DNA of 64,000 nucleotides from Acidimicrobiia bacterium (GTDB lineage: Bacteria > Actinomycetota > Acidimicrobiia > Spongiisociales > UBA5794). The stretch is taken from NCBI GenBank assembly GCA_051002015.1, contig JBPCMS010000078.1, positions 1,564 through 65,563 of the forward strand. Direction: 5' to 3'. Positions within the stretch are counted from its first letter, which is position 1, and each line of letters begins with the position of its first letter. Positions 1 through 64,000 of this stretch are shown here, one piece after another. The notes under the pieces are model-generated. The model had not been told where the DNA came from and made no database searches. It saw only the letters and a program-made list of their open reading frames with translations. The position numbers and the translations under genes were made by a program.

Positions 1-597
1 CTGAGACGCCAGACCGGCGGTTCGGGCATGTTCGGGCACGTGGTCATCGACCTCGAGCCGACCGAGTCCGGATCGGGGTTCACCTTCGTCGACGCCGTCA
101 AGGGGGGCAACGTGCCCCGCGAGTTCATCCCGGCGGTGGAGAAGGGGATGCGCGAGGCGCTCGACGGCGGGGTGCTCGCCGGCTACCCGCTGGTCGACAT
201 CAGGGCCACGCTCGTCGACGGGTCCAGCCACAGCGTCGACTCCAACGAGATGGCGTTCCGGATCGCCGGCTCGATGGCGCTCCAAGCGGCGGCACGGGCG
301 GCGGGGGTCAAGCTGCTCGAGCCGATCATGGAGGTCGAGGTGGTGACCCCCGACGAGTACATGGGCGACGTCATCGGCGACCTGTCGGCACGACGGGGCA
401 AGATCGTGTCGATGGACACCCGGGGCAACGTCCGGGTGGTCAAGGCACTCACCCCGCTCGCCGAGATGTTCGGCTACGCCACCGACGTCCGGTCCCGCAC
501 CCAGGGCCGGGCCACCTACACCATGCAGTTCCACTCCTACCAGGAGGTGCCATCCAGCACCGCCCAGGAGATCGTGGCCAAGTCGCGGGGCGAGTAG
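1..597 (+). CDS. fusA: elongation factor G, C-terminal part (5' end lies outside the window)
   Basis: Frame 1 is open from base 1. The translation ...[19 protein letters not shown]...[30 protein letters not shown]...[25 protein letters not shown] is typical of EF-G domains IV-V. The ATG at 28 is internal. Confidence 0.95.
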
Positions 598-861
598 AGA
601 ATCGCCGCCGGGGAGAAATCGGCCCGACTTGCCCGATGCCGGGGGCGGCGTCTACACTTCGCCGGCCCGCAGACCCTCGTCTGCGCGCCCGACGAATCTT
701 CACCCGGTCGTCCGGTGCTTCCGCACGACCCCGACCAGACCCGTGATGTACCCATTGCGGTACCGCTCGCCCGGTGGTCAGCCGACGCTCCTTTCCCGGG
801 ACGTTCGCTGTCGCCGCTCGGCGTCGTACCTCGGATGGGTCCAGAGAGACAGGAACCCGTC

Positions 862-1173
862 GTGGCGAACGAGCCCCGGATCCGAATCCGCCTCAAGGCC
901 TACGACCACTCGGTGGTCGACGAATCGGCGCGCAAGATCGCCGAGACCGTGGTCCGCACCCAGGCCAGGATCCGTGGGCCGCTGCCGCTGCCGACCAAGA
1001 TCCACCGCTACACGGTCATCCGCGGCCCGCACATCGACAAGACGAGCCGAGAGCACTTCGAGATGCGGATCCACAAGCGTCTCATCGACATCCTCGACCC
1101 GACCCCGAAGACGGTCGACTCATTGATGCGGCTCGATCTGCCCGCCGGGGTCGAGGTGGAGATCAAGACATGA
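862..1173 (+). CDS. rpsJ: 30S ribosomal protein S10
   Basis: [11 protein letters not shown]...[33 protein letters not shown] at 862 gives the canonical length of about 103 aa and follows GAGAGACAGGAA. An in-frame ATG at 835 is the alternative start. Confidence 0.93.
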
Positions 1174-1808
1174 AGGCCATCCTCGGCGAGAAGTTGGGCA
1201 TGACCCAGGTGTTCGACGATCAGGCCCGGGTGGTCCCGGTGACGGTCATCAAGGCGGGCCCCGTCCACATCACCCAGATCAAGAACGAGAAGCGCGACGG
1301 CTACTCGGCGATCCAGATCGCCTTCAAGGAGCTGCGCGCCAAGCAGGTCAACCGGCCCCAGGCGGGCCACTTCTCCCGGGCCAACGTCGTCCCCAGCAAG
1401 CACATCGTCGAGGTCAGGGTCGACGACGTCTCCGGCTACAAGATCGGCCAGAGGATCGGGGTCGCCGACCTCTTCTCGGCGGGCATGACGGCAGACGTCA
1501 CCGGCGTGTCGAGGGGCAAGGGCTTCGCCGGGGTGATGAAGCGCCACAACTTCAAGGGCCAGGGCGCATCGCACGGCGCCCACAAGGTGCACCGGGCTCC
1601 CGGCTCGCTGGGAGCATGCGCCACCCCCGCCAGGGTGTTCAAGGGCAAGCGGATGCCGGGCCGCATGGGCAACGAGACCACGACGGTGCTCAACCTCGAG
1701 GTCGTCCAGGTGGACGCCGAGCACGACCTGCTGATGGTCAAGGGCGCCGTGCCCGGGCCCAAGGGGGCGGTCCTGGTGATCCGCGAGGCGGTGAAGTCAC
1801 ATGCCTGA
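1170..1808 (+). CDS. rplC: 50S ribosomal protein L3
   Basis: [17 protein letters not shown]...[25 protein letters not shown] overlap with the rpsJ stop. Confidence 0.97.
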
Positions 1809-2514
1809 CAAGACGGCGCTCACCGCCGAGCTGTGGAGCGCCGACGGCACCCGCACCGGTGAGGTCGAACTCTCGGCGGAGATCTTCGGGATCGAGCCCA
1901 ACATGGCGGTGATGCACCAGGTGGTGACGGCCCAGCTCGCCGCCGCCAGGGCCGGCACCCACTCCACCAAGACCCGGGGCGAGGTCCGCGGCGGTGGCAG
2001 AAAGCCGTGGCGGCAGAAGGGTCTGGGCCGTGCCCGTCATGGCTCGATCCGGTCACCGCAGTGGGTGGGCGGAGGGGTCGCCCACGGTCCCAGGCCGCGT
2101 GACTACTCGCAGCGCACCCCCAAGAAGATGCGGCGCCTCGCCCTGCGCAGCGCCCTCTCGGCCCGCGCCGCCGACGGCCAGATCAAGGTGGTGGAGTCGT
2201 TCGACGTGTGGGAGAAGCCCCGCACCAAGAACGCCGTCTCCCTGCTGGAGGCGATGGGGATCACCGGCAAGGTGCTCCTGATCGCCGAGGACCACGAGCG
2301 GGTGGCGATCAAGTCGTTCCGCAACCTGGCGGCGGTCATCGCCTCGAACCTTGGCCAGGCCAACACCTACGACGTGCTGTGGGCAGACACCATCGTGATG
2401 AGCCGGGGCACCCTGGAGCTCGGCCAGTCGGCCCCGAGGGGCACAGCCGAGCATGCCGAGTCGGTGCGGGCGACCACGACCCCCGGCGTCGCCGGTAACG
2501 GAGGGGCGGCATGA
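1801..2514 (+). CDS. rplD: 50S ribosomal protein L4
   Basis: [42 protein letters not shown]. Overlaps the rplC stop. Confidence 0.96.
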
Positions 2515-2798
2515 AGAACCCCCGCGACATCATCTTCGAGCCGGTCGTGTCCGAGAAGTCATATGACCTCATCGAGGCCTCCAACATCTACACCTTCGAG
2601 GTCGACCGGCGCACCAACAAGACCGAGATCCGCCAGGCGGTCGAGAAGATCTTCGGGGTCAAGGTGGTCGGGGTGAACACCATCAACCGCAAGGGCAAGC
2701 TGAAGCGGACGGGCTTCAAGGTGGGGAAGCGCTCGGACACCAAACGCGCCCTGGTCAAGCTCGCCGCCGGCGACTCCATCGACATCTTCGAGGTGTGA
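2511..2798 (+). CDS. rplW: 50S ribosomal protein L23
   Basis: [12 protein letters not shown]...[30 protein letters not shown] overlap with rplD. Confidence 0.96.
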
Positions 2799-2801
2799 CC
2801 C

Positions 2802-3635
2802 ATGGCCGTGAGAAAGCTCAAGCCGACCTCGCCCGGCCGCCGGTTCCAGACCGTCTCCGATTTCGAGACGGTCACCACCGACAAGCCCGAGAAGTCGCTC
2901 ATCGACAAGCAGAAGCGGTCGTCGGGTCGCAACACCTACGGACGCATCACCTCGCGCCACCGCGGCGGCGGTCACAAGAAGCGCTACCGGGTCATCGATT
3001 TCCGTCGCAACAAGGACGGGGTGCCGGCCAAGGTCGCCACCGTCGAGTACGACCCCAACCGCAACGCCCGCATCGCCCTGTTGCACTACCTCGACGGGGA
3101 GAAGCGCTACATCATCGCCCCGGTGGGTGTGACCGTCGGCGACATGCTCGAGTCGGGCTCGGGCGCCGACATCCGGCCGGGTAACGCCCTCCCGCTGCGC
3201 AACATCCCCACCGGCACCGTGGTCCACAACGTGGAGCTGCGTCCCGGTGGTGGGGCCAAGATGGGTCGCGCCGCCGGGACCGCCATCCAGCTGATGTCGA
3301 AGGAAGCCAACGTCGCCCTGCTCAGGCTGCCCTCGGGGGAGATGCGCCAGGTGGCGCTGGATTGTCGGGCCACCATCGGCCAGGTCGGCAACACCGAGGC
3401 CGAGCTGATCAAGATCGGCAAGGCGGGACGGAACCGCTGGCGGGGCAAGCGCCCGCAGAGCCGGGGGGTCGCCATGAACCCGGTCGATCACCCGCTGGGC
3501 GGTGGCGAGGGGCGCACGTCGGGGGGACGCCATCCGGTCAGCCCGTGGGGCAAGCCAGAGGGCAGGACCCGCCGCAAGAACAAGGCGAGCGACAAGTACA
3601 TCGTCCGCCGCCGGACGAAGAAGGGTCGGAGGTAA
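2802..3635 (+). CDS. rplB: 50S ribosomal protein L2
   Basis: [26 protein letters not shown]...[14 protein letters not shown]. Confidence 0.98.
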
Positions 3636-3638
3636 GCC

Positions 3639-3917
3639 ATGACGAGAAGCCTCAAGAAGGGCCCCTTCGTCGACGAGCATCTGCTGCGCAAGGTCGAGAC
3701 CGCCAACGACAGGGGCGAGAAGCGGGTCATCCGCACCTGGAGCCGTCGCTCCACGATCATCCCCGAGATGGTCGGCCACACCATCGCCGTCCACGACGGG
3801 CGCAAGCATGTGCCGGTGTACGTCAGCGAGTCGATGGTCGGCCACAAGCTGGGTGAGTTCGCCCCTACCCGCACCTTCCGTGGCCACGGCGGCGAGAAGG
3901 CGGCGAGGCGGCGATGA
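3639..3917 (+). CDS. rpsS: 30S ribosomal protein S19
   Basis: [16 protein letters not shown]...[33 protein letters not shown]. Confidence 0.98.
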
Positions 3918-4255
3918 AGACCCGGGCCCAGGCCAAGTACATCAGGCAGTCGCCGTACAAGGTGCGGCGGGTGCTCGACCTCGTGCGCGGGCTCCCCGTG
4001 TCCGAGGCTCGTGAGGTGCTCACCTTCACCAACCGCCGCGCTTCGGGCCCGGTGCTCAAGGTGCTCGACTCGGCCGTTGCCAACGCCGAGCACAACCTGG
4101 CGATGGACGCCGACGAGCTGATCGTCGCCGAGGCCTACGCAGACGAGGGACCCACCCTGAAGCGGTGGCGCCCCCGGGCCCGGGGCCGGGCCACCCGCAT
4201 CCGCAAGCGCACCTGCCACATAACCGTCGTTGTCGGAGACGGAGAGGAGGACTGA
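3914..4255 (+). CDS. rplV: 50S ribosomal protein L22
   Basis: [20 protein letters not shown]...[30 protein letters not shown]. Confidence 0.97.
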
Positions 4256-5685
4256 TGGGACAGAAGATCCACCCGTACGGCCTCCGTCTCGGCATCGTGA
4301 CCGACTGGAAGTCGCGCTGGTATTCCGAGAAGGACTACGCCGCCAACGTCAACCAGGATCACCAGATCCGGGTGTACCTGCGCACCCAGCTCAAGCGTGG
4401 TGCCCTCTCCCGCATCGACATCGAGCGCATCGGCAACGCCAAGGTCCAGGTCGACGTGCACACCGCCCGGCCCGGCGTCGTGATCGGTCGCGGCGGCTCC
4501 GAGGCCGAGCGGCTCCGCACTGGGCTCGAGAAGCTGACCAAGCGGATCGTCAAGTTCAACGTGATCGAGGTCCAGAACGCCGAGCTCGACGCCACCCTGC
4601 TCGCCCGCAGCGTCGCCGACCAGCTGGAGGGCCGGGTCGCCTTCCGTCGCGCCATGAAGCGGGCGGTGGCCACCGCCCTCAAGGCCGGTGCCGAGGGCGT
4701 GCGGGTCCAGGCCGCCGGCAGGCTGGGCGGCGCCGACATGGGCCGGCGCGAGTGGTATCTCGAGGGCCGGGTCCCGCTGCACACGCTGCGGGCCGACATC
4801 GATTTCGGCCAGGCGACCGCAGCCACCAGCGTCGGCGCCATCGGCGTCCAGGTGTGGGTGTACAAGGGCGACGTGGTCCGCAGTGCTGCCGACAGCCGCG
4901 AGAAGATCGCCGCCGAGGCACGGCTGGCCGCCGGCGGTCCCTCCGAGCGTCGCCGCTCGGCCAAGTCTCGCGCCGAGGCCGCCGCCGGTGAGGGTGGGGG
5001 CCGTCGTCTCATCGAGGCCGGTGGGGGCAAGCGCGTGGTCGAGGCCGGCGGGGGCAAGCGCCCCGGTCGCCGGCTGATCGAGGCCGGTGGCGGGCGCAAG
5101 CTGACCACCAGTGACGCAGCCGCAGAGTTCGATCTGGCCCGCTCCGAGACCGACGAGGCTGCGGTCCCCGAAGTCCCCGCAGTTCCCGAGGACGCCCCCG
5201 AGGTTGTCGACGCCGCCGCCGCCTCGGAGCTCACCGATGTGGGCGGTCAGGGATCGGTCGATGCGTCCGCCGAGCCGCTCGACGAGATGGATGCCATCGC
5301 CGAGAGCCTCGAGGCCGAGACCGCCGCCGACGAGGTCCTCACCGGGACGGCCGGGGCGACCGAGATTGCCGATGTTGCCGATGTGGCCGAGACCGGACCG
5401 GCCGATGTGGCCGATGTGCCCGAGACCGGACCCGCCGAGGTTGCCGATGTGACCGATGTGGCCGAGACCGGACCGGCCGATGTGGCCGATGTGCCCGAGA
5501 CCGGACCCGCCGAGGTTGCCGATGTCGCCGATGTGGCCGATGTGTCCGAGACCGGACCGGCCGATGTGGCCGAGACCGCGGTGGGCCCGGTCGACACCGA
5601 GGGCTCCGCCGACACCGAGGAATCTCCCGACGTCGCAGACGGCGAGGACTCCGAGGACTCCGAGGACCGGGGGGAGGTGACCTGA
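4255..5685 (+). CDS. rpsC: 30S ribosomal protein S3 with an unusually long (about 250 aa) low-complexity C-terminal extension
   Basis: [23 protein letters not shown]...[31 protein letters not shown] is the S3 core. ATGA overlap with rplV. The frame stays open for 476 codons and stops 1 nt before the rplP start. Confidence 0.93.
5371..5577 (+). repeat. in-frame 75-nt tandem repeat (2 full copies plus partial copies) inside the rpsC tail
   Basis: 5380-5454 and 5455-5529 are near-identical and encode [24 protein letters not shown](T/A). Degenerate copies flank them. Confidence 0.9.
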
Positions 5686-5686
5686 C

Positions 5687-6100
5687 GTGTTGATGCCCAA
5701 GCGGACCAAGTACCGCAAGACCCACAAGGGTCGGATGACCGGCAAGGCAAAGGGCGGCACCAGGGTCACCTTCGGCGACTACGGGCTCCAGGCCCAGGAG
5801 TCGGGGTGGATCACCGCCCGCCAGATCGAGGCCGCCCGTATCGCCATGACCCGCGCCATCAAGCGTGGCGGCAAGGTTTGGATCAACATCTTCCCCGACA
5901 AGCCGATCACCGAGAAGCCGGCCGAGACCCGCATGGGCTCCGGTAAGGGCAACCCGGAGTACTGGGTGGCGGTGATCAAGCCGGGGCGGGTCATGTTCGA
6001 GATGGCGGGGGTGACCGAGGAGCTGGCCCGCGAGGCCATGCGGCTCGCCGCCCACAAGCTGCCGGTGAAGACCAAGTTCGTGGTGAGGGACGAGCTGTGA
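5687..6100 (+). CDS. rplP: 50S ribosomal protein L16
   Basis: (GTG)[17 protein letters not shown]...[23 protein letters not shown]. Confidence 0.97.
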
Positions 6101-6318
6101 GAGCGATCGAACTCCGCAACCAGACATACCGGGAGCTGACCGCCAAGCTGGACGAGGCCAAGGAGGAGCTCTTCAACCTCCGCTTCCAGATGGCAACCAA
6201 CCAGCTCGACAACACGGCGCGCCTCCGCCAGGTGCGCCGCCAGGTGGCCAAGATCAACACCGTCATGCGCGAGATGGAACTCGAGGCATGGCGCAATCAG
6301 CAGGAGGGCACGGCGTGA
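6097..6318 (+). CDS. rpmC: 50S ribosomal protein L29
   Basis: [37 protein letters not shown] overlap with rplP. Confidence 0.93.
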
Positions 6319-6575
6319 CGGACGAACGTGGACGCCGCAAGGTGCGTACCGGGGTGGTGGTATCCGACTCCCGGGACAAGACGGTGACCGTCGAGGTGCC
6401 TTCCTCGAAGCGTCACCCCAAGTACGGCAAGACGATGCCGACCCGCAAGCGCTACCACGCCCACGACGAGACCAACGATGCCCGTCTGGGTGACACGGTC
6501 CGCATCGTCGAGACCCGGCCGCTCTCCAAGAGCAAGCGGTGGCGGGTGGCGGAGATCGTGGAGCGTGCCCGATGA
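6315..6575 (+). CDS. rpsQ: 30S ribosomal protein S17
   Basis: [22 protein letters not shown]...HPKYGKT...YHAHDE...[24 protein letters not shown] overlap with the rpmC stop. The ATG at 6288 would overlap rpmC by 31 nt. Confidence 0.9.
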
Positions 6576-6940
6576 TCCAGACCGAGACCAGGCTCCGCGT
6601 CGCCGACAACAGCGGTGCCCGCGAGGTTCTCTGCATCCGGGTGCTGGGAGGCTCCCGTCGCCGCTATGCCCACGTCGGTGACGTCATCGTCGGTGCGGTC
6701 AAGGAAGCGACCCCGGGCGGCACCGTCAAGAAGGGCGAAGTGGTCAAGGCGGTCGTGGTGCGGACCCGCAAGGAGAGCCGACGTCAGGACGGCAGCTACA
6801 TCCGGTTCGACGACAACGCCTGCGTCATCATCAACGACCAGCAGCAGCCCCGCGGGACCCGCATCTTCGGCCCGGTGGGCCGCGAGCTGCGCGACAAGAA
6901 GTTCATGCGGATCGTCTCGCTCGCCCCGGAGGTGTTGTGA
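6572..6940 (+). CDS. rplN: 50S ribosomal protein L14
   Basis: [27 protein letters not shown]...[11 protein letters not shown]. Confidence 0.98.
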
Positions 6941-7245
6941 TGAAGCTCAAGGTTGGGGACACCGTGCGGGTGATCGCCGGCAAGGACAAGGGCACCGAGA
7001 GCCGGATCGCCAAGGTCATCAAGCAGCGCGGCAAGATCATCGTCGAGGGTGTGGCAACGGCCAAGCGCCACCAGCGCCCCACCGGGCAGACGATGCAGGG
7101 CGGGATCATCGACAAGGACATGCCGATCGACGCCTCCAACGTGATGATCGTGTGCCCCGACTGTGGTCCCACGAGGATCGGGGCCCGCATCGACGACGAG
7201 GGTGTCAAACACCGGGTGTGCCGCAAGTGCGGAGGTGACCTGTGA
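6940..7245 (+). CDS. rplX: 50S ribosomal protein L24 (Cys4 zinc-ribbon variant)
   Basis: [21 protein letters not shown] motif. The C-terminal CPDCG-x17-CRKCGG resembles the Thermus-type L24. A GTG at 6937 is also possible. Confidence 0.95.
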
Positions 7246-7799
7246 CCCCCCGTTTCAAGCAGCGTTACCACGACGAGATCCGGGACCAGCTCCAGGAGCA
7301 CCTCGCCCTGGCCAACGTCATGGAGGTGCCCAGACTGCTCAAGATCGTGGTCAACATGGGGCTGGGGGACGCCGCCGCCGACTCCAAGCTGGTCGACGCC
7401 GCCGTCACCGACATGCGGGCGATCACCGGCCAGCAACCGAGGATCAACCGGGCCCGCAAGTCCATCGCCAACTTCAAGTTGCGCGAGGGGATGCCGATCG
7501 GTGTCTCGGCCACGCTGCGGGGCGACCGGATGTGGGAGTTCTTCGATCGGCTGGTCACCCTGGCCATCCCCAGGATCCGGGACTTCCGCGGGCTGAGCCC
7601 GACAGGGTTCGACGGGGCGGGCAACTACAGCTTCGGGGTCACCGAGCAGCTGATCTTCCCCGAGATCGAGTATGACCAGGTTGGCAAGGTTCGGGGCATG
7701 GACATCACGTTCGTGACCACGGCGAAGAGCGACGAACAGGGCCGCGCCTTCCTCGAAGCGTTCGGTTTCCCGTTCCGGCGGCAACAGGCAGGTGTGTGA
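7242..7799 (+). CDS. rplE: 50S ribosomal protein L5
   Basis: [18 protein letters not shown]...[27 protein letters not shown]...[11 protein letters not shown]. Confidence 0.97.
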
Positions 7800-8104
7800 T
7801 GGCGAAGAAGTCGATGATCAACAAGAACGAGCGCCGCAAGATGCTGGTGGAGCGCTACGCCGCCCGCCGCGCCGAGCTGGTCGCCGTCATCAAGGATCCC
7901 GAGAAGTCCTACGAGGAGAAGCGCGAGGCGTACCAGGCGCTGGCCAAGATGCCACGTGACGCCAGCGCCACCCGCTACCGCAACCGGTGCGGGGTCACCG
8001 GTCGTCCCCGTGGCTACTTCCGTACGTTCGGGATGTCACGCGTGGCACTGCGCCAGCTCGCCCACAACGGCGAGCTGCCCGGTGTCAGGAAGGCTTCCTG
8101 GTAG
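7799..8104 (+). CDS. rpsN: 30S ribosomal protein S14, long (about 101 aa) non-zinc form
   Basis: [14 protein letters not shown]...[43 protein letters not shown]. There is no CxxC pair. Confidence 0.95.
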
Positions 8105-8500
8105 ATGTACACCGATCCCATCGCCGACATGCTCACCCGCATCCGCAACGCCAACCAGGCGCTGCATGCCGAGGTCACCATGCCCGCCTCCAAGATCAAG
8201 GAGGGCATCGCCGAGATCCTGGCCGCCGAGGGGTATGTCGACAGCTTCAAGATCCAGGAGGCCGGTGTGGGCCGCGCCCTCACCATCCGGCTGCGCTATG
8301 GCGACGACCGGGGCCGAGTCCTCAAGGGGATCAAGCGGATCTCCTCGCCCGGGCACCGGGTGTACCGGCCGGCGGCCGCCATCAGCCGGGTCCAGGGCGG
8401 TCTCGGCGTCGCCATCCTGTCGACGTCACAGGGCCTGCTCACCGACCGTGAGGCGCGGCGCCGCAACGTGGGCGGCGAAGTCGTCTGCGAGGTCTGGTGA
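8105..8500 (+). CDS. rpsH: 30S ribosomal protein S8
   Basis: [16 protein letters not shown]...[28 protein letters not shown]. Confidence 0.98.
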
Positions 8501-8503
8501 ACC

Positions 8504-9040
8504 ATGAGCCGAATCGGTAACAGCCCCATTCCGGTCCCTTCCGGGGTCGACGTCACTGTCGACGGCCGCACCGTGTCGGTGAAGGGCCCGAAGGGGGCCC
8601 TGAACCGGTGGGTCGACGGACGCATCCAGGTCTCGGTGGAAGACGGTGTGGTAACGCTGAAACGCGCCACCGACGAGCGCGCCGTGCGGTCGCTCCATGG
8701 CCTCTACCGGGCGCTGTTGGCCAACATGGTCACCGGTGTGTCCGACGGTTACCGCAAGGAACTGCAGGCGGTCGGGGTCGGCTACCGGGCCAACCTCCAG
8801 GGCCGCCGGCTCGAGCTCCAGGTGGGGTTCTCCCACCCGGTGGTGATCGAGGCGCCCGACGGCATCGACTTCGAGGTCCCCGAGCCGACCAGGATCATCG
8901 TCACCGGGATCGACAAGGAGCTGGTCGGCCAGACGGCGGCGAACATCCGGCGGGTCCGGCCCCCCGAGCCGTACAAGGGCAAGGGAATCCGGTACGTAGA
9001 CGAGCACGTGCGCCGCAAGGCCGGCAAGGCGGGTGGATGA
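8504..9040 (+). CDS. rplF: 50S ribosomal protein L6
   Basis: [17 protein letters not shown]...[22 protein letters not shown]. Confidence 0.98.
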
Positions 9041-9393
9041 TGAGAGGTTCACGGACAGACGCCAGGCGGAGACGCCACGTCCGGGTCCGCAAGGCGGTGC
9101 GGGGCACCGGGGCACGTCCCCGTCTCGCCGTCTACCGCAGCAACCGGTACATCTACGCCCAGGTGATCAACGACGAGAGCGGGATCACCCTCGCCGCCGC
9201 CTCGTCCCGGGAGAAGGGGCTGGCCGAGCGCACCCTCAACCTGGAGACGTCGGCCGAGGTCGGCAAGCTGATCGCCGCTCGAGCAACCGACGCCGGGGTG
9301 AGCACCGTTGTGTTCGACCGGGGCGGGTTCGCCTTTCACGGCCGGGTCAAGGCGCTCGCCGATGGGGCCCGCCAAGCCGGGCTCGAGTTCTGA
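9037..9393 (+). CDS. rplR: 50S ribosomal protein L18
   Basis: [38 protein letters not shown]...[32 protein letters not shown] overlap with rplF. Confidence 0.96.
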
Positions 9394-9420
9394 GAGTTCT
9401 GAGAGTTCTGAGAGTTCTGA
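9385..9420 (+). repeat. 4 x 9-nt perfect tandem repeat GAGTTCTGA at the rplR stop
   Basis: Read directly: gagttctga x4. The first TGA (9391-9393) is the rplR stop, and every copy carries an in-frame TGA. Confidence 0.95.
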
Positions 9421-9439
9421 GAGAGTTGAGGAGCACGAC

Positions 9440-10009
9440 ATGACCAGCAGGAGATCGGACTCCCGAGTCAGGGATTCGGAGTTCGAAGAGCGGGTGATCG
9501 CCATCAACCGCGTGGCCAAGGTGGTCAAGGGCGGCCGGCGGTTCTCGTTCACCGCCCTGGTCACCGTTGGCAACGGCGCCGGCAAGGTGGGCGTCGGCTA
9601 CGGGAAGGCCAAGGAGGTCCCCACCGCCATCCAGAAGGCGATCGAGATCGCCAAGAAGTCAATGGTGGACGTCCCCATGGCGGGCACCACGATCATACAC
9701 GAGGTGATCGGCGTGCACGGCGCCTCGCGCGTCATGCTCAAGCCGGCATCGCCCGGTACCGGTGTCATCGCCGGTGGCGCGGTGCGCCAGATCCTCGAGG
9801 CGGCGGGCATCCGCGATGTCCTGGCCAAATCGCTCGGCTCGCCGACCCACATCAACGTCGCCCGGGCCACGATGGACGCCATCGCCAGACAGCGGCGTCC
9901 CGAAGAGGTGGCCAGGGCCAGGGGCAAGCGTCCCGAGGAGATCTTCCCACCTGCGCTGCTCGCCGCCTACCGGTCGGCCGAGCTGATGAAGACCCAGGTG
10001 GGTGAGTGA
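9440..10009 (+). CDS. rpsE: 30S ribosomal protein S5
   Basis: [59 protein letters not shown] lies 6 nt upstream of the ATG. Confidence 0.96.
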
Positions 10010-10010
10010 G

Positions 10011-10196
10011 ATGGCAGCAACGTTGAGGATCACCCTGAAGAAGAGCGTCATCGGCGAGAAGCCGAAGACCCGCGCCACCGTGGAGAGCCTCGGGCTCCGC
10101 AAGATCCATCAGTCGGTGGACCGCCCCGACTCGCCCGACGTGCGCGGGATGATCTTCCGGGCCAAGCACCTGCTCGAGGTCGAGGAGTTGTCATGA
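10011..10196 (+). CDS. rpmD: 50S ribosomal protein L30
   Basis: MAATLRITLKKSVIGEKPKTRATVESLGLRKIHQSV. A GTG at 10002 is the alternative start. Confidence 0.92.
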   Translation: MAATLRITLKKSVIGEKPKTRATVESLGLRKIHQSVDRPDSPDVRGMIFRAKHLLEVEELS

Positions 10197-10630
10197 AGCT
10201 GCATCATCTCAAGCCGGCACCGGGCTCGAGGTCGAAGAAGATCCGGGTCGGCCGGGGGGAGAGCGGGCGGCGGGGCAAGACCGCCGGCCGCGGCACCAAG
10301 GGCCAGAAGGCCCGCGGTCAGGTCCGTCCCGGGTTCGAAGGCGGCCAGATGCCGCTGCAGCGGCGGCTGCCCAAGCTCAAGGGGTTCAAGAACCGCAACA
10401 AGGAGTACTTCGCCCTGATCAACGTCGGGCGGCTCAACGACTTCGAGGCGGGCACCGAGGTGACCCCCGAGATCCTGCGTTCGGCCGGTCTGGTCAAACA
10501 CCGGGGCAGGATCAAGGTGCTCGGCGAGGGCGAGATCGATCGCGCCGTCACCGTGCGTGCCCATGCCTTCAGCCTCGGCGCCGTCGAGAAGATCAAGGCG
10601 GCGGGTGGCTCGGCCGACGTCGTCGACTGA
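10193..10630 (+). CDS. rplO: 50S ribosomal protein L15
   Basis: MKLHHLKPAPGSRSKKIRVGRGESGRRGKTAGRGTKGQKARG. Confidence 0.97.
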   Translation: MKLHHLKPAPGSRSKKIRVGRGESGRRGKTAGRGTKGQKARGQVRPGFEGGQMPLQRRLPKLKGFKNRNKEYFALINVGRLNDFEAGTEVTPEILRSAGLVKHRGRIKVLGEGEIDRAVTVRAHAFSLGAVEKIKAAGGSADVVD

Positions 10631-10691
10631 CCGTCGACACCCACCCGACCACTAACCTCGCCGACATACCACAAGGGGCCCACCCGCTCTC

Positions 10692-11999
10692 ATGCTGTCC
10701 GTTTTCCGCAACATGTTCAGGATCCCGGATCTCCGGAACAAGATCCTGTTCACGCTCTTCATCTTCGCCATCTACCGCTTCGGCGCCGCCATCCCGACGC
10801 CCGGTGTCGATCTGGAGCGGGTGCAGCAGTTCGCCGACCAGTCGACCAACAGCGGGTTCATCGGGCTGATCAACCTGTTCTCGGGTGGCGCGCTGGAGAC
10901 GCTGTCCGTGTTCGCCCTCGGGATCATGCCGTACATCACGGCATCGATCATCATGCAGCTCCTCGCCGTGGTCATCCCACGCCTCCAGGCGCTGCGGGAG
11001 GAGGGTGACGCCGGCCAGAAGGTGATCACCCAGTGGACCCGCTACATCACGGTCGGTCTGGCTCTGATCCAGTCGACGTCGTTCACGTTCCTGTTCCACT
11101 CCGGGCAGTTCACCGGGGGCATCGACCTGATCCCCGACTACACGGTGCGCAACGTGCTGACCATCATCATCACGATGACCGCGGGTACCGCCCTCATCAT
11201 GTGGCTCGGTGAGCTGATCACCCAGCGCGGCATCGGCAACGGCATGTCGTTGATCATCTTCGTCAGCATCGTCAGCCAGCTCCCCTCCCAGCTCGGGATC
11301 CTGAGGGCCAACTCCAACACGGGCCAGTTCGTCGCCGTGCTGCTGCTGATGCTGGTGCTGACGGTGGGGATCATCTTCATCGACCAGGGCCAGCGCCGGA
11401 TACCCATCCAGTTCTCCCGGCGGGTCCGGGGTCGCAGGATGCTCGGTGGCCAGAGCACCTACATCCCGCTCAAGGTCAACATGGCGGGGGTGATCCCGGT
11501 GATCTTCGCCACCTCGATCATGTACTTCCCGGTGCTGGTGGGATCGATGCTTCCGGCCACCGGGTGGGGTCAGGCGGTGCGCAACTGGATCGACAGCAAC
11601 CTGACCTCGGCCAGCGCCGGCGGGTTGTCGCCGACCCTGCCCTACATGCTGATGCTGGGTCTGCTGGTGGTGTTCTTCAGCTACTTCTACACCGCCATCC
11701 AGTTCGACCCGGAGCGCCAGGCGGACACCATCCAGCGCCAGGGCGGGTTCATCCCCGGTATCCGGCCCGGGCGGCAGACGGTGAACTACCTGCAGCACGT
11801 GCTCAGCCGGATCACCCTTCCCGGTTCGATGTACCTGATGGTGGTCGCCATCGCCCCCTCGTTCCTGGGGTGGCTGTGGAACATCCCGGTCGGGCTGTCC
11901 GGGGTCTCGGTCCTGATCGTGGCCGGGGTCGCCCTCGAGACCATGAAGCAGGTCGAGAGCCAGCTGATGATGCGCAACTACGAGGGGTTCCTCCGCTGA
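10692..11999 (+). CDS. secY: preprotein translocase subunit SecY
   Basis: 435 aa, multi-pass. LFALGIMPYITASIIMQLL...ITQRGIGNGMSLIIF... Confidence 0.97.
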   Translation: MLSVFRNMFRIPDLRNKILFTLFIFAIYRFGAAIPTPGVDLERVQQFADQSTNSGFIGLINLFSGGALETLSVFALGIMPYITASIIMQLLAVVIPRLQALREEGDAGQKVITQWTRYITVGLALIQSTSFTFLFHSGQFTGGIDLIPDYTVRNVLTIIITMTAGTALIMWLGELITQRGIGNGMSLIIFVSIVSQLPSQLGILRANSNTGQFVAVLLLMLVLTVGIIFIDQGQRRIPIQFSRRVRGRRMLGGQSTYIPLKVNMAGVIPVIFATSIMYFPVLVGSMLPATGWGQAVRNWIDSNLTSASAGGLSPTLPYMLMLGLLVVFFSYFYTAIQFDPERQADTIQRQGGFIPGIRPGRQTVNYLQHVLSRITLPGSMYLMVVAIAPSFLGWLWNIPVGLSGVSVLIVAGVALETMKQVESQLMMRNYEGFLR

Positions 12000-12571
12000 T
12001 GGGGAGGAGGCTGCTGTTCCTCGGGCCCCCCGGTGCCGGCAAGGGCACCCAGGCGGTGATGCTGGCCCGGGCGCTCGGGGTCCCCCACCTGTCCACCGGT
12101 GACATGCTGCGCCGGGCGGTGTCGGAAGGCACCGAACTGGGCCGGCAGGCCGAGGCGATCATGACCGCCGGCGACCTGGTCCCGGATGATCTCGTGGTGG
12201 CGATGGTGGGGGAGCGGCTGGCCGAGCCGGACGCCGCCTGCGGCTACCTGCTCGACGGGTTCCCCCGCAACGTGGCCCAGGCCGAGGCGCTCCGCGCCGG
12301 GCTCGTCGACGACGGCATCGAGCTGGTCGTGCTGCTCGATGTCGACGAGGACGAGCTGGTCACCCGGTTGCTGGGCCGCGCCGCCGCGCTGGGACGCACC
12401 GACGACAACGAGGAGACGATCCGTCGTCGCCTGGCGGTTTACCGATCCGAGACTGCCCCGCTGGCGGAGCACTACCCGGGGACCGGCGTCGAGGTGGTCG
12501 CCGTCGAAGGGACCGGCACCATCGGCGAGGTGTTCGCCCGCATCGTGGGCGCCCTCGCCGCCGAGCGCTGA
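11999..12571 (+). CDS. adk: adenylate kinase
   Basis: MGRRLLFLGPPGAGKGTQAVMLA...LLDGFPRNVAQAEAL. ATG overlaps the secY TGA. Confidence 0.96.
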   Translation: MGRRLLFLGPPGAGKGTQAVMLARALGVPHLSTGDMLRRAVSEGTELGRQAEAIMTAGDLVPDDLVVAMVGERLAEPDAACGYLLDGFPRNVAQAEALRAGLVDDGIELVVLLDVDEDELVTRLLGRAAALGRTDDNEETIRRRLAVYRSETAPLAEHYPGTGVEVVAVEGTGTIGEVFARIVGALAAER

Positions 12572-12597
12572 GACTCGCCCATGAAGGGTGCGACACG

Positions 12598-13377
12598 ATG
12601 AGCGGCAAGGTGATGACGATGAAGACCTGGGCCGACTTCGAGAGGATGCAGGTGGCCGGGCGATGTGTCGCTGCGGTGCACGCCGCCGTCCGGGAGGCCG
12701 CCGCCCCCGGTGTCTCCACCAGCGAGCTCGACGCCATCGCCGAGGCGGTGGTCAGGGCGCACGGCTGCCGACCATCGTTCCTCGGCTACCACGGCTATCC
12801 GGCCACGATCTGCGCCTCGCCCAACGCCACCATCGTCCACGGCATCCCCGACGGCTACCGCCTGGTGGAGGGCGATGTCCTGTCCGTCGACGCCGGCGCC
12901 ATCTTCGAGGGTTGGCACGGCGACGCCGCCTTCACCATGGCCATCGGTGAGGTGCCTCGCGCCGTCGCCCGACTGATCGAGGTGACCGAGGAGGCGTTGT
13001 GGAACGGGATCGCCCAGGCGCAGGCGGGCAGGAGGCTGGGCGACATCGGTCATGCCGTCGAGCAGACCGCCTCGCCGCACGGCTACGGCGTGGTGCGGGA
13101 GTACGTCGGACACGGGATCGGTCGTTCGATGCACGAGGCGCCCGACGTCCACAACTTCGGTGACACCGGCAAGGGGCTCAAGCTGAAGACGGGGATGGCG
13201 CTGGCCATCGAGCCGATGTTCAACCTGGGCGGCGCGGAGACGTTGACCCTCGAGGACGGCTGGACCGTGGTCACCGCAGACGGCTCGATCTCCGCCCACT
13301 TCGAGCACACCGTGCTGCTCACCGAGAAGGGCTCGATGGTGTCGACCCTGCCCGAACCGGTCCTGGTCGGCGCCTGA
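12598..13377 (+). CDS. map: type I methionine aminopeptidase
   Basis: HGIPDGYRLVEGDVLSVDAGA...GHGIGRSMHEAP...AIEPMF...HFEHTVLLT (metal-ligand motifs). In-frame ATGs at codons 6 and 8 are alternative starts. Confidence 0.95.
   Translation: MSGKVMTMKTWADFERMQVAGRCVAAVHAAVREAAAPGVSTSELDAIAEAVVRAHGCRPSFLGYHGYPATICASPNATIVHGIPDGYRLVEGDVLSVDAGAIFEGWHGDAAFTMAIGEVPRAVARLIEVTEEALWNGIAQAQAGRRLGDIGHAVEQTASPHGYGVVREYVGHGIGRSMHEAPDVHNFGDTGKGLKLKTGMALAIEPMFNLGGAETLTLEDGWTVVTADGSISAHFEHTVLLTEKGSMVSTLPEPVLVGA
13129..13369 (+). repeat. direct repeat copy 1 (inside intact map); the partner is 14914-15154
   Basis: 241 nt with 4 mismatches to the second copy, at an offset of 1785 nt. Confidence 0.95.
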
Positions 13378-13528
13378 GGGGACCGCGGAACGGCGCTCAG
13401 CGTCCCACCAGCTCCCGTCGTCGAGAACCACCTGCTCCAGCGGGTGGGTGGCCGGACCCTGGAGGACCGCCCCGTCGAGTCCGTAGCCCGAGCCGTGACA
13501 TGACAACCCGCCTCGGCACCGGCCGCCG

Positions 13529-13912
13529 TCATGGCAGGGAGAACCCGCCCACACGCACCACGAGGTCGCCGTCCGCCGGGTCGTCCTCGAAGACGAACAC
13601 CAGGTCATCCGAGGCGCCCCCGGCGAGGAAGTCGATCGTCTGGTCTGCGGTCACCGTCTCGTCTCCGATGGTCAGCTCGGCGACGACCTGGACATCGGCG
13701 GCGGTGGTGTCACCGTCATTCACGACCAGGACCGGGACGTGGAAGCGTGGACCCCTGGCCTCGACCTCCCCATTGACGGAGGCGTTCGGTGCCGCCGGCT
13801 CCTGGTCGCCGATGATCTGCCCGGCGATGAGCCCGACCACGCCGAGCAGCACGAGGCAAGCCACGAAGAACGTGACCCATTCGGCTCCGGTACGGGAGCG
13901 GGAAGCAGTCAT
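13529..13912 (-). CDS. small N-terminally membrane-anchored protein of unknown function (from memory, resembles the TIGR02588-type partner of TIGR02587 membrane proteins)
   Basis: MTASRSRTGAEWVTFFVACLVLLGVVGLIAGQI (one TM helix) followed by an acidic soluble domain. ATGA overlap with the upstream gene. The longer ORF-track N-terminus is rejected. Confidence 0.6.
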   Translation of the reverse strand: MTASRSRTGAEWVTFFVACLVLLGVVGLIAGQIIGDQEPAAPNASVNGEVEARGPRFHVPVLVVNDGDTTAADVQVVAELTIGDETVTADQTIDFLAGGASDDLVFVFEDDPADGDLVVRVGGFSLP

Positions 13913-14796
13913 ATCGCCAACCGTCCCGCCGCTCCCCCGATGGCCGCCGGCAACCCGAGCACCACCACCTGGCTCAGGGTCGCCGGCCATGGTCCCTCCA
14001 CGTTCTGGAAGATGACCAGCATCGACCACGACGCACCGAGCGCCACCAGGTAGGCGGCCACGGTTTCGCTCACCGGCCGTTGGAAGATGCCTCGCTGGGC
14101 GTGGCGTTGCTCTTCCTTGGCGAACCCGGCGACGAACACGATGCCATAACAGGCCAGCAGCGACAGCCCCATCAACCCCAGCAACCACGGTGGGTCGAGT
14201 GCGGACGCCAGCATCGGTACCTCGTCTGTGGGGGCGATGCTGAGCGACAGGAAGACGGCCCCGATGAGGGTGGCGCCGAGATCGGCGAGGGTGCCGTTCA
14301 TGCGCTCCGACCCCTTGGTGCCGGTATCACCGCCGCCGGCATCGTCTTCGTCGGATTCATCGCGACCACGTTGCAGGAAGTGGGCGGCTACCCCGATTCC
14401 GATGCAGAACGGGACGGACCCGTAGACGACCTGGCCAAGCCCTTCCTGCAGCGGCGTTCGACCGTTCAGCTCGCCCAGGAGGATGAGGATGACGGTGACG
14501 CTGAGGAGACCGATCGCCATCGCCTCGACGGTGTCCATCAGGGCGTCTCCCCACCGGATGTCACGGGTGGAGCGGAACCCGGACGTGCGGTTGAGGAGGA
14601 GCACGGGCACCGTGGTGAGACCGAGGACGACCAGCGTTTGACCCGGTCGGGTGCTGCTGCCCGTCGACCACACCTCCGTCGTGTAGAGCAAGGGGATGCC
14701 AAAGAGAAGGCCCCCGGACACGGCCCGGACGACATCGACCAACTCCTCCCGCCAAGGACCCCGACCGCCATCACCCTTCGACGGGCGGCGGCTCAT
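13909..14796 (-). CDS. polytopic integral membrane protein of unknown function (TIGR02587-like, tentative)
   Basis: MSRRPSKGDGG...GGLLFGIPLLYTTEVW... with 5-6 hydrophobic spans and an acidic loop (RGRDESDEDDAGGGD). The ORF-track N-terminus (to 15276) is antisense to the map fragment and is rejected. Confidence 0.65.
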   Translation of the reverse strand: MSRRPSKGDGGRGPWREELVDVVRAVSGGLLFGIPLLYTTEVWSTGSSTRPGQTLVVLGLTTVPVLLLNRTSGFRSTRDIRWGDALMDTVEAMAIGLLSVTVILILLGELNGRTPLQEGLGQVVYGSVPFCIGIGVAAHFLQRGRDESDEDDAGGGDTGTKGSERMNGTLADLGATLIGAVFLSLSIAPTDEVPMLASALDPPWLLGLMGLSLLACYGIVFVAGFAKEEQRHAQRGIFQRPVSETVAAYLVALGASWSMLVIFQNVEGPWPATLSQVVVLGLPAAIGGAAGRLAI

Positions 14797-14913
14797 GGCG
14801 CGCCGCCACGTTTCGCCGAAGGCGATACGACCGGGAGGGGCTTTCGGAAGCGCGGCATCAGGGTCGCTTACCCGAGTCGGTGGCCGTTGAATCCTTGGAG
14901 ATGAGGCCGGGCC

Positions 14914-15168
14914 ATGCACGAGGCGCCCGACGTCCACAACTTCGGTGACACCGGCAAGGGGCTCAAGCTGAAGACGGGGATGGCGCTGGCCATCGAGCCG
15001 ATGTTCAACCTGGGCGGCGAGGAGACGTTGACCCTCGAGGACGGCTGGACCGTGGTCACCGCCGACGGCTCGATCTCCGCCCACTTCGAGCACACCGTGC
15101 TGCTCACCGAGAAGGGGTCGTTGGTGTCGACCCTGCCCGAACCGGTCCTGGTCGAGGCCCGTCGCTGA
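14914..15168 (+). pseudogene. orphan 3' fragment of map (84 codons), second copy of the direct repeat
   Basis: MHEAPDVHNFGDTGKGLKLKTGMALAIEPMFNLGG...HFEHTVLLTEKGS is about 98% identical in nucleotide sequence to 13129-13369. It lacks the N-terminal 175 residues of Map. Confidence 0.9.
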
Positions 15169-15245
15169 ACCCGTCGACAAGTGGGACGTCGGTATGGACA
15201 GACCACGAGCCGGCCGGGGGAAGCGGCCCGACGAGAGAGGGGCGA

Positions 15246-15740
15246 TCAGGAGGTTCGTCCGGCGGCCACCCGCCACTCGTGATCGGTGGAAGCGCCGGCC
15301 TTTGTTGCCTCGAGAACTGCGTCGATCTCTTCCTGGGTGAGCTCACTGACCAGGCAGAACTCGTTGCCGAACGGGTCTTGCATGACGGCCCAGTCGAGCA
15401 CCGGTGGTTGGTCGCCGTGGGAACCGGGTCGCGGGTAGAGAGTGGGTGGCTTCTTGACCGATCCGCCAAGAGCAACGATCTGTTCGATGGCGCGGTCGGT
15501 CCCCTCGTTCGGAGTGAGGTCGATGTGTACTCGGTTGGTCCACCGACCTTTGGGCGCATCGACCACGTGAAGGATGAACTCGTGTTTCCATGGATCCTTC
15601 TGGCCCAGATAGCCGAAGCGACCATGCCAACCACTACGGGTTCCTATTATCTCCAGGCCGGTCAGTTCCGACCAGAACTCATAGCCAACAGTGAGATCAC
15701 CGACATCGATGACCGTGCAGCGGTATGTCCCTATCCCCAT
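15246..15740 (-). CDS. VOC (glyoxalase/bleomycin-resistance/dioxygenase-like) family protein
   Basis: 164 aa with HVVDAP...RVHIDL...DPFGNEFCLV motifs typical of glyoxalase-like domains. It starts 9 nt after the cupin gene. Confidence 0.65.
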   Translation of the reverse strand: MGIGTYRCTVIDVGDLTVGYEFWSELTGLEIIGTRSGWHGRFGYLGQKDPWKHEFILHVVDAPKGRWTNRVHIDLTPNEGTDRAIEQIVALGGSVKKPPTLYPRPGSHGDQPPVLDWAVMQDPFGNEFCLVSELTQEEIDAVLEATKAGASTDHEWRVAAGRTS

Positions 15741-15749
15741 CTACGGAAC

Positions 15750-16115
15750 CTAGCCGCCCATTTGCTGCCTTGCGTGCTCGCCGAACTGACGCATCGGTCC
15801 CACCGGGCCGACCTCGAGGAACACGACGACCTCATCGGTCCAGGCGGTGTGGCCGGCCGGCCAATAGTAGAGCTGGCCCGCTTGCGTGGTCTCTTCGGTG
15901 CCGTCCGCATGACGAAGGTGGATCGATCCTTCGAGGACTAGCCCCCAGTGGGGGCTGGGGCACCGGTCGCCGGGCAATCCTTTGAGCACGGGTGACAGGT
16001 CGGTGCCCGCAGGCACCCGTGCATATCGGACGGCCATCTCGCCCCATTCTGCATAGCGAGTGCTGAGCTCACCCTGCTCCAGCTCGATGGGGACCTCGTC
16101 GATCGTCTGTCTCAT
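15750..16115 (-). CDS. cupin domain protein
   Basis: 121 aa with HWGLVLEGSIHLRHADG...YYWPAGH beta-barrel motifs. AGGAGC RBS upstream of the ATG. Confidence 0.65.
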   Translation of the reverse strand: MRQTIDEVPIELEQGELSTRYAEWGEMAVRYARVPAGTDLSPVLKGLPGDRCPSPHWGLVLEGSIHLRHADGTEETTQAGQLYYWPAGHTAWTDEVVVFLEVGPVGPMRQFGEHARQQMGG

Positions 16116-16214
16116 TGTTGCTCCTAGTCCTCAGGCGGCTTTCCACGGGCTCGACGCAGCGGTCCGGTTTCCGGCGGCGACCCTTCCGAGTCCACCACCC
16201 CTCCTCTGCTATCG

Positions 16215-16253
16215 TTGCGAGTAGAATCTACTCGCCTTGCGAGTAGATGTCAA
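16215..16253 (-). promoter_or_regulatory. sigma-70-type promoter (TTGACA-N17-TAGATT on the minus strand) overlapped by repeated CTACTCGCAA/GCGAGTAG operator half-sites; putative PadR operator
   Basis: Minus strand reads TTGACAtCTACTCGCAAgGCGAGTAGATTCTACTCGCAA. It contains an 8-bp inverted repeat (16217-16235) and an 11-nt direct repeat (16215-16225 and 16237-16247). It lies about 100 nt upstream of the cupin ATG. Confidence 0.6.
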
Positions 16254-16421
16254 CAGGAAGATTATGCTACGGCACCCGCGCTACCGGCGTGCGGTAGTAC
16301 CCGTTCGGTTCGACTTCGGTCCAGACGAGGATCTCGAGGGCGCGCAGCGGTGTGACCGTGTATCCGCGGACCGCCAGGTCGCCACAGACGGCTTCGAGGA
16401 CGGGCGGCGCTTGGCGGCAGC

Positions 16422-17132
16422 TCAACCGGAGGTCTTGCCTCTGCCGCGATCCCGTATGCGCTCGAGCCGTTCCCTGGTCGCCGGCGTGATCGACGAATCG
16501 GTCGTCGACGGCCACTCGCTGACTTCGGCGGCGGCCGTGGTCAGGGATGCCTCGATGTCGACCAGGAGGGTGGTGGTGACATCGATGACGCGGGTGACGA
16601 CGTGGAGCCGTTCCGGGAACTGGGGACGATCGTGAACCACGAGGCGCTCATGGTCCGAGCCACCAACGCCCTCTTCGAGCATCCACAGCGGACCGCCCTC
16701 TTCGAGGTACTCGTCGACAAACCCGAGCAGGGTATCGAGCATCGACCGCGCCATCCGGGCCGTCGCCTCCATGGATCCGACCATGTCCTCGACGCTGCCC
16801 TGATCGCCGTAGAACATCCGGACGAGCCCCTCGATCTCGAGGCGAGGCTCTTCAGGTTCGGTGCTCAGCCACTCCTCCATGGCCCTCCTCCCCTCGGGAG
16901 TGATCGTGTACCGGTTTCTGTGCCGCTTGCCTACCGGCTCACGTTCCACGCTCGCCCAACCCAGATCGATCAGACGTTTCTGTTCCCGGTACAGGTGACC
17001 CTCCGAGGATGGCCACACGAACCGCAAACTGCGACGAAGCTGGTTGGTGAGCTCGTAACCGGTCCATGATCTGGCAGCAAGAAGCCCTAACAGCGCATAA
17101 GTAGTGGGAGAAGGCTGTTTCACCAGACCCAT
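16422..17132 (-). CDS. PadR family transcriptional regulator
   Basis: MGLVKQPSPTTYALLGLLAARSWTGYELTNQLRRSLRFVWPSSEGHLYREQKRLIDLGWA...GKRHRNRYTITPEGR is a winged-helix PadR signature. The ORF-track extension to 17807 overlaps the anti-sigma gene and is rejected. Confidence 0.85.
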   Translation of the reverse strand: MGLVKQPSPTTYALLGLLAARSWTGYELTNQLRRSLRFVWPSSEGHLYREQKRLIDLGWASVEREPVGKRHRNRYTITPEGRRAMEEWLSTEPEEPRLEIEGLVRMFYGDQGSVEDMVGSMEATARMARSMLDTLLGFVDEYLEEGGPLWMLEEGVGGSDHERLVVHDRPQFPERLHVVTRVIDVTTTLLVDIEASLTTAAAEVSEWPSTTDSSITPATRERLERIRDRGRGKTSG

Positions 17133-17134
17133 AT

Positions 17135-17151
17135 TACTCGCAATGCGAGCA
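17135..17151. promoter_or_regulatory. near-palindrome TACTCGCA-A-TGCGAGCA directly upstream of the PadR start; shares the half-site with 16215-16253
   Basis: Read directly. Only 2 nt separate it from the ATG (17132), which suggests autoregulation and a short or absent leader. Confidence 0.5.
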
Positions 17152-17203
17152 TTTGTGACCTGGAGGCGCCTCGGGTTCGCCGTTCCGGTGCGCCGCGGTC
17201 GGC

Positions 17204-17938
17204 TCAGCGGTCGACGGGGACCAGGCGCTCGGCGACGGCAAGCGCCTCGGCCAGCGTGGTGTCCGCCTCGATCCTGACCAGCACCCCGTGTCTGGTCGTC
17301 ACCAGGGTGCTTCCCGCCAGCCGGGCCCGGTCTCGTAAGGGGTTTCCCTCGGTGTCGAGCACGACCAGGGTGTGGGGGGCGCCCTCGATCCACAGCCCCG
17401 GAGCACCGCCGACCGTCACCTGCTGGATCTCCGTCCCGGAGCCGATCTCCTTGCCGATCAGGCCCTCGGTGGCGGTCCCGTCGAGCTGGGTGATCAGCAG
17501 CCGCCACCCATCGGTGGGCGACCCGTAGGCAAGGGTGACCATCCCACCGGGGACGGTGAAGTCGACGAACACCGCGTCCGGCTCGACCTGGTTGAGCCCG
17601 ACCAGGTTGAACGAGGCCGCCTCGGCGGCGTCGTCGAGCGTGGTGAGCTGGCCGAGGCTGCGTACGGTCGATGCCGGGGTGAGATCGGCGACCTGGGTTA
17701 TCTCCAGTGGGCCGATCCCGATGAGGTCGGCAACGGCCCTTCTGGTGGTGGGGATGACCGCGGTGAGGATGACGGCGATGGCGGCCGCCGCCGCCACCAT
17801 CCGCCACGGGGAGCGGCGGGGCACCGGCGGCGCCGCGATCCGATCGGTCACCGCCTCGACCAGCGGCGGGGTGGTCGGGAACACGATCTCGGACCGCAGC
17901 GAGTCGAGCATCGACCCGAGGGCATCGTGGGCGGTCAT
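17204..17938 (-). CDS. membrane-anchored anti-sigma-factor-like protein
   Basis: The N-terminal cytoplasmic segment is followed by one TM (WRMVAAAAAIAVILTAVIP) and an extracytoplasmic domain. ATGA overlap with the ECF sigma stop. Confidence 0.6.
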   Translation of the reverse strand: MTAHDALGSMLDSLRSEIVFPTTPPLVEAVTDRIAAPPVPRRSPWRMVAAAAAIAVILTAVIPTTRRAVADLIGIGPLEITQVADLTPASTVRSLGQLTTLDDAAEAASFNLVGLNQVEPDAVFVDFTVPGGMVTLAYGSPTDGWRLLITQLDGTATEGLIGKEIGSGTEIQQVTVGGAPGLWIEGAPHTLVVLDTEGNPLRDRARLAGSTLVTTRHGVLVRIEADTTLAEALAVAERLVPVDR

Positions 17939-18516
17939 GGCATCCTTCCCCCCAGATCGGTGCGGAGGTGCTCCATCGCCCTCCACAGCCGCGACTTCAC
18001 CGTTCCCTTGGGGATCCCGGCGGCCGCCGCCGTCTCCGCCTCGCTGAGCTGGAGGTAGTAGCGGAGCCCGACCACGAGCCGCTCACCATCGGGGAGGCGG
18101 TTGACGGCATCGAGCAGGGCTCGTCTGGTTTCCGCCGCCTCGGCCTCCTGCTCCGGGGTCAGGTCGGGGACGTCGGGGGCCAGTCGGATCGACCGCGCCT
18201 CGTATGCCAGCCTGCGACCAGACGACCGGCGTCGATTGCGGGCCTCGTTGGCGACGATGGTGAGCAGCCACGGCCGGAACGGGCGGCGCGGGTCGAACCG
18301 GTGGAGCGACACGTATGCCTTCACAAAGCCCTCCTGGGCGGCGTCCTCGGCGTCCGTTGCCGACCCGGTGACCAGGTAGGCCACCCGGAAGGCGAGCTGC
18401 TGGTGGATGGCCACCAGCCGGGCGTAGGCCGCCTGGTCGCCGTCCCGCGCCCTGGTCGCCAGCTCGACCTGGTCGGGTGGCGGGGCGTCATCGGCCGGGT
18501 CGAGCTCAGGGGGCAC
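17935..18516 (-). CDS. ECF-type RNA polymerase sigma-70 family factor
   Basis: AYARLVAIHQQLAFRVAYLVTGSATDAEDAAQEGFVKAY (region 2) and LSEAETAAAAGIPKGTVKSRLWRAMEHLR (region 4 HTH). GTG start. Confidence 0.88.
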   Translation of the reverse strand: MPPELDPADDAPPPDQVELATRARDGDQAAYARLVAIHQQLAFRVAYLVTGSATDAEDAAQEGFVKAYVSLHRFDPRRPFRPWLLTIVANEARNRRRSSGRRLAYEARSIRLAPDVPDLTPEQEAEAAETRRALLDAVNRLPDGERLVVGLRYYLQLSEAETAAAAGIPKGTVKSRLWRAMEHLRTDLGGRMP

Positions 18517-18653
18517 CGGAACGCCGTCGGCCGGTTGCCGCCGCCGATGCGACCCAGACTACGAGCGCCCCACCCTTCACGACGGATCCTCCTTGTGATC
18601 GTCCGTCGCCGTTGGTACTCCGCCGCGGTCGATCCGGTTCGCGGCGGCGGCGG

Positions 18654-19376
18654 TCAGGACAACTCGTCGAGGTATCTGGGGAGCATCGCCCGCCACGTCG
18701 GCCAGTCGTGGGGCCAGGTCTCGTCCCACTGGTCGACCCGGTTGGGGATGTCCTTGGCGCCGAGGGCGTTGGCCATCTGCCAGGTTCGCTCCGGAAACTC
18801 CCAGGCTCCGCTCCCCGTGGCGAACAGGACAAACCGGGTGCGGAGCAGGTCGAGCTGCCATCCATTGAGGTCTGGGAGGAAATGCAGCGGCGACGAGTAG
18901 TAGAAGTCGTCGCTCCAATGCCCGTGGAGCCGGTCGGACAGGTCGTAGGTGCCGCTCATGCACAGCGCCGCCCGGAACAGATCGGGGTGTCTGGTCAGCA
19001 GCTCGACGGCCCAGAAGGCGCCAACGGACGCTCCGGCCGAGATCACGGTGATGCCTTCGTCGTTGCAGTCGGAGCGGATGGCAGGGACCACCTCCTCGGC
19101 GATGAAGCGGTCGAACTGGTTCTGCAGCCACATCGAGTGGCGGGGGTCGTCGCCCATCATCCACGACCGGCCCGAGATCGAGTCGACCGAGTACACCTTG
19201 ATCCGCCTGGCGGCGAGCAGGTCGGCCACCGAGCTGATGGCGTGGAACCGCTCCGCTTCCTCGGCGTCCCCCCCAGCGGTGGGAAAGAGCAGCACCGGGG
19301 TGCCGACGGTGCCCCACCGGGCCAGGGTGGCGTTCTGCTGGACCCGATCCGAATACCAGTACTCCACCGCCTTCAT
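18654..19376 (-). CDS. alpha/beta-hydrolase 'putative esterase' family protein
   Basis: 240 aa with a GASVGA nucleophile-elbow (GxSxG) motif and PVLLFPTAGGDAEE. ATGA overlap with the ATP-grasp gene stop. Confidence 0.7.
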   Translation of the reverse strand: MKAVEYWYSDRVQQNATLARWGTVGTPVLLFPTAGGDAEEAERFHAISSVADLLAARRIKVYSVDSISGRSWMMGDDPRHSMWLQNQFDRFIAEEVVPAIRSDCNDEGITVISAGASVGAFWAVELLTRHPDLFRAALCMSGTYDLSDRLHGHWSDDFYYSSPLHFLPDLNGWQLDLLRTRFVLFATGSGAWEFPERTWQMANALGAKDIPNRVDQWDETWPHDWPTWRAMLPRYLDELS

Positions 19377-20668
19377 GCCGTCCCCCCTTCGCCTTCCGCC
19401 GTCGACGACGCACCGGCGAGACGATCGGTCTCGGTGTGGCGCCAGAACTGGACGAGCCCGTAGAAGTGGTCGGTGAACTGGTCGACCTCGTGGGCGGGGA
19501 ACAGCGTCGCCACCTTGCGCCTGATGATCTCCCTGACCCGCTCGGTCCCGAAGTAGTCGAGGGCGACTTGGTCGAGATCGTCCAGGTTCTCGGCGCAGAA
19601 GCTCTCGAAGCGGTCGGCGTCGAGGCGTTCCCTGGAGAGGCGGCCCATCGCCGCCAGCCGCTCCTCCGGATCCTCGATGGCTTCGGCGATGTCGAAGTAG
19701 TCCCTCCAACCCAGGTCGTGGCGCATCTTGCGCTTGGTGGCGGCGCAGAACAGCGACCAGCGCAGCAGCGCCTTCACCAGCCAGGGCAGGTGGTAGTGCA
19801 GCGAGGTCACCTGCGAGTCGGGGTTGGCGTTGGCGAAGTCGATCGGATAGAACACCCCGTCCTTTCGCAGCGCCTCGCACGAGTTGAAGTCCCACCCGAA
19901 GAAGGTGTTGATGGTCAGGGTCAGGTTGGTCAGGTGGTCCCACTCGGCGCCGTCGACGAAGTTGAAGCCCACCTTGTAGCGGTCGTGGAGCGGGGCGTCA
20001 GGGTCGTAGCGGATGATGTTGATCTGGGGTCCGACGCCGAGGCAGCGCACGAACAGGTCGAAGGGGTGGACCGCCTTCTGGATGTGCATGATGCGCGAAC
20101 CGGACGACTCGTAGGCGGCGACCAGGGCGTCCCCGTCGTCGATCTTGCTCACCCCGACCCAGGCGCCGCCGTCGTACGGCTTCATGAACAGCGGGTAGCC
20201 CATCCGGTCCCCGAGCGCCTTCAGGTCGAACATCTGGGCGTAGCGGTGGAGGGTGACGTCGAGATCGGCCTCGAGCGGGTCGGTGCGGCGGTACTCCTTC
20301 GGGGGCAGCAGCCAGGTCTCGGGGACGTTCGCCCCCAGCCGCATCAGGGCGGCGTACGAGGTGTGCTTCTGCATCGCCTGCAGCGTGAATGGATTGTTGA
20401 GGACGTACAGGTCGTCCTTCACCACCGCCTTCTTGATCCATTCCCGGCTGGTGTGGTACCAGGGGGTGAGCCGGTCGAGCACCACGTCGTAGCTGACGGG
20501 CTGATCGAGGTCGAAGGGCTCGATGGTGATGCGATCGGTCTCGAAGTCGACGGTGTCGCCGTCGACGGTCACGACCGGGGCGAGCTGGGCGAGGATGTCC
20601 TCGTAGAACTGGGGCCAGCAGAGATCGGCGCCCAGGGAGAGGCCGATGCGTCGGGTGTGGTGGCTCAT
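19373..20668 (-). CDS. ATP-grasp-fold protein of unknown specificity (tentative)
   Basis: 431 aa. The central GYPLFMKPYDGGAWVGVSKIDDGDAL...IMHIQKAV resembles the ATP-grasp nucleotide-binding core. The call rests on motif resemblance only. Confidence 0.55.
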   Translation of the reverse strand: MSHHTRRIGLSLGADLCWPQFYEDILAQLAPVVTVDGDTVDFETDRITIEPFDLDQPVSYDVVLDRLTPWYHTSREWIKKAVVKDDLYVLNNPFTLQAMQKHTSYAALMRLGANVPETWLLPPKEYRRTDPLEADLDVTLHRYAQMFDLKALGDRMGYPLFMKPYDGGAWVGVSKIDDGDALVAAYESSGSRIMHIQKAVHPFDLFVRCLGVGPQINIIRYDPDAPLHDRYKVGFNFVDGAEWDHLTNLTLTINTFFGWDFNSCEALRKDGVFYPIDFANANPDSQVTSLHYHLPWLVKALLRWSLFCAATKRKMRHDLGWRDYFDIAEAIEDPEERLAAMGRLSRERLDADRFESFCAENLDDLDQVALDYFGTERVREIIRRKVATLFPAHEVDQFTDHFYGLVQFWRHTETDRLAGASSTAEGEGGTA

Positions 20669-20726
20669 AGCCCCAAGTTACTGCGCGGCCGCACCGGCCG
20701 GCAGCCGGCAAACGACCGACCATTGC

Positions 20727-21926
20727 TCATGGCAGCCCGGCGGGCAGCAGGTCCAGGAGCGCACCGCCCAGCAGGTTGCGCCAGCTCTGCCAATGGTGGC
20801 CGTCCGCCACCTCCTCGTATTGCACCGCCATCCCGGTGGCCTCGAGCACGATGCGGAAGGCCCGATTGTCGGCCACCAGCCCCTCGAAGGTCCCAACCGC
20901 CATCCACACCTGGTCGGATGGCTGTCCCGGGTTCTCGGTGAATGCCTTCATGAAGGCGATGACCGGCTCGAACAGCGGCCCACGGCGCATCGGTCCCCCG
21001 GTGGCGGTGACGAACGAGCCCGACAGCAGGATGGTCGAGGCGAAGGTTCCCGGGTGGTACCACGCCGTGGCCAGGCTGGCCACCGCCCCCAGGCTGCTGC
21101 CGCCGATGACCCGGAGTGCCGGGTCGTCGGTGGTGTGGAACCCGGTGGCGAGCCGGGGGAGCACGTCTTCCACCACGAAGTCGGCGTGGGTCTCCGAGGC
21201 GGTGTACTCCTCGCTGCGGTGGACCGGGTCGAGCAGGGCGACCACGGCGGGCCGCACCGCCCCGGCCCCGAACAGGTTGTCGAGCACCGTGGCCAGCGAG
21301 GCGTACTCCACCATGTCGCTGCCGTCGTGGAGCACCACCAGCGGGTAGGGGCCGTCATCGGGGAAGCAGGGTGGCAGGTACACCGACACCAGACGGCGGT
21401 CGCCGAAGGCGCTCTTCTCGATCTCGAATGCCTCGAGCGTCCCGGGGGCGCCGCCGTTCGGGTTCACCCAGCTCGGCTCGACGTAGCCGGGGGCGTGAGC
21501 GACCGAGTTCGACCCGAACGGGTCCGATGCGGTGCGGCGGTTGAGGGGGTCGAGGATGCGGTCGGTGCGGTCGATGCCCACCACCTCGAGCTTGTACTCG
21601 ACCCGGCTCCCGGGGGGCAGCGCGACCGTGACGTGCCACAGATCGCTGTCTTCGACTCGCTCCATCGGGGGGAACTCGGGGAACCGCGCCATGAAATGGA
21701 CGACATCCACCGACTCGGCGTCCCCGACGTAGGCAAAGGTGGTGGCGCCGTCGACGGTGTAGGGGGCTCCGGCCCTGGCGATGCGGCGCCGCAGGTAGGC
21801 GGGCGCCATGTTGCGGGCGGCGATGGCGAGCATGTCGGGAAGGGGAAGCGGGGTGAGGGCTGCCATTGCCGGCGGGAGGCTAGCGGCGCCGTTTCCCCTC
21901 GCCATCGATCCAATGCGGGCTACCAT
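20727..21926 (-). CDS. enterochelin-esterase-like (Fes/esterase family) alpha/beta hydrolase with an N-terminal beta-sandwich domain
   Basis: [15 protein letters not shown]...[17 protein letters not shown] (N-domain), [15 protein letters not shown] (GxSxG). The start is uncertain: ATGs at 21926, 21905 and 21866 are all in frame. Confidence 0.7.
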
Positions 21927-22159
21927 CAGGGCGTCTCGACCCGTCGAGCCGACGTTCCGAGGGAGCGCTGGTTCAATTCGTGCGCGATTTGCCCGGATAT
22001 CCGAGCGGGGCCTATCATCATGGCCTGGTTCCCTTCGGGTGCCAGGCTTTTCCATGGGAGCGACCGCTGGCGCCCAACGTCGCCTCCGAGGCCGCGATGA
22101 GGGGTCGGACCGCTTCCGGACCGCAGTTCCGGAGGTCGAAACGCGACAGGTTCAGGGGT

Positions 22160-22273
22160 ATGAAGGTCTCAGCGTCCGCCAAGAAGATGTGTGAGAAGTG
22201 CCGGATCATCCGGAGACACGGTCGTGTCTGGGTGATCTGCTCCAACCCACGTCACAAGCAGCGTCAGGGGTAA
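22160..22273 (+). CDS. rpmJ: 50S ribosomal protein L36 (zinc form)
   Basis: [37 protein letters not shown]. Confidence 0.97.
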
Positions 22274-22276
22274 TCG

Positions 22277-22654
22277 ATGGCTCGTATCGCCGGAACCGAT
22301 CTTCCCAGGGACAAGCGGGTCGAGATCGGGCTCACCTACATCTTCGGGGTGGGCAGGACCACATCGCAGCGGATGCTCACCGATCTCGACATCGACGTCG
22401 ACACCAAGGTGCGCGATCTCACCGACGCCGAGGTGGTCAAGATCCGCCAGTACGTCGACTCGAACCTCACCGTCGAGGGCGACCTGCGACGGGACGTCGC
22501 CCAGAACATCAAGCGCAAGATCGAGATCGGCAGCTACCAGGGGCTGCGCCACCGGCGCGGCCTCCCGGTGCGCGGGCAGCGCACCCACACCAACGCCCGT
22601 ACCCGCAAGGGTAAGGCGGCCCCGGTTGCGGGGAAGAAGAAGGTCGGCAAGTAG
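22277..22654 (+). CDS. rpsM: 30S ribosomal protein S13
   Basis: [31 protein letters not shown]...[24 protein letters not shown]. Confidence 0.98.
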
Positions 22655-22669
22655 GTCTAGAGGTAACAC

Positions 22670-23062
22670 GTGGCCAAGCAGCAGCGCACCCCGGGCAGGA
22701 GGCGGATCAAGCGGACCATTCCGCATGGTCAGGCGCACATCCGCGCCACCTTCAACAACACCATCATCTCCATCTCCGACCAGGACGGTGGCGTGGTGGC
22801 GTGGACGTCCGGCGGATCGGTCGGGTTCAAGGGATCGAGGAAGTCGACCCCGTACGCCGCCCAGGTCGCCGCCGAGCAGGCCGCCCGCCGCGCCGGCGAG
22901 ATGGGGATCCGCAAGCTGGACGTCATCGTGCGTGGCTCGGGCTCGGGTCGCGACACCGCCATCCGCACCCTGCAGAACATGGGTATCGAGGTGACCGGGG
23001 TCAAGGACGTCACCCCCAACCCGCACAATGGCTGCCGGCCCAAGAAGCGCAAGGGCCGCTGA
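22670..23062 (+). CDS. rpsK: 30S ribosomal protein S11
   Basis: [21 protein letters not shown]...[14 protein letters not shown]...[16 protein letters not shown] start. Confidence 0.97.
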
Positions 23063-23667
23063 TGGCTCGCTACACCGGACCCAGGACCAAGGTCAGCCGC
23101 CGCGCCCGCCAGCTCCTCGACGAGAACAAGGCCAAGTACTTCGACAAGCGGCCCTATCCGCCCGGCCAGCACGGCCGGGGCAGGATCCGCGAGTCCCAGT
23201 ACCAGATCCAGCTGCGCGAGAAGCAGAAGCTGCGCTTCATGTACGGCGTGCTCGAGCGTCAGTTCCGGCGCTACTACGAGCTCGCCGCCCGCCAGAAGGG
23301 CATCACCGGCGAGAACCTGCTCCGCCTGCTCGAGACCAGGCTCGACAACGTCGTGTACCGGGCGGGCTTCGCCCACACCCGCCCCCAGGCCAGGCAGCTG
23401 GTCAACCACAGCCACTTCCTGGTGAACGGCAGGAAGGTCGACATCCCCTCGTACCGGGTCGGCCAGGGCGACATCATCACCATGAGGGAGCGCAGCCGGA
23501 ACATCCTCCCCATCCAGCACGCCGTCGACATGGTCGACCGCCAGGTGCCGGAATGGCTGGTGGTCGACAAGGCCGATCGCAGGGCCACCGTCACGGTGCT
23601 GCCCAGCCGCCAGCAGATCGACACCCAGATCCTAGAGCAGCTCATCGTCGAGCTCTACTCCAAGTAA
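23062..23667 (+). CDS. rpsD: 30S ribosomal protein S4
   Basis: [14 protein letters not shown]...YQIQLREKQKLRFMYGVLERQFRRYY...RLDNVVYRAGFA. Confidence 0.97.
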   Translation: MARYTGPRTKVSRRARQLLDENKAKYFDKRPYPPGQHGRGRIRESQYQIQLREKQKLRFMYGVLERQFRRYYELAARQKGITGENLLRLLETRLDNVVYRAGFAHTRPQARQLVNHSHFLVNGRKVDIPSYRVGQGDIITMRERSRNILPIQHAVDMVDRQVPEWLVVDKADRRATVTVLPSRQQIDTQILEQLIVELYSK

Positions 23668-23717
23668 CCGTCAGCTCTCCCTCTCCCTTTCCCTTTCCCG
23701 AGACCCGAGGAGCGTCC

Positions 23718-24668
23718 GTGCTCATCGTCCAGCGCCCCACCATCGAATCCGAAACGATCACCGAGGATCGTGCTCGGTTCATCGTCCAGCCGCTCGAGCC
23801 CGGCTTCGGCTACACGCTCGGCAACACGCTGCGGCGGACGTTGCTGGCGCGCATCCCCGGCGCCGCCATCACCTCGGTACGGATCGAGGGGGTCCAGCAC
23901 GAGTTCTCCACCATGGATGGCGTGGTCGAGGACGTGGTCGACTTCATCCTCAACCTCAAGCAGGTCGTGCTGCGGATGGAGACCGATTCGGCAACCCTGT
24001 ACCTGTCGGCCCGGGGCAAGACCGATGTGTCCGCCGCCGATCTGAAGGTCCCGGCCGGGGTCGAGGTGGTCAACGGTGACCTCCACCTCGCCAGCCTCTC
24101 CTCGTCCGGCCGCCTCGAGGTCGAGCTGACCGCCGACCGCGGCGTCGGCTACCGCAGCGCCGACCGCGGCCGCTCCGGCGAGAAGATCGGCGTGATCCCG
24201 ATCGACGCCATCTACTCGCCGGTGCGCAAGGTCGCCTACAAGGTGGAGAGCACCCAGGTGGGCATGATGACCGATTTCGACCGGCTGGTGCTCGACGTCG
24301 AGAGCGACGGCTCGGTGACCCCGAGCGAGGCGATCTCGTCGGCAGGCAAGACGCTCCGTGAGCTGTTCGGGCTGTTCGCAGACGTCGACGATTACAGCGG
24401 GCTCCCCCTGGGTGACGTCGTCATCGCCGACATGGGCTCTCCCGATCTCGAGCTGCCCATCGAGGCGCTCGATCTCACCGAGCGGCCCCGCAACTGTCTG
24501 CGCCGGGCCCAGATCCATTCCGTCGGCGAGCTGGTGGAGAAGACCGAGGACGATCTCCTCAATATCACCAACTTCGGGCAGAAGAGCCTCGAGGAGGTCG
24601 TGGCCAAGCTCGACGAGCTCGGGCTGTCGCTGCGCACCGGTACCGACAGCGAAGGCGGGGTCATCTGA
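23718..24668 (+). CDS. rpoA: DNA-directed RNA polymerase subunit alpha
   Basis: (GTG)LIVQRPTIE...[45 protein letters not shown]...[31 protein letters not shown]. Confidence 0.97.
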
Positions 24669-25018
24669 TGCCCACCCCCAAGAAGGGCCCCCGCCTCGGG
24701 GGCAGCCCCTCCCATCAGCGGAAGATCCTGGCCAACCTGGCCGCCTCGCTGATCGTGGAGGAGCGGATCACCACCACCGAGGCCAAAGCCAAGATGCTCC
24801 GCCCCTACGTGGAGAAGATCATCACCAAGGCCCGACGCGGCGATCTGCACGCCAGGCGCACCGTGATGCGCCGGATCACCGATCAAGAGGTGGTCACCAA
24901 GCTGTTCGACGACGTCGCTCCCCGCTACGCCAACCGCCCCGGTGGCTACACCCGGGTGGTCAAGCTGGGCCCCCGTCGCGGCGACGGCGCCGAGATGGCG
25001 GTCATCGAGCTGGTCTGA
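24668..25018 (+). CDS. rplQ: 50S ribosomal protein L17
   Basis: [42 protein letters not shown]. Confidence 0.97.
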
Positions 25019-25184
25019 CGGTCCCGGCGCATCCCCCCCACCCGTCGGCGACTCGCCAGGCCCGGTCGAGCGGGAGCGAACCAGGGGCTAACCCGGAGTG
25101 GTCGATGCTTCGCCCGCCTCAAGCTGCTCCGGGGTGGCCGGTATGCTCGCCGTCCGATCGAGAGGTGGGCGCTTGGGCGAGACG

Positions 25185-25703
25185 ATGAGACGGCTGGGTG
25201 AGGCACTGTCGCTGAGGCGCGAGGCGTTCGTGTGGATGGACCTGAACGACCGGGCAACCGGGGACGCCCTCATCCTCGTCGTCCTCACCCGGCTGCTCAT
25301 CATGCTCGGGCTCGGATTCGGGTTGCTCGGGCTGGCCACCAGCGCCTCGGGGCTCGACGTGCTGTTCAGGTCGCTGCTCAATGCCGCCGTCTTCTGGCTC
25401 GTCTACAGCGGCATCACCTATGCCGTCTCCCGGTACCTGCTCGAAGGGGACGGCAGCTTCGCCACCATCCTGCGCATCACCGGGTTCGCCTACCCCACGC
25501 TGCTGCTCACCCTGGTCACCATCCGGATCTTCGACAACGGGATCATCGCCTTCGTCGTCGCCTCCATCTGGTTCCTCCTGGTGGTGGCCCACGGGGTGCG
25601 CTACGAGAGCGATCTGCCGATCGAGCGCGCCGCCCTGGCCGCCGGGCTCGGGCTGGTGGGGTGGATGGTGGTCGCCTCGATCCTCGGCTACGGGCTGGTC
25701 TGA
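25185..25703 (+). CDS. multi-pass integral membrane protein (Yip1-like, tentative)
   Basis: About 5 hydrophobic spans. The ATG at 25185 is preferred over the ORF-track start at 25098. The product name is a guess from topology and size. Confidence 0.55.
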   Translation: MRRLGEALSLRREAFVWMDLNDRATGDALILVVLTRLLIMLGLGFGLLGLATSASGLDVLFRSLLNAAVFWLVYSGITYAVSRYLLEGDGSFATILRITGFAYPTLLLTLVTIRIFDNGIIAFVVASIWFLLVVAHGVRYESDLPIERAALAAGLGLVGWMVVASILGYGLV

Positions 25704-25732
25704 CCGGTGGCGGCCGGGTGACGGGGGCCGGC

Positions 25733-26485
25733 ATGACCACCTGGCGGATCGACCTCGCCTACGACGGGACCGGCTTCCACGGCTACGCCCGCCAGCAGGC
25801 GGTGCGCACCGTCCAGGGTGAGCTGGAGACGGCGCTCGAGCCGTTCACCGGGCCGGTGCCGACCTTTGTCGCCGGGCGCACCGACCGCGGGGTCCACGCC
25901 ACCGGGCAGGTGGTCAGCTTCGCCACCGAGACACCCATCGACCCGGTCAGGGTGGTGCGGTCGCTCAACCGCCGGCTGGGCCCCGAGATCGCGGTCAAGC
26001 GGCTGGTGGCGGCTGCCGACGGCTTCCATGCCCGGTTCTCGGCGGTGGGTAGGGCCTATGAGTACCTGATCCTCGACGGCGAGGTTCCCGACCCGTTCCT
26101 GTCCAGCATCTCGTGGCACCTCGGCCATGCGCTCGACGTCGACGCCATGGACGAGGCCGCCGCCGCCCTGATCGGCGAGCACGATTTCGCCGCCTTCTGT
26201 CGCCGTGCCGAGCAGCGGAGCACGATCCGTCTGGTGCGCACCGCCCGCTGGGAGCGGCGGCGCCCCGATCTGGTGGTGTTCACCATCGAGGCATCCTCGT
26301 TCTGCCACCAGATGGTCCGCTCGGTGGTGGCCAGCTGCGCCCGGATCGGTCGTGGGGCGGCATCACCGGGCTCGATGGCCGACGTGATCGCCTCCCGGGA
26401 CCGGTCCCTCACCGCGGGGCCGGCCCCACCTCACGGGCTCACCCTGGTCAGGATCGACTACCCCGCAGACCTTCCCGAACCTTAG
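25733..26485 (+). CDS. truA: tRNA pseudouridine(38-40) synthase
   Basis: MTTWRIDLAYDGTGFHGYARQ...VAGRTDRGVHATGQVVSF...HDFAAFC. Confidence 0.93.
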   Translation: MTTWRIDLAYDGTGFHGYARQQAVRTVQGELETALEPFTGPVPTFVAGRTDRGVHATGQVVSFATETPIDPVRVVRSLNRRLGPEIAVKRLVAAADGFHARFSAVGRAYEYLILDGEVPDPFLSSISWHLGHALDVDAMDEAAAALIGEHDFAAFCRRAEQRSTIRLVRTARWERRRPDLVVFTIEASSFCHQMVRSVVASCARIGRGAASPGSMADVIASRDRSLTAGPAPPHGLTLVRIDYPADLPEP

Positions 26486-26528
26486 GTTCTGCGTACCCCT
26501 GGCGAGTACCAATCCGCTGAAGTTCGGG
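26477..26528 (+). promoter_or_regulatory. conserved bipartite element GAACCTTAGGTT-N23-ATCCGCTGAAGTTCGGG (copy 1, upstream of rplM); promoter or RNA leader of unknown type
   Basis: The identical 12-mer and 17-mer occur at identical 23-nt spacing at 57158-57209. An internal TGGCG is also conserved. Confidence 0.5.
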
Positions 26529-26656
26529 GGGTGGCGGCTGCGGACGGATGCCGACGGTCCGAAGGATTGGCGGGAGAAGGCCCGTGGGGGGTAGCATGCG
26601 CCCGCTTCCGGTCCCTCCGGGAGCTCTCCCTTGTCCGAGGACCGGTCAGACTCGCC

Positions 26657-27118
26657 ATGAAGCCAAAGCTGCAGAGGACGTATTCGCCCAAGGCGGCGGA
26701 GCTCGAGCACCGTTGGTACGTCGTCGACGCCACCGACGTCCCCCTGGGGCGGCTCGCCTCCGGCGTCGCCACCATCATCCGGGGCAAGCACAAGCCGACG
26801 TATGCCCCGCACATGGACGGGGGCGACTACGTGGTGGTGATCAACGCCGAGAAGGTGGCCGCCACCGGCAGCAAGGAGACCCAGAAGATGTACTACCGCC
26901 ACTCGGGCTACCCGGGCGGTCTGCGCCAGATGACGCTCGGGCAGATGCGAGAGCGGTACCCGGAACGGATCATCGAATCGGCGGTGCGGGGCATGCTCCC
27001 CAAGAACAAGCTGGGCCGCGCCATGTTCACCAAGCTCAAGGTCTACGCAGGCGGCGAGCACCCCCACGCCGCTCAGGCACCCGAAGCACTCACGATAGGA
27101 AAGGAACGGGTCCGATGA
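26657..27118 (+). CDS. rplM: 50S ribosomal protein L13
   Basis: [61 protein letters not shown]. Confidence 0.96.
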
Positions 27119-27507
27119 CGCAGCCATTGGCGCAGGGCACGGGTCGCCGCAAGAGCTCGGTCGCCCGCGTCAGGCTCTACGACGGGACCGGGGTGTTCGA
27201 GCTCAACGGGCGCACCCTCGAGGATTACTTCCCCCAGGCGGCGCTGCGTCTGCGTGCCCTCGAGCCGCTGCGAACCGTCGACATGGAGGGGCGTTTCGAC
27301 GTCAAGGCCACGATCGAGGGTGGCGGTTTCACCGGCCAGACCGACGCCCTGCGTCTCGGCATCGCCCGGGCGCTGATCGTCGTCGATCCCGAGCTTCGCC
27401 CCGCCCTGAAGAGCGAGGGTCTGCTCACCCGCGATGCACGGCGGGTGGAGCGCAAGAAGTACGGGCTGCGCAAGGCCCGCAGGGCCCCGCAGTTCACCAA
27501 GCGCTGA
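27115..27507 (+). CDS. rpsI: 30S ribosomal protein S9
   Basis: [19 protein letters not shown]...[19 protein letters not shown]...[18 protein letters not shown]. Confidence 0.97.
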
Positions 27508-27536
27508 ACCTGCCGCGCCACGACCGCCCGCCGACC

Positions 27537-28853
27537 GTGACCTCCGACCGCCTGTTCGGAACCGACGGGGTCAGAGGTGTCGCCAACACCGAGCTCAACC
27601 CGCAGCTCGCCTTCGATCTGGCGCGGGCGACGGCGGGCTCGGTCGCCGGGGTGGTCCTCATCGGAAGGGACACCCGCCGCTCGGGGCCGATGCTCACCGC
27701 CGCCCTCCACGCCGGGTTCACCTCGGTGGGCCTCGACACCGTCGACCTCGGGGTGCTCCCCGTGGGCGGCGTCGCCCGGCTCACCATGACCGAGGGGGCG
27801 GCGCTCGGGGTGATGGTCAGCGCCTCGCACAACCCCGCCGCCGACAACGGGGTCAAGCTCATCGGCCCCAACGGGAACAAGCTCCCCGACGCCGAGGAGG
27901 ATGCGATCACCGCCCGGTTCATGGCGGGCGGGCCGTACCCTCAGCCGACCGGCGCCGGTGTGGGTTCGATCACCATCATGGACGACGCCCTCTCCCGCTA
28001 CGTGGACCAGCTCGCCACCGAGCACGGGGTCGCCCTCGACGGGATGGAGATCGTGCTCGACTGCGCCAACGGGGCGGCCTCGGTGGCCGCCCCCGAGCTG
28101 TTCGGCAGGCTCGGTGCCAGGGTCCAGGTCCACGCCGCCCATCCGGACGGCCTCAACATCAACGACGGGGTGGGGGCCACCCATCCCGAGACCCTCGCCG
28201 GCCTGGTCGACGGGCGGGTCGGCTTCTGCTTCGACGGCGACGCCGACCGCTTCATCGCCATCGACGAGGACGGGGCGGTGGCCAACGGTGACGTGGTCAT
28301 CGCCGTGCTCGCCAACCACCTCAAGTCCACAGGGCAGCTCGCCGGCAACCGGGTGGTCACCACCGTGATGGCCAACCTCGGCTTCATCCATGCCATGCAG
28401 GCCATGGGCATCGAGGTGACGCAGACCAAGGTGGGCGACCGCTACGTCCTCGAGCAGATGCAGCGGGTCGGCGCCGTGCTCGGCGGCGAGCAGTCCGGCC
28501 ACGTCATCCTCGAGGACAGGGTGAGCGGCGACGGTCTCCGCACCGCCCTCCGTCTCACCGAGGTGATGGCGGGGACCGGGCAGGAGCTTCGCCGGCTGCG
28601 CCGCGTCATCACCGAGTTCCCCCAGGTGCTGATCAATGTCAGGGTGGCCGACCGCAACGGGCTGGCGGGCGCCGCCGAGGTGTGGGCTGCGGTCAAGGAC
28701 GCCGAAACCACGCTGGGCGACGACGGACGGGTGCTGGTTCGCGCCTCGGGGACCGAGCCGCTGGTTCGGGTGATGGTCGAGGCGCCCACCATCGACGGCG
28801 CCGACCGGCTGGCCCGGTCGCTGGTCGAGGTCGTTGCCGCAACGCTGGGGTGA
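27537..28853 (+). CDS. glmM: phosphoglucosamine mutase
   Basis: (GTG)TSDRLFGTDGVRGVAN...VMVSASHNPAADNGVKL...GFCFDGDADR. Confidence 0.95.
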   Translation: MTSDRLFGTDGVRGVANTELNPQLAFDLARATAGSVAGVVLIGRDTRRSGPMLTAALHAGFTSVGLDTVDLGVLPVGGVARLTMTEGAALGVMVSASHNPAADNGVKLIGPNGNKLPDAEEDAITARFMAGGPYPQPTGAGVGSITIMDDALSRYVDQLATEHGVALDGMEIVLDCANGAASVAAPELFGRLGARVQVHAAHPDGLNINDGVGATHPETLAGLVDGRVGFCFDGDADRFIAIDEDGAVANGDVVIAVLANHLKSTGQLAGNRVVTTVMANLGFIHAMQAMGIEVTQTKVGDRYVLEQMQRVGAVLGGEQSGHVILEDRVSGDGLRTALRLTEVMAGTGQELRRLRRVITEFPQVLINVRVADRNGLAGAAEVWAAVKDAETTLGDDGRVLVRASGTEPLVRVMVEAPTIDGADRLARSLVEVVAATLG

Positions 28854-28947
28854 CGGGCCATATCGGCCGCCAGACCCATGGCGAACCCGCCAGGCTGCCC
28901 TAAGCTCCTCGACATCAATCGAAACCGACCGGGCTCTCGCGTCTTCC

Positions 28948-29086
28948 AGCGCCAGCCCTCGCCCCCGTGGTGAGGTGACGAGGAAGAGGGATCATCGAGC
29001 AGTCGGCGGGTGCCCTCTCGGCCGCCCACGGCCGTAGGGACGGAGCAAACCCCGGGGGCGACCCCGGGAACAGAGGCCGTCCCGTG
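28948..29086 (+). ncRNA. glmS ribozyme: glmS ribozyme (GlcN6P-responsive self-cleaving riboswitch)
   Basis: AGCGCCAG...GACGAGG...TCGGCGGGTGCCCTC...GGCCGTAGGGA...CAAACCCCGGGGGCGACCCCGGGAAC matches, block by block, the conserved core I recall from Bacillus/Thermoanaerobacter glmS ribozymes. It ends 65 nt upstream of the glmS ATG. Confidence 0.85.
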
Positions 29087-29150
29087 TGGGGAGCGGAGCG
29101 ATCTCCGCTCGAGTGCCTCCGGTCGCACGACACAGGAGGTCGATGCGCGC

Positions 29151-30977
29151 ATGTGCGGCATCCTTGGCTACGTCGGTCCTCGCCAGGCCGCCCCATTGAT
29201 CCTCGACGGTCTCCGCCGTCTCGAGTACCGCGGGTACGACTCGGCAGGCATCGCCGTGGTCGATGACGGCGCAATCGACATCCGCAAGGCCCAGGGCAAG
29301 ATCGAGCGGCTGTCCGGCATCCTCGAGCAGAAGCCGCTGGCGGGCATGGTGGGGATCGGGCACACCCGCTGGGCCACCCACGGCGAGCCCAGCGACGCCA
29401 ACGCCCACCCCCACACCGATCCGTCTGGCCGGTTCGTCGTGGTCCACAACGGGATCATCGAGAACTTCCACGAGCTGAAGAACGCCCTCACCGCCCAGGG
29501 GCACGGCTTCACGTCCGACACGGACACCGAGATCCTCGCCCATCTGGTCGCCGACGAGTATGAGGGCGACCTGGTCGAGGCGGTGCGGCGCGCCGTTGGT
29601 CACGCCGCAGGCGCATACGCCCTGGTGGTGATGTGCGTCGACGAGCCGGAGCGGATCGTCGCCGTCCGCAAGGTGAGCCCGCTGGTGGTGGGGCTCGGTG
29701 ACGGGGAGACGTTCCTCGCCTCCGACATCCCGGCAGTGCTCCAGCACACCCGTGACTTCCTCGTGGTCGAGGACGGGGAGATGGTGGTGGTCGACGCAGA
29801 CGGCGCCACCATCGAGCACATCGAGGGCGGGGTGATCGACCGCCCGGTGCTCCACGTCGACTGGAACGCCGACCAGGCCGAGAAGGGCGGCTTCGAGCAC
29901 TTCATGCTCAAGGAGATCCACGAGCAGCCCGCCGTCGTGACCGAGACCGTCTCCGGGCGTCTCGACGCCTCGGGCGAGGTGTGGCTCGAGGGGGTCGGAT
30001 TCGACGACGCCTTCGCCCGAGACATGGAGCACCTGTGGGTGACCGCCTGTGGCACCGCCTACCACGCCGGGCTGGTCGGCAGGGAGATCTTCCAGCGGGT
30101 GCTCCGCATCCCCACCTCGGTGGAGTACGCCCACGAGATGCGGTACGGCGACCCGCTGGTGACATCGCCGAGCCTCACCATCGCCATCAGCCAGTCGGGG
30201 GAGACCGCCGACACCCTGGCCGCCGCCAGGCTCGCCCGGAGCAGGGGCTCGCGGCTGCTCGCCCTGACCAATGTGGTGGGCTCGACGCTGAGCCGCGAGG
30301 CGGACGACATCCTGTACACCAGGGCGGGTCCCGAGATCTCGGTGGCGTCAACCAAGGCGTACTCGGCGATGCTGGTGGCCCAGTACCTGCTGGCGCTGCG
30401 CATCGGCCGGGTGCGCGGGGTGGTCGACGCCGACCTCTCGGAGCGGATCGGTCGGGGGCTGCATGCCCTGCCGGGCCAGGTCGAGGCGGTGCTCGGCGAC
30501 GAGGAGTCGGTGGCCAAGGCCGCAATCCAGATCGCCGACGCCCAGGACGTGTACTTCATCGGGCGCGGCCTCGACTACGCCGTTGCCATGGAGGGGTCGC
30601 TCAAGCTGAAGGAGATCAGCTACCTGCACTCCGAGGCGATGCCGGCGGGCGAACTCAAGCACGGCACCCTGGCCCTGGTCACCAAGGGCACACCGGTGAT
30701 CGTGGTGCTCACCCAGGGCGCGGTGTACGACAAGACCATGTCGGCGGTGCAGGAGGTGAAGGCGCGGGGGGCGACCGTGCTCGCCGTCGGCTACGAGGAC
30801 GACTCGTCGATCGGCAGCTTCGCCGACGACGTGCTCAGGATCCCCCGCACCGACGACCTGCTCAGCCCGGTGACCGCCATCGTGCCGCTGCAGCTGCTGG
30901 CGTACCACGTCGCCCGGTTGCGGGGCCACGACATCGACCAGCCGAGGAACCTGGCCAAGTCCGTCACCGTGGAATAG
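29151..30977 (+). CDS. glmS: glutamine--fructose-6-phosphate aminotransferase
   Basis: MCGILGYVG... (N-terminal Cys nucleophile) ...SQSGETADTL...LAKSVTVE C-terminus. Confidence 0.97.
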   Translation: MCGILGYVGPRQAAPLILDGLRRLEYRGYDSAGIAVVDDGAIDIRKAQGKIERLSGILEQKPLAGMVGIGHTRWATHGEPSDANAHPHTDPSGRFVVVHNGIIENFHELKNALTAQGHGFTSDTDTEILAHLVADEYEGDLVEAVRRAVGHAAGAYALVVMCVDEPERIVAVRKVSPLVVGLGDGETFLASDIPAVLQHTRDFLVVEDGEMVVVDADGATIEHIEGGVIDRPVLHVDWNADQAEKGGFEHFMLKEIHEQPAVVTETVSGRLDASGEVWLEGVGFDDAFARDMEHLWVTACGTAYHAGLVGREIFQRVLRIPTSVEYAHEMRYGDPLVTSPSLTIAISQSGETADTLAAARLARSRGSRLLALTNVVGSTLSREADDILYTRAGPEISVASTKAYSAMLVAQYLLALRIGRVRGVVDADLSERIGRGLHALPGQVEAVLGDEESVAKAAIQIADAQDVYFIGRGLDYAVAMEGSLKLKEISYLHSEAMPAGELKHGTLALVTKGTPVIVVLTQGAVYDKTMSAVQEVKARGATVLAVGYEDDSSIGSFADDVLRIPRTDDLLSPVTAIVPLQLLAYHVARLRGHDIDQPRNLAKSVTVE

Positions 30978-31109
30978 CTGGCGGTGACGCCGGTAGCGGC
31001 TATCCTGGGGCAACGAACACGAGCATTCCGGGCCGGGAAGGGTCGTGGCGCCGTTGCGCCGCCCTCCCTCTCCTCCGCCCCAGCTTCGTCCCCTTTCGGA
31101 GGTTGTCCC

Positions 31110-31529
31110 ATGGACCACAAGCACGCCATCGTCGTCGTCGACCCCTCTTCACATCATGGCGAGGCCGCCATCGACTTCGCCGTCGCCGCGGGGCATCGTC
31201 ACCTGACCGCCGTCGTCTCGCGCTCCGGGCGGGCGGCCATCGCGCTGGAGCAGTACGCCGCATCCGAGGAGATCTCGGTGCGGGAGGCGGCCGACGTCTA
31301 CCTGGAGCAGCTGGTCCACCGGCTCGCCGCCAGGGACATCACCGCCACCGGCATGGCGACCGATGCCCTCGACACCGCCGTCGACCTCGCCTCCTGTGTG
31401 GTCGGCGCCAGCGCCACCCTGGTGGCGCTGCCCGCCGTCACCGGCCACCTCAACCACGATGAGGTGGAGCGGGCATCGCAGATCACCGGCATCCCCGTCG
31501 TCCTCGTCCCCATCCCCGTCTCGGTCTGA
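31110..31529 (+). CDS. universal-stress-protein-like small protein (tentative)
   Basis: 139 aa: MDHKHAIVVVDPS...ATLVALPA...GIPVVLVP. GGAGG RBS. Family assignment is weak. Confidence 0.5.
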   Translation: MDHKHAIVVVDPSSHHGEAAIDFAVAAGHRHLTAVVSRSGRAAIALEQYAASEEISVREAADVYLEQLVHRLAARDITATGMATDALDTAVDLASCVVGASATLVALPAVTGHLNHDEVERASQITGIPVVLVPIPVSV

Positions 31530-31596
31530 GCCCCCGCCCTCCGGTCGCCCGGCCGAGCGTTGGTGCCCGGTGCGGCGGGCCGATAGCGTTGCGGGC

Positions 31597-31971
31597 GTGA
31601 ACGTCGTCGGGCTCGGTGTCGATCTGGCCGAGGTGCCGCGGGTGCGGCACCTGGTCCGCACCTATGGGGACCGCTTCCACGAGCGGTGCTTCACCGATCA
31701 CGAGTGGGAGTACGCCCACCGCTACGCCGATCCCTCCGCCCGCCTCGCCGCCCGGTTCGCCGGGAAGGAGGCGGTGATGAAGAGTCTCGGGGCGGGGTGG
31801 CGCCGCCTCCACTGGCGCGACATCGAGATCACCGGCGGGGGGATGCCCCTGGTCAACCTGAGCGGGACGGCTGCGGAGCGGGCCAGGGTCATCGGGGTGA
31901 CCCGGGTCCTGGTCACCATCACCCACACCGACGACCGGGCCCTGGTGTTCGCCATCTCGGTGAACGACTGA
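31597..31971 (+). CDS. acpS: holo-[acyl-carrier-protein] synthase
   Basis: (GTG)NVVGLGVDLAEVPRV...RFAGKEAVMKSLG...ITHTDDRALVFAI. Confidence 0.88.
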   Translation: MNVVGLGVDLAEVPRVRHLVRTYGDRFHERCFTDHEWEYAHRYADPSARLAARFAGKEAVMKSLGAGWRRLHWRDIEITGGGMPLVNLSGTAAERARVIGVTRVLVTITHTDDRALVFAISVND

Positions 31972-31974
31972 GCG

Positions 31975-33378
31975 ATGCGGCCGGTCCTCACCCCGGACGA
32001 GACGGCCCGGCTCGACGCCGCCGCCGGAGACCAGGTCGACGTGCTGATGGAGCGTGCCGGTTACGCGGTGGCTCTGGCCGGGGTGCGGATGGGGGCAGGG
32101 TACGGCCGACGGGTCACGGTCCTCGCCGGTCGGGGCAACAACGGCGGCGACGGCTACGTGGCGGCCAGGCATCTCATGCGCCGCGGCGCCGCCGTCACCG
32201 CCCGTCCCTTCGGCCGGCCTGTCGGCGGCGGCGCCGCCGAGCGGGCGTTGCTCGCCGCCCGCGCCGCCGGCGTGCCGTTCTCGGATCAGCCTCCACCGGC
32301 CGATCTCGTCATCGATGCCGTGTTCGGGAGCGGGTTCCGGGGAACGATGAGCGCCGAGGTGGTCGACGCCGTCGACCAGGGGGCGGTGGTGCTCGCCGTC
32401 GACATCCCCAGCGGGGTCGACGCCGCCACCGGGCGGGTCACCGGCCCCGCCGTCACCGCCCACCGCACCGTCGCCCTGCACGCCCTCAAACCGGGTCACC
32501 TGCTCGGCGAGGGGCCGGAGCGGTGCGGGACCGTCGAGGTGGCCGACATCGGTCTCATCGGTGGAGACCCGGTATTCAAGGTATGCGAAGAGGTCGACGC
32601 CCCCCGACCCGCCCGACGGCGCACCGTCCACAAGTGGTCGGCCGGATCGGTGCTGGTCGTCGGCGGATCGCCCGGGTTCACCGGCGCCCCGCTGCTGGCC
32701 GCCACCGGAGCGCAGCGGTTCGGCGCCGGGCTGGTCGCCATCGTGAGCCCCGGTCGGCTGCAGCCGACCATCTCGGGCCGCACCAGGGGGGTGATCAGCC
32801 GCGGCATCGGGGACGCTGACCGGTTCGGCGCCGCCGATCTCGACGAGGTTCTGGCGGTGGCGACCCGCTTCGACCTGATGGTGCTCGGGCCCGGGCTCGG
32901 GGTCGGCGTCGACGAGTTCGTGCAGCGGCTCACCGTTGCCTGGGACAAGCCGCTGGTGCTCGACGCCGACGGCCTCAACAGCCTGGGCAGCCCGGACACG
33001 GTGACCGGCAGGGTGGCCCCGACCGTGCTCACCCCGCACGCCGGCGAGTTCACCAGGCTCACCGACGACCCACCCACGTTCACCGCAGCCTGCGAGCTGG
33101 CCGAGGCGACGGGCACGGTGGTGCTGCTCAAGGGTTCGCCCACCTTCGTGGTCGGCGAGCAGCAGTGGGCGGTCACCAGCGGTGGGCCCGAGCTGGCCTC
33201 GGCGGGAAGCGGCGATGTGCTCTCCGGGATGATCGGGGCGATGTGGTGCCGGGGGCTCGACGCCGAGACCGCCGCCCGGTCCGCCGCCTACTGGCACGGT
33301 CGGGCCGGCGCCGATCTGGCCGCCACCACTGCGCTCACCGCCGACGATCTCGCCGTCCACATCGGGCGGTTCGCCTGA
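31975..33378 (+). CDS. nnr: bifunctional NAD(P)H-hydrate epimerase / ADP-dependent dehydratase
   Basis: N-terminal YjeF_N (GRGNNGGDGYVAA) and C-terminal carbohydrate-kinase domain (GSPGFTGAPLLAA...GSGDVLSGMIGA). Confidence 0.9.
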   Translation: MRPVLTPDETARLDAAAGDQVDVLMERAGYAVALAGVRMGAGYGRRVTVLAGRGNNGGDGYVAARHLMRRGAAVTARPFGRPVGGGAAERALLAARAAGVPFSDQPPPADLVIDAVFGSGFRGTMSAEVVDAVDQGAVVLAVDIPSGVDAATGRVTGPAVTAHRTVALHALKPGHLLGEGPERCGTVEVADIGLIGGDPVFKVCEEVDAPRPARRRTVHKWSAGSVLVVGGSPGFTGAPLLAATGAQRFGAGLVAIVSPGRLQPTISGRTRGVISRGIGDADRFGAADLDEVLAVATRFDLMVLGPGLGVGVDEFVQRLTVAWDKPLVLDADGLNSLGSPDTVTGRVAPTVLTPHAGEFTRLTDDPPTFTAACELAEATGTVVLLKGSPTFVVGEQQWAVTSGGPELASAGSGDVLSGMIGAMWCRGLDAETAARSAAYWHGRAGADLAATTALTADDLAVHIGRFA

Positions 33379-34499
33379 TGAGACCGACCTGGGTGGAGAT
33401 CGACCTTGACGCCATCGCCCACAACGTCGCCCTGATCGCCGCCGAGGTGGCCCCCGCCTTCCTGTGCGCCGTGGTCAAGGCGGATGCTTACGGCCACGGC
33501 GACGTCCCCGTTGCCGAGACCGCCCTCGCCTCCGGCGCCTCCCGGCTGGCGGTGGCGTTGGTGGAGGAGGGCGTCCGGTTGCGCGAGGCCGGCATCGAGG
33601 CGCCGATCCTGGTGCTGTCCGAGCCGGACCCGGGCGACGCAGGCGAGCTGTCGGCCTGGGGGCTCACCCCTTCGGTCTACACCACCCGGTTCGTGCATGC
33701 GCTGGCCGCCACCGGGGCGCTCCACAACGTCCATCTCAAGGTCGACACCGGGATGCACCGGGTGGGCGCCGACCCCGGCCACGTCGGGGGACTGGCGGAC
33801 GCCATCGCCGCCTCCCCGAACCTGACCCTCGAGGCGGTGTGGACCCATTTCGCCGTCTCCGAGGAGGACGCCGACTACACCGCGGCGCAGATCGGCCGGC
33901 TGGGCGCCACCCTCGAGATGCTCGCCGCCGCCGGCCACCATCCTCGGCTGGTCCACGCCGCCAACACGGCGGGGGCCATCGGCCGCACCGACGCCCGGTT
34001 CGACATGGTGCGTGCCGGGCTCGGCATCTACGGGATGCGGCCCGCCCCGGCCACCGCACCCCACCTCGACCTGAGGCCGGCGATGCGGGTGGTGTCCCAC
34101 ATCACTTTGCTCAGGCGTCTCGGGGCGGGCAGACGTCCCTCCTACGGCAGGCGCCGTCCGCTGCCGGCCGACGCCTGGGTGGCCACGGTCCCCATCGGGT
34201 ACGCCGACGGTGTCTCCAGGAGGTTGTCGGCGATCGGTGGCGAGGTCCTGATCGGCGGTCGCCGTCATCCATTCGCCGGCAGGGTGACCATGGATCAGGT
34301 GGTCGTGGACGTCGGCGACGCCACGTTCGACATCGGGGACGAGGTGGTGCTGCTGGGGGCGCAAGGGAGCGAGCGGATCAGCGCCGAGGAATGGGCGGGC
34401 GCCCTGGACACGGTCAACTACGAGATCGTGTGCCGGTTCGGGCCCAGGCTTCCCCGGCGCTACCTACCGTTTCTTAGGACCGAAACGCATCACACATGA
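33378..34499 (+). CDS. alr: alanine racemase (last about 11 codons are supplied by the palindromic element)
   Basis: MRPTWVEIDLDAIAHNV...CAVVKADAYGHGD (PLP Lys)...PIGYADGVSR...YEIVCRFGPRLPRRY. The tail LPFLRTETHHT is encoded by 34470-34499. Confidence 0.93.
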   Translation: MRPTWVEIDLDAIAHNVALIAAEVAPAFLCAVVKADAYGHGDVPVAETALASGASRLAVALVEEGVRLREAGIEAPILVLSEPDPGDAGELSAWGLTPSVYTTRFVHALAATGALHNVHLKVDTGMHRVGADPGHVGGLADAIAASPNLTLEAVWTHFAVSEEDADYTAAQIGRLGATLEMLAAAGHHPRLVHAANTAGAIGRTDARFDMVRAGLGIYGMRPAPATAPHLDLRPAMRVVSHITLLRRLGAGRRPSYGRRRPLPADAWVATVPIGYADGVSRRLSAIGGEVLIGGRRHPFAGRVTMDQVVVDVGDATFDIGDEVVLLGAQGSERISAEEWAGALDTVNYEIVCRFGPRLPRRYLPFLRTETHHT

Positions 34500-34519
34500 C
34501 GCGTTTCGGTCCTAAGAAA
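34470..34519. repeat. palindromic repeat element, copy A (19-bp perfect arms, 12-nt spacer)
   Basis: TTTCTTAGGACCGAAACGC-atcacacatgac-GCGTTTCGGTCCTAAGAAA. A second copy lies at 44600-44649. Confidence 0.9.
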
Positions 34520-34569
34520 AGGGGGGTGGCCACCCGGTACCCTCCTTCCGTGACGTCCACCGAGCCGGC

Positions 34570-35493
34570 TTGGAGCGCAGGGTTGGAGATGCGGTCGTGA
34601 TCGAGGGCGGCACCCTCACTTCGGTGCCGGGGGTGGAGGTGGGGCATTGGACCGACCTGGTCGCCCGCACCGGGGTAACCGTGATCACCTTCCCCGAGCC
34701 CAACCATGCCGCCGTCGAGGTGAGGGGCGGCGCCCCGGGGAGCAGGGAGACCGCGGTGCTCGGCCACGGCATGCGGGTGGAGACCATCCAGGCACTGGTG
34801 TTCTCCGGCGGATCGGCCTTCGGGCTGGCATCGGTCGACGGGGTGATGCGCCGTCTCGAGGCCGACGGCAGGGGTCATCCCACCCTGGTGGGGAGGGTTC
34901 CGATCGTCCCCGCCGCCGTGATCTACGACCTGGCGGTTGGCGACCCGACGGTGCGGCCCGGCCCGGACGAGGGGGCCGCCGCCTACGACGCCCGCCGCCG
35001 TCATCCGGTGGCGATGGGACGGGTGGGGGCCGGTGCGGGCGCCTCGGTGGCCGGATGGCGCGGTCCGGAGGCCCGCGGCGACGGCGGCATCGGATCGGCG
35101 GCGGTCGTCTGTGGTGACGTCACCGTCGGCGCCCTGGTGGTGGTCAACGCCGTCGGCGACGCCTTCACCCTCGAAGGCGAGCCGCTCACCGGCGGGCCCC
35201 ACGTGCCCGGCCCGAGCCCGGTGCGCCCTGCCGCCATCGAGCAGACCACCCTGGTGGCGGTGGCGGTTGACGGCCTGCTCTCCAGGGCGGAGCTGTCGAG
35301 GACGATCGTGCGCAGCCACGATGCCCTCGGGGCGTGCTTCCGTCCCGCCCACACCCGCTTCGACGGGGACGCCGTGTTCGCGGTGGCTTGTGGCGGGACC
35401 GCCTGCGACGTCGACGCCGTCGCCGAGGCCGCGTTCGAGGCGACCGGGCGGGCCATCGAGGCGGCGGTCAGGGCGGGGAAGGGGGCTTGGTGA
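34570..35493 (+). CDS. peptidase S58 / DmpA (P1 aminopeptidase) family protein
   Basis: GVEVGHWTD...TGVTVI...GGAPG(S/T)RET...GGSAFGL...NAVGD motifs. TTG start is uncertain. Confidence 0.75.
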   Translation: MERRVGDAVVIEGGTLTSVPGVEVGHWTDLVARTGVTVITFPEPNHAAVEVRGGAPGSRETAVLGHGMRVETIQALVFSGGSAFGLASVDGVMRRLEADGRGHPTLVGRVPIVPAAVIYDLAVGDPTVRPGPDEGAAAYDARRRHPVAMGRVGAGAGASVAGWRGPEARGDGGIGSAAVVCGDVTVGALVVVNAVGDAFTLEGEPLTGGPHVPGPSPVRPAAIEQTTLVAVAVDGLLSRAELSRTIVRSHDALGACFRPAHTRFDGDAVFAVACGGTACDVDAVAEAAFEATGRAIEAAVRAGKGAW

Positions 35494-36140
35494 CCCCCGA
35501 GGAGCGGGCGCAGGCACTGGCCATCCTCGGCGCCGAAGCCTCGGTGTGCGTCGCCTGCCGGCTTGCTGCCGGCCGTACCAACGTGGTGTTCGGGTCGGGC
35601 GATCCGGACGCAGACCTGATGATCGTCGGCGAAGGCCCCGGAAAGCGCGAGGACGAGCAGGGTCTTCCCTTTGTCGGGCCCTCGGGCAAGCTGCTCGACG
35701 AGCTGCTCGACGAGATCGGGCTCACCAGGACCGAGGGGGTCTACATCGCCAACGTGGTGAAGTGCCGGCCCCCCGGGAACCGGGACCCGTTGACGGACGA
35801 GATCGACGCCTGCAAGGGCTACCTGCGCCGCCAGATCGAGCTGGTCGACCCCAAGGTGGTGCTCACCCTGGGCAACGCCTCCACCAAGCTGCTGCTCCGC
35901 ACCGAGCTGGGGATCACCCGGCTCAGGGGACGCCCCTACCAATGGTGGGGGGGCCGCCAGCTGGTCCCGACGTTCCATCCCGCCGCCGCCCTCAGGGGGA
36001 GTGCGCGGGTGCTCGAGGAGATGCGGTTCGACCTCGCCATCGTCCGCCAGGTGATCGACGGGACCTATCCGGGGCTGCGTCCTACCGATCCCGAGCGTGC
36101 GGCCGATCCGGATCCAACCCAGCTCGACCTGTTCGGATGA
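35490..36140 (+). CDS. udg: uracil-DNA glycosylase, family 4
   Basis: C..C..RTNVVFGSGDPDADLMIVGEGPGKREDEQGLPFVGPSGKLL...ANVVKCRPPGNR...HPAA. Confidence 0.9.
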   Translation: MTPEERAQALAILGAEASVCVACRLAAGRTNVVFGSGDPDADLMIVGEGPGKREDEQGLPFVGPSGKLLDELLDEIGLTRTEGVYIANVVKCRPPGNRDPLTDEIDACKGYLRRQIELVDPKVVLTLGNASTKLLLRTELGITRLRGRPYQWWGGRQLVPTFHPAAALRGSARVLEEMRFDLAIVRQVIDGTYPGLRPTDPERAADPDPTQLDLFG

Positions 36141-36219
36141 CCGGCCGGGATGACGCAGCGTCCGGGGGGCGGGCCGGGCGGTAGTCTGACACCCACCGGC
36201 CAGGCAGCAGGACCGCAGC

Positions 36220-36702
36220 ATGACCTCGATCCCATCATCCGACCCGGCCGGCGTGGTCTTGACCACCGCCCTACCCTCCGAGACCGTCGCCGTCGGCAGG
36301 CGCCTCGCCGGGCTGCTCCGACCGGGCGACGTGGTGCTGTTGGTCGGCCCATTGGGAGCAGGCAAGACGCAGGTGGCGGCCGGGGTAGCAGACGGGCTCG
36401 GGATCGACGATCCGGTCAGCAGCCCCAGCTTCGTCATCGTCCGCAGCTATGTCGGCTTCCTGCCCCTCCACCACGCCGACGTCTACCGACTCGGCTCCAC
36501 GGCGGAGTGGGATGACCTGGACCTGCTCACCATGGCCGCCGACGGGGTGCTGCTGGTCGAGTGGGGCAACGCCGTCGCCGGTGCCGTCCCCGACGACCAC
36601 CTCGTCGTCGACATCGCCATGGTCGGCGACCATGAGCGCAGCATCGCCTTCATCCCGCACGGGGGATGGTCCTCGCGGCCGCTGTGGGAGCTGAGCGTAT
36701 GA
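36220..36702 (+). CDS. tsaE: tRNA t6A37 biosynthesis ATPase TsaE
   Basis: VVLLVGPLGAGKTQ...SPSF...HHADVYRL...VLLVEW. Confidence 0.9.
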   Translation: MTSIPSSDPAGVVLTTALPSETVAVGRRLAGLLRPGDVVLLVGPLGAGKTQVAAGVADGLGIDDPVSSPSFVIVRSYVGFLPLHHADVYRLGSTAEWDDLDLLTMAADGVLLVEWGNAVAGAVPDDHLVVDIAMVGDHERSIAFIPHGGWSSRPLWELSV

Positions 36703-37415
36703 GGATCCTCGCCATCGAGACGTCGACGGCCGCCAGTTCGGTAGCCATCGGTCGGCACGGCAAGCTGGCCTCGATGGCGCTCGAGGTCGACGCCCGTGGC
36801 CATCTCGGGTTCCTGGCCGGCGCCATCGACTTCTGCTTCGCTCAGGCCGGATGGTCGCCCCCCGACATCGACGCCGTCACCGTCGACATCGGCCCGGGCC
36901 GCTACACCGGGCTGCGCGCCGGCATCTCGTCGGCGCAGGGGATCGCCGCCGCCATCGGGGCGCCGCTGATCACGGTGAGCTCGCTGACGGTGCTGGCGCT
37001 GCGGGCCGCAACCGGAAGACGCCGCATCTGGCCCGTCGTCGACGTGCGCCGGGGGCAGATCGCCACCCAGCCGTTCCAGCCGGTGCCGGGGGGCGTGGTG
37101 TCGGCCGGCAGCCCCGAGGTGGTGAGCCCCGACGACCTGCGCGGCCTCCTCGACGCCGACCCCGAGGACACCCTGGTGGTGGGCGACTGGGAGTCGATTC
37201 CGGAGGCGACCTTCCTCGGGCTGCACCGTGCCAAGAAGGGCCGTCCCCGCTATCCCTCCGCAGACGTGCTGCTCGAGATCGGCGAGATCAAGGCCTGCCG
37301 CGACGATTTCACCCCACCGGAGCGGGTCAGGCCGATGTACCTGCGCGAGCCCGACGCCACGATCAACTGGGCCGAGATCAGGGACGAGGGCTTCTGGCCG
37401 GAGGCGGCGTCGTGA
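36699..37415 (+). CDS. tsaB: tRNA t6A37 biosynthesis protein TsaB
   Basis: MRILAIETSTAASSVAI...GPGRYTGLRAGIS. ATGA overlap. Confidence 0.9.
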   Translation: MRILAIETSTAASSVAIGRHGKLASMALEVDARGHLGFLAGAIDFCFAQAGWSPPDIDAVTVDIGPGRYTGLRAGISSAQGIAAAIGAPLITVSSLTVLALRAATGRRRIWPVVDVRRGQIATQPFQPVPGGVVSAGSPEVVSPDDLRGLLDADPEDTLVVGDWESIPEATFLGLHRAKKGRPRYPSADVLLEIGEIKACRDDFTPPERVRPMYLREPDATINWAEIRDEGFWPEAAS

Positions 37416-37951
37416 ACGCCGCCGACCCGGTCGAGCTGACCGATGCCGTCCCGGTCCCTGTGATCCGACCCATGGCGCTCACCGACCTCGACCGGGTGCT
37501 CGCCCTGGAGCGGGCGATCTACCCCAACCCGTGGACCGAGGGCATCTTCCGTGACGAGCTGGCGGCCTCGGGGCGGGTGTACCTCGTCGCCGAGGCCGAG
37601 GGCAAGGTGGCCGGATTCGCCGGGATGATGGTCATCGGCGATGACGGCCACATCACCACCGTGGCGGTGGACCCGGTGCGCCGCCGCCACCGGCTGGCCA
37701 CCAGGCTGATCTACGAGTTGGTCGGCCACACCCTGGCGGCGGGGGCCCGCCACCTCACCCTCGAGGTGCGGATGTCGAACCGCTCGGCGCAACGGCTCTA
37801 CTCCCGCTTCGGCATGGCTCCCGTGGGGGTGCGCAAGGACTACTACGTCGAGGAGGACGCCCTGATCATGTGGGTGTCCGACATCGACCAGCCCGAGTAC
37901 CTCGACCGCCTCGCCGCCATCCGGTCCGACCTGGGAATGCCCCTTGGCTGA
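37412..37951 (+). CDS. rimI: ribosomal-protein-alanine N-acetyltransferase (GNAT)
   Basis: IRPMALTDLDRVLALERAIYPNPWTEGIF...TVAVDPVRRRHRLATRL...NRSAQRLYSRFGM. It lies between tsaB and tsaD as usual. Confidence 0.85.
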   Translation: MNAADPVELTDAVPVPVIRPMALTDLDRVLALERAIYPNPWTEGIFRDELAASGRVYLVAEAEGKVAGFAGMMVIGDDGHITTVAVDPVRRRHRLATRLIYELVGHTLAAGARHLTLEVRMSNRSAQRLYSRFGMAPVGVRKDYYVEEDALIMWVSDIDQPEYLDRLAAIRSDLGMPLG

Positions 37952-38963
37952 TCCCGCCGGCGGTCCGATCATCCTCGGGATCGAGACCAGCTGCGACGAG
38001 ACCGCGGTCGGGGTGGTCTCGGGAATGCGGATGCTCTCGTCGGTGCTGTCCAGCCAGGTCGACGCCCACGCCCGCTTCGGCGGGGTGGTCCCCGAGGTGG
38101 CGGCACGGGCCCACATCGAGGCGATCCGTCCCCTGGTCCACGACGCCCTGCGCCAGGCGGGGATCCACCAGGCCCAGCTGGATGCCATCGCCGCCACCCA
38201 GGGCCCGGGTCTGGTCGGCTCGCTCGTGGTCGGGTTCGGGTTCGCCAAGGCCTTCGCCTGGAGCCTGGGCAAACCCTTCCTGGCGATCGACCACATGGAG
38301 GGTCATCTCTTTGCCCCCCGGCTCGAGCACGCCGGGTACCAGCCTCCCGCCGTCGTCCTCCTCGCCTCGGGTGGGCACAGCCAGATCATCCACGTTCCCG
38401 AGTGGGGAAGCTACGAGGAGATGGGCAGGACCATCGACGACGCCGCCGGCGAGGCGTTCGACAAGCTGGCGCGGTTCATGGGTCTGGGCTATCCCGGGGG
38501 ACCGGTCATCGACCGCATCTCCGCCGCCGGGGACCCGACCGCCATCGCCTTCCCCAGGGCGCTGCGGGACCGGCCCTTCGACCTGTCGTTCTCCGGGCTG
38601 AAGACGTCGGTGACCACCTACCTGACCAGGGCCAAGCAGGCGGGCGAGCTGCCTGCGGTCGAGGACGTCGCCGCCTCGATCCAGGAGGCGATCGTCGATG
38701 TGCTGGTCGAGAAGACCTTCAACGCGGTCGAGGCCATCGGGGCCGGGACGGTGGCCGGTGGGGGAGGGGTGCTGGCCAACACCAGGCTGCGGCAACGACT
38801 CGCCGAGGAGGCCGCAGACCGTGGGGTCGAGCTGTACCTGCCGGCACCGTCGCTGTGCACCGACAACGGGGCGATGATCGCCGCCGCCGCCTCCTTCCGG
38901 CTGGGCCGGGGGGCCCGGTCGGGATGGGGAGCGGACGTCGACCCAGGGCTCCGTCTCGGCTGA
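37944..38963 (+). CDS. tsaD: tRNA N6-adenosine threonylcarbamoyltransferase TsaD
   Basis: [16 protein letters not shown]...HMEGHL...GGHSQ...SFSGLKT...GGVLAN. TTG start. Confidence 0.95.
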
Positions 38964-38993
38964 GCGGCGGCCGGCAGACAAGGGCAGGATCCG

Positions 38994-39020
38994 TTAGCAG
39001 TCTGGCTCGACGAGTGCTAC
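38994..39020 (+). promoter_or_regulatory. CIRCE operator (HrcA site) 1
   Basis: TTAGCAGTC-N9-GAGTGCTAC compared with the consensus TTAGCACTC-N9-GAGTGCTAA. Confidence 0.85.
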
Positions 39021-39023
39021 ACT

Positions 39024-39050
39024 CTGGCATTCGCAGGCGCCGACTGCTAA
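39024..39050 (+). promoter_or_regulatory. degenerate second CIRCE-like inverted repeat
   Basis: CTGGCATTC-N9-GACTGCTAA. The right half matches 8/9, the left half is weaker. Confidence 0.5.
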
Positions 39051-39082
39051 CTCATCGGCGCTTACTGTCAGGAGGAGTCAAC

Positions 39083-41028
<1,946 letters not shown>

Positions 41029-41075
41029 GGTCGCCCCGGCGGCGGGCAGAAGCCGGCCGACGATATCTCGTTGAC

Positions 41076-41107
41076 GATGAGGGGGCTCCCCGGAGAGCCC
41101 CCTCATC
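41076..41107. terminator. 13-bp perfect GC-rich hairpin between convergent groEL and the GerMN-like gene
   Basis: GATGAGGGGGCTC-cccgga-GAGCCCCCTCATC. There is no clear U-tract (I-shaped type). Confidence 0.6.
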
Positions 41108-41129
41108 GCGTCCCGGGTAGGAAGGGCGC

Positions 41130-41888
41130 TCAGCCTTCGGCGGCCCAGGCGGCGACCTGACGCTCCCACTCCCCGCGGGTGATCGTGACACAGTCGGTTC
41201 CCATCAGCGCCCAAAACGACTGGCAGCTTCCCCCCAACCGGTACTCGACCGCGGTCACCGAGCCGAACTGGAACGCGGTGGCGTTGAGGCTGGCGACCAA
41301 GGCGTTGGCAACGGTCGGCTGGTCGAGGCCTTCGAGGGCTTCGAGCCCGACGAAGTCGATGAAGGCGGTGCCGTCCGAGTCGATGGTGGCACCGCCGAAC
41401 ACTCCGCTGGAGGCCTCGGAGAACACCGAGGTGAACCCGATCTCCCGCTCTCGCTGGTCTGGCCCCTTCACCATCTCGGTCAGGGTGGCATTCATCACCA
41501 GCTGTGTGGCGGGGACGGTGCGGAACACGTTCCCGGTGACGTCTGGTATCGGACCGGAGCCGCAGGTGTAGAACACCATGACCACCGTGCCCTGCGGGTT
41601 GCGGGGGCCGGGCTCCTGGCAGCCGCCCGGGATGACACCGTCGACCGCCTCGGCCGGTGGGACCGCGGTGTCGGTAACCGGGGGAGCGACCGAGGTGTCG
41701 GACGGGGTGGTGGTTCCCGTCGGTCCGAGGGTCGTGGTGGTGGCGAACTCGTGGGCGCGGGCGGCGATCCGTTCCGGGTCCGGAGGGCGCAGGACCCGGA
41801 GGAAGCTGGTGAGGACCACGAGGGCGAGCACCATCGTCACCGCGGTGATCAGCAGGCCTTGGAGGATCTGGAGGGTTCGCGGGCTCAT
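41130..41888 (-). CDS. membrane-anchored GerMN-domain-like protein (tentative)
   Basis: N-terminal TM (LLITAVTMVLALVVL), a Thr/Pro linker, then VFYTCG...LTEMVKGP...GFTSVF. The product name is tentative. Confidence 0.5.
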   Translation of the reverse strand: MSPRTLQILQGLLITAVTMVLALVVLTSFLRVLRPPDPERIAARAHEFATTTTLGPTGTTTPSDTSVAPPVTDTAVPPAEAVDGVIPGGCQEPGPRNPQGTVVMVFYTCGSGPIPDVTGNVFRTVPATQLVMNATLTEMVKGPDQREREIGFTSVFSEASSGVFGGATIDSDGTAFIDFVGLEALEGLDQPTVANALVASLNATAFQFGSVTAVEYRLGGSCQSFWALMGTDCVTITRGEWERQVAAWAAEG

Positions 41889-41953
41889 GGGCGTTTCGGA
41901 TGAGGAACGCTCCGGATCCCGTCAAGGGTTCCGGAGCCTGGCCGCCGGGAACG

Positions 41954-42559
41954 TTAGCGGCGACCGCGGCGACGCCACTCACCTTCGAGCATCCCCCACA
42001 CCGTGTGGTCGAGCCAGGTGGATCCGACCTTCACCTCGTCGCGCAGGGTGCCCTCCAGCAGGAACCCGAGCTTCTCGGCCACCCGCTCGGAGGCGTGGTT
42101 GCCGACGGCGATGCGCAGGGCGATGCGGTGCAGATCGAGCTCGTCGAACCCGTAGCGCAGCACCCTGCCCGCCGCCTCGGTGCACACCCCGCGTCCGGTC
42201 AGATCGCTGCGCACCCAGTACCCGATCTCGCCCACCATGTTGGCCCGGGAGGTGTACCAGATCGAGATGCCACCAAGATGCCGACCCGGGTCGGCCGGAC
42301 CCATCCCGTCGTCCGAGCCGGGGCGGTCCAGCTGCCTGATGGTGAAGTCGTATGCCCTGCCTTCCTGCCACGCAGTCTGGGACTCGCGCACGAAGTGGAC
42401 GGCCGACCCACGGTTGTAACCGGTGGCCCAGGGGAGCCAGGGGACCAGATCGGGCAACGAGGCGAGGACCGCGTCGTGGATCGACATCACATCGCGGCGC
42501 CGGTAGGGGCGGAGCAGGAGGCGGGCGGTCTCCAGCACGAGACTCGACGGTACTGCCAT
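41954..42559 (-). CDS. GNAT family N-acetyltransferase (RimJ/RimL-like)
   Basis: LETARLLLRPY...IGYWVRSDLTGRGVCTEAAGRVLRYGFDELDLHRIALRIAVGNHASERVAEKLGF. Confidence 0.85.
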   Translation of the reverse strand: MAVPSSLVLETARLLLRPYRRRDVMSIHDAVLASLPDLVPWLPWATGYNRGSAVHFVRESQTAWQEGRAYDFTIRQLDRPGSDDGMGPADPGRHLGGISIWYTSRANMVGEIGYWVRSDLTGRGVCTEAAGRVLRYGFDELDLHRIALRIAVGNHASERVAEKLGFLLEGTLRDEVKVGSTWLDHTVWGMLEGEWRRRGRR

Positions 42560-43160
42560 GGCTGAGCAGATTATCGGCGCCACCGCTCCCGTATCCTCGG
42601 TTTCGATGCTCGATGTCTGGACCCGCCTGTCGGCGCTGCCACCGGTCTCCGATACCGACAGCGCCGTGTCGGCGGTGTTGGTGCCGCTCTACGCCGACGG
42701 GCACGGCGACACCAGGGTGATCCTCACCAAGCGGCCCGATGCCATGCGGACCCATCCCGGCGACGTCGTCTTCCCCGGGGGCCGGATCGAATCGGGGGAG
42801 AGCCCGGTTGAGACGGCGGCGCGGGAGGCGTGGGAGGAGATAGCCCTACCCGCCGAAACGGTCCGGGTCCTCGGCGGGCTGTCGCCCGTCACCACCAGGG
42901 ACCTCACCAACTGGATCGTCCCCGTGGTGGCGAGGATCGATTGGCCCGTCGTGCTCCGCCCCGACCCGGCCGAGGTCGAGGCCATTCTCAAGCCGACCCT
43001 GACCGATCTGCTCGACGAGAGCCGGTGGCACACCTCGGACTGGATGGGTGCCCAACTCTGGTTCTACCAGTTCGCCGAGGGCACCCTGTGGGGAGCGACC
43101 GCCTTCATCGTCCGCCAGCTCCTCGGTTTCCTGCGGCATGGCGAGGGGCGGGGAGCCTGA
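42558..43160 (+). CDS. NUDIX hydrolase (CoA pyrophosphatase-like)
   Basis: FPGGRIESGESPVETAAREAWEEIAL Nudix box. An alternative start is the ATG at 42606. Confidence 0.8.
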   Translation: MAEQIIGATAPVSSVSMLDVWTRLSALPPVSDTDSAVSAVLVPLYADGHGDTRVILTKRPDAMRTHPGDVVFPGGRIESGESPVETAAREAWEEIALPAETVRVLGGLSPVTTRDLTNWIVPVVARIDWPVVLRPDPAEVEAILKPTLTDLLDESRWHTSDWMGAQLWFYQFAEGTLWGATAFIVRQLLGFLRHGEGRGA

Positions 43161-43165
43161 GCCCC

Positions 43166-44545
43166 TCAGGAGGACCGGTCGATCAACTCCCATAGGGCGT
43201 CGGTGTGGCGCTGCTCGGTGGTGGTCGAGCCGATGGCGACCCGGATGAAGGTGCGCTCGCCGAGCCGTGACGGGGTGACGTGGAACCGGCCGGAGCCGTT
43301 GATGGCGGCGACCACGGCGTCGGTGGCGGCGTCGCCGGCAACATGGCGGAAGCTCACCAAGCCGAAGGTGGTCGGAGCCACCAGTTCGAGCCGCCGGTCG
43401 GCCTCGACCCGTCCGGTCAGCCGCTGCGCCATCTCGATGTGCCGCTGCACGTGGTGTCTGATCCCCTCGGCGCCGTAGCTGCGCAGCACGAACCACAGCT
43501 TGAGCGCCCGGAACCTGCGGCCGAGGGGGACATGCCAGTTGCGGTAGTCGATCACCTTGGCGGTGTCCGTCGCCTTGTTGCGCAGGTACGGCGGGGTGAT
43601 CGACAACGTGTCGAGCAGGGGGCGCCGATCGGCCACCCAGAACACCGAGCAGTCGAAGTTGGTGAACATCCACTTGTGCGGGTTGAAGACGTAGCTGTCG
43701 ACCAGCTCGAGCCCGTCCTGGTGGTGGCGGAACTCGGGGAGGATCATGGCGGTCCCGGCGTAGGCGGCGTCGACGTGATGCCACATGCCGTGTTGCCTGG
43801 CGATGCCGGCGATGGCGCCCACCGGGTCGACCGCCGTGGTCCCGGTGGTCCCCACCGTCGAGCACACGAACCCAGGGGTGAGCCTGTGGGCGATGTCGGC
43901 GGCGACCGCCGCTTCCAAGGCATCCGGGTCCATGGCGTAGACGGCGTCGACGTCGATCAGCCGGAGATGCCGGTAGCCGGCCACCCTCGCCCCCTTCTCC
44001 ACGGAAGAGTGCGCCTGCTGGGAGGCGTACGCCACCAGATCGGCCGGGTCGGCCGAGGCACCAATCCGGTGGCGGGCAACCACCAGTGCGGTGTGGGTCG
44101 AGTCCGATGCGCTCATCTGGATGACGCCCCCGCCCGGGCCGTCGGTGCGCCACCCGGCAGGGACGCCGAGCAGCTCGACCAGCCAGTCGAGCACCGCGGT
44201 CTCGATCTCGGTGCAGGCGGGGCTGGTCGCCCACAGCATCCCCTGCTGGCCTAGCCCGGTCGACACCAGGTCGCCGAGGATCCCGGCCCCGGAGCCGTTG
44301 GCGGGGAAGTAACCGAACCAGCCGGGTGCCTGCCAATGGACGAGACCTGGCATGACGATCTCGTCGAGGTCGGCCAGGATCGCACCGAACGGCTCCGGGG
44401 ACTCCGGCGCCCTCTCGGGGAGCCTGTCCCTGATGGCGCCCGGCCGGATGTCTGGGGTGATCGGGTGCGTCTCGACGTCCGCCATGTAGTCCGCCAGCCA
44501 GTCGATGACGGCGTGGCCATTGCGGCGGAAGTCCTCGGGGGACAT
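43166..44545 (-). CDS. PLP-dependent aromatic-L-amino-acid/group II decarboxylase
   Basis: HWQAPGWFGYFPAN...SASDSTHTAL...HVDAAYAG...FNPHKW (PLP lysine). The ATG at 44545 is preferred. The ORF-track start at 44620 lies in the palindromic element. Confidence 0.85.
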   Translation of the reverse strand: MSPEDFRRNGHAVIDWLADYMADVETHPITPDIRPGAIRDRLPERAPESPEPFGAILADLDEIVMPGLVHWQAPGWFGYFPANGSGAGILGDLVSTGLGQQGMLWATSPACTEIETAVLDWLVELLGVPAGWRTDGPGGGVIQMSASDSTHTALVVARHRIGASADPADLVAYASQQAHSSVEKGARVAGYRHLRLIDVDAVYAMDPDALEAAVAADIAHRLTPGFVCSTVGTTGTTAVDPVGAIAGIARQHGMWHHVDAAYAGTAMILPEFRHHQDGLELVDSYVFNPHKWMFTNFDCSVFWVADRRPLLDTLSITPPYLRNKATDTAKVIDYRNWHVPLGRRFRALKLWFVLRSYGAEGIRHHVQRHIEMAQRLTGRVEADRRLELVAPTTFGLVSFRHVAGDAATDAVVAAINGSGRFHVTPSRLGERTFIRVAIGSTTTEQRHTDALWELIDRSS

Positions 44546-44599
44546 GTGGTATCCGGGCTCGGTCACGCCGATCACCCTAGAGCCCGACCACCCATCCCG

Positions 44600-44649
44600 T
44601 TTCTTAGGACGAAAACGCATCGGTCGCGACGCGTTTGGGTCCTAAGAAA
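44600..44649. repeat. palindromic repeat element, copy B (17/19 paired arms, 12-nt spacer)
   Basis: TTTCTTAGGACGAAAACGC-atcggtcgcgac-GCGTTTGGGTCCTAAGAAA. It lies between divergent genes. Confidence 0.9.
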
Positions 44650-44732
44650 ATCGTTGGTGTGGGGTCGGGCCGGGTACCGGGTGGGGAGCGTCGAGCCGGT
44701 AACGTCGCCGGCGAGCTGCGAGCGGAGGTGTC

Positions 44733-45527
44733 GTGGAGGATCTGAAGGGCCGGGTGGCGGTGGTCACCGGGGGAGCGAGCGGGATCGGGCGCGCCCTGGT
44801 CGAGCGGTTCGCCGCCGAGGGGATGAGGGTGGTCGCCGCAGACATCGACGGCGACGCCATTGCCGCCGTGGCGGTCGCCACCGGGGCCACCGGGCGCCGG
44901 TTGGATGTGTCCGACGGTCCGGCGACGGCCACGCTGGTGGCCGAGGTCGAGGACACCCTCGGTCCCGTCGATCTGTTCTGTATGAACGCCGGCATCGCCA
45001 CCGCCGGCGGGGTCGAGCTGTCCGACACCGACTGGCAACGGACCTGGGACGTCAACGTGATGGCACACGTCTACGCCGCCCGCGCCGTGCTCCCCTCGAT
45101 GCTGGCCAGGGGCGAGGGCCATCTGCTCCACACCGCGTCCGCCGCCGGGCTGCTCACCAACATCGGGGCGGCCGCCTATGCGGTGACCAAGCACGCCGTC
45201 GTCGCCCTGGCCGAGTGGCTCTCGGTGACCTACGGCGACCAGGGCATCAAGGTCTCGTGCCTGTGTCCCCAGTTCGTGTCGACCCCGATGCTCGGCGCCT
45301 TCGATGCCGGCGGCGACATGCGGCGGTGGGTCGACGGGCTGGCGGTGACCACGGAACAGGTGGCGGACGCCGTCGTCGACGGGCTGCTCGCCGGCCGCTT
45401 CCTCATCCTGCCCCACCCCGAGGTCGGCGACTACTACGCCGCCAAGGCGGCAGACCCCGAACGCTGGCTGGGCGGGATGCGCAAGCTCCAGGCCAGGCTC
45501 AACTATCAGCCGCCACCCCTGGGGTGA
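44733..45527 (+). CDS. short-chain dehydrogenase/reductase (SDR)
   Basis: VAVVTGGASGIGRAL...NAG...YAVTKHAV (YxxxK). GTG start. Confidence 0.88.
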   Translation: MEDLKGRVAVVTGGASGIGRALVERFAAEGMRVVAADIDGDAIAAVAVATGATGRRLDVSDGPATATLVAEVEDTLGPVDLFCMNAGIATAGGVELSDTDWQRTWDVNVMAHVYAARAVLPSMLARGEGHLLHTASAAGLLTNIGAAAYAVTKHAVVALAEWLSVTYGDQGIKVSCLCPQFVSTPMLGAFDAGGDMRRWVDGLAVTTEQVADAVVDGLLAGRFLILPHPEVGDYYAAKAADPERWLGGMRKLQARLNYQPPPLG

Positions 45528-45558
45528 TGTCCCTCCATTCGGATCGTCGGTTGACCGC

Positions 45559-46044
45559 TCAGGTGACCCCCCGTTGGGTGGCCGCCAGCAGGTAGCCGGT
45601 GGCCCGTTCGGTCAGCTCGTACCGTCCCGCCAGCCGCTCGAACTCGGGACCGTGGTGGGGGACCACGAGGTGGGCGAGCTCGTGGACCAGCACCGAGTCG
45701 AGCACCCATGGGGGCATGCCGGCCAAGCGGTCGGAGATGTGGATGCCGTCGGTGGAGGGTGAGCACGAACCCCAGCGTCTCAGCTGGCGAGTCGACCACT
45801 CGATGCTGGCTGGCTTCGGCAGGTCGTAGCGCCGGGCCAGGTGGGCGGCTCTCACCGCCAGGTCGATGCGGCCCGCCGATGCCTTGGCGGTGACCTTGGC
45901 CACGATGGCGTCGACCTTCCGTTGCTCCTCGTGGCGGGGGAGCCCGGCGGGGACCGACACCCGGACCGTGCCATCGACGATCTGGGCCTGGATGGTCCGG
46001 GTGCGGCGGTTGCTGCGGATGATCTGTACGGGCAGCGTGTTCAT
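45559..46044 (-). CDS. M48-family/YgjP-like (DUF45) zinc metallopeptidase
   Basis: WGSCS...I.I..RL...P..VLDSVLVHELAHLVVPHHGPEF. Confidence 0.75.
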   Translation of the reverse strand: MNTLPVQIIRSNRRTRTIQAQIVDGTVRVSVPAGLPRHEEQRKVDAIVAKVTAKASAGRIDLAVRAAHLARRYDLPKPASIEWSTRQLRRWGSCSPSTDGIHISDRLAGMPPWVLDSVLVHELAHLVVPHHGPEFERLAGRYELTERATGYLLAATQRGVT

Positions 46045-46111
46045 GGCCACATCGTACGAGGGGGGTGCGACAAGAACCGGCACCTCCGGAGTCGAGGTGG
46101 GAAAAACGGGG

Positions 46112-47215
46112 CTAGCCAGACCGGAGCGCCCGCTCCACCTCGAAGCGCACCTGGAAGTCCGGGTCGTCTCGATGGGCAGCGATGGCGTCCCGGCTCGGAT
46201 CCACCCCCAACTCGCTCAGGGCGCGCACCGCCTTCCATCGCACCCAGGCATCGTTGGCGGCCAGGGCTCGCTCGAACAGGGGACGCAGACCCTCATCGCC
46301 GGTGCCGGCGGCGGCGTCGATGGCGGTGCGCCGCACCACCGCCGAGCGATCCCGCCATCCCGCCTCCACCGCCTCCCTCCGCATCGCAGGGTCGCCGGAC
46401 TCGGCCAGCACCGCGACCGCCACCCGCCGCACCGCGTTGGCCCGATCGGCGAGGGCGGTGACCAGCCGCTCCCGGTGATCGGGTCGGTCCGGATCGAGCA
46501 AGTGAAGCTCGGCCGGTGAGGCGGTGTGCGATCGCCCGCCCTCGCCGAGCATCTCGTCGCGGGTCATCGCCGGGGTCTGCGCCCGGTCCGAGGCGGGGAA
46601 CAGGGCGGTGAGCCGGGCCAGGATGGCGTCGAGCCTGTCCTCCCACGACAACCCGGCTGCAAGACCCACCGTGACGAAGTCGCCGGCGACCATCACGTCG
46701 GAGACGTCCGGGTCGTCGAACAACGCCGCCACCCTGGGATCGTCTGGCGGCTCGGGATCGGTCCTGCGGTACCACACCCCAGGGGCGGGCTCGCCCCCGG
46801 TGACAAACCGGACCTTGCGCGGGTGCGGTGTCGGCTCGGGGACGACGGGGCCCTCGAACACCCGGTCGAACACGGACGGGGCCGCCTTCGCTCCACCCCC
46901 GGTGACCGACAGCAGGTAGCGGCCGGCGGCGATCCCGTGGGTCATCCGGAGCCCGCCGCCACCGAGGTCGTGCTCCCACCATCCCTCGGTCATGTGCGGC
47001 CGGACCAGCCGATCGAGCTCGGCGGCGTGTTCCTCCGTCCAGATCTGGGTTGAGAAGAACCGCTTGAGCAGGGTCTTGAAGGCACCGAGATCCTCGAAGG
47101 GGACATGGACGGCGACCTCGCCGGTGAGGTGCCCCGACGCCTCCGCCACCAGCCCGGAGGCGGCGACGGCGGCGCGGGATGCATCCAGATCCGGGGGAGG
47201 GGCCGCAACCGTCAT
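46112..47215 (-). CDS. uncharacterised protein: central Nfu_N-like module plus C-terminal HEAT-like repeats
   Basis: DVMVAGDFVTVGL...WEDRLDAILARL is Nfu/NifU-N-like. The C-terminus has repeated D..VRR.A...L / VRWKAVRAL / D.QVRFEVERAL helices. ATGA overlap with the cimA stop. Confidence 0.55.
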   Translation of the reverse strand: MTVAAPPPDLDASRAAVAASGLVAEASGHLTGEVAVHVPFEDLGAFKTLLKRFFSTQIWTEEHAAELDRLVRPHMTEGWWEHDLGGGGLRMTHGIAAGRYLLSVTGGGAKAAPSVFDRVFEGPVVPEPTPHPRKVRFVTGGEPAPGVWYRRTDPEPPDDPRVAALFDDPDVSDVMVAGDFVTVGLAAGLSWEDRLDAILARLTALFPASDRAQTPAMTRDEMLGEGGRSHTASPAELHLLDPDRPDHRERLVTALADRANAVRRVAVAVLAESGDPAMRREAVEAGWRDRSAVVRRTAIDAAAGTGDEGLRPLFERALAANDAWVRWKAVRALSELGVDPSRDAIAAHRDDPDFQVRFEVERALRSG

Positions 47216-48814
47216 ACCAATGGTGCCGACCCTATCCCCTCGGTGAGGCGGATCAGCCCGACCAGCAGCCCGTCGACCAGGGCGATCCAGGAGGCGTCGA
47301 TGATGTTCTCGTGGACACCGACGCTGCCCCAGCATTCCTCGCCGTCGCTGTGCTCCACCAGGACCCGCACCCGCGCCGACGAGCCGTCCCGGGAGTCGAG
47401 GTCGCGCACCCGGTAGTCGGTGAGCCGAACCCGGTCGATCTCGGGGTAGCGGGTGCGCAGCCCGGCCCGCAGTGCCCGGTCCAGCGCCGACACCGGCCCG
47501 TCGCCCTCCCGGGTGGTGACGTGCCGCTCGTCGCCCACCATCAGCTTGACGGTCGCCTCCGCCTGGACCTCGTCCTGGCGGTGCTCGATGAACACCCGGT
47601 ACGACTCGAGGGTGAAGAAGTCCTGCTTCCATCCCTGGGCCTGGCGGAGCAGCAGCTCGAAGGATCCGTCTGCGGCCTCGAACTGGTAGCCGAGATGCTC
47701 GAGCTGCTTGATCCGGTCGACCACCGCCTGGGCGTCCCGTTCGGTGAGGTCGAGACCCTGGCTGCGCGCCTTGGCCAGTACGGTGGACCGTCCCGCCAGC
47801 TCGGACACCACGACCCTGGTGGCGTTGCCCACCGCGCCGGGGGAGAGATGCTCGTAGGCGTCCGCCCGTTTCGCCAGCGCAGACGCGTGCAGCCCCGCCT
47901 TGTGGGTGAAGGCCGACCCACCAACATAGGGGCGGTGGGGATCAAGCGTCAGGTTCACCAGATCGGCGACGTGATGCGACACCCTGGTCAGCTTGGCCAT
48001 GCGGTCGTCCGGGATCGTCCGGTAGCCCATCTTCAGGGTCAGGTTCGGGATCACCGAGCACAGGTCGGCGTTGCCGGTCCGCTCGCCGTAGCCGTTGAGG
48101 CACCCCTGCACCTGGTGCACGCCAACCAGGACCGCGGTGATCGAGTTGGCCACCGCCATGGCCGAGTCGTTGTGGAAGTGGCAGCCGAAGGTCGCCTCGG
48201 GGAGCCGGGCGAGCACCTCGGAAACGATGCGTCCGACCGCATGGGGGAGGAACCCGCCGTTGGTGTCGCACAGCACCAGCCGCTCGGCCCCTGCGTTGTG
48301 GGCGGCCTCGAGCACCGACACCGCGAAGCCGGGGTTGGCCCGGTACCCGTCAAAGAAGTGCTCGGCGTCGAAGAACACCCGGCGCCCCTGGGAGCGGAGA
48401 TGGGCGATGGAGCCGGCCACCATCGCCCTCGCCTCGACGGGTGTGGTGCGAAAGCGCATGCTCGACATGGGAGTCCCACGATTTGCCAACCAGGCAGATC
48501 ACCTCGGTCTCGGCGGCCAGCAGGGCGGCGAGCTGCTTGTCGTGCTCGGGGCGGATCCCGGACTTTCGGGTCGACCCGAAGGCGACCATGGTGGCGGTGC
48601 CCAGGTCGAGCTCGGTCCTGGCCCTGGTGAAGAACTCGTCGTCCTTGGGGTTGGCGCCGGGCCAGCCCCCCTCGATGTAGGCGACGCCGAGCTCGTCGAG
48701 CAGACGTGCCACCCGAAGCTTGTCTCCCGCCGTCAGCGAGATCCCCTCCTGCTGGGTGCCGTCACGGAGCGTGGTGTCATAGATCTCGACGTACGGTCGT
48801 TCCTGGTTGCTCAT
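47212..48814 (-). pseudogene. cimA: (R)-citramalate synthase (long IPMS/CimA family) interrupted by a single-base frameshift near 48451-48453
   Basis: The N-part ORF ([27 protein letters not shown]...[10 protein letters not shown]...[13 protein letters not shown]) and the C-part ORF ([18 protein letters not shown]...[10 protein letters not shown]...CHFHNDSAMAVAN...) are in different frames. Total length is 3n+1. AGAGGAA RBS. Confidence 0.8.
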
Positions 48815-48846
48815 GGTTCCTCTGGGGGTGATGGGTCGGGCCCGGT

Positions 48847-48938
48847 AAACGGAAGACCCCCCGCACGAGCGGAGGGTCGAGGGCGGCGCACACACCGATC
48901 GGTGGCGTGTGCGCCTACGGAATGATGATGTCGAGCAT
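48847..48938 (-). promoter_or_regulatory. candidate Ile-sensing attenuator: leader peptide MLDIIIP, a 12-bp hairpin, and a terminator hairpin with UUCCGUUU
   Basis: On the minus strand: ATG CTC GAC ATC ATC ATT CCG TAG (48938-48915). GGCGCACACGCC...GGTGTGTGCGCC (48915-48885). GACCCTCCGC-tcgt-GCGGGGGGTC-TTCCGTTT (48878-48847). It ends 32 nt before the cimA ATG. Confidence 0.5.
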
Positions 48939-49072
48939 GCCGAACCGGTCCGGTGCACGGGGATCCCCACGGAGCGGTTCGTCGTCGCCACCGCGCCAGT
49001 AAACCCGCCACCCGGTTGTCCGTCAAGGGACCCTATGCCTGCCCGGCGTCACCGGCGCTCCGGTGCCCGGCG

Positions 49073-49852
49073 TCACTGGGTCGCTTCGGTCGCCATCTCC
49101 CTGAGCAGCACGGCCAGACCCTGATCGCCGTGGACCTCGACCGCCACCAGCGGTGCCCGGCCCCACAACCACAGGTCGAGCATTCCGGCACTACCCGAGA
49201 TGATCGTGTCCGGATCGTGGACCTCGTCGACGACGACGGCGGCGTCGATGTCGTATGTGGTGCCGCTGTTGGGGGAGGTGCCCGTCATCCGACCCACCAG
49301 CAGGTTCCACGCCTGCTCGCCGGCCTCGATGCGGATCGTCCGGCCGCCGTCGGTGAACATGGCCCATTCGGGAATGCCGCCGATCATCACCCGCAGGATC
49401 TCGTCCACGCCGTCGAGGGCCAATGCGGGGTCGAGCGACGGGCCGAGACCGGCAGCCAGCTCGGCGTCTGCGCGGTGGATCAGCGCCTCGTGGGCCTGGC
49501 GCCGCATGACGAACCCGGCGTTCTGCTGGTCGGACCAGGTGTAACAGGGCGTGGCCGGGTCGGTTGCGGAAAGGGTGCTGACCAGGAAGGTCTTGGCCGA
49601 ATCGAGGGCGTCGACCAGGTTGTCGTCGGCGGGCCGCAATGGCTTGCGGTAGCCGTCCGGAGAGGGCAGCCGCTCGGACACGATCGTCGCCCAGAAGGTC
49701 TGGACCTCGGTGAGGTGCCACAGGAGATCCGCCACCGTCCAGCCCGGTGCGGAGGGCACGGGGCTCGAGGGCGGCACCGACCGGGCGGCATCGATGAGCC
49801 GCTCGGTCTCGCCGTCGATGTAGCCGATGTACTCGGCGGGTTGCAGTCGCAT
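49073..49852 (-). CDS. DinB-fold mycothiol-dependent maleylpyruvate-isomerase-family protein
   Basis: [10 protein letters not shown]...GWTVADLLWHLTEVQTFW...RRQAHEALIHRADAE. Confidence 0.75.
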   Translation of the reverse strand: MRLQPAEYIGYIDGETERLIDAARSVPPSSPVPSAPGWTVADLLWHLTEVQTFWATIVSERLPSPDGYRKPLRPADDNLVDALDSAKTFLVSTLSATDPATPCYTWSDQQNAGFVMRRQAHEALIHRADAELAAGLGPSLDPALALDGVDEILRVMIGGIPEWAMFTDGGRTIRIEAGEQAWNLLVGRMTGTSPNSGTTYDIDAAVVVDEVHDPDTIISGSAGMLDLWLWGRAPLVAVEVHGDQGLAVLLREMATEATQ

Positions 49853-49960
49853 CGGCCACCTCCGGCATCCGGTTGGTGAGCGCCACCGTACACCGCGCCG
49901 GTGACAGGAACGGGGCCGGTCGGCTCCACTACGAAGAACCAAGCGTTGTGGCGAGCCCGG

Positions 49961-51934
49961 TCAGTCGGCGGTTGCCGGGGCGCAGTCGCCCCGCTCGACG
50001 CAGGTGATCAACGGGCCCACCGCCTGGTCGACGAGGGCGGCATACACCTTTCTGCCCTCGCCGGTCAGGTGGACCCCGTCCGACACAAGGAGCTCGGGAC
50101 GGTCCTCGGATTGGTGGTACCAGTCGACGATCTCCAGCTTCGGCCAGCGCTCCGCCGCCTCCAGCAGGGTCTGGTTGACCTGGCCCTCCCACCGTCTGGG
50201 GACCCTGACGGTGACGGCGAGCACCCGCTCGGCCGGCCCGGCGCCCGCCATCAGCAGGTCGAACAGCTCGGCGTCGACCGGGCCATTCGTCCCGAGGTGG
50301 ACCAGGAGGATGTCCCCGAGGGTCCCCTCGTCCGCCAGCCGACCGATCACGGATACGCCGTCTGCGAACGAACGGGAGACCACGGCGTCGACCGTGGCGG
50401 TGTCGCCCAATGCCCGCTCCAGGTCGGGAGCGGCGCCGAGCATCACCGAGTCGCCGATGGCGGTGACGGTGGCCGGCTCCGGGGGCGGCGCCGGGACGTC
50501 GGACGGCCGGGTCAGGGTGGCGGCGGCGCCGCCGACCCGGACCATCTGGGGGGACGTCGGGGCGGTGGGGAGCTCGGCCGGGGCGGCGACCACCGGGCGA
50601 TGGCCGGCGGCATCGTCGCCCAGCGGCTCCACCAGCCGTGCCGGGACGGCGCCCCCGACCTGGACCATCCGGGTGGTCGTGGTCGGGTCCGGCGGCCCGG
50701 CGACGGCAGGTGGCGATCCCTCGGGACCGGGCGGGGCCAGCACCAGGGTGGCGACGAAGGCGGCGGCCATGGCGAGGCCGCCCACCCCAGCCAGCGCCCG
50801 GGCGGGCCGCGGTCGGGGACGAAGCATGCCCCGCATCCACCCGGCCAGACCGCGCTCGATGATGGGTCGCTCGACCAGCCGGTAGGAGAGGGCGGCGATG
50901 GCGACGGTGAGTGCCACCCGGACCACGTCGAGCCGCCATCCGGCGAAGGGGAGATCGAACTGGGGCCTGGTCACCATCAACACCGGCCAGTGCCACAGGT
51001 ATATCCCGTAGGAGCGCCGCCCGATCCATCCGAGGACGGGGGTGCTCAACAGCCTCGAGGCGGAGGTCGGGGTGGCCGCTCCCACCACCAGCGCCGCAGT
51101 TGCCAGCGACACCAACAGGAAGCCGCCCCGGTACATCGCCCCCTGGAACTCGCTGCCGAGCACCATCCAGCCCGCCAGCGCGGTCAGGCCTCCCCAGGCG
51201 GCCAGCTCGGCCAGCGCTCGGTTCCGCCGGCGTGGCGGCTGCGCCAGACGGTCGGGGGAGGTGACGAAGGCCAGCCCGGCGCCGATGAGCAGCCCGACCG
51301 CCCTGGTGTCGGTCCCGAAGTAGACACGGGACGGATCGCTCAGCGGCTCATACAGGAAGGCCATCAGCGCCATGGAGCCGAGCGCTCCGAGCCACACCAG
51401 GCTCAGCATCCGGCGGCGTAGCAGCGCCCATCCGGCGGCGACCACCAGCGGCCACATCAGGTAGAACTGCTCCTCCACCGTAAGCGACCACAGGTGGCGG
51501 AGCAGCGGGGGCCGGGCCATAGACTCGAAGTACGAGGTGTCGGAGTAGATCAGGGCCCAGTTGGTGACGTACCCGAAGGCGGCGGCGACGTCACCGCGCA
51601 GACCGCGCAGCTCGTCCGGCAGCACCACCGCGGTGTAGGTCACCACCCCGATCAGCAGCAGGAACAGCGCCGGGAGCAGCCGCCGAGCCCGCCTCACCCA
51701 GAAGCGGCGGACGTTGAACCGCCCGAAGCTGCGGATGTCGGCGACCAGCAGCGAGGTGATGAGGAACCCGCTCACCACGAAGAACACGTCGACCCCGAGG
51801 AACCCGGCGGGGAGCCAGTCGACCTCGAGGTGATAGAGCACCACGGCGATGACCGCCAGGGCGCGCACCCCGTCCAACCCCGCCATCATGGGCAGGGTGC
51901 GCCGGGCCTCGCCGATACCGTCGGGCGGGAGCAT
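49961..51934 (-). CDS. acyltransferase-3 family membrane protein fused to a C-terminal SGNH-like domain (OafA/YrhL type)
   Basis: LDGVRALAVIAVVLYHL...GFLGVDVFFVVSGFLIT...RRARRLLPAL, about 10 TM spans, then AIGDSVMLGA...HLGTNG. The start could be 51934 or 51889. Confidence 0.8.
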   Translation of the reverse strand: MLPPDGIGEARRTLPMMAGLDGVRALAVIAVVLYHLEVDWLPAGFLGVDVFFVVSGFLITSLLVADIRSFGRFNVRRFWVRRARRLLPALFLLLIGVVTYTAVVLPDELRGLRGDVAAAFGYVTNWALIYSDTSYFESMARPPLLRHLWSLTVEEQFYLMWPLVVAAGWALLRRRMLSLVWLGALGSMALMAFLYEPLSDPSRVYFGTDTRAVGLLIGAGLAFVTSPDRLAQPPRRRNRALAELAAWGGLTALAGWMVLGSEFQGAMYRGGFLLVSLATAALVVGAATPTSASRLLSTPVLGWIGRRSYGIYLWHWPVLMVTRPQFDLPFAGWRLDVVRVALTVAIAALSYRLVERPIIERGLAGWMRGMLRPRPRPARALAGVGGLAMAAAFVATLVLAPPGPEGSPPAVAGPPDPTTTTRMVQVGGAVPARLVEPLGDDAAGHRPVVAAPAELPTAPTSPQMVRVGGAAATLTRPSDVPAPPPEPATVTAIGDSVMLGAAPDLERALGDTATVDAVVSRSFADGVSVIGRLADEGTLGDILLVHLGTNGPVDAELFDLLMAGAGPAERVLAVTVRVPRRWEGQVNQTLLEAAERWPKLEIVDWYHQSEDRPELLVSDGVHLTGEGRKVYAALVDQAVGPLITCVERGDCAPATAD

Positions 51935-51999
51935 CAGCCCATTCTCGCCCGATTCGCGAAAACATGCACTCGCCGGGCGGATGTACCCGCGGTCGAGCC

Positions 52000-52851
52000 T
52001 CAGTCGTGCTCGATCTCGCCGAGGATGCGCCAGGTGCCCGCCTCCTCGCCGAGCACGTAGGTGATGTCGACGGTGCGCTGCACGGTGTCGTCCTCGGACA
52101 GGACCGTCCATCGCACCACGGCCAGCGCCGCCCGCTCGGCCGGGTACTCGAACACCAGATCCTCGGCGACCCACACGTGCTCATCTGCGCCGTGCTCGGC
52201 GGCGGCGATCCGCCGGTAGTACCGCCCGAGCGCCTCGGGGCTCTCATGGCGGATGGTGTCCGACCCGCGCACCGCAAAGCTCCCGGGGGCGTGGGCGTCG
52301 ACCAGGGTATCGACATCGCCCGTCGTCCTGGCGGCGGCGTATGCGGCGAAGAACATCACCACCGGCTCGTCCCCGGGTGGGTCCTCCACCTCGGCGACCT
52401 CGTCGGGCGGCGGCCACACCAGCTCGAAGCGCTCCAGCACCACCAGGGTGTCGTCCTGCAGGGTGTGCCCGCTCTGGGCGAAGAAGTCGATGTGGGCCTG
52501 ACGCCAGAAGGCCAGGCTGCGGTCGCCCTCGCCCTCGTCCCAGGCGTATCCGTCGTCCACCTGGCCGAACGGAACGATGTCCACCTCGGTGGTGCGGATG
52601 ATGCACACCGGGGCGCCGGAGCCGTCGAGGACCACGCTGTAGCCGCCCACCGTCGGCATCTCGTTGTCGGCCACGGCATCCTCGTACAGCCCGGTGGTGG
52701 CCCGCTTGGGGCCGTGGAGGACGAGATAGGCCAGCTCGTAGGCCAGGTCGGGGGTGTTCTCGTCACCGAAGGCCCAGGCATCGAAGTCGGCGGTCACCCC
52801 GGTGGCCGAGGCGAACCTCTCCCAGAAGGCTTCGACCGGGTCGATACGCAC
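52000..52851 (-). CDS. ASCH-domain protein with an extra C-terminal NTF2/SnoaL-like module (tentative)
   Basis: FGDENTPDLAYELAYLVLHGPKRATT...YAWDEGEGDRSLAFWRQAHIDFF is typical ASCH. The C-terminal 120 aa are of uncertain fold. Confidence 0.65.
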   Translation of the reverse strand: MRIDPVEAFWERFASATGVTADFDAWAFGDENTPDLAYELAYLVLHGPKRATTGLYEDAVADNEMPTVGGYSVVLDGSGAPVCIIRTTEVDIVPFGQVDDGYAWDEGEGDRSLAFWRQAHIDFFAQSGHTLQDDTLVVLERFELVWPPPDEVAEVEDPPGDEPVVMFFAAYAAARTTGDVDTLVDAHAPGSFAVRGSDTIRHESPEALGRYYRRIAAAEHGADEHVWVAEDLVFEYPAERAALAVVRWTVLSEDDTVQRTVDITYVLGEEAGTWRILGEIEHD

Positions 52852-53016
52852 CAGGGCATCCTACGCGCCCCGTTGCCGTCTCGGGATGCCGTCGGTACGA
52901 TTGCCCGATGCGCACCGACCGGCGATGGTTGATGTCCCCGACCTGATCGACCTGCCGCGTCCGTCCACCCGCCGGAGGTCACCCTCCGGCGCTCTCGTCT
53001 CATAGGAGCGTCCACC

Positions 53017-54006
53017 TTGGACCGTCAGAAGACCGTCTTCTCCGGGTTGCAGCCGACCGGGAACATCCATCTGGGCAACTACCTGGGGGCGTTGCGCAAC
53101 TGGGTGAGGCTCCAGGACGCCTACCAGACGGTGTACTGCGTGGTCGATCTCCATGCCATGGTCGCCGACTACGACCCTGCCGAGTACTCCCGGGACCGTC
53201 TCGAGGCGGCCAAGGTGCTGCTCGCCTGCGGGATCGACCCCGAGCGCTCACTGTTCTACTACCAGAGTGAGGTGCCCCAGCATGTGGAGCTGTCGTGGAT
53301 GCTGGCCACGATGACCCCGATGGGAGTGCTCAACCGGATGACCCAGTACAAGGACAAGACGGCCAAGGGCGTCGCCGCCAACCTCGGGCTGTTCGCCTAC
53401 CCGGTGCTGATGGCCGCCGACATCATGGTCCACCACGCCCATCTGGTGCCGGTGGGCGACGACCAGCGCCAGCACCTCGAGGTGACCCGCGACCTGGTGG
53501 AGCGGTTCAACAACCGCTTCGGCGAGGTGTTCCCCGTTCCCGATGCGTTGATCCCGGAGACGTCGGCGCGGGTGATGTCGTTGACCGAGCCCACCGCCAA
53601 GATGTCCAAATCGGACGTCAACGAACGCAGCCGGGTGCTGCTCCTCGACCCGCCCGATGTGGTACGCAGGCGCATCCGGTCGGCGGTCACCGACTCCGAG
53701 CCGACGGTGCGCCACGACTGGGACGAGAAGCCGGGGGTGAGCAACCTGCTCGAGATCATGTCGGGCGCCATCGGGCGGCCCATCCCCGAGCTGGTCGACG
53801 AGTACGGCACCGGCGGGTACGGGAGGTTCAAGGAGGCGGTGGCCGAGGCGGTCGACCACATGCTCGATCCCATCCGCACCGCATACGCCGAGCTCGACGA
53901 CGCCGACGTCACCGCCGTGATGACCGAAGGGGCCGAGGCGGCCCGCGCCTCGGCAGAGGGCTTCCAGCGCCAGGCGAGGGCGGCGATGGGCCTCTCCGGT
54001 CGGTGA
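53017..54006 (+). CDS. trpS: tryptophan--tRNA ligase
   Basis: VFSGLQPTGNIHLGNYLGA (HIGH-like)...KMSKS. TTG start with an AGGAG RBS. Confidence 0.95.
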   Translation: MDRQKTVFSGLQPTGNIHLGNYLGALRNWVRLQDAYQTVYCVVDLHAMVADYDPAEYSRDRLEAAKVLLACGIDPERSLFYYQSEVPQHVELSWMLATMTPMGVLNRMTQYKDKTAKGVAANLGLFAYPVLMAADIMVHHAHLVPVGDDQRQHLEVTRDLVERFNNRFGEVFPVPDALIPETSARVMSLTEPTAKMSKSDVNERSRVLLLDPPDVVRRRIRSAVTDSEPTVRHDWDEKPGVSNLLEIMSGAIGRPIPELVDEYGTGGYGRFKEAVAEAVDHMLDPIRTAYAELDDADVTAVMTEGAEAARASAEGFQRQARAAMGLSGR

Positions 54007-54019
54007 ACGGAGGCGGGCG

Positions 54020-54799
54020 GTGAACGACAAGCTCCGCCGGGCCCTCGACAACGAGCGGTACCCGCGGTCCTCGGGCTACGACCCGGAGTGGGTGATCGCC
54101 AACGAGATGGGGCCCCATCCGCTGTGGCTGATGGAGGCCCTGACCGCCGGGGTCGCCGTCGAGCCCTCGATGCGGGTGCTCGACCTCGGCTGCGGCCGGG
54201 CACTCACCTCGATCTTCCTGGCAAGGGAGTTCGGGGTGGAGGTGTGGGCGGCGGACCTGTGGATCGACCCCGCCGACAACCGGGCCAGGGTCGCCGAGAC
54301 CGGACTGGTCGACCGGGTGCACCCGATCCGGGTCGAGGCCCACGAGCTTCCCTTCCACGACGACTTCTTCGACCTGGTGCTCAGCGTCGACGCCTTCCAT
54401 TACTTCGGGACCGAGGACTTCTACCTCGACATGCTGGTCCGGGTGGTGCGAGACGGTGGCAGGGTCGGGATGGTGTCCCCCGGGCTCACCTACGAGATCG
54501 GCCAGGAGGTGCCGGACCATCTGGCGCCGTTCTGGGAGTGGGAGTACGAGACGTTCCATTCGCCGGCGTGGTGGCGTCGCCATTGGGAGCGCAGCGGGCT
54601 GGTCGAGGTCGAGACCGCCGACCTGGTGGTCGACGGCTGGCGTGACTGGCTGCGCTGGAGCGAGGTTGCGGCCCCGCACGCCAGGGAGGAGTGGATGCGG
54701 GTGGAGGGGCTGAAGGTGGCCGGGTTGCTCCGGATCGATGCGGGGAGGACCGTCGGCTTCACCAGGGTCGTCGCCCGGAAGCTGCCACCAGGGCAGTGA
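54020..54799 (+). CDS. class I SAM-dependent methyltransferase
   Basis: RVLDLGCGRALTSIFLA...FDLVLSVDAFHYF. GTG start. Confidence 0.8.
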   Translation: MNDKLRRALDNERYPRSSGYDPEWVIANEMGPHPLWLMEALTAGVAVEPSMRVLDLGCGRALTSIFLAREFGVEVWAADLWIDPADNRARVAETGLVDRVHPIRVEAHELPFHDDFFDLVLSVDAFHYFGTEDFYLDMLVRVVRDGGRVGMVSPGLTYEIGQEVPDHLAPFWEWEYETFHSPAWWRRHWERSGLVEVETADLVVDGWRDWLRWSEVAAPHAREEWMRVEGLKVAGLLRIDAGRTVGFTRVVARKLPPGQ

Positions 54800-54827
54800 T
54801 GGCGCAGACCTGCGGTAGCGTACGAGC

Positions 54828-55478
54828 ATGAGCCGCTGGATGGACGACGGGGTGGAGACGTACCTCACCGGCCAGGCCGCCATCGAGCATGCATCCCCGG
54901 CGCTCGAGCAGATGGAGGCCTACGCCACCGAGCACGGCTTCCCCATCGTCGGCCGCGCCACCGGCCGCTATCTGGAGATGGCGGCGCGCTCCATCGGCGC
55001 TCGCCGGGTGATGGAGCTTGGCTCCGGCTTCGGCTACTCGGCGTACTGGTTCGCCCGCGCCGTGGGATCGGGCGGCGAGGTGGTGTGCACCGACGGCGAC
55101 CCCGACAACGCCACCCGCGCCGAGGGATACCTCCGGGCGGCCGGGCTGTGGGACCGGGTGCGCTACCACGTGGGCGATGCTCTCGAGGGCTTCGCCGCCG
55201 AGGATGGCCGGTTCGACATCGTCTACTGCGATGTCGACAAGCCGGGCTACCCGGACTGCTGGCGGGCGGCGCGCGACCGGATCAGGATCGGCGGGTTGTG
55301 GCTGTGCGACAACGTCCTCTGGAGCGGCCACGTGGCGACCGGCGCCGACCGGGAGGGGTTGGCCGGCTGGACGGCGCCCATCATCGAGCACAACCGGCTG
55401 GTGGCCGACGACCCCGGGTACGTGGGCACCATCGTGCCCATCCGTGACGGCGTCATGGCGGCCCTTCGGGTCAAGTGA
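54828..55478 (+). CDS. O-methyltransferase, family 3 (caffeoyl-CoA OMT-like)
   Basis: RRVMELGSGFGYSAYWFA...FDIVYCDVDKPGY...GGLWLCDNVLWSG. Confidence 0.8.
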   Translation: MSRWMDDGVETYLTGQAAIEHASPALEQMEAYATEHGFPIVGRATGRYLEMAARSIGARRVMELGSGFGYSAYWFARAVGSGGEVVCTDGDPDNATRAEGYLRAAGLWDRVRYHVGDALEGFAAEDGRFDIVYCDVDKPGYPDCWRAARDRIRIGGLWLCDNVLWSGHVATGADREGLAGWTAPIIEHNRLVADDPGYVGTIVPIRDGVMAALRVK

Positions 55479-55565
55479 CGCCGATTCCATCACCGTGCGG
55501 TGATCTGGCACAATCGCCCGCAGCGGTGGGGAGACCGCCCACTGACCACGGTGACCTCCGGGGGG

Positions 55566-57125
55566 ATGATGCAGGTCGAGTTCACAGGCCACGCCGGTAT
55601 CTCGTTGACCGCCGGTGATACCCATCTGCTGATGGACGCCTGGCTGTCGCCGCGGGGGGCCTTCGATGCCTCCTGGTTCCAGCTCCCCTCCAACCACCAC
55701 TTCTTCGACCGGGACTGGAGCAGCGTCACCGGGCTGATCGTCTCCCACGAGCATCTCGACCACCTCGACGTCGACTTCCTCAACACGATGCCGCCGGACC
55801 TCCCGTTCTACATCCCCGCATACGGCTCGATGCTGTACCGGCGCAAGGTGGGCCGTCTCACCGGTCGCCGGCCCGTCATCCTCCAGCTCGAGCGGGAGCA
55901 CCCCGTCGGCGACATCGGGGTGGCGGTGTGGATCGAGGACTCGCCCATCAACCAGGACTCGGTGTGGGTGTTCACCCACGAGGGGCGGTCGATCGTGCAC
56001 ACGGTGGACAGCAGGCTCACCCCGCACCAGCTCGACCAGATCCTCGAGTACCTGGGCGGCCCACCGGACATGCTGCTGGTGCAGTGCTCGGGGGCGAGCT
56101 GGTACCCGCTGGTGTACGAGCAGTACGCCGACGAGCTGAAGCAGAGCCGGTCGGAGCGCAAGCGGGCCCAGAAGCTGGGATACGCCCTGTCGGTGGCGAG
56201 GCGGCTCAACCCGGCGACCACGATCATCTGCGCCGGCCCCCCGGTGTTCCTCGACCCCGAGCTGCAGCGGTACAACACCGACCCGTCCTTCCCGCTCCCG
56301 TCCCACGCCAAGACGTGGTTCGCCGAGCAGGGCTACATCGGCAGGGTCGAGGCGCCGCTCCCCGGTGACCGCATCGACCTGGCCACCGGTGAGCTGATCG
56401 AGGACGCCGCCATGCACCGGCGCTTCTCGTGGGACCGCACCGCCGAGTACCTGCCGGGGTATGCCGCCGAGGCGGCCCCACAGATCGCCCAGGTGTACGC
56501 CAATGCCGAGGGGCTGGCCGAGGGCGACCTGTATCCCGCCTTCGAGGAGCATTTCACGGCCATGTTCGAGCTGAGCCCGTACTTCAACCAGCGGATCGAC
56601 ATGACGCTGCGCTTCGACATCGAGGGCGATGGCGGCGGCATCTGGCTGGTCGGCATCGGCGAGGACTGCTGGGTGAGCCGCGGAGCCGTCGACAGCCCGT
56701 TCAACTACCGCTACCGGTTCCACAGCCGGTGGTTGAAGCGGATCCTGTTCGACCACGTGCCGTGGGAGGATTTCTTCCTCAGCCTCCGGTTCCTCGCCGC
56801 CCGGAAGCCGGACGTCTACAACGACCACCTGCTCGGGCTGCTCAAGTTCAACGACCGGGGCTCGCTGCGCGAGGTGGAGAAGTACGAGCGGCGGGAGAGC
56901 GACGAGACCATCGTGGTCACCACACCCGACGGGACCAGCTACGAGATCAACAGGTACTGCCCCCACGCCGGCGCCAGCCTGGAGGGGGGCACCATCGAGG
57001 GGCACATCCTCACCTGCCTCAACCACCACTACGAGTTCGACCTCGACACCGGGGTGTGCCTCACCGGCGACTGCGAGCTGCGCACCCGTCGCCTCGACGA
57101 GATCGAACCAAGCCCCGCCGGCTGA
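55566..57125 (+). CDS. metallo-beta-lactamase-fold protein fused to a C-terminal Rieske [2Fe-2S] domain
   Basis: N-terminal VSHEHLDHLD (HxHxDH). C-terminal CPHAGASL-x16-CLNHHYEF (CxH...CxxH). Confidence 0.8.
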   Translation: MMQVEFTGHAGISLTAGDTHLLMDAWLSPRGAFDASWFQLPSNHHFFDRDWSSVTGLIVSHEHLDHLDVDFLNTMPPDLPFYIPAYGSMLYRRKVGRLTGRRPVILQLEREHPVGDIGVAVWIEDSPINQDSVWVFTHEGRSIVHTVDSRLTPHQLDQILEYLGGPPDMLLVQCSGASWYPLVYEQYADELKQSRSERKRAQKLGYALSVARRLNPATTIICAGPPVFLDPELQRYNTDPSFPLPSHAKTWFAEQGYIGRVEAPLPGDRIDLATGELIEDAAMHRRFSWDRTAEYLPGYAAEAAPQIAQVYANAEGLAEGDLYPAFEEHFTAMFELSPYFNQRIDMTLRFDIEGDGGGIWLVGIGEDCWVSRGAVDSPFNYRYRFHSRWLKRILFDHVPWEDFFLSLRFLAARKPDVYNDHLLGLLKFNDRGSLREVEKYERRESDETIVVTTPDGTSYEINRYCPHAGASLEGGTIEGHILTCLNHHYEFDLDTGVCLTGDCELRTRRLDEIEPSPAG

Positions 57126-57157
57126 ACGGGAGCCCCCGAACCCCCTGCCGTTTTTTG

Positions 57158-57209
57158 GAACCTTAGGTTGCTGGGTGTCGTGGCGGTGTGTGATCCGCTG
57201 AAGTTCGGG
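57158..57209 (+). promoter_or_regulatory. conserved bipartite element GAACCTTAGGTT-N23-ATCCGCTGAAGTTCGGG (copy 2, upstream of guaB3)
   Basis: Both boxes are identical to 26477-26528 at the same spacing. It is preceded by TTTTTT and ends 119 nt before the guaB3 ATG. Confidence 0.5.
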
Positions 57210-57328
57210 CCGGGACGCCCCGCTGACCGAGGATTGTCACCCGAGACGGCTCCGGCACTCCGCTGAGCGGAAGCGGTCCGGTGGTACCCTCGACCCTGCG
57301 CTGGACGAAGAGTTGGCGGAGGTTTCCC

Positions 57329-58489
57329 ATGGAGATCGAGATCGGCATCGCCAAAACCGGTCGGCGCGCCTGGGGCTTCGACGACATCGCCATCGTCCCC
57401 CCGCGCCGCACCCGCGACCCTGACGACGGCGACCTGAGCTGGGAGATCGACGCCTACCACTTCGAGCTGCCCATGATGGGGGCGGCGATGGATTCGGCGG
57501 TCAGCCCGGCCACCGCCATCGAGATCGGGCGCCTCGGCGGGCTCGGCGTGCTCAACCTCGAGGGGCTGTGGACCCGCTACGAGGACCCGATGCCGCTCTA
57601 CGACGAGATCGGATCGGTCCCCGCCGACAAGGCCACCCAGCGGATGCAGGAGATCTACCAGGAGCCGATCAAGCCGGAGCTGATCGCCCCGAGGGTCGAG
57701 GAGATGCGGGCGGGCGACGTCGTCACCGCCGCCAGCGTCACCCCACAGAACGCCGCCCGCTATGCCCACCTCGCCGTCGGGGCCGGGCTCCACGTCCTGG
57801 TGATCCAGGGCACCGTGGTGTCGGCCGAGCACGTCTCCACCCGCACCGAGCCGCTCGACCTCAACCGGTTCATCTCCGGGCTCGAGGTGCCGGTGATCGT
57901 GGGCGGGTGCGCCTCGTACGCCGGTGCCCTGCACCTGATGCGCACCGGCGCCGCCGGGGTGCTGGTCGGGGTCGGACCCGGCGCCGCCTGCACGTCACGT
58001 GGGGTGCTCGGGATCGGGGTGCCCCAGGCGACCGCCGTCGCCGACGCCGCCGGGGCCAGGACCCGCTACCTGGAGGAGACCGGCCGCTACGTCCACGTCA
58101 TCGCCGACGGGGGGATGCGCACCGGCGGTGATGTGGCCAAGGCGATCGCCTGCGGGGCCGATGCGGTGATGATCGGGTCCCCGCTCGCCGCCGCGGTCGA
58201 GGCCCCGGCCAGCGGGAACCACTGGGGGATGGCCACCTTCCATCCCACCCTGCCCCGCGGCGCAAGGGTGGCGACGACCACGCTGGGGACGCTGGCCGAG
58301 ATCCTGGTGGGCCCGGCTCACGAGAACGACGGCCGCCGCAACCTGTTCGGGGCGCTGCGGGTGTCGATGGCCACCACGGGCTACGCCAACGTCAAGGAGT
58401 TCCAGAAGGCCGAGGTGATGATCGCCCCGGCCCTGCAGAGCGAGGGCAAGGCCCTGCAGCGGTCGCAGAACATCGGCATGGGGTCGTGA
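57329..58489 (+). CDS. guaB3: GuaB3-type IMP-dehydrogenase-related protein (no CBS insert)
   Basis: [24 protein letters not shown]...[24 protein letters not shown]...[38 protein letters not shown]. Confidence 0.88.
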
Positions 58490-58502
58490 CGGCCCGGGCC
58501 CG

Positions 58503-60077
58503 GTGAGCCGAGGACCTCGGACCCACGGGCAGGCGTCGACCGGTGACTTCGACCGGGTCTTGGTCATCGACTTCGGCGCCCAGTACGCCCAGCTCATCGC
58601 CCGACGGGTACGCCAGGCGCACGTGCTTTCCGAGATCGTGCCCAGGACGGTCACCGCCGCCGAGGTTGCCGCCGCCGAGCCGGTCGGGGTGATCCTGTCG
58701 GGTGGCCCCGCCTCGGTGTACGCCGACGACGCCTACTCCATCGACCCTGCCATCCTCGACCTGGGGATCCCGGTGCTCGGCATCTGTTACGGGCACCAGG
58801 TGATCGCTCAGACCCTCGGGGGCGTGGTGGCGGCCAACGACGTCGCCGAGTACGGGGGCACCATCCTGGAGCTGACCGGCGGCGGGGGAACCCTGCTCGG
58901 CGACCTGCCCCCCACCCAGACGGTGTGGATGAGCCACCGCGACGCCGTCGCCGTCCCCCCTCCCGCGTTCCGGGTCACGGCGGCGACCGCCGACTCACCG
59001 GTGGCGGCCATGGAGGACCCCGGGCGGCGGATCTACGGGGTGCAGTTCCACCCCGAGGTGGCGCATACCGCCCGTGGCCAGGAGATCCTGGGCCGGTTCC
59101 TCTCCGAGGCATGCGGGGCCCGCCCCTCGTGGACCCACGTCGGGATCATCGAGCAGGTGGTGGCCGAGACCCTCGCCACCGTCGGCGACCGCACCGTGCT
59201 CTGCGCCCTGTCGGGTGGGGTCGACTCCTCGGTGGCGGCGGCGCTGGTGCACAAGGCGATCGGTGGCCGTCTCACCTGCGTGTTCGTCGATCACGGTCTG
59301 CTCCGGGCGGGGGAGGCGGAGCAGGTGGAGGACACCTTCCGCGGTCACTTCGGGATGAACCTGATCACGGTCAAGGCGGCCGACCGCTTCCTCGACCGGC
59401 TCGCCGGGGTTACCGACCCCGAGGAGAAGCGCAAGGCGATCGGCGAGACCTTCATCAGGGTGTTCGAGGAGGTGGTCAGCGACATCGACGACGCCGGGTT
59501 CCTGGTCCAGGGGACCCTGTACCCCGACGTGATCGAGTCGGGCACCGCAGATGCCGCCAGGATCAAGAGCCACCACAACGTCGGCGGGCTGCCCGAGGAC
59601 ATGCGCTTCGAGCTGATCGAGCCGCTGCGTGATCTGTTCAAGGACGAGGTGCGGGCCATCGGCGAGGAGCTGGGGCTTCCCCAGGAGATCGTGTGGCGCC
59701 AGCCCTTCCCCGGGCCGGGGCTGGCGGTGCGGATCATCGGCGAGGTCACCAGGGAGCGGCTCGAGATCCTGCGCGCCGCCGACGCCATCGTGCTCGAGGA
59801 GATCAGACGGGCCGGGCTCTACCGGGAGATCTGGCAGAGCTTCGGGGTGCTCCCGGCGATCCGCTCGGTCGGGGTGCAGGGCGATGGGCGCAGCTACGCC
59901 TACCCGCTGATCGTGCGGGCGGTGATGTCGGACGACGCCATGACCGCCGACTGGGCTCGGCTGCCCTACGAAGTACTGGAGAGGATCTCTTCGCGGGTGG
60001 TCAACGAGGTCCCCGGGATCAACCGGGTCGCCTACGACATCTCGTCCAAGCCGCCGGCCACCATCGAATGGGAGTGA
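58503..60077 (+). CDS. guaA: glutamine-hydrolysing GMP synthase
   Basis: [19 protein letters not shown]...GICYGHQ...[11 protein letters not shown]...C-terminal PPATIEWE. Confidence 0.97.
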
Positions 60078-60099
60078 GTCGCCTGGCCGCAAGCCCACC

Positions 60100-60146
60100 A
60101 ACTTTGAGCGCCTGACACCGGATAGCGGTGTGAAGCGCTCAAAGTT
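60100..60146. terminator. nested hairpin (12-bp outer and 5-bp inner stem) 23 nt after the guaA stop; terminator or operator
   Basis: AACTTTGAGCGC-ctga-CACCG-gatag-CGGTG-tgaa-GCGCTCAAAGTT. There is no U-tract. Confidence 0.4.
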
Positions 60147-60219
60147 CACAGCGAGCATCGAGCGGCGCATCGAGCTCGCGTCGGGACGCTTGGGGACGCC
60201 GCCGGTACCATCGTCGCTC

Positions 60220-61128
60220 ATGACCGCCGCCATCGATGTCACGCTCGACGCGGTCATCGTCACCGTCACCGACGACCGGCCCCGCATCCTCACCCTGGCC
60301 GGGCCGTCGGGACCGCCCCGCATCCCCGCCGGTCCGCTCGATCCCGTGCATGACAAGACGCTCGAGCAGGCGATGCGACGCTGGATCGACCAGCTCACCG
60401 GGGTGGGCATCGGCTACGCCGAGCAGCTCTACACCTTCGGTGACCGCAAGCGAGGGGGTCGGCGGGACGATCCGGCCCGCTGGCTGTCCGTCGCCTACCT
60501 GGCCCTGGTACGGGAGGAGACCCCGGCGCCCGGGGCGTCGTGGGTCGACGTGTACGACCTGTTCCCCTGGGAGGACCACCGCGAGGGCCGCCCCCCGGTG
60601 ATCGGCGAGGCGCTGCTCCCGGCCATGGAGGAATGGGCGGCAACCTCGGAGGCGGCGGTGCGGCGAGAGCGTATCGCCGTCATGTTCGGCCAGGAGTCGG
60701 GCTGGGACGGGATCAGGGTGCTGGAGCGGTACGAGCTGCTGTACGAGGCCGGTCTGGTGGCCGAGGCGCAGATCGACGCCGGGATGCCGGTGGCGGACAC
60801 CGTGGTGGGGACGACGATGGCCTACGACGATCGGCGCATCGCCGCCACCGCCCTTGGCAGGCTGCGGGGCAAGCTGACCTATCGCCCCCTGGTGTTCGAG
60901 CTGCTCCCCGACCGGTTCACCCTGACCGCCCTGCAACGCACCGTCGAGGCGCTCTCTGGGATCAGGCTCCACACCCAGAACTTCCGCCGCCTGGTCGAAC
61001 GCAACCGGCTGGTCGAGGGCACCGGGGCGACGGCGGCCACCGGGGGACGCCCCGGCGAGCTGTTCCGCTTCCGCCCCGAGGTGCTGCGGGAGCGGCCCCG
61101 ACCGGGGGTGGGCGTCCCCTACCGCTGA
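60220..61128 (+). CDS. NrtR-like regulator (Nudix-related N-domain plus C-terminal winged helix), tentative
   Basis: The C-terminal FTLTALQRTVEALSGIRLHTQNFRRLVERNRLVE resembles the NrtR wHTH. The N-domain has no intact Nudix box. Confidence 0.5.
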   Translation: MTAAIDVTLDAVIVTVTDDRPRILTLAGPSGPPRIPAGPLDPVHDKTLEQAMRRWIDQLTGVGIGYAEQLYTFGDRKRGGRRDDPARWLSVAYLALVREETPAPGASWVDVYDLFPWEDHREGRPPVIGEALLPAMEEWAATSEAAVRRERIAVMFGQESGWDGIRVLERYELLYEAGLVAEAQIDAGMPVADTVVGTTMAYDDRRIAATALGRLRGKLTYRPLVFELLPDRFTLTALQRTVEALSGIRLHTQNFRRLVERNRLVEGTGATAATGGRPGELFRFRPEVLRERPRPGVGVPYR

Positions 61129-61184
61129 TCCTCGCCCTGGCGAACCCTCCTTTGCTGCGTCTGCAACACGGCTAGCGTCCGACG

Positions 61185-61865
61185 ATGCCGCAGCCGCACC
61201 GGGTGGCGCTCCGCCTCTTCGCTCCCATCGGGTCGAGCTACGAGCGCTGGGCCCGGTTGCTCTCCTTTGCTCAGGACGGGCGATGGCGGGAGGCGATGGT
61301 CGCCGGGCTCGCCGTGGCGCCCGGGGAGCGAGCCCTCGACGTCGCCGCCGGCAGCGGTTCGATCACCCGGATGCTCCAGGCGGCGGGCGCAGACGTGGTG
61401 TCGCTCGACCAGAGCGGCGAGATGCTGGCGGCGGCGACGGTGCGGGGCGCCACCGCGGTGCGGGCCGGGGCCGAGACCCTGCCATTCGGCGACGCCGAGT
61501 TCGATCTGGTCACCTTCGGCTACCTGCTCCGGTACGTCGACGACCTCCCCGAGGCGTTGGCCGAGCTGGCCCGGGTGCTCCGCCCCGGCGGCCGCATGGG
61601 TATGGTCGAGTTCGGCCGGCCGGCCGGGGTCTGGGGGCCACCGTGGTGGCTCTACACCCGGATCGGCCTTCCCGCGGCGGGGGCGCTCATCGGCGGGGGG
61701 TGGCGGGAGGTCGGCTTGTTCCTGGGCCCAAGCATCGACCGGTTCGCCGCGGAATGGCCGCCGCTCCGCCTGGCCGGGGCGTGGAGGAACGCCGGCTTCG
61801 ATGAGGTGCGGGTCGCCCGTCCATCGCTCGGTGGCGGGCTGCTGATGTGGGGGCGGCGGCGATGA
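61185..61865 (+). CDS. class I SAM-dependent methyltransferase (UbiE/MenG-like)
   Basis: RALDVAAGSGSITRML...FDLVTFGYLLRYV...LRPGGRMGMVEF. Confidence 0.75.
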   Translation: MPQPHRVALRLFAPIGSSYERWARLLSFAQDGRWREAMVAGLAVAPGERALDVAAGSGSITRMLQAAGADVVSLDQSGEMLAAATVRGATAVRAGAETLPFGDAEFDLVTFGYLLRYVDDLPEALAELARVLRPGGRMGMVEFGRPAGVWGPPWWLYTRIGLPAAGALIGGGWREVGLFLGPSIDRFAAEWPPLRLAGAWRNAGFDEVRVARPSLGGGLLMWGRRR

Positions 61866-62575
61866 CCGGACCGGCCCCGGCCTGGTATGCCCGGCGGGGA
61901 GGCTCCGGAGCCGGTCTCATCACCCTGCTCCACCCGCCGTACACGCTGTGGCACCTGGGCTACGTCGCCATCGGCGCCGCCCTGGCACCCCGGCTCGACG
62001 GCAGGGTGCTCGCCGGGACCCTGCTCGCCTTCGCCGTCGGGCTCGGGGTGTCCGCCCACGCCCTCGACGAGCTCCACGGCCACCCGTTGGGGACGGGGTT
62101 GAGCGATCGGGTGCTGGTGGCCCTTGCGGTCGGCGGGTTCGCCGTGGTCGCCGCCCTGGCGGTGGTGGGCGCCGCCGAGGTGTCACCCTGGGTGCTGGTC
62201 TGGGCGGCGGTCGGGATGGTGATCGCCACCGCCTACTGCCTGGAGCTGGTGCCGGCGCTCCACACCACGCTCGGGTTCGGGCTGACCTGGGGGGCCTTCC
62301 CGGTGCTGGCCGGGTACTGGGCGCAGACCTCCTCGGTCGATGCCGCCGCCGTCATGGCGGCGGCGGCGGCGGTGCTGCTGTCGATGGCGCAGCGCTCGCT
62401 GAGCACCCCGGCCCGGTTCGTCCGCCGGGACACCGGCGGCGCCGCGGTCGACTTCGACGCCGATGTGCCAGGGTGGGACCGCGTCGAGCTGCTACGAACC
62501 TGGGAGCGGCCCCTCCAGCTCCTCGGCGCCGCCGTCGTGGTCCTGGCGGTGGCGCTGCTGCTCACCCACCGCTGA
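61862..62575 (+). CDS. multi-pass membrane protein of unknown function
   Basis: About 7 hydrophobic spans and a HALDELHGHP motif. ATGA overlap with the preceding methyltransferase. Confidence 0.6.
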   Translation: MTGPAPAWYARRGGSGAGLITLLHPPYTLWHLGYVAIGAALAPRLDGRVLAGTLLAFAVGLGVSAHALDELHGHPLGTGLSDRVLVALAVGGFAVVAALAVVGAAEVSPWVLVWAAVGMVIATAYCLELVPALHTTLGFGLTWGAFPVLAGYWAQTSSVDAAAVMAAAAAVLLSMAQRSLSTPARFVRRDTGGAAVDFDADVPGWDRVELLRTWERPLQLLGAAVVVLAVALLLTHR

Positions 62576-63155
62576 GCCGACCGCGGTCGTCCCCGGCGGC
62601 GGCCCGGTAGGCGATGCCCCGTGGCGACAGCCGGTACCCCACCGTCAGGCTCTCGGTGAGCCCCATGGCCTTGAGCTTGCGGATGTCGGTCTTGAACGGC
62701 TGCGTCTCCCGACCGACCATGGCGGCCAGGTCCGGGGCTCGCCGGGCCGGGAACCGTTCTATCAGGTCGAGCGCCGAGTGGGTCCATGGCTCGCGGCTGC
62801 TGGCCCGGTCAAGCCGGTCGAGGCGCCTGGTGATGGCGGCGACGTCGTCTGCGGACAGGGCGGCGTCGTTGCGCAGCGCCACCCGGGGGTCGTCGCCGAT
62901 GTGGCGGAACCGGATGCGGTACAGCTCGCCCTCGGTGAACGGTGCCAGCGCTGCCATCAGCTCGGCGCGATCGGCGTAACCGGCGGCCCGCGCATCCCGC
63001 TCGGTGACGTCGGTCTCGGCGACGATCTCCACCGAGTCGATGCCCAGCAGCCCGCCCCTGGACTGCATGGTGCCGCCCGCCTTGACCGAGGGCCGCCGCC
63101 ACCGCCGGACGGCAACGGTGACCGACCCGTCCTCCAGCCCCGCCCAGAACCGCAT
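62562..63155 (-). CDS. hypothetical protein (PUA/ASCH-like N-terminus and winged-helix-like C-terminus, inferred)
   Basis: MRFWAGLEDGSVTVAVRRWRRPSVKAGG... The start is uncertain (a GTG at 63167 is possible). The long ORF-track N-terminus is rejected. Confidence 0.45.
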   Translation of the reverse strand: MRFWAGLEDGSVTVAVRRWRRPSVKAGGTMQSRGGLLGIDSVEIVAETDVTERDARAAGYADRAELMAALAPFTEGELYRIRFRHIGDDPRVALRNDAALSADDVAAITRRLDRLDRASSREPWTHSALDLIERFPARRAPDLAAMVGRETQPFKTDIRKLKAMGLTESLTVGYRLSPRGIAYRAAAGDDRGRLSGG

Positions 63156-63235
63156 CGGGAACTGCACGACGGAGAGGGTAGGCGCGTGCGCAGCACGTTG
63201 TAGGCTGTGGTCCACAGGAGTACGTGTGATCAACC

Positions 63236-63469
63236 ATGGCCAAGCGCAACCTGACCGTGCAGCTCGATGAGGACACCATCCACATGGCCAAGGTCCTGGC
63301 GGCGAGACGGGGCACGTCGGTGAGCCTCCTCGTCGCCCGCGAGCTGCAACGGCTGGTCGATGATGACCATCGCTATGACGAGGCTCGGCTGCGGGCGGCC
63401 CGCGCCCTCGGCCGCGCCGCCAACCGGGGCGGCCCCACCTGGCACCGCGACGATCTCCACGCCCGGTGA
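63236..63469 (+). CDS. vapB: type II antitoxin (VapB-like, ribbon-helix-helix type)
   Basis: 77 aa: MAKRNLTVQLDEDTIHMAKVLAARRGTSVSLLVAREL. 4-nt overlap with the PIN gene. Confidence 0.75.
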   Translation: MAKRNLTVQLDEDTIHMAKVLAARRGTSVSLLVARELQRLVDDDHRYDEARLRAARALGRAANRGGPTWHRDDLHAR

Positions 63470-63918
63470 TCGACGGTGTGATCGACGGTGTGACCGGGCT
63501 CGTCTTCGTCGACACCAACGTCCTCGTGTACGCCCACGACGCCTCCGAGACCGTCCGCCAACCAATCGCCCGGGCGGTGCTCGACGAGCTGTGGGCCACT
63601 AGAACGGGGTCGCTCAGCACCCAGGTGCTGCAGGAGTTCTACGTCGTCGCCACCCGGAAGTTCGCCCCCCCGATGTCCCGACGAGAGGCGCGGGAGATCG
63701 TCGACGCCTACGCCCATTGGCCGCTGGTTCACATCGACGCCCCGATGATCCAGGCCGCCTCGCACATCGAGGAGCGGCATCGGTTGTCGTTCTGGGACGC
63801 CCTCATCGTGGAAGCGGCCCGCCGCGCCGGGGCGATCCGTCTGCTCTCCGAGGACCTGCAGCCCGATCGCCGCTTCGCAGGGGTGCAGATCGAGAACCCG
63901 TTCGCCGCCAGCGGCTGA
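63466..63918 (+). CDS. vapC: PIN-domain ribonuclease toxin VapC
   Basis: LVFVDTNVLVYA...VLQEFY...SFWDALIVEAA...LLSEDL (acidic PIN residues). GTG start. Confidence 0.85.
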   Translation: MIDGVIDGVTGLVFVDTNVLVYAHDASETVRQPIARAVLDELWATRTGSLSTQVLQEFYVVATRKFAPPMSRREAREIVDAYAHWPLVHIDAPMIQAASHIEERHRLSFWDALIVEAARRAGAIRLLSEDLQPDRRFAGVQIENPFAASG

Positions 63919-64000
63919 GCCACCATCCGCCCCGAGTTTTGCTCCGGAATAGCAGAAGTGGTAGCTTGGTTGGACATAATGCTCAGAATGAGTAGAAGAA

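Follow-up and report, generated by a model that had tools for sequence, protein, structure and literature searches.

The rpsC gene in the window (the whole stretch of 64,000 nucleotides that was analysed) encodes a uS3 protein of 476 amino acids, about twice the usual length, and raises the question of whether the additional residues are a genuine part of the protein and what, if anything, they do. The window belongs to a 2.35-Mb MAG assembled from short reads into 117 contigs, with a GC content of about 68%, whose closest public relatives are uncultured Acidimicrobiia throughout. It contains the S10/spc ribosomal operon with the gene order rplB-rpsS-rplV-rpsC-rplP-rpmC-rpsQ (read from the ORFs), in which stops and starts of adjacent genes around rpsC overlap or adjoin. 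rpsC occupies the operon position expected for uS3, between rplV and rplP, and its start shares bases with the rplV stop as TGATG (ATG at 4255). A first-pass annotation of this DNA had described a gene of 476 codons with a long basic-then-acidic tail, and this description holds: the gene spans 4255-5685, and a core that ends at about residue 216 is followed by a 260-residue extension. The gene and its parts are as follows.

4255..5685, + strand: rpsC (uS3), 476 codons plus stop, with ATG at 4255 and TGA at 5683-5685
4255..4902, + strand: canonical uS3 core, residues 1-216, KH_2 and S3_C domains (Pfam/NCBIfam matches)
4903..5154, + strand: clade-specific conserved module, residues 217-300 (~85 residues), delimited by alignment A1, dN/dS, and distribution
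5002..5100, + strand: three tandem basic Gly-rich units of 9-11 residues, residues 250-282 (sequence; TRF)
5155..5682, + strand: polyanionic low-complexity tail, residues 301-476 (176 aa; sequence, AlphaFold)
5360..5578, + strand: 75-nt tandem repeat (TRF, 2.4 copies at 5360-5540 or 2.9 copies to 5578, 95% matches)
5643..5667, + strand: perfect 9-nt repeat GAGGACTCC, 2.8 copies, coding for EDS units (TRF)

The core is that of an ordinary bacterial uS3. Pfam places KH_2 (PF07650) at residues 38-110 and Ribosomal_S3_C (PF00189) at residues 120-202, and the whole-protein family TIGR01009 (rpsC_bact; cut-off 114.5 bits) matches residues 1-209 with 262.9 bits. The core is 57-63% identical to solved mycobacterial uS3, and AlphaFold models it with pLDDT >90. 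Past the core, neither Pfam nor NCBIfam returned a match for the 476-aa protein. The uS3 sequences in the PDB are 202-275 aa long, and their alignments to the window uS3 end at query residue ~210-259; the extension, which is appended to the conserved core terminus, is lacking from E. coli/Thermus-type homologues. The closest parallels by protein, terminus, and phylum are the uS3 proteins of Mycobacterium (274-275 aa) and Cutibacterium acnes (269 aa), e.g., PDB 7kgb, 5o5j, and 8crx, which also have low-complexity residues after S3_C that are basic and Gly/Ala-rich at first. These tails are, however, short (PMC10085706, PMC6133939), at 50-65 aa, and unrelated in sequence to the module described below, whereas the extension studied here comprises 260 aa with a module and a 176-aa polyanion. 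A search of the full-text literature found no description of this S3 tail. Judged by sequence comparison, the rpsC product is a genuine uS3 that is extended at its C-terminus in a lineage-specific manner, and the two parts of the extension evolve differently. Among ribosomal proteins encoded in positions 1-7800, those other than uS3 and uL4 are of ordinary length; uL4 (rplD, 1801-2514, + strand, 237 aa) has a ~30-aa C-terminal tail that is Gly/Ala/Thr-rich and non-acidic.

Probable translation and strain variation of the extension

At 70% GC, an open frame alone is weak evidence of translation, and the antisense frame across the acidic tail is likewise stop-free. Since open frames mean little at this GC, the case for translation is built on conservation and on in-frame variation. 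In the window, the absence of an earlier stop and the start of rplP one nucleotide past the S3 stop, both reported in the first-pass annotation, were confirmed (TGA at 5683-5685, GTG at 5687). More than 170 genomes keep the extension in frame, with the rplP start at or next to the S3 stop, in line with the earlier claim that the tail belongs to the coding sequence.

The uS3 cluster at 90% identity has four members from independent assemblies, three of which are 476 aa long and one 456 aa. Two independent metagenome contigs were compared with the window at the DNA level. In the one of equal length, 0.5% of the positions in the core, 0.4% of those in the module, and 2.4% of those in the tail are different. 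In the other, which belongs to the same species and encodes the 456-aa form, four indels (3, 9, 57, and 9 nt) fall at repeats and preserve the frame; its divergence is 1.2% in the core, 1.2% in the module, and 9.1% in the tail. The tail therefore diverges 5-8 times faster than the core between strains. The predicted length polymorphism of the repeats was in this way borne out. The 57-nt indel and a 9-nt indel map to the 75-nt repeat, which had been placed at 5380-5529 and was measured at slightly greater extent (see the list above), while one 9-nt GAGGACTCC unit is absent from the sister strain.

Several relatives assembled from long reads or into few contigs (G003, G004, L053, L054, and L099) have frameshifts inside the S3 acidic repeats. 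In these assemblies, the acidic frame resumes and reaches the same ..GEEVT end before rplP; the frameshifts are therefore likely indel errors that truncate the annotated S3 in those assemblies, and not in the one analysed here. Such repeat-caused errors in long-read data may make S3-based marker analyses misleading in this group. We infer that the tail is retained in mature ribosomes.

The basic repeat module

The first part of the extension, residues 217-300, consists of a helix, a basic linker, three LIEAGGGKR units, and an amphipathic acidic helix. The three basic repeats had been noted at about 4990-5100; the units were found at nt 5002-5100 (residues 250-282), TRF reports a 27-nt period at 5012-5069 in the same region, and the unit consensus is [LIV][IV]EAGGGK[RK]. 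In a comparison of S3 lengths of the kind that the first-pass annotation had proposed, the uS3 proteins of the first 20 relatives were 350 to 484 aa long, and each had the core, the repeats, and an acidic tail. The number of (K/R)R[LI][IV]EAGGGKR repeats per protein was two or three.

To follow its distribution, an 88-position profile built from the conserved part of the extension (alignment A1) was searched against 401 Acidimicrobiia genomes. The module was present in all 109 sampled genomes of the window's order (8 families), in 59 of 65 genomes of an Acidimicrobiia family with low-GC genomes of ~1 Mb, and, as a weak match (E 7e-7), in the one genome of a further family (f17); the profile search found it in none of the 225 genomes of all other Acidimicrobiia families. 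The ~1-Mb family, which to judge from genome size and GC is probably the abundant marine Actinomarinales, has a GC content of about 36-41% and a uS3 of only 296-304 aa. This protein keeps both helices and the basic linker, has two ILEAGGGKK units, and carries ~12 acidic residues after the acidic helix. The module sequence thus outlasts a shift in GC from 70% to 36-41%, while the acidic tail is there reduced to ~12 aa.

When the S3 cores were placed in a maximum-likelihood tree, a branch with 100/100 support had every module-bearing protein, those of the ~1-Mb family among them, on one side; the tree is therefore consistent with a single origin of the module. The other Acidimicrobiia (Acidimicrobiales) have a uS3 of about 300 aa with a related but simpler tail, in which a DKIxREAAMAVGE helix is followed by a single VVSSxxRRR or RIVSSGGGKRR unit and then by an acidic helix and the terminal ETPHFRDGQD. 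The uS3 of the f17 genome has one degenerate RRLVEAHT unit. The presence of a single related unit in these proteins is the reason why the module appears to have originated by tandem duplication of a pre-existing single unit. As a sequence character, the module is a clean molecular synapomorphy of the clade. Acidimicrobiia-type S3 genes were also observed on MAG contigs labelled Saprospiraceae, Gemmatimonadales, Acidobacteria, Gammaproteobacteria, and Burkholderiales (L030, L036, L048, L051, and L078). In the S3 tree, L030, L048, and L051 nest within the module clade and L078 falls among module-lacking Acidimicrobiia, while the core of L036 had no row of its own in the tree. These contigs are probably mis-binned or come from mislabelled MAGs.

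Selection on the module was evaluated from Nei-Gojobori estimates for the window uS3 paired with 31 orthologues. For the module, dN/dS was 0.1-0.36 in most pairs and reached 0.62 in a few distant ones; for the core, it was 0.1-0.34. Synonymous differences in these pairs (pS of 0.4-0.8) are near saturation. Thus, by this measure, purifying selection on the module is about as strong as on the S3 core. Ribosomal proteins are usually taken as invariant markers; here, a whole uncultured order and the ~1-Mb family carry a conserved uS3 add-on, and a constraint equal to that of the core would imply a real role on the 30S head.

An exhaustive HMM search with the module profile through 1.84 billion representative proteins gave 44 matches, and the 12 that were inspected were all S3, S3 fragments, or chimeric contigs. 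On this sampling, the module proves exclusive to S3, and the idea that it was borrowed from another protein was rejected on the same inspected matches. By these comparisons, the conserved, S3-exclusive part of the extension is the basic LIEAGGGKR module and not the acidic tail.

AlphaFold, run with a 57-sequence alignment, predicts helices at residues 211-225, 236-243, and 285-302, the last with a pLDDT of 79-90. The Gly-rich units between them have a pLDDT of ~45 (below 50 over 247-274) and no confident structure; a beta-meander fold of the repeats, which was considered, accordingly found no support in this model. When the A1 profile was compared to all PDB sequences, the best E-value was 0.095, to unrelated proteins. 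The units resemble RGG/RG RNA-binding repeats in being short and tandem, with a Gly run and basic residues, disordered alone, and plausibly RNA-binding; they differ in having GGGK[RK] with a conserved hydrophobic pair and a Glu, and no aromatic residues or RGG triplets. A co-evolving expansion of 16S rRNA was also considered as a partner of the module. Aligned 16S rRNA of five complete genomes, three with the module and two without it, showed no indel in the head domain that followed its presence; the sequences differed only in a longer V1/h6 loop and in 1-nt changes, and this candidate was rejected.

The acidic tail and comparable tails on other proteins

The second part of the extension has a different character. 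Residues 301-476 contain 53 D+E and a single K+R, for a net charge of −52, and are rich in A/V/T/P; AlphaFold gives a pLDDT <50 for most of 311-476. The tail is thus a terminal addition of low complexity, composed of tandem repeats and predicted to be without stable structure, as expected of a lineage-specific disordered extension. Its orthologues are 44-250 aa long, with 27-36% D+E and net charges of −12 to −61. The sequence cannot be aligned between genera, while the composition is constant: it is uniformly acidic, with K/R almost absent, in all intact module-bearing orthologues examined. Codon usage is relaxed in the tail compared to the core (GC3 of 0.81 vs 0.93), and tail length did not correlate with GC content within the clade (rho 0.07). 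No Rfam match was obtained in positions 1-12000 at E <= 0.1, and no promoter-like or terminator-like consensus sites were found in 4200-6200; an RNA element, promoter, or terminator hidden inside the tail was therefore rejected.

Ribosomal proteins of Mycoplasma pneumoniae reportedly carry lineage-specific disordered extensions (a 2022 finding attributed to Xue et al.). The likeness lies in solvent-exposed ribosomal protein termini with long, low-complexity, fast-evolving tails whose length changes by in-frame tandem duplication; the difference is that in the present case an S3-exclusive, clade-defining conserved repeat module is located between the core and the disordered tail.

The first-pass annotation had treated the tail as a single charged appendage specific to S3. 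The whole genome was scanned for acidic stretches of low complexity that lie in frames whose GC3 resembles that of coding sequence, and cases were confirmed by Pfam. Comparable acidic tails were found on three other proteins, all encoded outside the window.

Contig C30, about 13107-14204, + strand: bL10 (rplJ), 365 aa vs about 170, with a ~190-aa acidic tail
Contig C12, about 20870-21725, + strand: bS16, 284 aa, with a ~180-aa acidic Ala/Asp/Glu/Thr tail
Contig C12, about 47800-49245, + strand: NusA, 461 aa, with a ~135-aa acidic tail ending DDSDDPEDG..

The bL10 tail includes eight tandem AEAEDA units, and across the whole family L10 carries tails of 30-190 aa. Across relatives with intact genes, the length of S3 correlates with that of L10 (Spearman rho 0.79, n = 13; the genomes are related and the P value is overstated), which suggests a genome-level driver of acidic tail length. 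Given the bL10, bS16, and NusA tails and this co-variation, the acidic tract therefore looks like a trait that translation and transcription proteins exposed to solvent share at the level of the genome or lineage, and not like a device of S3. The view of an S3-specific appendage is not supported for the acidic part, which is, in addition, almost dispensable in the ~1-Mb relatives.

A motif of ~45 aa, G-Y-x-I-K-G-N-A-D-S/L-M-L-Y-H-x-P-D-S..Y..T.A.V-W-F-D-S-E..A..A-G-F, was observed as an insertion in the acidic tail of one relative's partial S3. It also forms the end of a membrane-anchored protein with acidic repeats that is encoded in the present genome (contig C115, about 13795-14685, + strand); Pfam returned no match for the motif.

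Possible roles of the extension and the junction with rplP

The reading towards which we lean, with moderate confidence, is that of a translated uS3 that carries a conserved, functional RNA-binding module and a generic, drifting polyanionic tail. The module would have arisen once, in this uncultured Acidimicrobiia clade, by tandem duplication of a single degenerate unit, and would be the functional part, kept by purifying selection. It would be a flexible segment, Gly-rich and basic, that becomes ordered only on binding, most likely to RNA (either 16S rRNA of the 30S head or incoming mRNA); the contact would lie where the C-terminus of uS3 leaves the 30S head, on its solvent-facing side. That the module binds RNA is what we infer from its composition and position. 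The acidic tail would be an intrinsically disordered polyanion whose sequence and length drift by replication slippage of in-frame repeats, under a constraint on composition (about 30% D+E and almost no K/R). It would be one instance of a lineage habit of placing acidic disordered tails on solvent-exposed uS3, bL10, bS16, and NusA. If the tail is active at all, it may act as a generic negative brush for solubility or for repelling RNA or neighbouring ribosomes; it is presumably not a specific regulator of the mRNA entry channel.

A doubtful but serious competitor to this reading holds that the acidic tail is non-functional ballast, produced by slippage-prone GA/GC-rich repeats that are tolerated at exposed termini, and that only the module, if anything, is functional. 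The hypervariability of the tail in sequence and length, its polymorphism between strains, its relaxed codon usage, and its reduction to ~12 aa in streamlined genomes of ~1 Mb are all as this explanation would have it, and so are the similar tails on several unrelated proteins, whose lengths co-vary in genomes in a way that fits a genome-level mutational propensity. It accounts less readily for a composition that is uniformly acidic, with almost no K/R, in every intact module-bearing orthologue examined, for the persistence of a short acidic end even in the most reduced genomes, and for the preservation of the frame by every strain indel. Selection clearly restricts which changes are permitted, though such filtering does not amount to a positive function, and the strict acidic composition could merely reflect what the ribosome surface tolerates. 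The co-varying acidic tails provide a testable case of whether disordered polyanionic ribosome tails are selected or tolerated. We consider it extremely improbable that the real S3 ends near residue 220-280 and that faulty assembly or annotation (an overlooked stop, a frameshift, or collapsed repeats) created the whole extension. A short-read MAG, error-prone tandem repeats, the tail frameshifts in several long-read assemblies of relatives, and the long spurious open frames generated by high GC would each invite such an error, but two independent metagenome contigs and another MAG agree on the 476-aa protein, the fourth variant differs by in-frame indels only, more than 170 genomes are open in frame up to the rplP start, and the frameshifted relatives regain the acidic frame and the same ..GEEVT end.

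The first-pass annotation had also suggested that an appendage at the mRNA entry channel could affect the recruitment of mRNA or factors. In its full form, this would make the module and tail together an S3-specific regulatory appendage at mRNA entry, acting as an mRNA-mimicking plug for idle ribosomes or as a dock for RNA polymerase, NusA, or helicase-related factors. uS3 does line the mRNA entry together with uS4 and uS5 (PMC6133939, PMC10085706), the N-terminal extensions of C. acnes uS5 plug the channel (PMC10085706), and in the chlororibosome of Chlamydomonas, positive extensions of uS3c and uS4c seem to steer the mRNA (PMC13481248); in the present genome, NusA is also acidic-tailed. The Chlamydomonas chloroplast uS3c has 497 extra residues near the beak and mRNA entry, whose positive parts are proposed to stabilise or thread mRNA (PMC13481248). 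It resembles the present case as a very large lineage-specific enlargement of uS3 near mRNA entry, but it forms a folded helical platform intertwined with dedicated extra proteins, while the bacterial extension is predicted to be mostly disordered, is basic-then-acidic, and has no detectable homology to it. The tail, however, is unconserved in sequence and nearly gone in Actinomarina-like relatives that keep the module, and similar tails are borne by bL10 and bS16, which are far from the entry channel. We therefore regard a combined, S3-specific regulatory appendage as quite unlikely; an effect at the entry channel is possible for the module, and the case for the acidic part is weakened. A bolder version of the preferred reading is more speculative than that reading itself, and we hold it to be rather unlikely: the LIEAGGGKR module would be a hitherto undescribed repeat that binds RNA and, across the clade, reshapes either the mRNA entry or the solvent face of the 30S head, and the co-varying polyanionic coat of uS3, bL10, bS16, and NusA would adjust the spacing of ribosomes, the access to RNA, or the coupling of transcription to translation. 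The module offers a defined 85-residue target for structural or biochemical work.

The end of the tail also contains a probable signal for the next gene.

5673..5677, + strand: GGAGG within the final codons of rpsC, 9 nt ahead of the rplP GTG
5687..6100, + strand: rplP (uL16), GTG start one base past the S3 stop

The GGAGG at 5673-5677 is probably the Shine-Dalgarno site of rplP. Since this site lies within the last S3 codons, translation of the whole tail would be coupled to rplP initiation. In all orthologues, rplP begins directly at the S3 stop or no more than a few bases from it. The final 21 nt of the orthologous S3 genes contain Shine-Dalgarno-like 4-mers in 83% of cases, compared to 56% of other 21-nt windows in the tails, which are in general rich in such 4-mers. 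The recurring ..EGG[DE]A or ..DEEE ends of these proteins thus probably reflect the embedded Shine-Dalgarno sequence at least as much as a constraint at the protein level.

Follow-up and report, generated by a model that had tools for sequence, protein, structure and literature searches.

An old recombination scar behind map in the ribosomal gene cluster of a soil actinobacterium

Genomic islands and ICEs can insert at a gene's 3′ end and regenerate the gene, as happens at tRNA and tmRNA genes and, for SCCmec, at rlmH. The locus described here resembles them in that 3′-end sequence is duplicated at both borders and the target gene is left intact. Unlike them, it has no integrase, its repeat is 241 nt long and not tens of nt, and what the repeats enclose is a pair of chromosomal membrane-protein genes, which co-diverge with their neighbors. 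Campbell integration of a non-replicating circle with an internal-to-3′ gene fragment yields a direct repeat of the cloned homology, with one intact and one 5′-truncated copy, a likeness that this locus shares. The differences are that the locus lacks a vector-like backbone, that no circle was observed, and that the structure is ancient and fixed. Homology-facilitated illegitimate recombination (HFIR) is known from transformation and conjugation in Acinetobacter, S. pneumoniae, P. stutzeri, and E. coli (PMC3240628). It combines a one-sided homology anchor with an illegitimate join and can add foreign DNA beside a conserved gene, as here; those systems are experimental and belong to other phyla, whereas at this locus the mechanism is read from its footprint only. 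That footprint, in which a new full-length gene is trailed by orphaned 3′ ends, is documented as well, including in Rhs/CDI/T6SS effector-immunity arrays (PMC3240628, PMC5361080). In those arrays, as at this locus, a full-length gene and its cargo are followed by the displaced 3′ fragment of an older allele and its cargo, with one illegitimate joint and no dedicated recombinase (PMC5361080). The conserved gene there is a polymorphic toxin, whereas here it is map, an essential housekeeping gene that closes the spc ribosomal operon. In addition, the cargo here is not functionally tied to the 3′ end, and one orphan is seen; a related locus (L177) gives no more than a hint of another that arose independently.

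The window, i.e., the whole 64-kb stretch of Acidimicrobiia DNA that was analyzed, carries a recombination scar, real but ordinary, within the ribosomal gene cluster of a soil actinobacterium; it is not a mobile element that is still active (Table 1). By repeat search and pairwise alignment, the two copies of the map 3′ end are identical at 237/241 nt (98.3%, four mismatches). Self-BLAST found two copies only, with a longest identical run of 106 nt, and no other long dispersed repeat in the window. Identity opens at the ATG of Map codon 178 and stops at 13369, with the map TGA 5 nt and the gene's last base 8 nt farther on. An extension to 13375 through a matching GCC was rejected, and the junction was set at 13369/13370, because two mismatches in one codon adjoin an otherwise near-perfect copy. 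The initial annotation had described a 241-nt duplicate with four differences that begins at a Met codon (13129), an orphan 84-codon map fragment, and a coupled minus-strand gene pair as the only genes between the copies. The repeat search and alignment, the partial PF00557 match of the fragment, and the gene calls confirm each of these observations. Its remark that no integrase, recombinase, or transposase is visible also stands. We found no recombinase using Pfam/NCBIfam on the ORFs from map (12598) to the ECF sigma gene (18516), or using gene calls and Pfam in the flanks to rpsM. There is no tRNA in the whole 64-kb window, and no Rfam family in its 12–23 kb section.

Table 1. Features of the map locus (positions in the window).
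Feature	Position	Strand	Remarks
map, type I methionyl aminopeptidase	12598..13377	+	intact, 259 aa, tail ...PVLVGA then stop; TIGR00500 2.1e-82, PF00557 5e-50
left repeat copy	13129..13369	+	Map codons 178-258, within intact map
map-TIGR02588 spacer	13378..13528	.	151 nt, between convergent stop codons
TIGR02588-like small membrane protein	13529..13912	-	127 aa; TIGR02588 1.8e-24, 86 bits, below 95-bit cut-off
TIGR02587/DUF2391 integral membrane protein	13909..14796	-	295 aa; PF09622 5e-95; TIGR02587 267 bits, cut-off 183.7
region upstream of DUF2391	14797..14913	.	117 nt; right end (14913/14914) is the single novel recombination joint
right repeat copy	14914..15154	+	Map codons 178-258, orphaned; pseudogene relic
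84-codon orphan ORF	14914..15168	+	tail ...PVLVEARR then stop; NCBI annotation 'M24 family metallopeptidase'
unique spacer, orphan to mobile module	15155..15239	.	85 nt; supplies codons ...(E)ARR and stop of orphan ORF
PadR-cupin-glyoxalase module	15240..17151	-	discrete lower-GC accessory unit; Pfam matches
glyoxalase/VOC gene	15246-15740	-	Pfam; part of 15240..17151 module
cupin-like gene	15750-16115	-	Pfam; part of 15240..17151 module
PadR gene	16422-17132	-	Pfam; part of 15240..17151 module
anti-sigma-like protein	17204-17938	-	right border of variable slot
ECF sigma factor	17935-18516	-	Sigma70_r2/r4 matches; with anti-sigma, conserved slot border (17204..18516)

The intact map of the window matches its nearest outgroups in length and tail type. 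The 84-codon ORF cannot be an active peptidase, because its PF00557 match covers profile positions 162–208 of 208 only, the last third of the M24 domain, and not a complete 'pita-bread' domain with all metal ligands. In a sister lineage (see below), the ortholog of the right copy carries an 18-nt deletion and 12–13 substitutions, including a W to C change in the conserved DGWTVVT motif. The public M24 peptidase label sits on what is a pseudogene relic. The spacer that completes this ORF has no homology to outgroup map downstream regions, nor to the PadR-cupin-glyoxalase module in other contexts.

The genes between the copies belong to the TIGR02587 (DUF2391)/TIGR02588 pair of adjacent, translationally coupled genes, which here overlap by an ATGA start/stop. 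The TIGR02588 score itself is below the cut-off; the assignment is backed by a full-length match, the ATGA overlap, and the pairing, which is kept in the related loci L177 and L181. The closest homolog of the DUF2391 protein outside the lineage is 69% identical (P0002, L177), and the TIGR02588-like protein has 63% amino acid identity to its L177 ortholog. No homologs of the pair were found in phage and viral collections, and its plasmid matches are 28–30% identical only. A literature search for DUF2391 returned no papers. The spacer between map and the TIGR02588-like gene is absent from L177, in which Map codon 255 directly adjoins the TIGR02588 stop, and it has no significant similarity to L177 intergenic DNA.

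To the right of the orphan lies the piece of the locus that, judged by where its sequence recurs, is demonstrably mobile: the PadR-cupin-glyoxalase module. This unit recurs in four other contexts with the same boundaries and 79–90% DNA identity, adjoining ParE/Phd, a tyrosine integrase with HTH_17, or transposase remnants. Its GC content is 0.59–0.67, compared with ~0.70 in the flanks. Where the module is linked to an integrase, map sequence is absent. Beyond the module, the sigma/anti-sigma operon closes the slot, and its orthologs directly abut map (L182), a LysM gene and map (L183), or the DUF2391 pair (L177).

The same arrangement, with identical junctions, is present in at least 10 independent assemblies from two sublineages at ~97% DNA identity. 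The carriers are the window, GCA_965610425.1, and eight ENA/JGI contigs of the ~97%-identical sister lineage; the structure was present in 10/10 same-species contigs. The junction 14913/14914 is identical in the window and the sister lineages and is also found in a Logan unitig (L003), which ends exactly 30 nt inside each copy, the de Bruijn branch expected of a true repeat. In the sister lineage the left and right copies differ by ~5.6% plus the 18-nt deletion, while the flanks differ by ~3% between lineages. Mis-assembly, in which two strains or a chromosome and an episome were joined, deserved thought as the window derives from a metagenome-assembled genome and a 106-nt identical run is unbridgeable by short k-mers. 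Different projects and assemblers nevertheless returned the same structure, the truncated-map junction is seen in a raw-read unitig, and the sister-lineage copies cannot be collapsed or mis-joined because of their 12–13 differing sites and the deletion. The chance of an assembly artefact, which the initial annotation had named as a way for its reading to fail, is therefore close to nil, and this explanation is effectively refuted. The initial annotation would also have yielded to a finding that all relatives share the arrangement with copies as diverged as the flanking DNA; with respect to a recent or active element, this is nearly what we found. The duplication is not recent, because both copies and identical junctions are fixed in two sublineages. 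As judged from these comparisons, the arrangement is real and of a single origin, and the scar is old.

The two copies seem to stem from two alleles, and thus from recombination between genomes and not from internal duplication. At five sites (three nonsynonymous) the left copy is derived in both lineages, and the sister right copy and the nearest outgroups are ancestral. The right copy acquired no changes before the lineage split and about 7–10 after it. This timing, together with the five left-derived sites, is incompatible with a single starting sequence in one genome. Both copies are equidistant from every outgroup (e.g., 82.1% each to L183), and the two alleles would therefore be conspecific. 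The right copy of the window is a mosaic of ancestral and left-copy states. The right copy has one change of its own in the window lineage, whereas in the sister lineage it has ~10 as well as the 18-nt deletion (binomial ~0.006), which suggests that gene conversion from the functional copy has maintained its similarity in the window lineage. In another strain (L185), the right copy is wholly in the left state within its own context, a pattern that could instead be an assembler consensus across the repeat. The 98.3% identity is thus no clock, because the window right copy is a mosaic and that of L185 is in the left state. Gene conversion can give an old scar a recent look, and the locus illustrates in detail how such stacking of cargo can be dated and oriented from an orphaned gene end.

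In this Acidimicrobiia clade, map is convergent with the ECF sigma/anti-sigma operon and the interval between them varies by lineage. The slot is empty in L182 (6 nt between map and the anti-sigma gene) and holds a LysM gene in L183. In L177 (~75% DNA identity), the order is sigma, anti-sigma, 72 nt, DUF2391, TIGR02588, and map 3′ end, with neither orphan nor glyoxalase module between the membrane pair and the sigma operon. L177 is a 3-kb Logan contig, and its map-like segment (codons ~201–255) loses homology 60 nt before the contig end. This non-map end could be chimeric. Its terminal 60 nt had no match in any locus by BLAST or tblastx, and a protein search with the L177 chimeric ORF found no full-length version, just short Map C-terminal fragments. 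Many of these fragments are contig ends or frameshifted long-read assemblies; the search also revealed P0161/L185. Alignments of the window's intergenic pieces (117, 52, 151, and 85 nt) to the 72-nt DUF2391/anti-sigma spacer of L177 did not beat shuffles, and an apparent 'ATGAGGC' end match, spotted by eye, was dropped. The intergenic DNA has diverged from L177 too far for alignment, and the 117-nt piece may or may not be the ancestral spacer between DUF2391 and the anti-sigma gene. Among the 160 other map loci listed by the genome and metagenome scans, none has the membrane pair or a second map fragment, and none is a same-species empty site; the known same-species JGI contigs are not among the matches listed for the metagenome Map scan. 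An empty site in close relatives, to which the initial annotation had pointed as a check, was thus not found within the species, and the slot is empty or differently filled in the more distant L182 and L183 only. The contents of the slot include the ECF sigma operon, esterases, the DUF2391 pair, and the mobile PadR-glyoxalase module. In an uncultured Acidimicrobiia clade, the map/rpmJ junction of the ribosomal-protein supercluster thus acts as a slot for cargo.

We favor, with moderate confidence, the reading of the right copy as a map 3′ end left orphaned, the fixed scar of one ancient recombination that joined two versions of the slot. Version A would have been map (ending in LVGA)-TIGR02588-TIGR02587-sigma operon. 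Version B, in a conspecific genome, would have been map (ending in LVEARR)-glyoxalase-cupin-PadR-sigma operon, its glyoxalase-cupin-PadR module having been acquired horizontally. Homologous exchange between A and B would have occurred on one side, anchored either in the highly conserved secY-adk-map side or in the sigma side. On the other side, an illegitimate join would have attached Map codon 178 (14914) to the DUF2391 upstream DNA (14913). The product would be a full map and the membrane pair, followed by the 3′ end displaced from the other map allele, together with the cargo of that allele. Such a process would be HFIR, or '3′-end displacement', and the incoming module could have been either the membrane pair or the glyoxalase side. 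After the joining, the orphan would have decayed as a pseudogene in the sister lineage and been partly homogenized by gene conversion in the window. An element-encoded recombinase would not be needed on this route.

What is seen at the locus fits HFIR: a full-length gene with cargo precedes an orphan 3′ fragment with different cargo, the orphan and the resident copy come from different alleles by the five left-derived states and the rate pattern, a single novel joint suffices, and the right-hand module is an independently mobile unit with fixed boundaries. We did not find parental haplotypes A and B, or an isogenic contig without the orphan, in the same species, and the 90% cluster searched in a 15-billion-protein collection contains no 261-aa Map with an EARR tail. 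The recombination-scar geometry proposed in the initial annotation is real, with 14913/14914 as its single novel joint; the event is not recent. Its view of EARR as the original Map tail finds no support in the nearest outgroups, which end in LVG, LVPG, LVHA, or LVDA, like the LVGA of the intact gene. Nor is the membrane pair clearly 'the insert', as L177 has the pair in the same slot beside the sigma/anti-sigma operon.

A Campbell-type single crossover is an unlikely competitor. A conspecific 1785-bp circle, derived from a circularized fragment and carrying Map codons 178–259, 151 nt, TIGR02588, TIGR02587, and 117 nt, would have integrated RecA-dependently into a resident map with the glyoxalase module downstream. 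This is topologically equivalent to the HFIR reading, with the same single novel joint (14913/13129 on the circle), and it yields the direct repeat of the carried homology that is observed, with one complete and one 5′-truncated copy. A foreign circle is compatible with the two-allele pattern, unitig L003 is compatible with a circle or an integrated form, and incoming linear DNA can circularize and then undergo a single crossover (PMC3240628). Against this stand the two steps (circularization and integration) where one suffices, and a 1.8-kb unit with no replication, mobilization, or recombination function whose genes are absent from phage and viral collections and only distantly matched on plasmids. 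The integrated form is unambiguous in the sister contigs, whose copies differ too much to be mistaken for each other. The circle also forces the pair to be the incoming DNA, which is awkward, as in L177 the pair has apparently co-diverged with the sigma operon by vertical descent. An origin within one genome, by tandem duplication of 13129–14913 and precise loss of the second cassette, or by repair synthesis or template switching at a break, would give same-orientation direct repeats without foreign DNA and copies equidistant from all outgroups. It is improbable: at least two events are required, the right copy differs in its tail and in the DNA that follows it, and the functional left copy would have fixed five substitutions (three nonsynonymous) while the unconstrained right copy fixed none in the same interval.

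We regard as very unlikely the remnant of a site-specific integrative element that targeted the map 3′ end, carried a replacement end in its attP, and lost its integrase or was served in trans. The geometry is like that of islands that regenerate their target gene, and elsewhere the PadR-cupin-glyoxalase module adjoins a tyrosine integrase, an HTH_17 excisionase-like gene, and a ParE/Phd pair. These integrase-linked contexts, however, are without map sequence, and, with the glyoxalase module outside the repeats, the arrangement is wrong for that module to be the element. Pfam on the ORFs from map to the sigma gene and the gene calls out to rpsM showed no integrase, transposase, or relaxase, and no tRNA was found. 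The repeat-bounded unit was not seen elsewhere as a mobile unit, and no isogenic empty site was found within the species. The 241-nt identity far exceeds usual att cores; the border repeats behave as homologous-recombination substrates, as the mosaic indicates, and no shorter core is definable. The structure is also stably fixed and decaying in two lineages.

A broader and rather improbable extension of the HFIR reading is that the map 3′ end, at the spc/alpha ribosomal operon junction, is a recurrent landing pad in this Acidimicrobiia clade, where cargo is stacked by displacement with one orphan per event. The map-like segment of L177 could be a second, independent orphan with different breakpoints, and a trans-acting activity of some kind could be involved. 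If true, an essential housekeeping gene would here carry an array in the style of Rhs/T6SS. The single scar described here leaves the current understanding of mobile elements unchanged. Direct repeats of 241 nt should permit RecA-mediated pop-out of the membrane pair, and its persistence in every strain seen therefore suggests that the pair is kept by selection.

The 3′ end of map occurs twice in this stretch, and the two copies (L, within the intact gene, and R, in an orphan ORF) are the only long dispersed repeats in the 64-kb window. They span 241 nt with four mismatches. Identity begins with Map codon 178 (ATG) and ends 5 nt short of the map stop codon. Only two genes lie between the copies, both membrane-protein genes on the minus strand and joined by an ATGA overlap (hereafter the pair). 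The repeat and its geometry are as described in the initial annotation, and the structure is a real recombination scar, well explained and of a known sort, with local interest for genome architecture and annotation. The 84-aa orphan, publicly annotated as an "M24 family metallopeptidase" (MGI8823343.1/CAN5363007.1), is a pseudogene fragment. A 1-kb metagenome contig (L105) has the map 3′ end in inverted orientation at its extreme end (954-1037), most likely through a palindromic artefact of assembly. The window has just one other repeat, a tandem repeat in rpsC. Ribosomal protein S3 is about 474 aa here, roughly double the usual length, with a highly acidic C-terminal extension made of tandem repeats; the sister-lineage product is 456 aa.

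Features of the map region and of rpsC, in window coordinates
Feature	Position	Strand	Remarks
rpsC	4264-5685		Ribosomal protein S3
map	12598-13377		Type I methionyl aminopeptidase; intact; 3′ end is L; TIGR00500, 2e-82
L copy	13129-13369		Inside map
TIGR02588-like gene	13529-13912	minus	86 bits, slightly below cut-off
TIGR02587/DUF2391 gene	13909-14796	minus	267 bits; cut-off 183.7
R copy	14914-15154		Opens the orphan ORF
Orphan ORF	14914-15168		84 codons; covers just the last quarter of the M24 domain
PadR-cupin-glyoxalase (VOC) unit	15240-17151		Three genes; right of orphan; discrete accessory module
Degenerate direct copy of palindrome	16205-16225
Sigma-70-like promoter match	16253-16225	minus	Sole match in the region
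Palindrome	16227-16247		Perfect, 9+3+9; between cupin and PadR genes
rpmJ	22160-22273

The initial annotation had allowed for an assembly artefact, but the repeat structure is not one. The window comes from an uncultured Acidimicrobiia genome, and the same repeat, pair and orphan are found in GCA_965610425.1. Eight contigs from ENA and JGI (7.6-115 kb), belonging to a sister lineage at ~97% DNA identity, carry them too, with both junctions identical. The Logan unitig L003 breaks off exactly 30 nt into each copy, which is what a true repeat should produce. Relative to its own L, the sister-lineage R has lost 18 nt in frame and gained 12-13 substitutions, some in conserved motifs, with a roughly neutral nonsynonymous-to-synonymous ratio. 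R is thus a decaying pseudogene, and the duplication is older than the lineage split. The term "integration scar" was right in spirit. The event is old and fixed in both lineages and does not signal present mobility.

Relatives retrieved via DUF2391 and anti-sigma homologs define a backbone in which secY-adk-map is convergent with genes for anti-sigma and ECF sigma; esterase genes come next, then rpmJ-rpsM. The interval between map and the anti-sigma gene is variable: 6 nt in one relative (L182) and a LysM gene in another (L183). The sigma-esterase part is common to these two and is thus an old clade feature. In the window, about 8.8 kb of non-ribosomal genes (13378-22160) separate map from rpmJ and rpsM, comprising the pair, the glyoxalase module, the sigma/anti-sigma pair and three esterase-like genes; infA is not among them. 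Another relative, L177 (~75% DNA identity), has the order sigma, anti-sigma, 72 nt, DUF2391, TIGR02588 and a convergent map 3′ segment, with neither orphan nor glyoxalase module between DUF2391 and anti-sigma. Amino acid identity between the window and L177 is 68% and 63% for the pair and 65% for the anti-sigma protein, a matching divergence that is consistent with vertical descent of the pair in this slot. Among the 160 other map loci listed, none has the pair or a second map fragment. In L177 the map-like segment (2825-3010) meets the stop of TIGR02588 at Map codon 255, and the ORF as called continues antisense into TIGR02588 (tail SGFGEGVDPHH*). Upstream, homology to map stops near codon 201, with 60 nt of contig left. 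The segment may be another, independently orphaned map end or the chimeric end of a contig. In two more distant relatives (L181, 3059-5467, and the P0004 contig) the pair adjoins STAS and HATPase_c_2 (RsbV/RsbW-like partner-switching) genes, and in the window and L177 it adjoins the ECF sigma/anti-sigma pair. The repeated association with regulators of sigma factors may be a clue to what the pair does.

Changes in L and R were polarised with the nearest outgroups, L183 and L182. The derived state is shared by both L copies (window and sister) at five sites where the sister R is ancestral. In the window, R is a mosaic: 13235 and 13336 have kept the ancestral state, and 13288, 13356 and 13362 match L. 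The window lineage has one R-specific change, vs about 10 and the deletion in the sister lineage (binomial about 0.006). L185 (GCA_030155825.1, JALYEL010172302.1), an 868-nt contig of a different assembly, has the R context (398-652) and the EARR tail of the orphan (...PVLVEARR*), yet the L state at all four internal differences, its interior being identical to L; this may be an assembler consensus. The last ~90 nt of L185, at its glyoxalase end, are unusually diverged (about 14 differences), as if recombinant or chimeric. Together, the mosaic, the change counts and L185 suggest that gene conversion from L to R took place in the window lineage, so the 98.3% identity within the window is no clock. 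Before the split, the functional L would have fixed five changes (three nonsynonymous) and the unconstrained R none, with the reverse after it. This pattern is hard to reconcile with both copies coming from one sequence in one genome. It fits an origin from two conspecific alleles, as L and R are equally far from the nearest outgroup (82.1% each). EARR had been taken as the original Map tail, which is not supported: the outgroups end in LVG*, LVPG*, LVHA* and LVDA*, resembling the LVGA* of the intact gene.

We propose that the slot once existed in two versions, a map-TIGR02588-TIGR02587-sigma operon and a map(EARR tail)-glyoxalase module-sigma operon. Homologous exchange at one side and an illegitimate join at the other, i.e., homology-facilitated illegitimate recombination (HFIR), would leave, in this order, the full map, the pair, the 3′ end of the other allele, now orphaned, and the cargo that belonged to this second allele. 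Given both versions, a single novel joint (14913|14914) suffices for the whole structure. Entry of a circularised fragment by single crossover is topologically equivalent to HFIR, and both routes are documented (PMC3240628). The same footprint has been proposed for orphaned 3′ ends in Rhs, CDI and T6SS arrays (PMC5361080). A site-specific element targeting the 3′ end of map, also considered initially, fails the defining tests of an encoded recombinase and of recurrence elsewhere or an isogenic empty site. As first noted, no recombinase is visible, either by Pfam on ORFs from map through the sigma gene or in gene calls out to rpsM. No tRNA was found anywhere in the window, nor any Rfam family within 12-23 kb. 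Phage and viral collections lack the pair, and its plasmid matches are only distant. As to which side came in, the pair would be favoured by the conserved anchor upstream and the analogy with Rhs, and the glyoxalase module by its mobility, its GC content and the adjacency seen in L177. Recurrent stacking by displacement at map, of which the truncated map segment in L177 gives a hint, seems rather improbable.

The PadR-cupin-glyoxalase unit is the mobile piece. It is found in four other contexts with the same boundaries (79-90% DNA identity), none containing map sequence, beside ParE/Phd, a tyrosine integrase with HTH_17, or transposase remnants, and it is lower in GC than the DNA on either side. 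Glyoxalase copies from unrelated contexts (loci L092-L096 and L178-L180) fall in the same 90%-identity protein cluster. The palindrome within the unit reads TCTACTCGC CTT GCGAGTAGA, and together with its degenerate copy and the promoter match it marks 16205-16253 as a candidate PadR operator/promoter.

Follow-up and report, generated by a model that had tools for sequence, protein, structure and literature searches.

A three-gene cassette within a ribosomal gene cluster

The window analyzed here, a 64,000-nucleotide stretch of a contig from an Acidimicrobiia bacterium, contains three intact open reading frames on the minus strand between positions 18654 and 21926, which we refer to as E1, AG-X, and E2. 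E1 (20727..21926) is predicted to encode a two-domain Fes/CE1-type serine esterase, putatively cytoplasmic, AG-X (19373..20668) an ATP-grasp ligase of an orphan family that bears an additional helical domain at its C-terminus, and E2 (18654..19376) a small single-domain PF00756-type serine hydrolase of 240 amino acids. A gap of 58 nt separates E1 from AG-X, and the stop codon of AG-X overlaps the start codon of E2 by ATGA (19373..19376, minus strand reading GGCATGAAGG), such that the two genes are translationally coupled. The initial annotation, made from this DNA alone, had described three co-directional genes with the last two overlapping in this way, and every one of these frames was confirmed. 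The AG-X protein is 431 amino acids long, with PLFMKPYDGGAWVGVSKIDDGDAL at residues 159-182, and a GASVGA motif occupies residues 115-120 of E2. Counted from the ATG at 21926, E1 has 399 amino acids. Its frame is open to 22055, and there are candidate start codons at 21926, 21905, and 21866; the homologues and the disorder of residues 1-14 in the AF2 model point to the ATG at 21866 as a possible true start.

The cassette is flanked by map and rpmJ, inside a ribosomal gene cluster. From its position only, we presume that the intergenic region separating the divergent E1 and rpmJ (21927..22159) is the promoter region of the cassette. Scanning this region for sigma-70 promoters gave no match on the minus strand and a single one on the plus strand (21989-22018), a terminator scan returned terminator-like matches at background frequency, and an Rfam search of 17000-22400 found no credible RNA element. 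The glgA, glgB, and glgC genes of this genome are on another contig, with no glycogen gene near the cassette.

AG-X is an ATP-grasp protein of an undescribed family

The 431-residue protein had initially been assigned an ATP-grasp core, and structure prediction, Foldseek, and hhalign all support that fold. The AF2 model (pLDDT 87, pTM 0.88) has the three-domain ATP-grasp architecture, and searching it against the PDB with Foldseek yielded 397 matches at E≤0.001, the best 50 of which were all RimK, Ddl, or ArgX/LysX. The best matches, headed by RimK, reached E~3e-9 and a target TM of ~0.7 at 13-17% identity. When AG-X was aligned to canonical ATP-grasp paralogues by hhalign (probability 93.7%), K163, E265, and D277 fell opposite the paralogues' invariant K155, E271, and E287. 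All three residues are invariant in 39 AG-X sequences, giving AG-X the ATP-binding lysine and two metal (Mg2+)-binding acids of the RimK/LysX-ArgX/Ddl group. Unlike that group, AG-X has an invariant Q197, followed by a K198 that is not invariant, where the ATP-grasp hinge has 'EE', as well as an added helical C-terminal domain of ~130 residues (~294-426 in the AF2 model) for which a PDB sequence search found no relative. Its obligatory partners also differ, being esterases rather than amidases or carrier proteins.

An 'FxKP...G..VG' segment of AG-X aligns with Ddl, the profile alignment being confined to residues ~150-230. We rejected AG-X as a Ddl paralogue, with scores of 15.7 bits against a cut-off of 24 for PF07478 and 17.8 against 245 for TIGR01205, and likewise as a member of the RimK family, given 18.2 bits against a cut-off of 143 for TIGR00768 (rimK_fam); the likeness to RimK is structural only. 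No Pfam or NCBIfam model covers AG-X, all Ddl and RimK matches being below threshold, and no Pfam family was found for its full-length distant relatives (30-40% identity). VanA is among its weak sequence matches. The family is large and unusually conserved: a single search matched over 7,500 clusters (90% identity), identity between phyla is ~60-65%, and 107 columns, many of them aromatic, are invariant across four phyla. Public names for its members are generic only. With this fold and its intact lysine and acidic residues, AG-X is most likely competent for ATP-grasp catalysis, and its family is undescribed.

E1 and E2 are most likely active serine esterases

Both flanking proteins belong to PF00756, with E1 scoring 76 bits (E=5e-21) and E2 38.6 bits (E=1.3e-9) against a cut-off of 22 bits. 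E1 consists of an N-terminal beta-sandwich (~residues 55-145) and a PF00756 alpha/beta-hydrolase domain (AF2 pLDDT 93), and its invariant residues include G276-x-S278-x-G280, H377, D201, R237, and Y241. In E2, at least 95% of 62 homologues conserve G115-A-S117-x-G119, H223, E193, D215, and a P32-T-A-G-G-D37 motif; its weak PDB matches were to metagenomic esterases, homoserine O-acetyltransferase, and the mycolyltransferase PS1. The GxSxG serine and catalytic histidine are thus kept in both proteins (S278/H377 in E1, S117/H223 in E2). No signal peptide was evident at the N-terminus of E1 when the translation was read by eye. From these sequence features, E1 and E2 most likely both act in the cytoplasm as serine esterases of the PF00756/CE1/Fes type. 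The earlier descriptions of E1 as Fes/enterochelin-esterase-like with an N-terminal beta-sandwich and of E2 as a 'putative esterase' therefore both held up.

The beta-sandwich of E1 resembles the CBM48 domains of CE1 esterases and, equally, the N-domain of Fes. By Foldseek E-value, the closest structures to E1 are CBM48-CE1 feruloyl/acetyl-xylan esterases (E~1e-22; 1e-22 to 4e-23 for 6rzn, 8bf3, 7b5v, and 6ne9), which share the beta-sandwich-plus-CE1 arrangement. Those enzymes are secreted and degrade xylan, whereas E1 has no evident signal peptide, aligns to them with TM-scores of 0.55-0.59, and has a glycogen-linked context. The enterobactin esterase Fes and its kind (trilactone esterases of the IroD/IroE/BesA type) give higher TM-scores (0.66-0.70 to 3c87, 3mga, and 2b20) and share with E1 the beta-sandwich, the PF00756 domain, the Ser-His catalytic core, and a predicted cytoplasmic location, but at ~20% identity and with no siderophore synthesis or uptake genes in the E1 context. 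Neither domain model reached its cut-off, E1 scoring 22.3 bits against 27.1 for Enterochelin_N and 17.6 bits against 22.4 for CBM_48 (PF02922).

These TM-scores, and the name 'enterochelin esterase' that E1 carries in public records, would suit a siderophore-type system in which E1 is a Fes-like trilactone esterase and AG-X forms an amide or ester bond of an iron chelator. We rejected this reading as extremely unlikely: E1 scores 92 bits against a cut-off of 222 for the NF007758 enterochelin esterase model and falls short of Enterochelin_N as well, and NRPS, NIS synthetase, TonB, and ABC iron-uptake genes are not conserved nearby, the conserved context consisting instead of glucan genes.

The trio is conserved across phyla and gene orders

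In the same order, flanks were fetched for 11 relatives that bear the cassette, and E1, AG-X, and E2 occur together in all of them. Of 80 loci from four phyla, AG-X adjoins one or both esterases in 77, with E1 or E2 singly absent beside AG-X in some lineages. The trio is found in Acidimicrobiia, Acidobacteriota, Myxococcota, and Steroidobacteraceae, and a divergent subfamily from other Actinomycetota has a second gene order, E1-E2-AG-X. Given this recurrence across relatives, phyla, and gene orders, the grouping is not a chance neighborhood; gene-neighborhood analysis had been proposed initially as a check, and the three genes do co-occur widely. The conserved neighbor clusters, counted from 120 aa upward, include no short peptide.

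The same loci bear on whether AG-X could be a RimK/LysX-like ligase that modifies the tail of a ribosomal or carrier protein, with the esterases either unrelated neighbors or removing a different group. RimK is the best structural match of AG-X, and the position between map and rpmJ is shared by this genus and its close relatives. That location, however, accounts for only ~8 of the 80 loci, all from this genus and its near kin, and the partnership with the esterases is conserved in different phyla and in both gene orders. With the TIGR00768 score far under its cut-off and no gene for a LysW-like carrier nearby, we consider a protein-tail ligase very unlikely.

One to three L-amino-acid-ligase-like ATP-grasps and a cyanophycinase/PepE-like S51 protein, whose S51 match lies below the cut-off (22.4 vs 23.9 bits), accompany the trio in Acidobacteriota, Myxococcota, and some Actinomycetota. 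Neither these extra ATP-grasps nor the S51 protein has an orthologue in the window's genome, and the trio is therefore a self-sufficient core. The larger loci recall cyanophycin metabolism (CphA and the S51 enzyme CphB), in which an ATP-grasp ligase is likewise paired with dedicated hydrolases, and the additional ATP-grasps weakly match cyanophycin synthetase. AG-X differs in having neither a Mur-ligase domain nor a CphA match, its hydrolases are esterases, and the window's genome does without the S51 protein and the extra ligases.

One reading of these larger loci is that the trio builds and breaks down a soluble compound or oligomer derived from amino acids (a depsipeptide, peptide, or reserve material) that is co-regulated with glycogen and unattached to it. 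The accompanying ligases and S51 protein favor this, as do the amino acid-ligating enzymes that are the closest structures to AG-X and the resemblance of E1 to Fes-type enzymes, which cleave seryl-ester (trilactone) bonds. Set against it are the absence of the extra ligases and S51 protein from the window's genome, the sub-threshold S51 match itself, and the restriction of carriers to GlgB-positive genomes described below, which it leaves unexplained; we also know of no such polymer or metabolite. We regard a soluble product as possible but rather doubtful.

The cassette is restricted to glycogen-capable genomes

Genes for GlgA, GlgC, GlgX, MalQ, or GH13 enzymes lie within 8 kb of the cassette in 25 of the 80 loci, and in 12 of the 76 loci without extra ligases a glucan gene on the same strand directly abuts E1 or E2. 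Examples include a GH13 TreS/amylosucrase-like gene 6-144 bp after E2, GlgA directly after E2 in one locus (G026), and GlgX before E1 in another (L013). This tie to alpha-glucan (glycogen) metabolism, which emerged from comparative data, had been missed by the initial annotation.

We then compared the gene content of genomes with and without the cassette. Within the same order, GlgA (PF08323) is present in all 16 cassette-positive relatives vs 12 of 25 negatives, a raw count. This nesting breaks down at the phylum level, where PF08323 occurs in 6 of 35 cassette-positive genomes; one family of 21 genomes has AG-X in 18 and PF08323 in none. For this reason we used the pathway-neutral branching enzyme GlgB instead. 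In a 301-genome sample of the phylum, GlgB is present in 35/35 AG-X-positive genomes vs 111/266 negatives, counts that, like those for GlgA, do not factor in kinship and genome size. Catalase, taken as a control, occurs in 6 of 35 cassette-positive genomes vs 58 of 301 overall and shows no nesting like that of GlgB. A seeming counter-example, a Thermoanaerobaculia genome (G336) with no TIGR01515 GlgB, nevertheless has a GH57 enzyme and GlgA. Among the genomes sampled, the cassette is restricted to those that are glycogen-capable.

Two observations count against a coupling to glycogen. In the window no glycogen gene lies near the cassette, and the divergent Actinomycetota subfamily, which has no PF08323 GlgA, lacks glucan adjacency in most loci read.

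A direct form of the glycogen link would be that AG-X attaches a carboxylate, such as an amino acid, by ester bonds to hydroxyls of alpha-glucan or malto-oligosaccharide and that E1 and E2 erase the modification, leaving a reversible mark on glycogen. Glucan genes abutting E1 or E2 at loci with no other ligase, GlgB in every cassette-positive genome, the match of E1 to CBM48-CE1 carbohydrate esterases, and the many invariant aromatics of AG-X all fit such a mark. Ester formation by ATP-grasp enzymes also has precedents in VanA, which makes D-Ala-D-lactate, and in the graspetide (microviridin-type) ligases, a chemical model for a ligase product that esterases could cleave, although AG-X has no family-level match to either, van genes are not nearby, and no precursor peptide is seen among the conserved neighbors. 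On the other side, E1 misses the CBM_48 cut-off and its beta-sandwich resembles that of Fes at least as closely, most loci, this window included, have no adjacent glucan gene, and we know of no ATP-grasp enzyme that acylates a polysaccharide. We therefore consider a covalent mark on glycogen unlikely. If it were true, AG-X would be the first ATP-grasp 'glucan ester ligase', acting on glycogen or malto-oligosaccharide primers, and bacteria would be able to modify their main carbon store covalently and reversibly.

A putative make-and-break cycle coupled to glycogen storage

The explanation we favor, with moderate confidence, is that the trio forms one module that makes and breaks an ester-linked compound in the cytoplasm, in a cycle tied to the storage of alpha-glucan (glycogen). 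By analogy with the chemistry of its superfamily, AG-X would most likely use ATP to turn a carboxylate into an acyl-phosphate, whose acyl group it would then pass to a second substrate through the hydroxyl (or an amine or thiol) of the latter. The (thio)ester bond formed in this step would most likely be hydrolyzed by E1 and E2, and the metabolism of the compound would be coupled in some manner to glycogen storage. That a ligase and hydrolases make and turn over an ester- or amide-linked compound was also the initial proposal, and we still infer as much. Several points count against the make-and-break cycle we favor: the nearest solved relatives of AG-X (RimK, LysX, and Ddl) are mostly amide-forming, yet its partners are esterases; one or other esterase is missing beside AG-X in some lineages; and we know of no ATP-grasp enzyme that esterifies sugars.

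We found no characterized pathway matching the combination in Pfam, NCBIfam, PADLOC, the PDB, or the searchable literature, consistent with the initial remark that it has no assigned function, and full-text literature searches turned up no published account of the cassette. PADLOC gave no match for E1, AG-X, or E2, and an anti-phage defense system was accordingly rejected.

The partnership of AG-X with esterases in glycogen-capable genomes points to undescribed chemistry, either on the main carbon store of bacteria or alongside it, and, if confirmed, would represent either a new type of ATP-grasp reaction or a previously unknown metabolite for storage or turnover. Carriers of the cassette include the cultured Nannocystis exedens DSM 71, whose AG-X is WP_096329183.1, and N. 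punicea, and the enzymes are therefore directly testable.

A conserved cassette of one ligase and two esterases

Three ORFs lie together on the minus strand at 18654–21926, as the initial annotation had described: E1, a two-domain Fes/CE1-type esterase (20727–21926, 399 aa); AG-X, an ATP-grasp protein (19373–20668, 431 aa); and E2, a PF00756 esterase (18654–19376, 240 aa). E1 and AG-X are separated by 58 nt, and the stop of AG-X does overlap the start of E2 in the reported ATGA. The start of E1 is uncertain: its reading frame is open to 22055, its homologs start near an ATG at 21866, and its model is disordered over the initial 14 residues. The cassette region contains no Rfam elements and, by consensus scan, no minus-strand promoter, with terminator-like matches around it at background level only. 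The window is GC-rich (~68–70%). It comes from contig C78 of a genome that spans 2.35 Mb and is 94% complete; its closest public relatives are Acidimicrobiia MAGs. The full-text literature searched contained no description of the cassette.

AG-X is present in 16 of the 41 relatives searched, and all 11 AG-X-positive relatives with fetched flanks have the order E1-AG-X-E2. The trio also occurs in further phyla, which answers the initial annotation's question whether these genes co-occur in other genomes. Among 80 named loci from Acidimicrobiia, Thermoanaerobaculia and other Acidobacteriota, Myxococcota (including Nannocystis exedens DSM 71), and Steroidobacteraceae, at least one esterase adjoins AG-X in 77 and both do in most, with E1 or E2 individually missing from some lineages. 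Of 301 Actinomycetota genomes sampled across the phylum, 35 carried AG-X, most of them with a divergent subfamily (41–46% identity) in the order E1-E2-AG-X. Because the trio is retained despite this change in gene order, we find strong evidence, from genome comparison, that its members are functionally coupled. A maximum-likelihood tree splits the two AG-X subfamilies with 100/100 support. In it, the window's Acidimicrobiia clade joins Acidobacteriota, Myxococcota, and Steroidobacteraceae and not the remaining Actinomycetota, suggesting that transfer between phyla took place in the past.

Two of the 11 relatives, one of the same genus and one of the same family, carry a 1.6–1.9-kb insertion with a lipoprotein-like ORF (L028, 6430–7995; L035, about 6260–8000). 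Because these insertions split E1 from AG-X, the cassette tolerates interruption. In seven loci of the divergent Actinomycetota subfamily (L107–L117), an ABC-transporter ATPase-like gene lies shortly upstream of E1.

The trio has additional neighbors in Acidobacteriota, Myxococcota, and some Actinomycetota: between one and three canonical ATP-grasp proteins, each roughly 410 aa long; an S51-like protein encoded immediately upstream of E1, which at 22.4 bits narrowly misses the cut-off; and, often, a 4HBT thioesterase after E2. Since the window's genome has no orthologs of any of these, E1, AG-X, and E2 are, judging by gene content, a self-sufficient core.

AG-X is a predicted ATP-grasp ligase

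Searches of AG-X against Pfam and NCBIfam returned only sub-threshold D-Ala-D-Ala-ligase and RimK matches, and in a PDB sequence search only residues ~150–230 aligned, to Ddl. An AlphaFold2 model built from 39 homologs is confident (pLDDT 87, pTM 0.88), and its Foldseek matches to RimK, Ddl, and ArgX/LysX (E~3e-9, target-normalised TM about 0.7, identity 13–17%) bear out the ATP-grasp fold first proposed for this protein. With RimK among these matches, AG-X could conceivably modify a protein in a RimK-like manner, a role we consider unlikely. In a profile–profile alignment (probability 93.7%) with canonical ATP-grasp paralogs taken from related loci, K163, E265, and D277 pair with the invariant ATP-lysine and metal-binding glutamates. 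The hinge is 'EE' in those paralogs, whereas AG-X has QK there, with Q197 invariant. The model also contains an added helical domain (residues ~294–426), for which a sequence search of the PDB gave no relative.

AG-X belongs to a large family whose sequences are tightly conserved. In a word-indexed search, 7,596 clusters reached E<=0.001 among 8,000 candidates scored, the best 120 matches having 63–87% identity; searching 50%-identity representatives exhaustively yielded 1,176 matches; and a 39-sequence alignment from four phyla has 107 invariant columns. Full-length relatives at 30–40% identity match no Pfam family either. In public databases the family goes under the names 'hypothetical protein' or 'ATP-grasp domain-containing protein'. 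In Nannocystis, AG-X carries an 80–100-residue Ala/Pro/Val-rich C-terminal tail, lysine-rich at its end (L096, 9243–9548; L097, 9255–9515), which in N. exedens contains near-exact repeats of AVAAPEVVTTPE, three of them complete and a fourth that is a variant; in other Myxococcota the tails are shorter and Lys-rich.

E1 and E2 resemble active serine esterases

E1 belongs to the PF00756 hydrolases (E=5e-21), and its N-terminal beta-sandwich falls under the cut-off for both Enterochelin_N and CBM_48. Its model (pLDDT 93) matches two groups of two-domain enzymes, with the best E-values (about 1e-22) to CBM48-CE1 feruloyl and acetyl-xylan esterases but the best TM-scores (0.66–0.70) to the enterobactin esterase Fes. 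A siderophore role for the cassette, in keeping with the latter group, seems to us highly improbable. G276-x-S278-x-G280, H377, D201, R237, and Y241 are invariant across 44 E1 sequences. E2 is a minimal PF00756-like hydrolase whose G115-A-S117-x-G119, H223, E193, and D215 are kept in at least 95% of 62 homologs. No signal peptide was evident at either N-terminus when translations were read by eye. Because the catalytic residues are conserved and no signal peptide is evident, E1 and E2 appear to be serine (thio)esterases that are active in the cytoplasm. The comparisons show a conserved module in which a putatively competent ATP-grasp ligase is joined by two putatively competent esterases.

We lean toward a general model in which AG-X would activate a carboxylate as an acyl-phosphate and pass the acyl group to a hydroxyl, or to an amine or thiol, and E1 and E2 would hydrolyze the resulting (thio)ester.

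Genomic evidence links the cassette to alpha-glucan metabolism

We find the module only in genomes with glycogen capability, where it is repeatedly associated with glucan genes. GlgA, GlgC, GlgX, MalQ, or GH13 genes occur within the fetched 8 kb in 25 of 80 loci, and a same-strand glucan gene abuts the core in 12 of the 76 loci lacking extra ligases, in about three independent arrangements. One Acidimicrobiia clade has a TreS/amylosucrase-like GH13 gene 6–144 bp past E2 on the same strand, GlgA immediately follows E2 in G026, another genome, and GlgX lies just ahead of E1 in one Thermoanaerobaculia genome. Abutment of E1 or E2 by glucan genes in loci without extra ligases favors a glycogen link. 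In the boldest reading, the glucan itself would be esterified directly, which we regard as doubtful. More likely, in our tentative view, the substrate would be a soluble compound or oligomer that derives from amino acids and is co-regulated with glycogen.

Within the order, PF08323 GlgA is found in 16/16 carriers versus 12/25 non-carriers (Fisher p=3e-4), but this nesting fails at phylum level (6/35 carriers). With the branching enzyme GlgB as a pathway-neutral marker in the 301-genome Actinomycetota sample, all 35 carriers, from nine taxonomic families, were positive, versus 111/266 non-carriers (p about 1e-12, uncorrected for phylogeny). A catalase control was not enriched (6/35 carriers versus 58/301 overall). 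The GlgB test supports the glycogen link as well, and neither it nor the abutment settles the chemistry. One Thermoanaerobaculia carrier lacks a GH13 GlgB, yet has a GH57 enzyme and GlgA. The window's genome has glgA, a glgC-like gene, and glgB together on contig C80, away from the cassette.

The GH13 enzyme after E2 (600–630 aa; L093, L094, L118, and nine other Acidimicrobiia loci) is closest to the TreS N-terminal domain or amylosucrase (190–204 bits versus a 678 cut-off), and may represent a still undescribed GH13 subfamily that acts together with the cassette.

Genomic surroundings

In this genome and about eight close relatives, the cassette is placed between map and rpmJ, within the ribosomal gene cluster, a lineage-specific position that lends no support for function. 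infA (TIGR00008) is missing between the cassette and rpmJ (21927–22273) and was not found anywhere in the 94%-complete genome, probably through an assembly gap only. In each of the four genomes from the same genus, infA lies far from the cassette (in G003, infA at 3.0 Mb and the cassette at 1.14 Mb), so the gene seems to have left the ribosomal cluster in this genus.

After the cassette, on the same strand toward map (15246–18516, minus), ORF translations read as an ECF sigma factor, an anti-sigma-like protein, a PadR-like regulator extended at its N-terminus by a long Arg/Pro-rich stretch, a cupin, and a glyoxalase/VOC-fold gene. At 18506–18592 (minus), a GTG preceded at 6 nt by a strong Shine-Dalgarno sequence, AAGGAGG, starts a 24-codon ORF, and the stop of this ORF shares bases with the start of the ECF sigma-factor gene (17935–18516). 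The ORF could be a coupled leader peptide or a chance occurrence.

Follow-up and report, generated by a model that had tools for sequence, protein, structure and literature searches.

The two 50-bp palindromes found in the window, that is, the whole stretch of 64,000 nucleotides that was analysed (G000:C78:1564-65563, G000 being the source Acidimicrobiia genome), are very probably members of a REP/MITE-like family of small mobile palindromes, which are non-autonomous and restricted to a narrow lineage of uncultured Acidimicrobiia. The copies form a rigid block of 50 bp with sharp boundaries, in which the ends and a few inner positions are near-invariant. Comparison of close strains at the sequence level shows that this block appears as a whole at new sites, without duplication of the target.

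Copy A (34470..34519, no strand assigned) was delimited by arm matching and folding and by a copy at the same site in a related strain. It reads TTTCTTAGGACCGAAACGC-ATCACACATGAC-GCGTTTCGGTCCTAAGAAA and has perfect arms of 19 nt, exactly as described in the initial annotation. It is composed of the outer arms TTTCTTAGGA/TCCTAAGAAA, a middle segment of 6 nt with the sequence CCGAAA/TTTCGG, the inner stem CGCATC/GACGCG and a loop of 4-6 nt. According to the folding, the stem extends with one mismatch into the nominal "loop", leaving a loop of 4 nt. The predicted folding energies are -51.3 kcal/mol for the RNA (z = -9.9 vs shuffles) and -23.6 kcal/mol for the DNA (z = -11.8 vs shuffles). With up to three mismatches allowed, the arm sequence was matched four times in the window, namely by both arms of both copies, against 0.00 matches expected from shuffles. 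The element had also been described as AT-richer than its surroundings, and its G+C content is indeed 46% compared with 69.8% for the genome. Copy B (44600..44649, no strand assigned), the second repeat in the window, differs from copy A at 8 of 50 positions and is 84% identical to it, in good agreement with the initial estimate of about 85%. It is situated in the divergent region between a gene for a PLP-dependent decarboxylase (43166-44575, - strand) and an SDR gene (44733-45527, + strand).

The alanine racemase gene alr (33393..34499, + strand; its homologues show the Pfam domains Ala_racemase_N/C) enters the left arm of copy A and stops in the loop, as had been noticed at the outset. Its last 9 codons and the stop lie inside the element (TTT CTT AGG ACC GAA ACG CAT CAC ACA TGA; 34470..34499, + strand), the stop codon being the TGA at 34497-34499. 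The product ends with ...PRRY-LP-FLRTETHHT; two residues (LP) are retained after RRY and the element codons (FLRTETHHT) make up 9 of the 11 residues of the tail, plus the stop. The downstream gene, which codes for a Peptidase_S58/DmpA-like protein (34597..35493, + strand), starts 77 nt 3' of copy A.

The initial annotation had assumed that racemases normally end near the RRY, which is wrong for this genus. After the PR(R/T)Y motif the racemase of the sister species G001 continues for 14 residues (LAATAEEPGWRATR), and those of G003 and G004 for 9 residues each (SSGAGRGLR and SAGGRPGPR*, respectively); 2-6 residues follow the motif in racemases of more distant Acidimicrobiia. Judged from these sequences, the 11-residue tail of Alr is of ordinary length for the genus (9-14 residues elsewhere). 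Since a racemase tail beyond RRY is normal in the genus, the tail length itself is no evidence for an insertion. The proposed comparison with orthologous alr genes lacking the 11-codon tail thus came out divided: in the four sister species G001-G004 the element is missing from the 3' end of alr, but tails of 9-14 residues are present in G001, G003 and G004. We tried to reconstruct the exact empty site at alr; because the intergenic DNA of G001-G004 is too diverged (coding identity ~78-80%), these genomes show absence only and the insertion point cannot be defined. The original proposal that the element inserted at, or replaced, the end of alr is nevertheless supported by its absence from the four sister species and by filled and empty sites in strains, at one of which the last codons and the stop of a gene are rewritten (see below).

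The assembly of G000, with a completeness of 94%, has 117 contigs that add up to 2.35 Mb. A search for CTTAGGA-N30-TCCTAAG with at most one mismatch per 7-mer gave 48 matches, whereas any other spacing of the two 7-mers occurred at most once. A profile search of G000 with nhmmer added just 5 decayed copies, so that the genome contains 48 intact copies, all of exactly 50 bp and with near-invariant ends (TTTCTTAGGA...TCCTAAGAAA), and 5 decayed ones. This count, which the initial annotation had suggested making, lies well beyond two copies. A further interspersed palindromic repeat in the window, at 26477-26528, was compared by sequence and does not belong to this family, which means that G000 carries two or more families of this type. 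As the G000 genome contains the 7-mer CTTAGGA no more than 52 times in total, nearly every occurrence is part of an element. From the 96 arms the half-site consensus TTTCTTAGGA-Y-C-G-R-A-A-CGC-G-TC-A-C-N was derived. The profile has a sharp edge at position 1, and the flank outside is mildly C-rich. Positions 2-10, 12, 17-19 and 21-22 of the arm are near-invariant, including some that were unconstrained by the search pattern, and great variability is seen at positions 11, 13, 14, 16, 20, 23 and 24. The copies freely combine some ten variants of the arm. The near-invariance of the ends could in part reflect selection for a function in the host rather than mobility.

Genes were called with our own caller, which uses the G+C content of the third codon position and yielded 2189 genes with a coverage of 86.5%. 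All 48 copies were found to be intergenic or to touch a gene in its last codons only. The gene pairs flanking the copies are convergent in 16 cases, divergent in 12 and tandem in 19, and one copy is located beside a contig end; the typical distance between a copy and a stop codon is below 30 nt. The consensus contains a stop codon in each frame: TAG at element positions 6-8, TGA at positions 28-30 and TAA at positions 44-46, and by symmetry the same applies to the other strand, giving stops in all six frames. In copy A, the second-frame TAG (34475..34477, + strand) is unused by alr and the third-frame TAA is at 34513..34515 (+ strand). Fourteen genes of G000 end inside copies, 11 of them at the TAG, two at the TGA (alr and the gene at C31:39426) and one, G000:C64:25340, at the TAA. 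With stops in every frame, insertion of a copy among the final codons of a gene truncates the gene and terminates it anew within 2-15 codons. Such re-termination by the element has taken place at alr and 13 other genes of G000. Copies are tolerated at gene ends because translation is terminated in every frame.

Direct evidence for insertion comes from strain comparisons. A scan of metagenomes for the G000-type element gave 51 loci in one JGI sample series; the flanks are 94-100% identical to G000 and these loci therefore represent strain-level relatives. Most of the copies are at the same sites as in G000. Likewise, in ENA assemblies of a strain 97.5% identical to the window, copy A occupies the same site, differing by two bases, and the Alr tail is unchanged. 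Two strain loci are exceptions: L083 is filled while the corresponding site near position 3870 on C47 of G000 is empty, and L099 is filled while the site near position 7330 on C102 is empty, with flanks that are 96-98% identical. The inserted blocks comprise 46-50 nt. At the joints the overlap or ambiguity is at most 1 nt, which means that no target duplication accompanies them; furthermore, none of the 48 copies is flanked by direct repeats of 3 nt or more. The target-site duplications that the initial annotation had suggested looking for are thus absent at both levels. Nor was the complementarity between the two flanks, taken over the 48 copies, any higher than in shuffled pairings.

The C47 site is also empty in the outgroups G002-G004, and the filled allele is therefore the derived one. 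The convergent gene at this site ends with ...EPDVQG* (TAG) when the site is empty and with ...EPDVS* by means of the TAG of the element when it is filled. This gene illustrates the process inferred for alr in the initial annotation, here seen in both states. Only two clean gains were found among about 50 strain loci, indicating that the activity is low or past. Between strains the elements diverge by 3.2% and their flanks by 4.1%, but the loci had been chosen for intact ends, which makes this comparison circular, and we do not claim purifying selection.

There are further differences between strains. The number of tandem copies varies, the element being duplicated together with 15-27 nt of flank. 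At the C84 locus, G000 has two copies around a single F420H2_quin_red gene, and a strain has one copy and lacks the gene. On C72 of G000 a FitA/PIN toxin-antitoxin (vapBC-like) pair is located between two decayed copies. A deletion beside the C30 copy in a strain was considered as element-mediated and rejected, since it removed an internal part of a gene between short similar sequences located about 17 nt from the element.

The distribution of the family is patchy. Among 41 genomes that cover the genus, family and order, the G000-type pattern with at most two mismatches was present in two, namely in G000 (48 copies) and in its congener G001 (22 copies); no G000-type copies were found in the three other congeners and 36 further relatives. 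The copies of G001 have an A/T outermost pair and the inner stem CGCGCC..GGCGCG, and sites that are filled in G001 are empty in G000. In a scan of one genome per species (185,579 species) G001 was recovered as 'Acidimicrobiia bacterium MGR_bin274', and the same scan revealed a 51-bp variant family with 13 copies in 'Acidimicrobiia bacterium SMAG_U8718' (G384). The variant has the same ends as the G000 element, TTCTTAGGA/TCCTAAGAA, but an unrelated interior that is again self-complementary (CCCARAGGGGCCG...CGGCCCCTYTGGG). Among 401 Acidimicrobiia genomes from the whole class the pattern of the termini was found only in G000 and SMAG_U8718, which belong to the same order and to different families. 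Solitary palindromes that combine these ends with still other interiors were detected in two further Acidimicrobiia and in two Chloroflexota metagenome-assembled genomes. The family has thus multiplied independently, and with different inner stems, in different species.

We considered three other explanations for the repeats. The element could act at the RNA level, a stable 3' hairpin terminating transcription or shielding mRNAs from 3' exonucleases and being retained for this function. The predicted hairpin is very stable, most copies lie less than 30 nt from a stop codon, 16 of them between convergent genes, and passages in two publications (PMC3733652, PMC3479197) report effects of REPs on termination or mRNA protection, which lends this explanation some weight. 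An intrinsic (Rho-independent) terminator can be dismissed, however: copy A is not a canonical terminator because AAGAAA follows the hairpin on both strands and the T-rich run lies on the wrong side, 5' of the stem, as the initial annotation had correctly noted for the A-rich 3' flank. Also in the transcript of either strand the stem would be preceded by the U-rich run and followed by the A-rich one, and 12 copies, including copy B, are placed between divergent gene starts. The arms do not co-vary: in G000, 258 Watson-Crick pairs were counted compared with 265 +/- 8 when the arms were shuffled between copies. In 20 copies at the 3' end of a single gene, read on the mRNA-sense strand, 16 G·U pairs stand against 18 A·C mismatches; in the absence of an excess of G·U over A·C, no selection for an RNA hairpin can be detected. 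No Rfam family matched either, the covariance models at gathering score yielding nothing and only sub-threshold, generic hairpin matches to miRNA models being seen. The insertion of blocks at new sites between strains would, moreover, be left unexplained, and we regard a retained RNA element as unlikely.

Alternatively, the repeats could be recombination sites, attC-like or targets of a bridge RNA, for single-gene cassettes, with the dispersed solo copies as empty sites. Conserved ends around a variable self-complementary centre do resemble attC; the F420H2_quin_red gene bracketed by C84 copies, together with the strain having one copy and no gene, and the bracketed toxin-antitoxin pair on C72 could be read as such cassettes, and the three genomes with the element have IS110-family recombinases, which three congeners without it lack. 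The ends are unlike attC core sites, though, arrays are missing, and the tyrosine recombinases found have no integron-type integrase context. No element sequence adjoins any IS110 copy, homologous recombination between 50-bp repeats explains C84 equally well, and most copies are located among housekeeping genes of conserved order, so that this possibility appears very unlikely. Still less credible is an operator function, in which a single dimeric DNA-binding regulator would contact two TTCTTAGGA half-sites spaced by about four helical turns and the neighbouring genes would form a regulon. Independently varying arms, conserved positions in discrete blocks like protein-contacted half-sites and the 12 copies in divergent promoter regions would fit an operator. 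Yet no promoter exists at 16 of the 47 classified copies, which are placed where two convergent genes end, and 14 copies reach into the 3' ends of coding sequences. The genes next to the copies have unrelated functions, sister species do not share the sites, and new copies arrive as 50-bp blocks. The spacer is palindromic in every family despite its differing sequence, and a double-stranded operator would not need that. Just two copies conserved at orthologous positions, the pattern that the initial annotation had named as speaking against a mobile repeat, were not found; there are 48 + 5 copies at sites that are not shared with congeners. Of the two options left open initially, a REP/MITE-like mobile palindrome or a protein-binding site, the former is borne out by the copy number and the filled and empty sites, and the latter does not fit the 16 convergent sites and the lack of orthologous positions.

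Searches for a mobilising enzyme and for a parent element gave neither. A cognate RAYT/IS200-like transposase had been envisaged initially, but Y1_Tnp (PF01797) was absent in G000, G001-G004 and G041, the positive controls being matched, and the three element-bearing genomes yielded no Y1/RAYT transposase. These are metagenome-assembled and 88-94% complete, and with completeness values of 94% and 88% the absence of a gene is not proof. A search for the TnpB zinc ribbon (PF07282) gave no candidate, and the tyrosine recombinases (PF00589) were just Xer-like enzymes and scattered others, in genomes with and without elements. The G000 assembly contains no longer element with the same ends and no unpaired arms beyond the 5 decayed copies. 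In the search for a parent insertion sequence the only transposase found was a gene of the IS110 type located next to the end of a contig; insertion sequences that occur repeatedly may be missing from the assembly. The element-free 1.27 kb beside G000:C82:731 was considered as a transposase and turned out to be a frameshifted gene for an HD-domain/LuxR regulator. IS110-family recombinases (PF01548) are present in all three element-bearing genomes (G000, G001 and SMAG_U8718) and in none of the three element-free congeners. We regard this association as a weak lead, six genomes being too few to judge; since no element sequence was found near any IS110 copy, it remains only a lead.

Transposition of the palindrome probably proceeds via a folded single strand or a cruciform. 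We infer movement as a folded strand because the differing interiors stay self-complementary while the ends are kept, and because there is no target duplication. Self-complementary interiors across the families favour folding, since a protein that binds the duplex would not require them; as the arms do not co-vary within G000, the hairpin model is based on the comparison between families only. The conserved, A+T-rich foot of 10 bp of the folded element would be read by an enzyme acting in trans, and this mobilising enzyme would be something other than a RAYT/IS200 tyrosine transposase. Leaving the target unduplicated is characteristic of transposition by single-strand (HUH) or recombinase mechanisms, as known from IS200/IS605 and REP-RAYT (PMC3733652, PMC3116915). 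No function for the host would be needed, and if mRNA 3' ends or nearby promoters were affected, this would be a by-product.

Among the known systems that come close are the REP/REPIN elements; work by Nunvar in 2010 is said to have dealt with their mobilisation by RAYT tyrosine transposases. Such mobilisation is described for REP and REPIN elements (Bertels & Rainey 2011, PMC3116915; PMC3337134). Like these elements, which are present in tens to hundreds of copies, the G000 repeats are short, lineage-specific extragenic palindromes near gene 3' ends without target duplication, and they share with them a master sequence with near variants as well as tandem and clustered copies. In contrast to REP/REPIN, the consensus of the G000 element has no GTAG tag, and it is one 50-bp palindrome with a conserved stem foot instead of two REP hairpins with a spacer. 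The cognate RAYT of REP systems is usually flanked by REPs, whereas the element-bearing genomes lack RAYT.

The closest described parallel is the transposase-less class of CGTC REPs. CGTC-tagged REPs lack a dedicated transposase and have stems of 8-9 bp (Di Nocera et al. 2013, PMC3733652). The G000 element resembles them in being palindromic, in having no associated transposase gene and in its patchy distribution. CGTC does occur in the G000 consensus, but at positions 19-22, beside the loop, whereas the tag of the CGTC REPs is at an end, and it is not conserved in the sister families (CGCC in G001, GGCCG in G384). The stem of the G000 element is also longer, about 22 bp compared with 8-9 bp, and the text of the CGTC-REP survey gives 0 occurrences for Actinobacteria (PMC3733652).

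With MITEs (Correia/NEMIS, ERIC, MITEAba12) the repeats have in common that they are non-autonomous and intergenic, sometimes forming coding ends, and that their terminal inverted repeats have conserved tips; in fact the whole element consists of two inverted arms of 24-25 nt with invariant tips, as is characteristic of MITE terminal inverted repeats. MITEs, however, usually exceed 100 bp, their interior is not palindromic, and they are bordered by target-site duplications that a DDE transposase has generated. The G000 repeats differ from MITEs in lacking target duplications, and no parent insertion sequence sharing their ends was detected, which rules out a MITE of the DDE type. MIRU are direct tandem repeats in operon spacers and not palindromes, and Rickettsia palindromic elements insert in frame inside genes. 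Both, the former actinobacterial and the latter rickettsial, are like the G000 element small repeats that extend into the ends of adjacent genes or join coding sequence. Unlike the Rickettsia elements, the G000 element has a stop in every frame, and genes tolerate it only at their very 3' end. Integron attC sites have the core sites R''/R' (RYYYAAC...GTTRRRY) and occur in tandem cassette arrays with intI nearby. They share with the G000 element the conserved inverse ends and the variable, imperfectly self-complementary centre, and recognition as a folded strand would be a further likeness. The G000 copies are different from attC in their ends (TTCTTAGGA/TCCTAAGAA) and are dispersed singly among housekeeping genes, without cassette arrays.

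A literature search with the terminal 9-mers returned only unrelated primer matches. The repeats represent a new family, from an uncultured actinobacterial class, of a known kind, the small non-autonomous palindromic repeats. On a more speculative note, palindromes with the TTCTTAGGA foot might constitute a further 'tagged' REP-like super-family beside GTAG and CGTC, in which a non-RAYT enzyme, maybe connected with IS110, would read the folded foot and pairs of copies would capture and release single genes (F420-reductase, vapBC-like); we consider this conceivable but doubtful.

The C47 locus (PDVQG* / PDVS*) provides a clean, strain-resolved case of a tiny mobile palindrome that rewrites C-terminal ends of proteins, and 14 genes of G000, including the essential alr, end on stops borne by the element. 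Genome annotation is affected as well, as gene ends and 'conserved motifs' beside copies should not be taken as regulatory sites. The family adds a RAYT-less and duplication-less repeat from a poorly known actinobacterial class, and its conserved ends around a freely varying, self-complementary interior are a useful handle toward the mobilising enzyme.

Two decayed copies of the 50-bp palindrome flank a gene pair for a FitA-like RHH antitoxin and a PIN toxin in the Acidimicrobiia assembly that contains the window (G000, contig C72, positions 6058-6814). Both copies have the same non-canonical left end, and a copy in decayed form thus seems to have been duplicated at the time of the cassette's arrival. 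A single F420H2_quin_red gene (134 residues) lies between two palindrome copies on contig C84 (positions 19357-19893). At the corresponding locus of L068, a contig from a strain 95% identical to G000, there is one palindrome copy (positions 753-802) and the F420H2_quin_red gene is absent; part of the upstream gene is also missing in this strain. Two copies were also seen around an HD-domain/LuxR-HTH regulator gene on contig C82 (positions 870-2431), which is apparently split by a frameshift.

Other repeats were found in the same genome. The synteny between the window and the ENA strain contig L118 ends at about position 26471 of the window, and this break coincides exactly with an interspersed repeat of a different family (window 26477-26528). 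Upstream of the break L118 carries gatCAB, whereas the sister contig L117 carries rpoA-rplQ-truA. On contig C19 of G000 (positions 880-1400) an intergenic stretch of 466 bp is packed with a further repeat type distinct from the 50-bp palindrome, consisting of palindromes of the form CCCCTCCC...GGGAGGGG and of GCCGGGGTGGGAT units arranged in tandem; at the matching position the congener G001 has only 82 bp, within which one copy of the 50-bp palindrome is situated.

Two regulatory elements were also noted in the window. The glmS gene is preceded by a glmS ribozyme/riboswitch on the forward strand (window 28937-29093; Rfam RF00234, 87 bits). Immediately upstream of groES (39083) an inverted repeat, TTAGCAGTC...GACTGCTAA, is located (window 38988-39056), which we take to resemble a CIRCE/HrcA operator.

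The distribution of IS110-family transposase genes matches that of the palindrome family exactly: they are present in its three host genomes, namely G000 (contig C85, positions 10577-11124), G001 (contigs C355 and C178) and G041 (contig C205), and in none of the three element-free congeners. In these three genomes the IS110-family genes are not physically linked to the palindromes.

A further discontinuity was found at a palindrome in the comparison of L027 (G001 contig C185) with contig C115 of G000 (positions 4642-6880). The first 369 bp of L027 are 100% identical to G000, and this stretch runs through and includes a G000-type palindrome copy; the remainder is about 86% identical. The break in identity has one of two explanations: the assembly is a chimera with its junction in the repeat, or a tract of recombination stops there.

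Follow-up and report, generated by a model that had tools for sequence, protein, structure and literature searches.

A candidate isoleucine-sensing leader-peptide attenuator upstream of citramalate synthase in Acidimicrobiia, and a leader family without a detectable antiterminator

Described leader-peptide attenuators and the cimA locus

Attenuators that act through a leader peptide are textbook knowledge for the genes of branched-chain amino acid (BCAA) biosynthesis, and the leaders of E. coli, ThrL and those of ilvGMEDA/ilvBN, carry a Shine-Dalgarno (SD) sequence and form the classical 1:2, 2:3 and 3:4 alternative pairings. The leaders that we find upstream of the citramalate synthase gene cimA in Acidimicrobiia recall ThrL by their mixture of Thr and Ile codons and would share with it the sensing of charged tRNA by way of translation speed, and those members of the family that precede multi-purpose operons recall the ilvGMEDA/ilvBN leaders by their mixtures of Val, Ile and Leu codons.

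Closer to home, an experimentally supported attenuator precedes M. tuberculosis ilvB1, where the anti-terminator is masked once a ribosome stands at the stop codon and can form when the ribosome stalls at LVVI (PMC13236596). The cimA leader resembles this ilvB1NC leader in being an actinobacterial short ORF with a run of BCAA codons (LVVI in M. tuberculosis), in having a hairpin that adjoins the stop codon and would be masked by a terminating ribosome and free on a stall, and in having a Rho-independent terminator followed by a biosynthetic gene. It differs in its target, cimA, in its Ile-only sensing codons and in the class, Acidimicrobiia, in which it is found, and furthermore the hairpin and terminator of ilvB1NC are described as mutually exclusive, whereas the two hairpins of the cimA leader share no nucleotides. 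The ilvBNC leader of C. glutamicum (PMC11857589) likewise has control codons within a leader peptide and neighbouring hairpins in the antiterminator and terminator positions, and a pausing role for an upstream hairpin has been proposed there as it is proposed here. The C. glutamicum system depends however on a shared boundary trinucleotide and an anti-antiterminator, for which the cimA leaders hold no conserved equivalent.

Leaderless short ORFs are common for actinobacterial leader peptides according to the relevant passages of PMC8079986, and the ilvL, leuL and trpL leaders of Streptomyces and other Actinobacteria, as they appear in the portions of PMC8079986 and PMC1262725 dealing with them, are leaderless, as the cimA leaders probably are, and 12-18 codons long, and they resemble the cimA leaders in being short, rich in the cognate residue and followed by hairpins, in many cases with a U tract. 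A hairpin that strictly abuts the stop codon, as in the cimA leaders, is however not described for ilvL, leuL and trpL in those portions of the two papers, which likewise contain neither a cimA leader nor a leader from Acidimicrobiia. It should also be mentioned that Seliverstov et al. (2005), in the part of their survey concerned, report many actinobacterial leader peptides that have terminators and lack some of the classical attenuator parts (PMC1262725), and that the same part cites the S. coelicolor ilvB leader, in which the presumed regulatory codons were mutated with no effect, an observation that counts against an attenuator. Mycobacterial polycysteine ORFs (Canestrari et al. 2020, cited in PMC13236596) are leaderless, as the cimA leaders probably are, and resemble these in having a codon run for one residue and in preceding biosynthetic genes, but as summarized in the citing passage they act on translation by unmasking an SD and have no obvious terminator, whereas the cimA leaders keep a canonical one. 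Searches of open-access papers turned up neither a leader peptide or T-box for cimA or citramalate nor any leader peptide from Acidimicrobiia. The Rfam leader families (Leu, Thr, His, Trp, T-box and ilvB-type) do not match positions 48600-49300 of the window, that is, the whole 64-kb stretch of DNA analysed; no Rfam family does so above noise at E up to 10, and a glmS ribozyme at 28937-29093 is the sole match that Rfam gives at gathering level anywhere in the window.

The leader and its reading frame in the window

The leader lies on the minus strand (Table 1). Upstream of it is a gene for a mycothiol-dependent maleylpyruvate-isomerase (MDMPI)/DinB-family protein and cimA is followed by one for a HEAT-repeat protein, so that cimA stands alone behind the leader. 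As assembled, cimA is read in two frames, residues 1 to about 122 starting from 48814 and the rest in an ORF at 48489-47212, and the two pieces score 142 bits (N-terminal) and 498 bits (C-terminal) against TIGR00977, for which the whole-protein cut-off is 450. The protein match supports the assignment of this gene as citramalate synthase of the threonine-independent isoleucine route, and not as leuA.

Table 1. Features of the cimA leader region, with window coordinates; hairpins and reading frames are predictions
Feature	Position	Strand	Remarks
-35 box TTGACG	49021..49026	-	identical hexamer in sister contigs L161 and L162
-10 box TTTACT	48998..49003	-	same in L161 and L162; family consensus CATACT
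Leader ORF (probable)	48915..48991	-	GTG start, 6 nt past the -10 box; frame broken in the window
Hairpin within leader ORF	48941..48979	-	inside a 33-nt in-frame expansion peculiar to the window's clade
MLDIIIP mini-ORF	48915..48938	-	ATG CTC GAC ATC ATC ATT CCG TAG; probably the last 7 codons and stop of the leader ORF
Sensing codons ATC ATC ATT (Ile x3)	48921..48929	-	followed by CCG (Pro) and TAG (stop at 48917-48915)
Hairpin 1	48885..48915	-	12 bp, 7-nt loop; RNAfold
Terminator hairpin	48855..48878	-	10 bp, GC-rich, 4-nt loop; RNAfold and terminator scan
Interrupted U tract TTCCGTTT	48847..48854	-	L161 reads TTCCGTT
Shine-Dalgarno-like GAGGA	48818..48822	-	ends 3 nt before the cimA ATG
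cimA (citramalate synthase)	47212..48814	-	TIGR00977; split by an extra T in the run 48451-48453

The elements on which the original prediction was built are all present at this site, namely the promoter TTGACG-N17-TTTACT, the mini-ORF MLDIIIP with its three consecutive Ile codons, the 12-bp hairpin abutting the stop of the mini-ORF, and the 10-bp GC hairpin with a T tract that ends 32 nt before the cimA ATG. The promoter, with its 17 nt between the -35 and -10 boxes, matches the conserved promoter of the Acidimicrobiia leader family; a strict consensus promoter scan left it uncalled, because there is no A at position 2 of the -10 box. The first base of hairpin 1 is the G of the leader TAG, and 6 nt separate this hairpin from the terminator, which was called by a terminator scan with an expectation of 0.2 sites per 900 nt. 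The U tract is interrupted (UUCCGUUU), an observation that counts against an attenuator. At the position of the cimA SD, GGAG or GAGGA is aligned in relatives, and L001 and L161 both carry the identical 15 nt, ATCATCATTCCGTAG, around the sensing codons. Folded in full, the 189-nt leader does only modestly better than shuffled sequences (z = -1.7). The hairpin inside the leader ORF recurs as a prediction in L161 and also in L162, where its sequence differs, and the extra segment that contains it occurs as a single copy within the 64-kb window when searched for as a repeat or mobile element.

The seven-codon ORF of the window is shorter than that of every other family member, and its ATG at 48938, which lacks an SD, is found 60 nt past the -10 box (48998). 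On the other hand, the first codons read from a GTG at 48991 (GTG GCG ACG ACG AAC CGC TCC) can be aligned with those of the L002 and L087 leaders, and the two sister contigs are informative on how this frame should continue. L161, the contig that encodes an intact CimA of 533 aa (P0001, found by protein search) 98% identical to that of the window, has the GTG ORF intact, with 25 codons encoding a 25-aa peptide and ending at the same TAG. L162, in which CimA is 81% identical and the gene order is the same as in the window, has TTGACG-N17-TTTACT-N6-GTG, then a 25-codon ORF, MTTMPHSPDVPATLGRFGLPGVIIP, and then both hairpins. Judged from these relatives, MLDIIIP is probably the last part of an ORF of 25 codons that begins at GTG 48991, and its ATG an internal Met codon. 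The mini-ORF was thus proposed with the correct tail and stop, and its start was probably misplaced, the likely start being GTG 48991 as in L161 and L162. This also accounts for a weakness that the original prediction had named, the missing SD: it is true of ATG 48938, and it is as would be expected if MLDIIIP is the tail of a longer and probably leaderless ORF beginning at GTG 48991.

In the window as assembled, the GTG 48991 frame is one base off the Ile codons and continues into cimA, and this shifted frame, together with the frameshift of cimA itself, counts against an attenuator in the window as it stands. The alignment of the window with L161 contains four one-base length differences, every one of them in a homopolymer run: in the leader the window has GG (48951-48950) where L161 has GGG, in the U tract it has TTT where L161 has TT, ahead of the SD it has CCCCC where L161 has CCCC, and in cimA it has TTT (48453-48451) where L161 has TT, the last of these being the cimA frameshift. 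Since all four fall in homopolymer runs they bear the signature of consensus errors, and the breaks in the window's leader and cimA are probably homopolymer errors of assembly or consensus. It could alternatively be argued that the window holds a decaying relic in which the one-base changes in leader and cimA are real mutations, a notion that agrees with both being frameshifted and with the fact that the window and L161 represent different strains, with ~25 substitutions in ~700 aligned nt. Decay seems however rather unlikely, since the indels are homopolymeric without exception, since cimA is free of stop codons or other decay beyond the frameshift, and since promoter, hairpins and terminator are intact and the element scores well with the covariance model described below.

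Conservation of the leader family

A scan of genomes with the C-terminal part of CimA gave 80 loci, nearly all of them from Acidimicrobiia MAGs, at 51-78% identity. A run of at least three Ile codons followed by 0-2 further codons and a stop was found upstream of cimA in 35 of these 80 loci, when looked for within a 190-nt box, with the ORFs located 65-100 nt before cimA. Elsewhere in those loci the same pattern occurs 15 times in 1.04 Mb (both strands), or 0.0027 times per 190 nt, and the pattern is accordingly enriched ~160-fold upstream of cimA; on both strands of the 64-kb window it occurs once. Five more loci have weaker leaders with two Ile codons, and metagenome loci supply further leaders ending in III(I)-X-stop. 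The original prediction was to be checked by whether mini-ORF and Ile codons are conserved ahead of cimA orthologues, and this is clearly borne out in both genome and metagenome loci. Examples of the encoded peptides are MTRNCRVFRIIIP, MTSPTTTIIIT and MNGPATSIIIII, and in low-GC Actinomarina loci the leader reads MKKIIIII. The 70 distinct leaders differ from one another in their N-terminal parts and agree in the III(I)-X-stop ending, with Ile codons that alternate between the synonymous ATC and ATT.

One layout, consisting of promoter, an ORF of 9-16 codons, a hairpin at the stop codon and a terminator, is found in ~90 related Acidimicrobiia loci. In 73 of 89 matches to the covariance model, TTGACN-(C)ATACT is followed 6-14 nt on (mode 9) by an in-frame ATG or GTG, and the -35/-10 spacing is 17 nt in 66 of the 73 members with a scored promoter. 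Given that the start codon follows the -10 box at such a short distance, the leader transcript is probably leaderless or nearly so, with the start codon at or near the 5' end.

The composition of the leader peptides (70 distinct leaders of 9-16 residues) is strongly biased, since Ile makes up 28.8% of leader residues against 3.7% in CimA, and Thr 17.9% against 6.2%. Furthermore ATT, the rarer Ile codon, is used for 29% of the Ile residues in the leaders and for 6.8% of those in cimA, and 57 of the 70 leaders stop at UAG. The identity of the codons also varies with the genes that follow. In leaders directly before cimA the last six residues are 52% Ile, 1% Val and 15% Thr. In ~20 Acidimicrobiales loci the element is instead found ~2 kb upstream of cimA, before a leuB-ilvE-cimA operon, and there the last six residues are 35% Ile, 23% Val and 1% Thr. 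A second copy of the element in L047 precedes ilvB, and its leader ends TVLLIT. The Ile-only run is thus specific to leaders that directly precede cimA, and codon identity tracks the downstream genes, as predicted by the sensing of charged tRNA through translation. This match between codons and genes supports the assignment as cimA over leuA and joins the TIGR00977 match in upholding the choice made in the original prediction.

The geometry of the element is equally constant in a set of 36 members that was assembled by the codon pattern alone (the 35 loci and the window). In 36/36 there are 0-2 codons between the Ile run and the stop, and the start of the hairpin falls within -3 to +1 nt of the stop-codon end. 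The spacer between hairpin and terminator is 0-7 nt across the 36 members, and all of them have an intrinsic terminator, with a stem of 8-12 bp and a U tract, followed 20-45 nt later by SD and cimA. A covariance model built from ten relatives, with the window excluded, finds 64 matches in the window and genome loci taken together and 31 in metagenome loci; in the window its sole match lies on the minus strand at 48846-48929, with 48.2 bits and E = 2e-8. The resulting alignment, itself a fit to the model, has 97.5% of its cells paired, compared with 79.7% for shuffled sequences and 42-56% when the partners are slid, and compensatory changes are seen in 16 of 19 pairs of the same model-fitted alignment, at all 9 modelled pairs of hairpin 1 and at 7 of the 10 modelled pairs of the terminator hairpin. 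An alignment of the 36 leaders by MAFFT alone recovered just the terminator. Taken together, ORF conservation, codon logic and covariation speak in favour of the original prediction that cimA is controlled by a ribosome-mediated, isoleucine-sensing transcription attenuator, a reading to which we assign, from these comparisons of sequence, a probability of roughly 0.75.

Coupling of ribosome and terminator

How the position of a ribosome could be communicated to the terminator is a separate question. The original prediction had conceded that no convincing antiterminator pairing could be drawn, and none was found in the 36 members either. When RNAduplex was applied to every pair of segments in these members and compared with shuffles, only the two arms of hairpin 1 (R1:R2) and the two arms of the terminator (R3:R4) were complementary beyond shuffles, with z of about -25 and -24, respectively. 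The pairing that an antiterminator would be built on, R2:R3, between the 3' arm of hairpin 1 with the spacer and the 5' arm of the terminator, was in fact less complementary than in shuffled sequences (z = +5.4). Minimum free energy folds in which the part covered by a ribosome was masked, calculated with and without the 3' arm of the terminator, kept the terminator in every state, and masks of the ribosome footprint only, placed on the 25-codon leaders of L161 and L162, likewise caused no loss of the terminator. As far as these pairings and folds can tell, the lack of an antiterminator is a genuine property of the whole leader family. Since a classical, mutually exclusive antiterminator is absent, the claim made here is limited to an attenuator-like way of working and does not extend to a trp-type attenuator in every part. 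Two further devices were considered and rejected. A switch by a junction trinucleotide of the C. glutamicum type is not conserved in the 36 members. Read-through by frameshifting at a hungry codon meets a +1 frame that is open past the terminator in 27/36 members and a -1 frame that is open in 33/36, so that neither is universal in these bare counts.

It might be objected that a classical attenuator is at work after all and that its antiterminator has been missed, because it relies on non-canonical or tertiary pairing or on an exchange of 1-3 nt at the junction of the hairpins. Hairpin 1 does occupy the position of the antiterminator in M. tuberculosis ilvB1 (PMC13236596), the overlap of antiterminator and terminator in C. 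glutamicum amounts to just three nucleotides (PMC11857589), and in 16/36 members at least 2 nt of the 5' arm of the terminator could pair with the pre-stop or stop codon. Such an extension at the junction is however no better than in shuffled sequences (-0.49 vs -0.47 kcal/mol) and would lie under a ribosome that has stalled at the final Ile codon, and the remaining cross-pairings are at or below the level of shuffles, in addition to which the terminator survives all masked folds. An overlooked antiterminator is therefore unlikely.

The lack of an antiterminator could also be taken to mean that hairpin 1 is primarily bound by a trans-acting factor, or signals pausing or processing, with regulation by a protein or sRNA and only a minor or translational role for the Ile ORF. 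The stem sequence of hairpin 1, GCGCACACG/CGUGUGCGC, is indeed conserved in close relatives, and protein binding has been proposed for actinobacterial leuA in the passage of PMC1262725 that treats it. Distant members nevertheless change the stem sequence freely with the pairing kept, and their loops are not conserved. Moreover, the link between codons and downstream genes and the fixed spacing of Ile codons, stop and hairpin are what translational sensing of an amino acid predicts, and we consider control by such a factor very unlikely. Finally, the notion that the ORF is there by chance and that the hairpins merely terminate the upstream MDMPI/DinB-family gene, which could draw on the abundance of hairpins in high-GC DNA and on the modest z of the 189-nt leader fold, is refuted by the comparative data, namely the ~160-fold enrichment of the ORF pattern, the conservation of a promoter between the upstream gene and the ORF, and the fact that the element travels with cimA, leuB-ilvE-cimA or ilvB.

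If the leader is, as we favour, a ribosome-mediated and isoleucine-sensing attenuator, a 70S ribosome would bind the leaderless 5' end as hairpin 1 is being transcribed, and this hairpin may pause the RNA polymerase and so synchronise ribosome and polymerase. With Ile-tRNA plentiful, the ribosome would get to the UAG, unwinding the 5' arm of hairpin 1, and would then be released, upon which the terminator would form and yield a transcript of ~145 nt ending near 48847, with cimA switched off. With Ile-tRNA scarce, the ribosome would wait with AUC or AUU in the A site and hairpin 1 would stay folded at the mRNA entrance. The distances agree with this notion, since hairpin 1 starts ~12 nt (last Ile codon in the A site) to ~18 nt (first Ile codon) from the first P-site base, and since work on the ribosomal helicase has placed the reach of mRNA unwinding by the ribosome at about +11, so that hairpin 1 should lie outside the unwound mRNA and stay folded when the ribosome stalls on Ile codons. 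As hairpin 1 and the terminator have no nucleotides in common, read-through must furthermore arise without strand competition. The stalled ribosome and the folded hairpin 1, with a tether of only 0-7 nt between them and the foot of the terminator stem, might then sterically hinder the closure of the terminator stem in the exit channel of the polymerase, and a terminating ribosome would remove both obstacles. This steric link from ribosome position to terminator is our best guess and the weakest step of the model, and it is put forward tentatively. The corresponding proposition for the class as a whole, that Acidimicrobiia possess BCAA leader attenuators devoid of antiterminator pairing, in which a stop-codon hairpin held by a stalled ribosome blocks the terminator sterically or kinetically, is likewise a possible reading and not a probable one.

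That a biosynthetic gene of this kind should be regulated in this manner is expected biology, and the notable part is the architecture, which is conserved across the class and has no antiterminator. For the organisms themselves the leader points to end-product control of the threonine-independent isoleucine route in Acidimicrobiia, a large and mostly uncultured class, and it provides a functional label at the level of sequence for the gene behind it, as citramalate synthase and not leuA. The covariance model, together with the rule that the sensing codons match the operon, is usable for annotating BCAA regulation in Acidimicrobiia MAGs, and the ~90 natural variants, with their tight geometry and without strand competition, make a clean system for testing how a terminator can be coupled to a ribosome. 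If steric or kinetic blocking holds true across the class, it would constitute an undescribed way of coupling the position of the ribosome to intrinsic termination.

Leader elements heading other operons

The element, consisting of leader, hairpin and terminator, is also found about 2 kb upstream of cimA, where it heads a leuB-ilvE-cimA operon, in locus L054 and in about 19 further loci from Acidimicrobiales (L031, L033, L038, L044, L046, L050, L052, L053, L057, L060, L064, L065, L067, L068, L070, L072, L074, L075 and L078). The peptides of these leaders mix Val and Ile, as in MRPQTAAVIIIE and ...VIVIV. Furthermore, locus L047 carries a second copy, encoding the peptide MTNTPLTTVLLIT, upstream of the acetolactate synthase large-subunit gene ilvB. 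The interval from cimA to this ilvB leader contains ilvD, which is encoded on the opposite strand. In L046 and L033, matches to the covariance model keep both hairpins in combination with a reading frame that does not end in Ile or Val codons (tails SRCHRW and CFPDRP, respectively), and these elements may be degenerate copies or reflect indel errors.

It should also be mentioned that six contigs whose cimA genes are among the query's closest relatives (L007, L042, L043, L045, L049 and L077) are labelled Armatimonadetes, Acidobacteriota, Verrucomicrobiales or Margulisiibacteriota. The Acidimicrobiia-type leader is present in the first five and absent from L077, and all six contigs are probably mis-binned or mislabelled.

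Reading frames of the window as assembled

As assembled, cimA is split into two frames because of an extra T relative to the sister contig L161, which is 98% identical and in which the gene is unbroken and encodes 533 aa. Since all four small indels between the two sequences (4/4 in about 700 aligned nt) fall within homopolymers, the comparison suggests that consensus errors in the window assembly lie behind them. In the assembled sequence, the ORF starting from the leaderless GTG at 48991 stays in frame past hairpin 1 and the terminator and on through the start codon of cimA, so that its predicted product is CimA with an N-terminal extension of 59 residues, and this fusion is probably an artefact of a missing G. 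Elsewhere in the window, a glmS ribozyme is followed by a long ORF that is presumably glmS.

Coordinates of features in the window and in related loci
Feature	Sequence	Position	Strand	Remark
glmS ribozyme	window	28937-29093	+	87.4 bits, E = 9e-19
Long ORF after ribozyme	window	29010-30977		
Fused ORF	window	48350-48991	-	
Homopolymer difference in cimA	window	48451-48453	-	TTT, TT in L161
Homopolymer difference	window	48824-48828		CCCCC, CCCC in L161
Homopolymer difference	window	48847-48849		TTT, TT in L161
Homopolymer difference	window	48950-48951		GG, GGG in L161
Predicted hairpin in leader ORF	window	48941-48979		predicted in 3/3 sequences
Predicted hairpin in leader ORF	L161	1335-1376		
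Predicted hairpin in leader ORF	L162 (relative)	about 1030-1062		
Element before leuB-ilvE-cimA	L054	521-595		
Second element, before ilvB	L047	6139-6217		
Model match	L046	594-665		
Model match	L033	640-713		

Composition and folding of the leader

In the window's clade the leader has an in-frame expansion of 33 nt, giving 25 codons as against 11-14, and a further hairpin is predicted within the leader ORF. With respect to pairing between the two conserved hairpins, complementarity of the hairpin 1 3' arm and spacer to the terminator 5' arm is significantly below that of shuffled sequence in the 36 family members (z = +5.4), as if this cross-pairing were selected against. Among the 70 distinct leader ORFs of the related loci (L001-L160), 57 terminate with UAG, and the rarer codon ATT makes up 29% of Ile codons, compared with 6.8% in cimA. 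Thr is strongly enriched directly before the Ile run (17.9% versus 6.2% in CimA), and in this respect these leaders resemble the E. coli thr leader.
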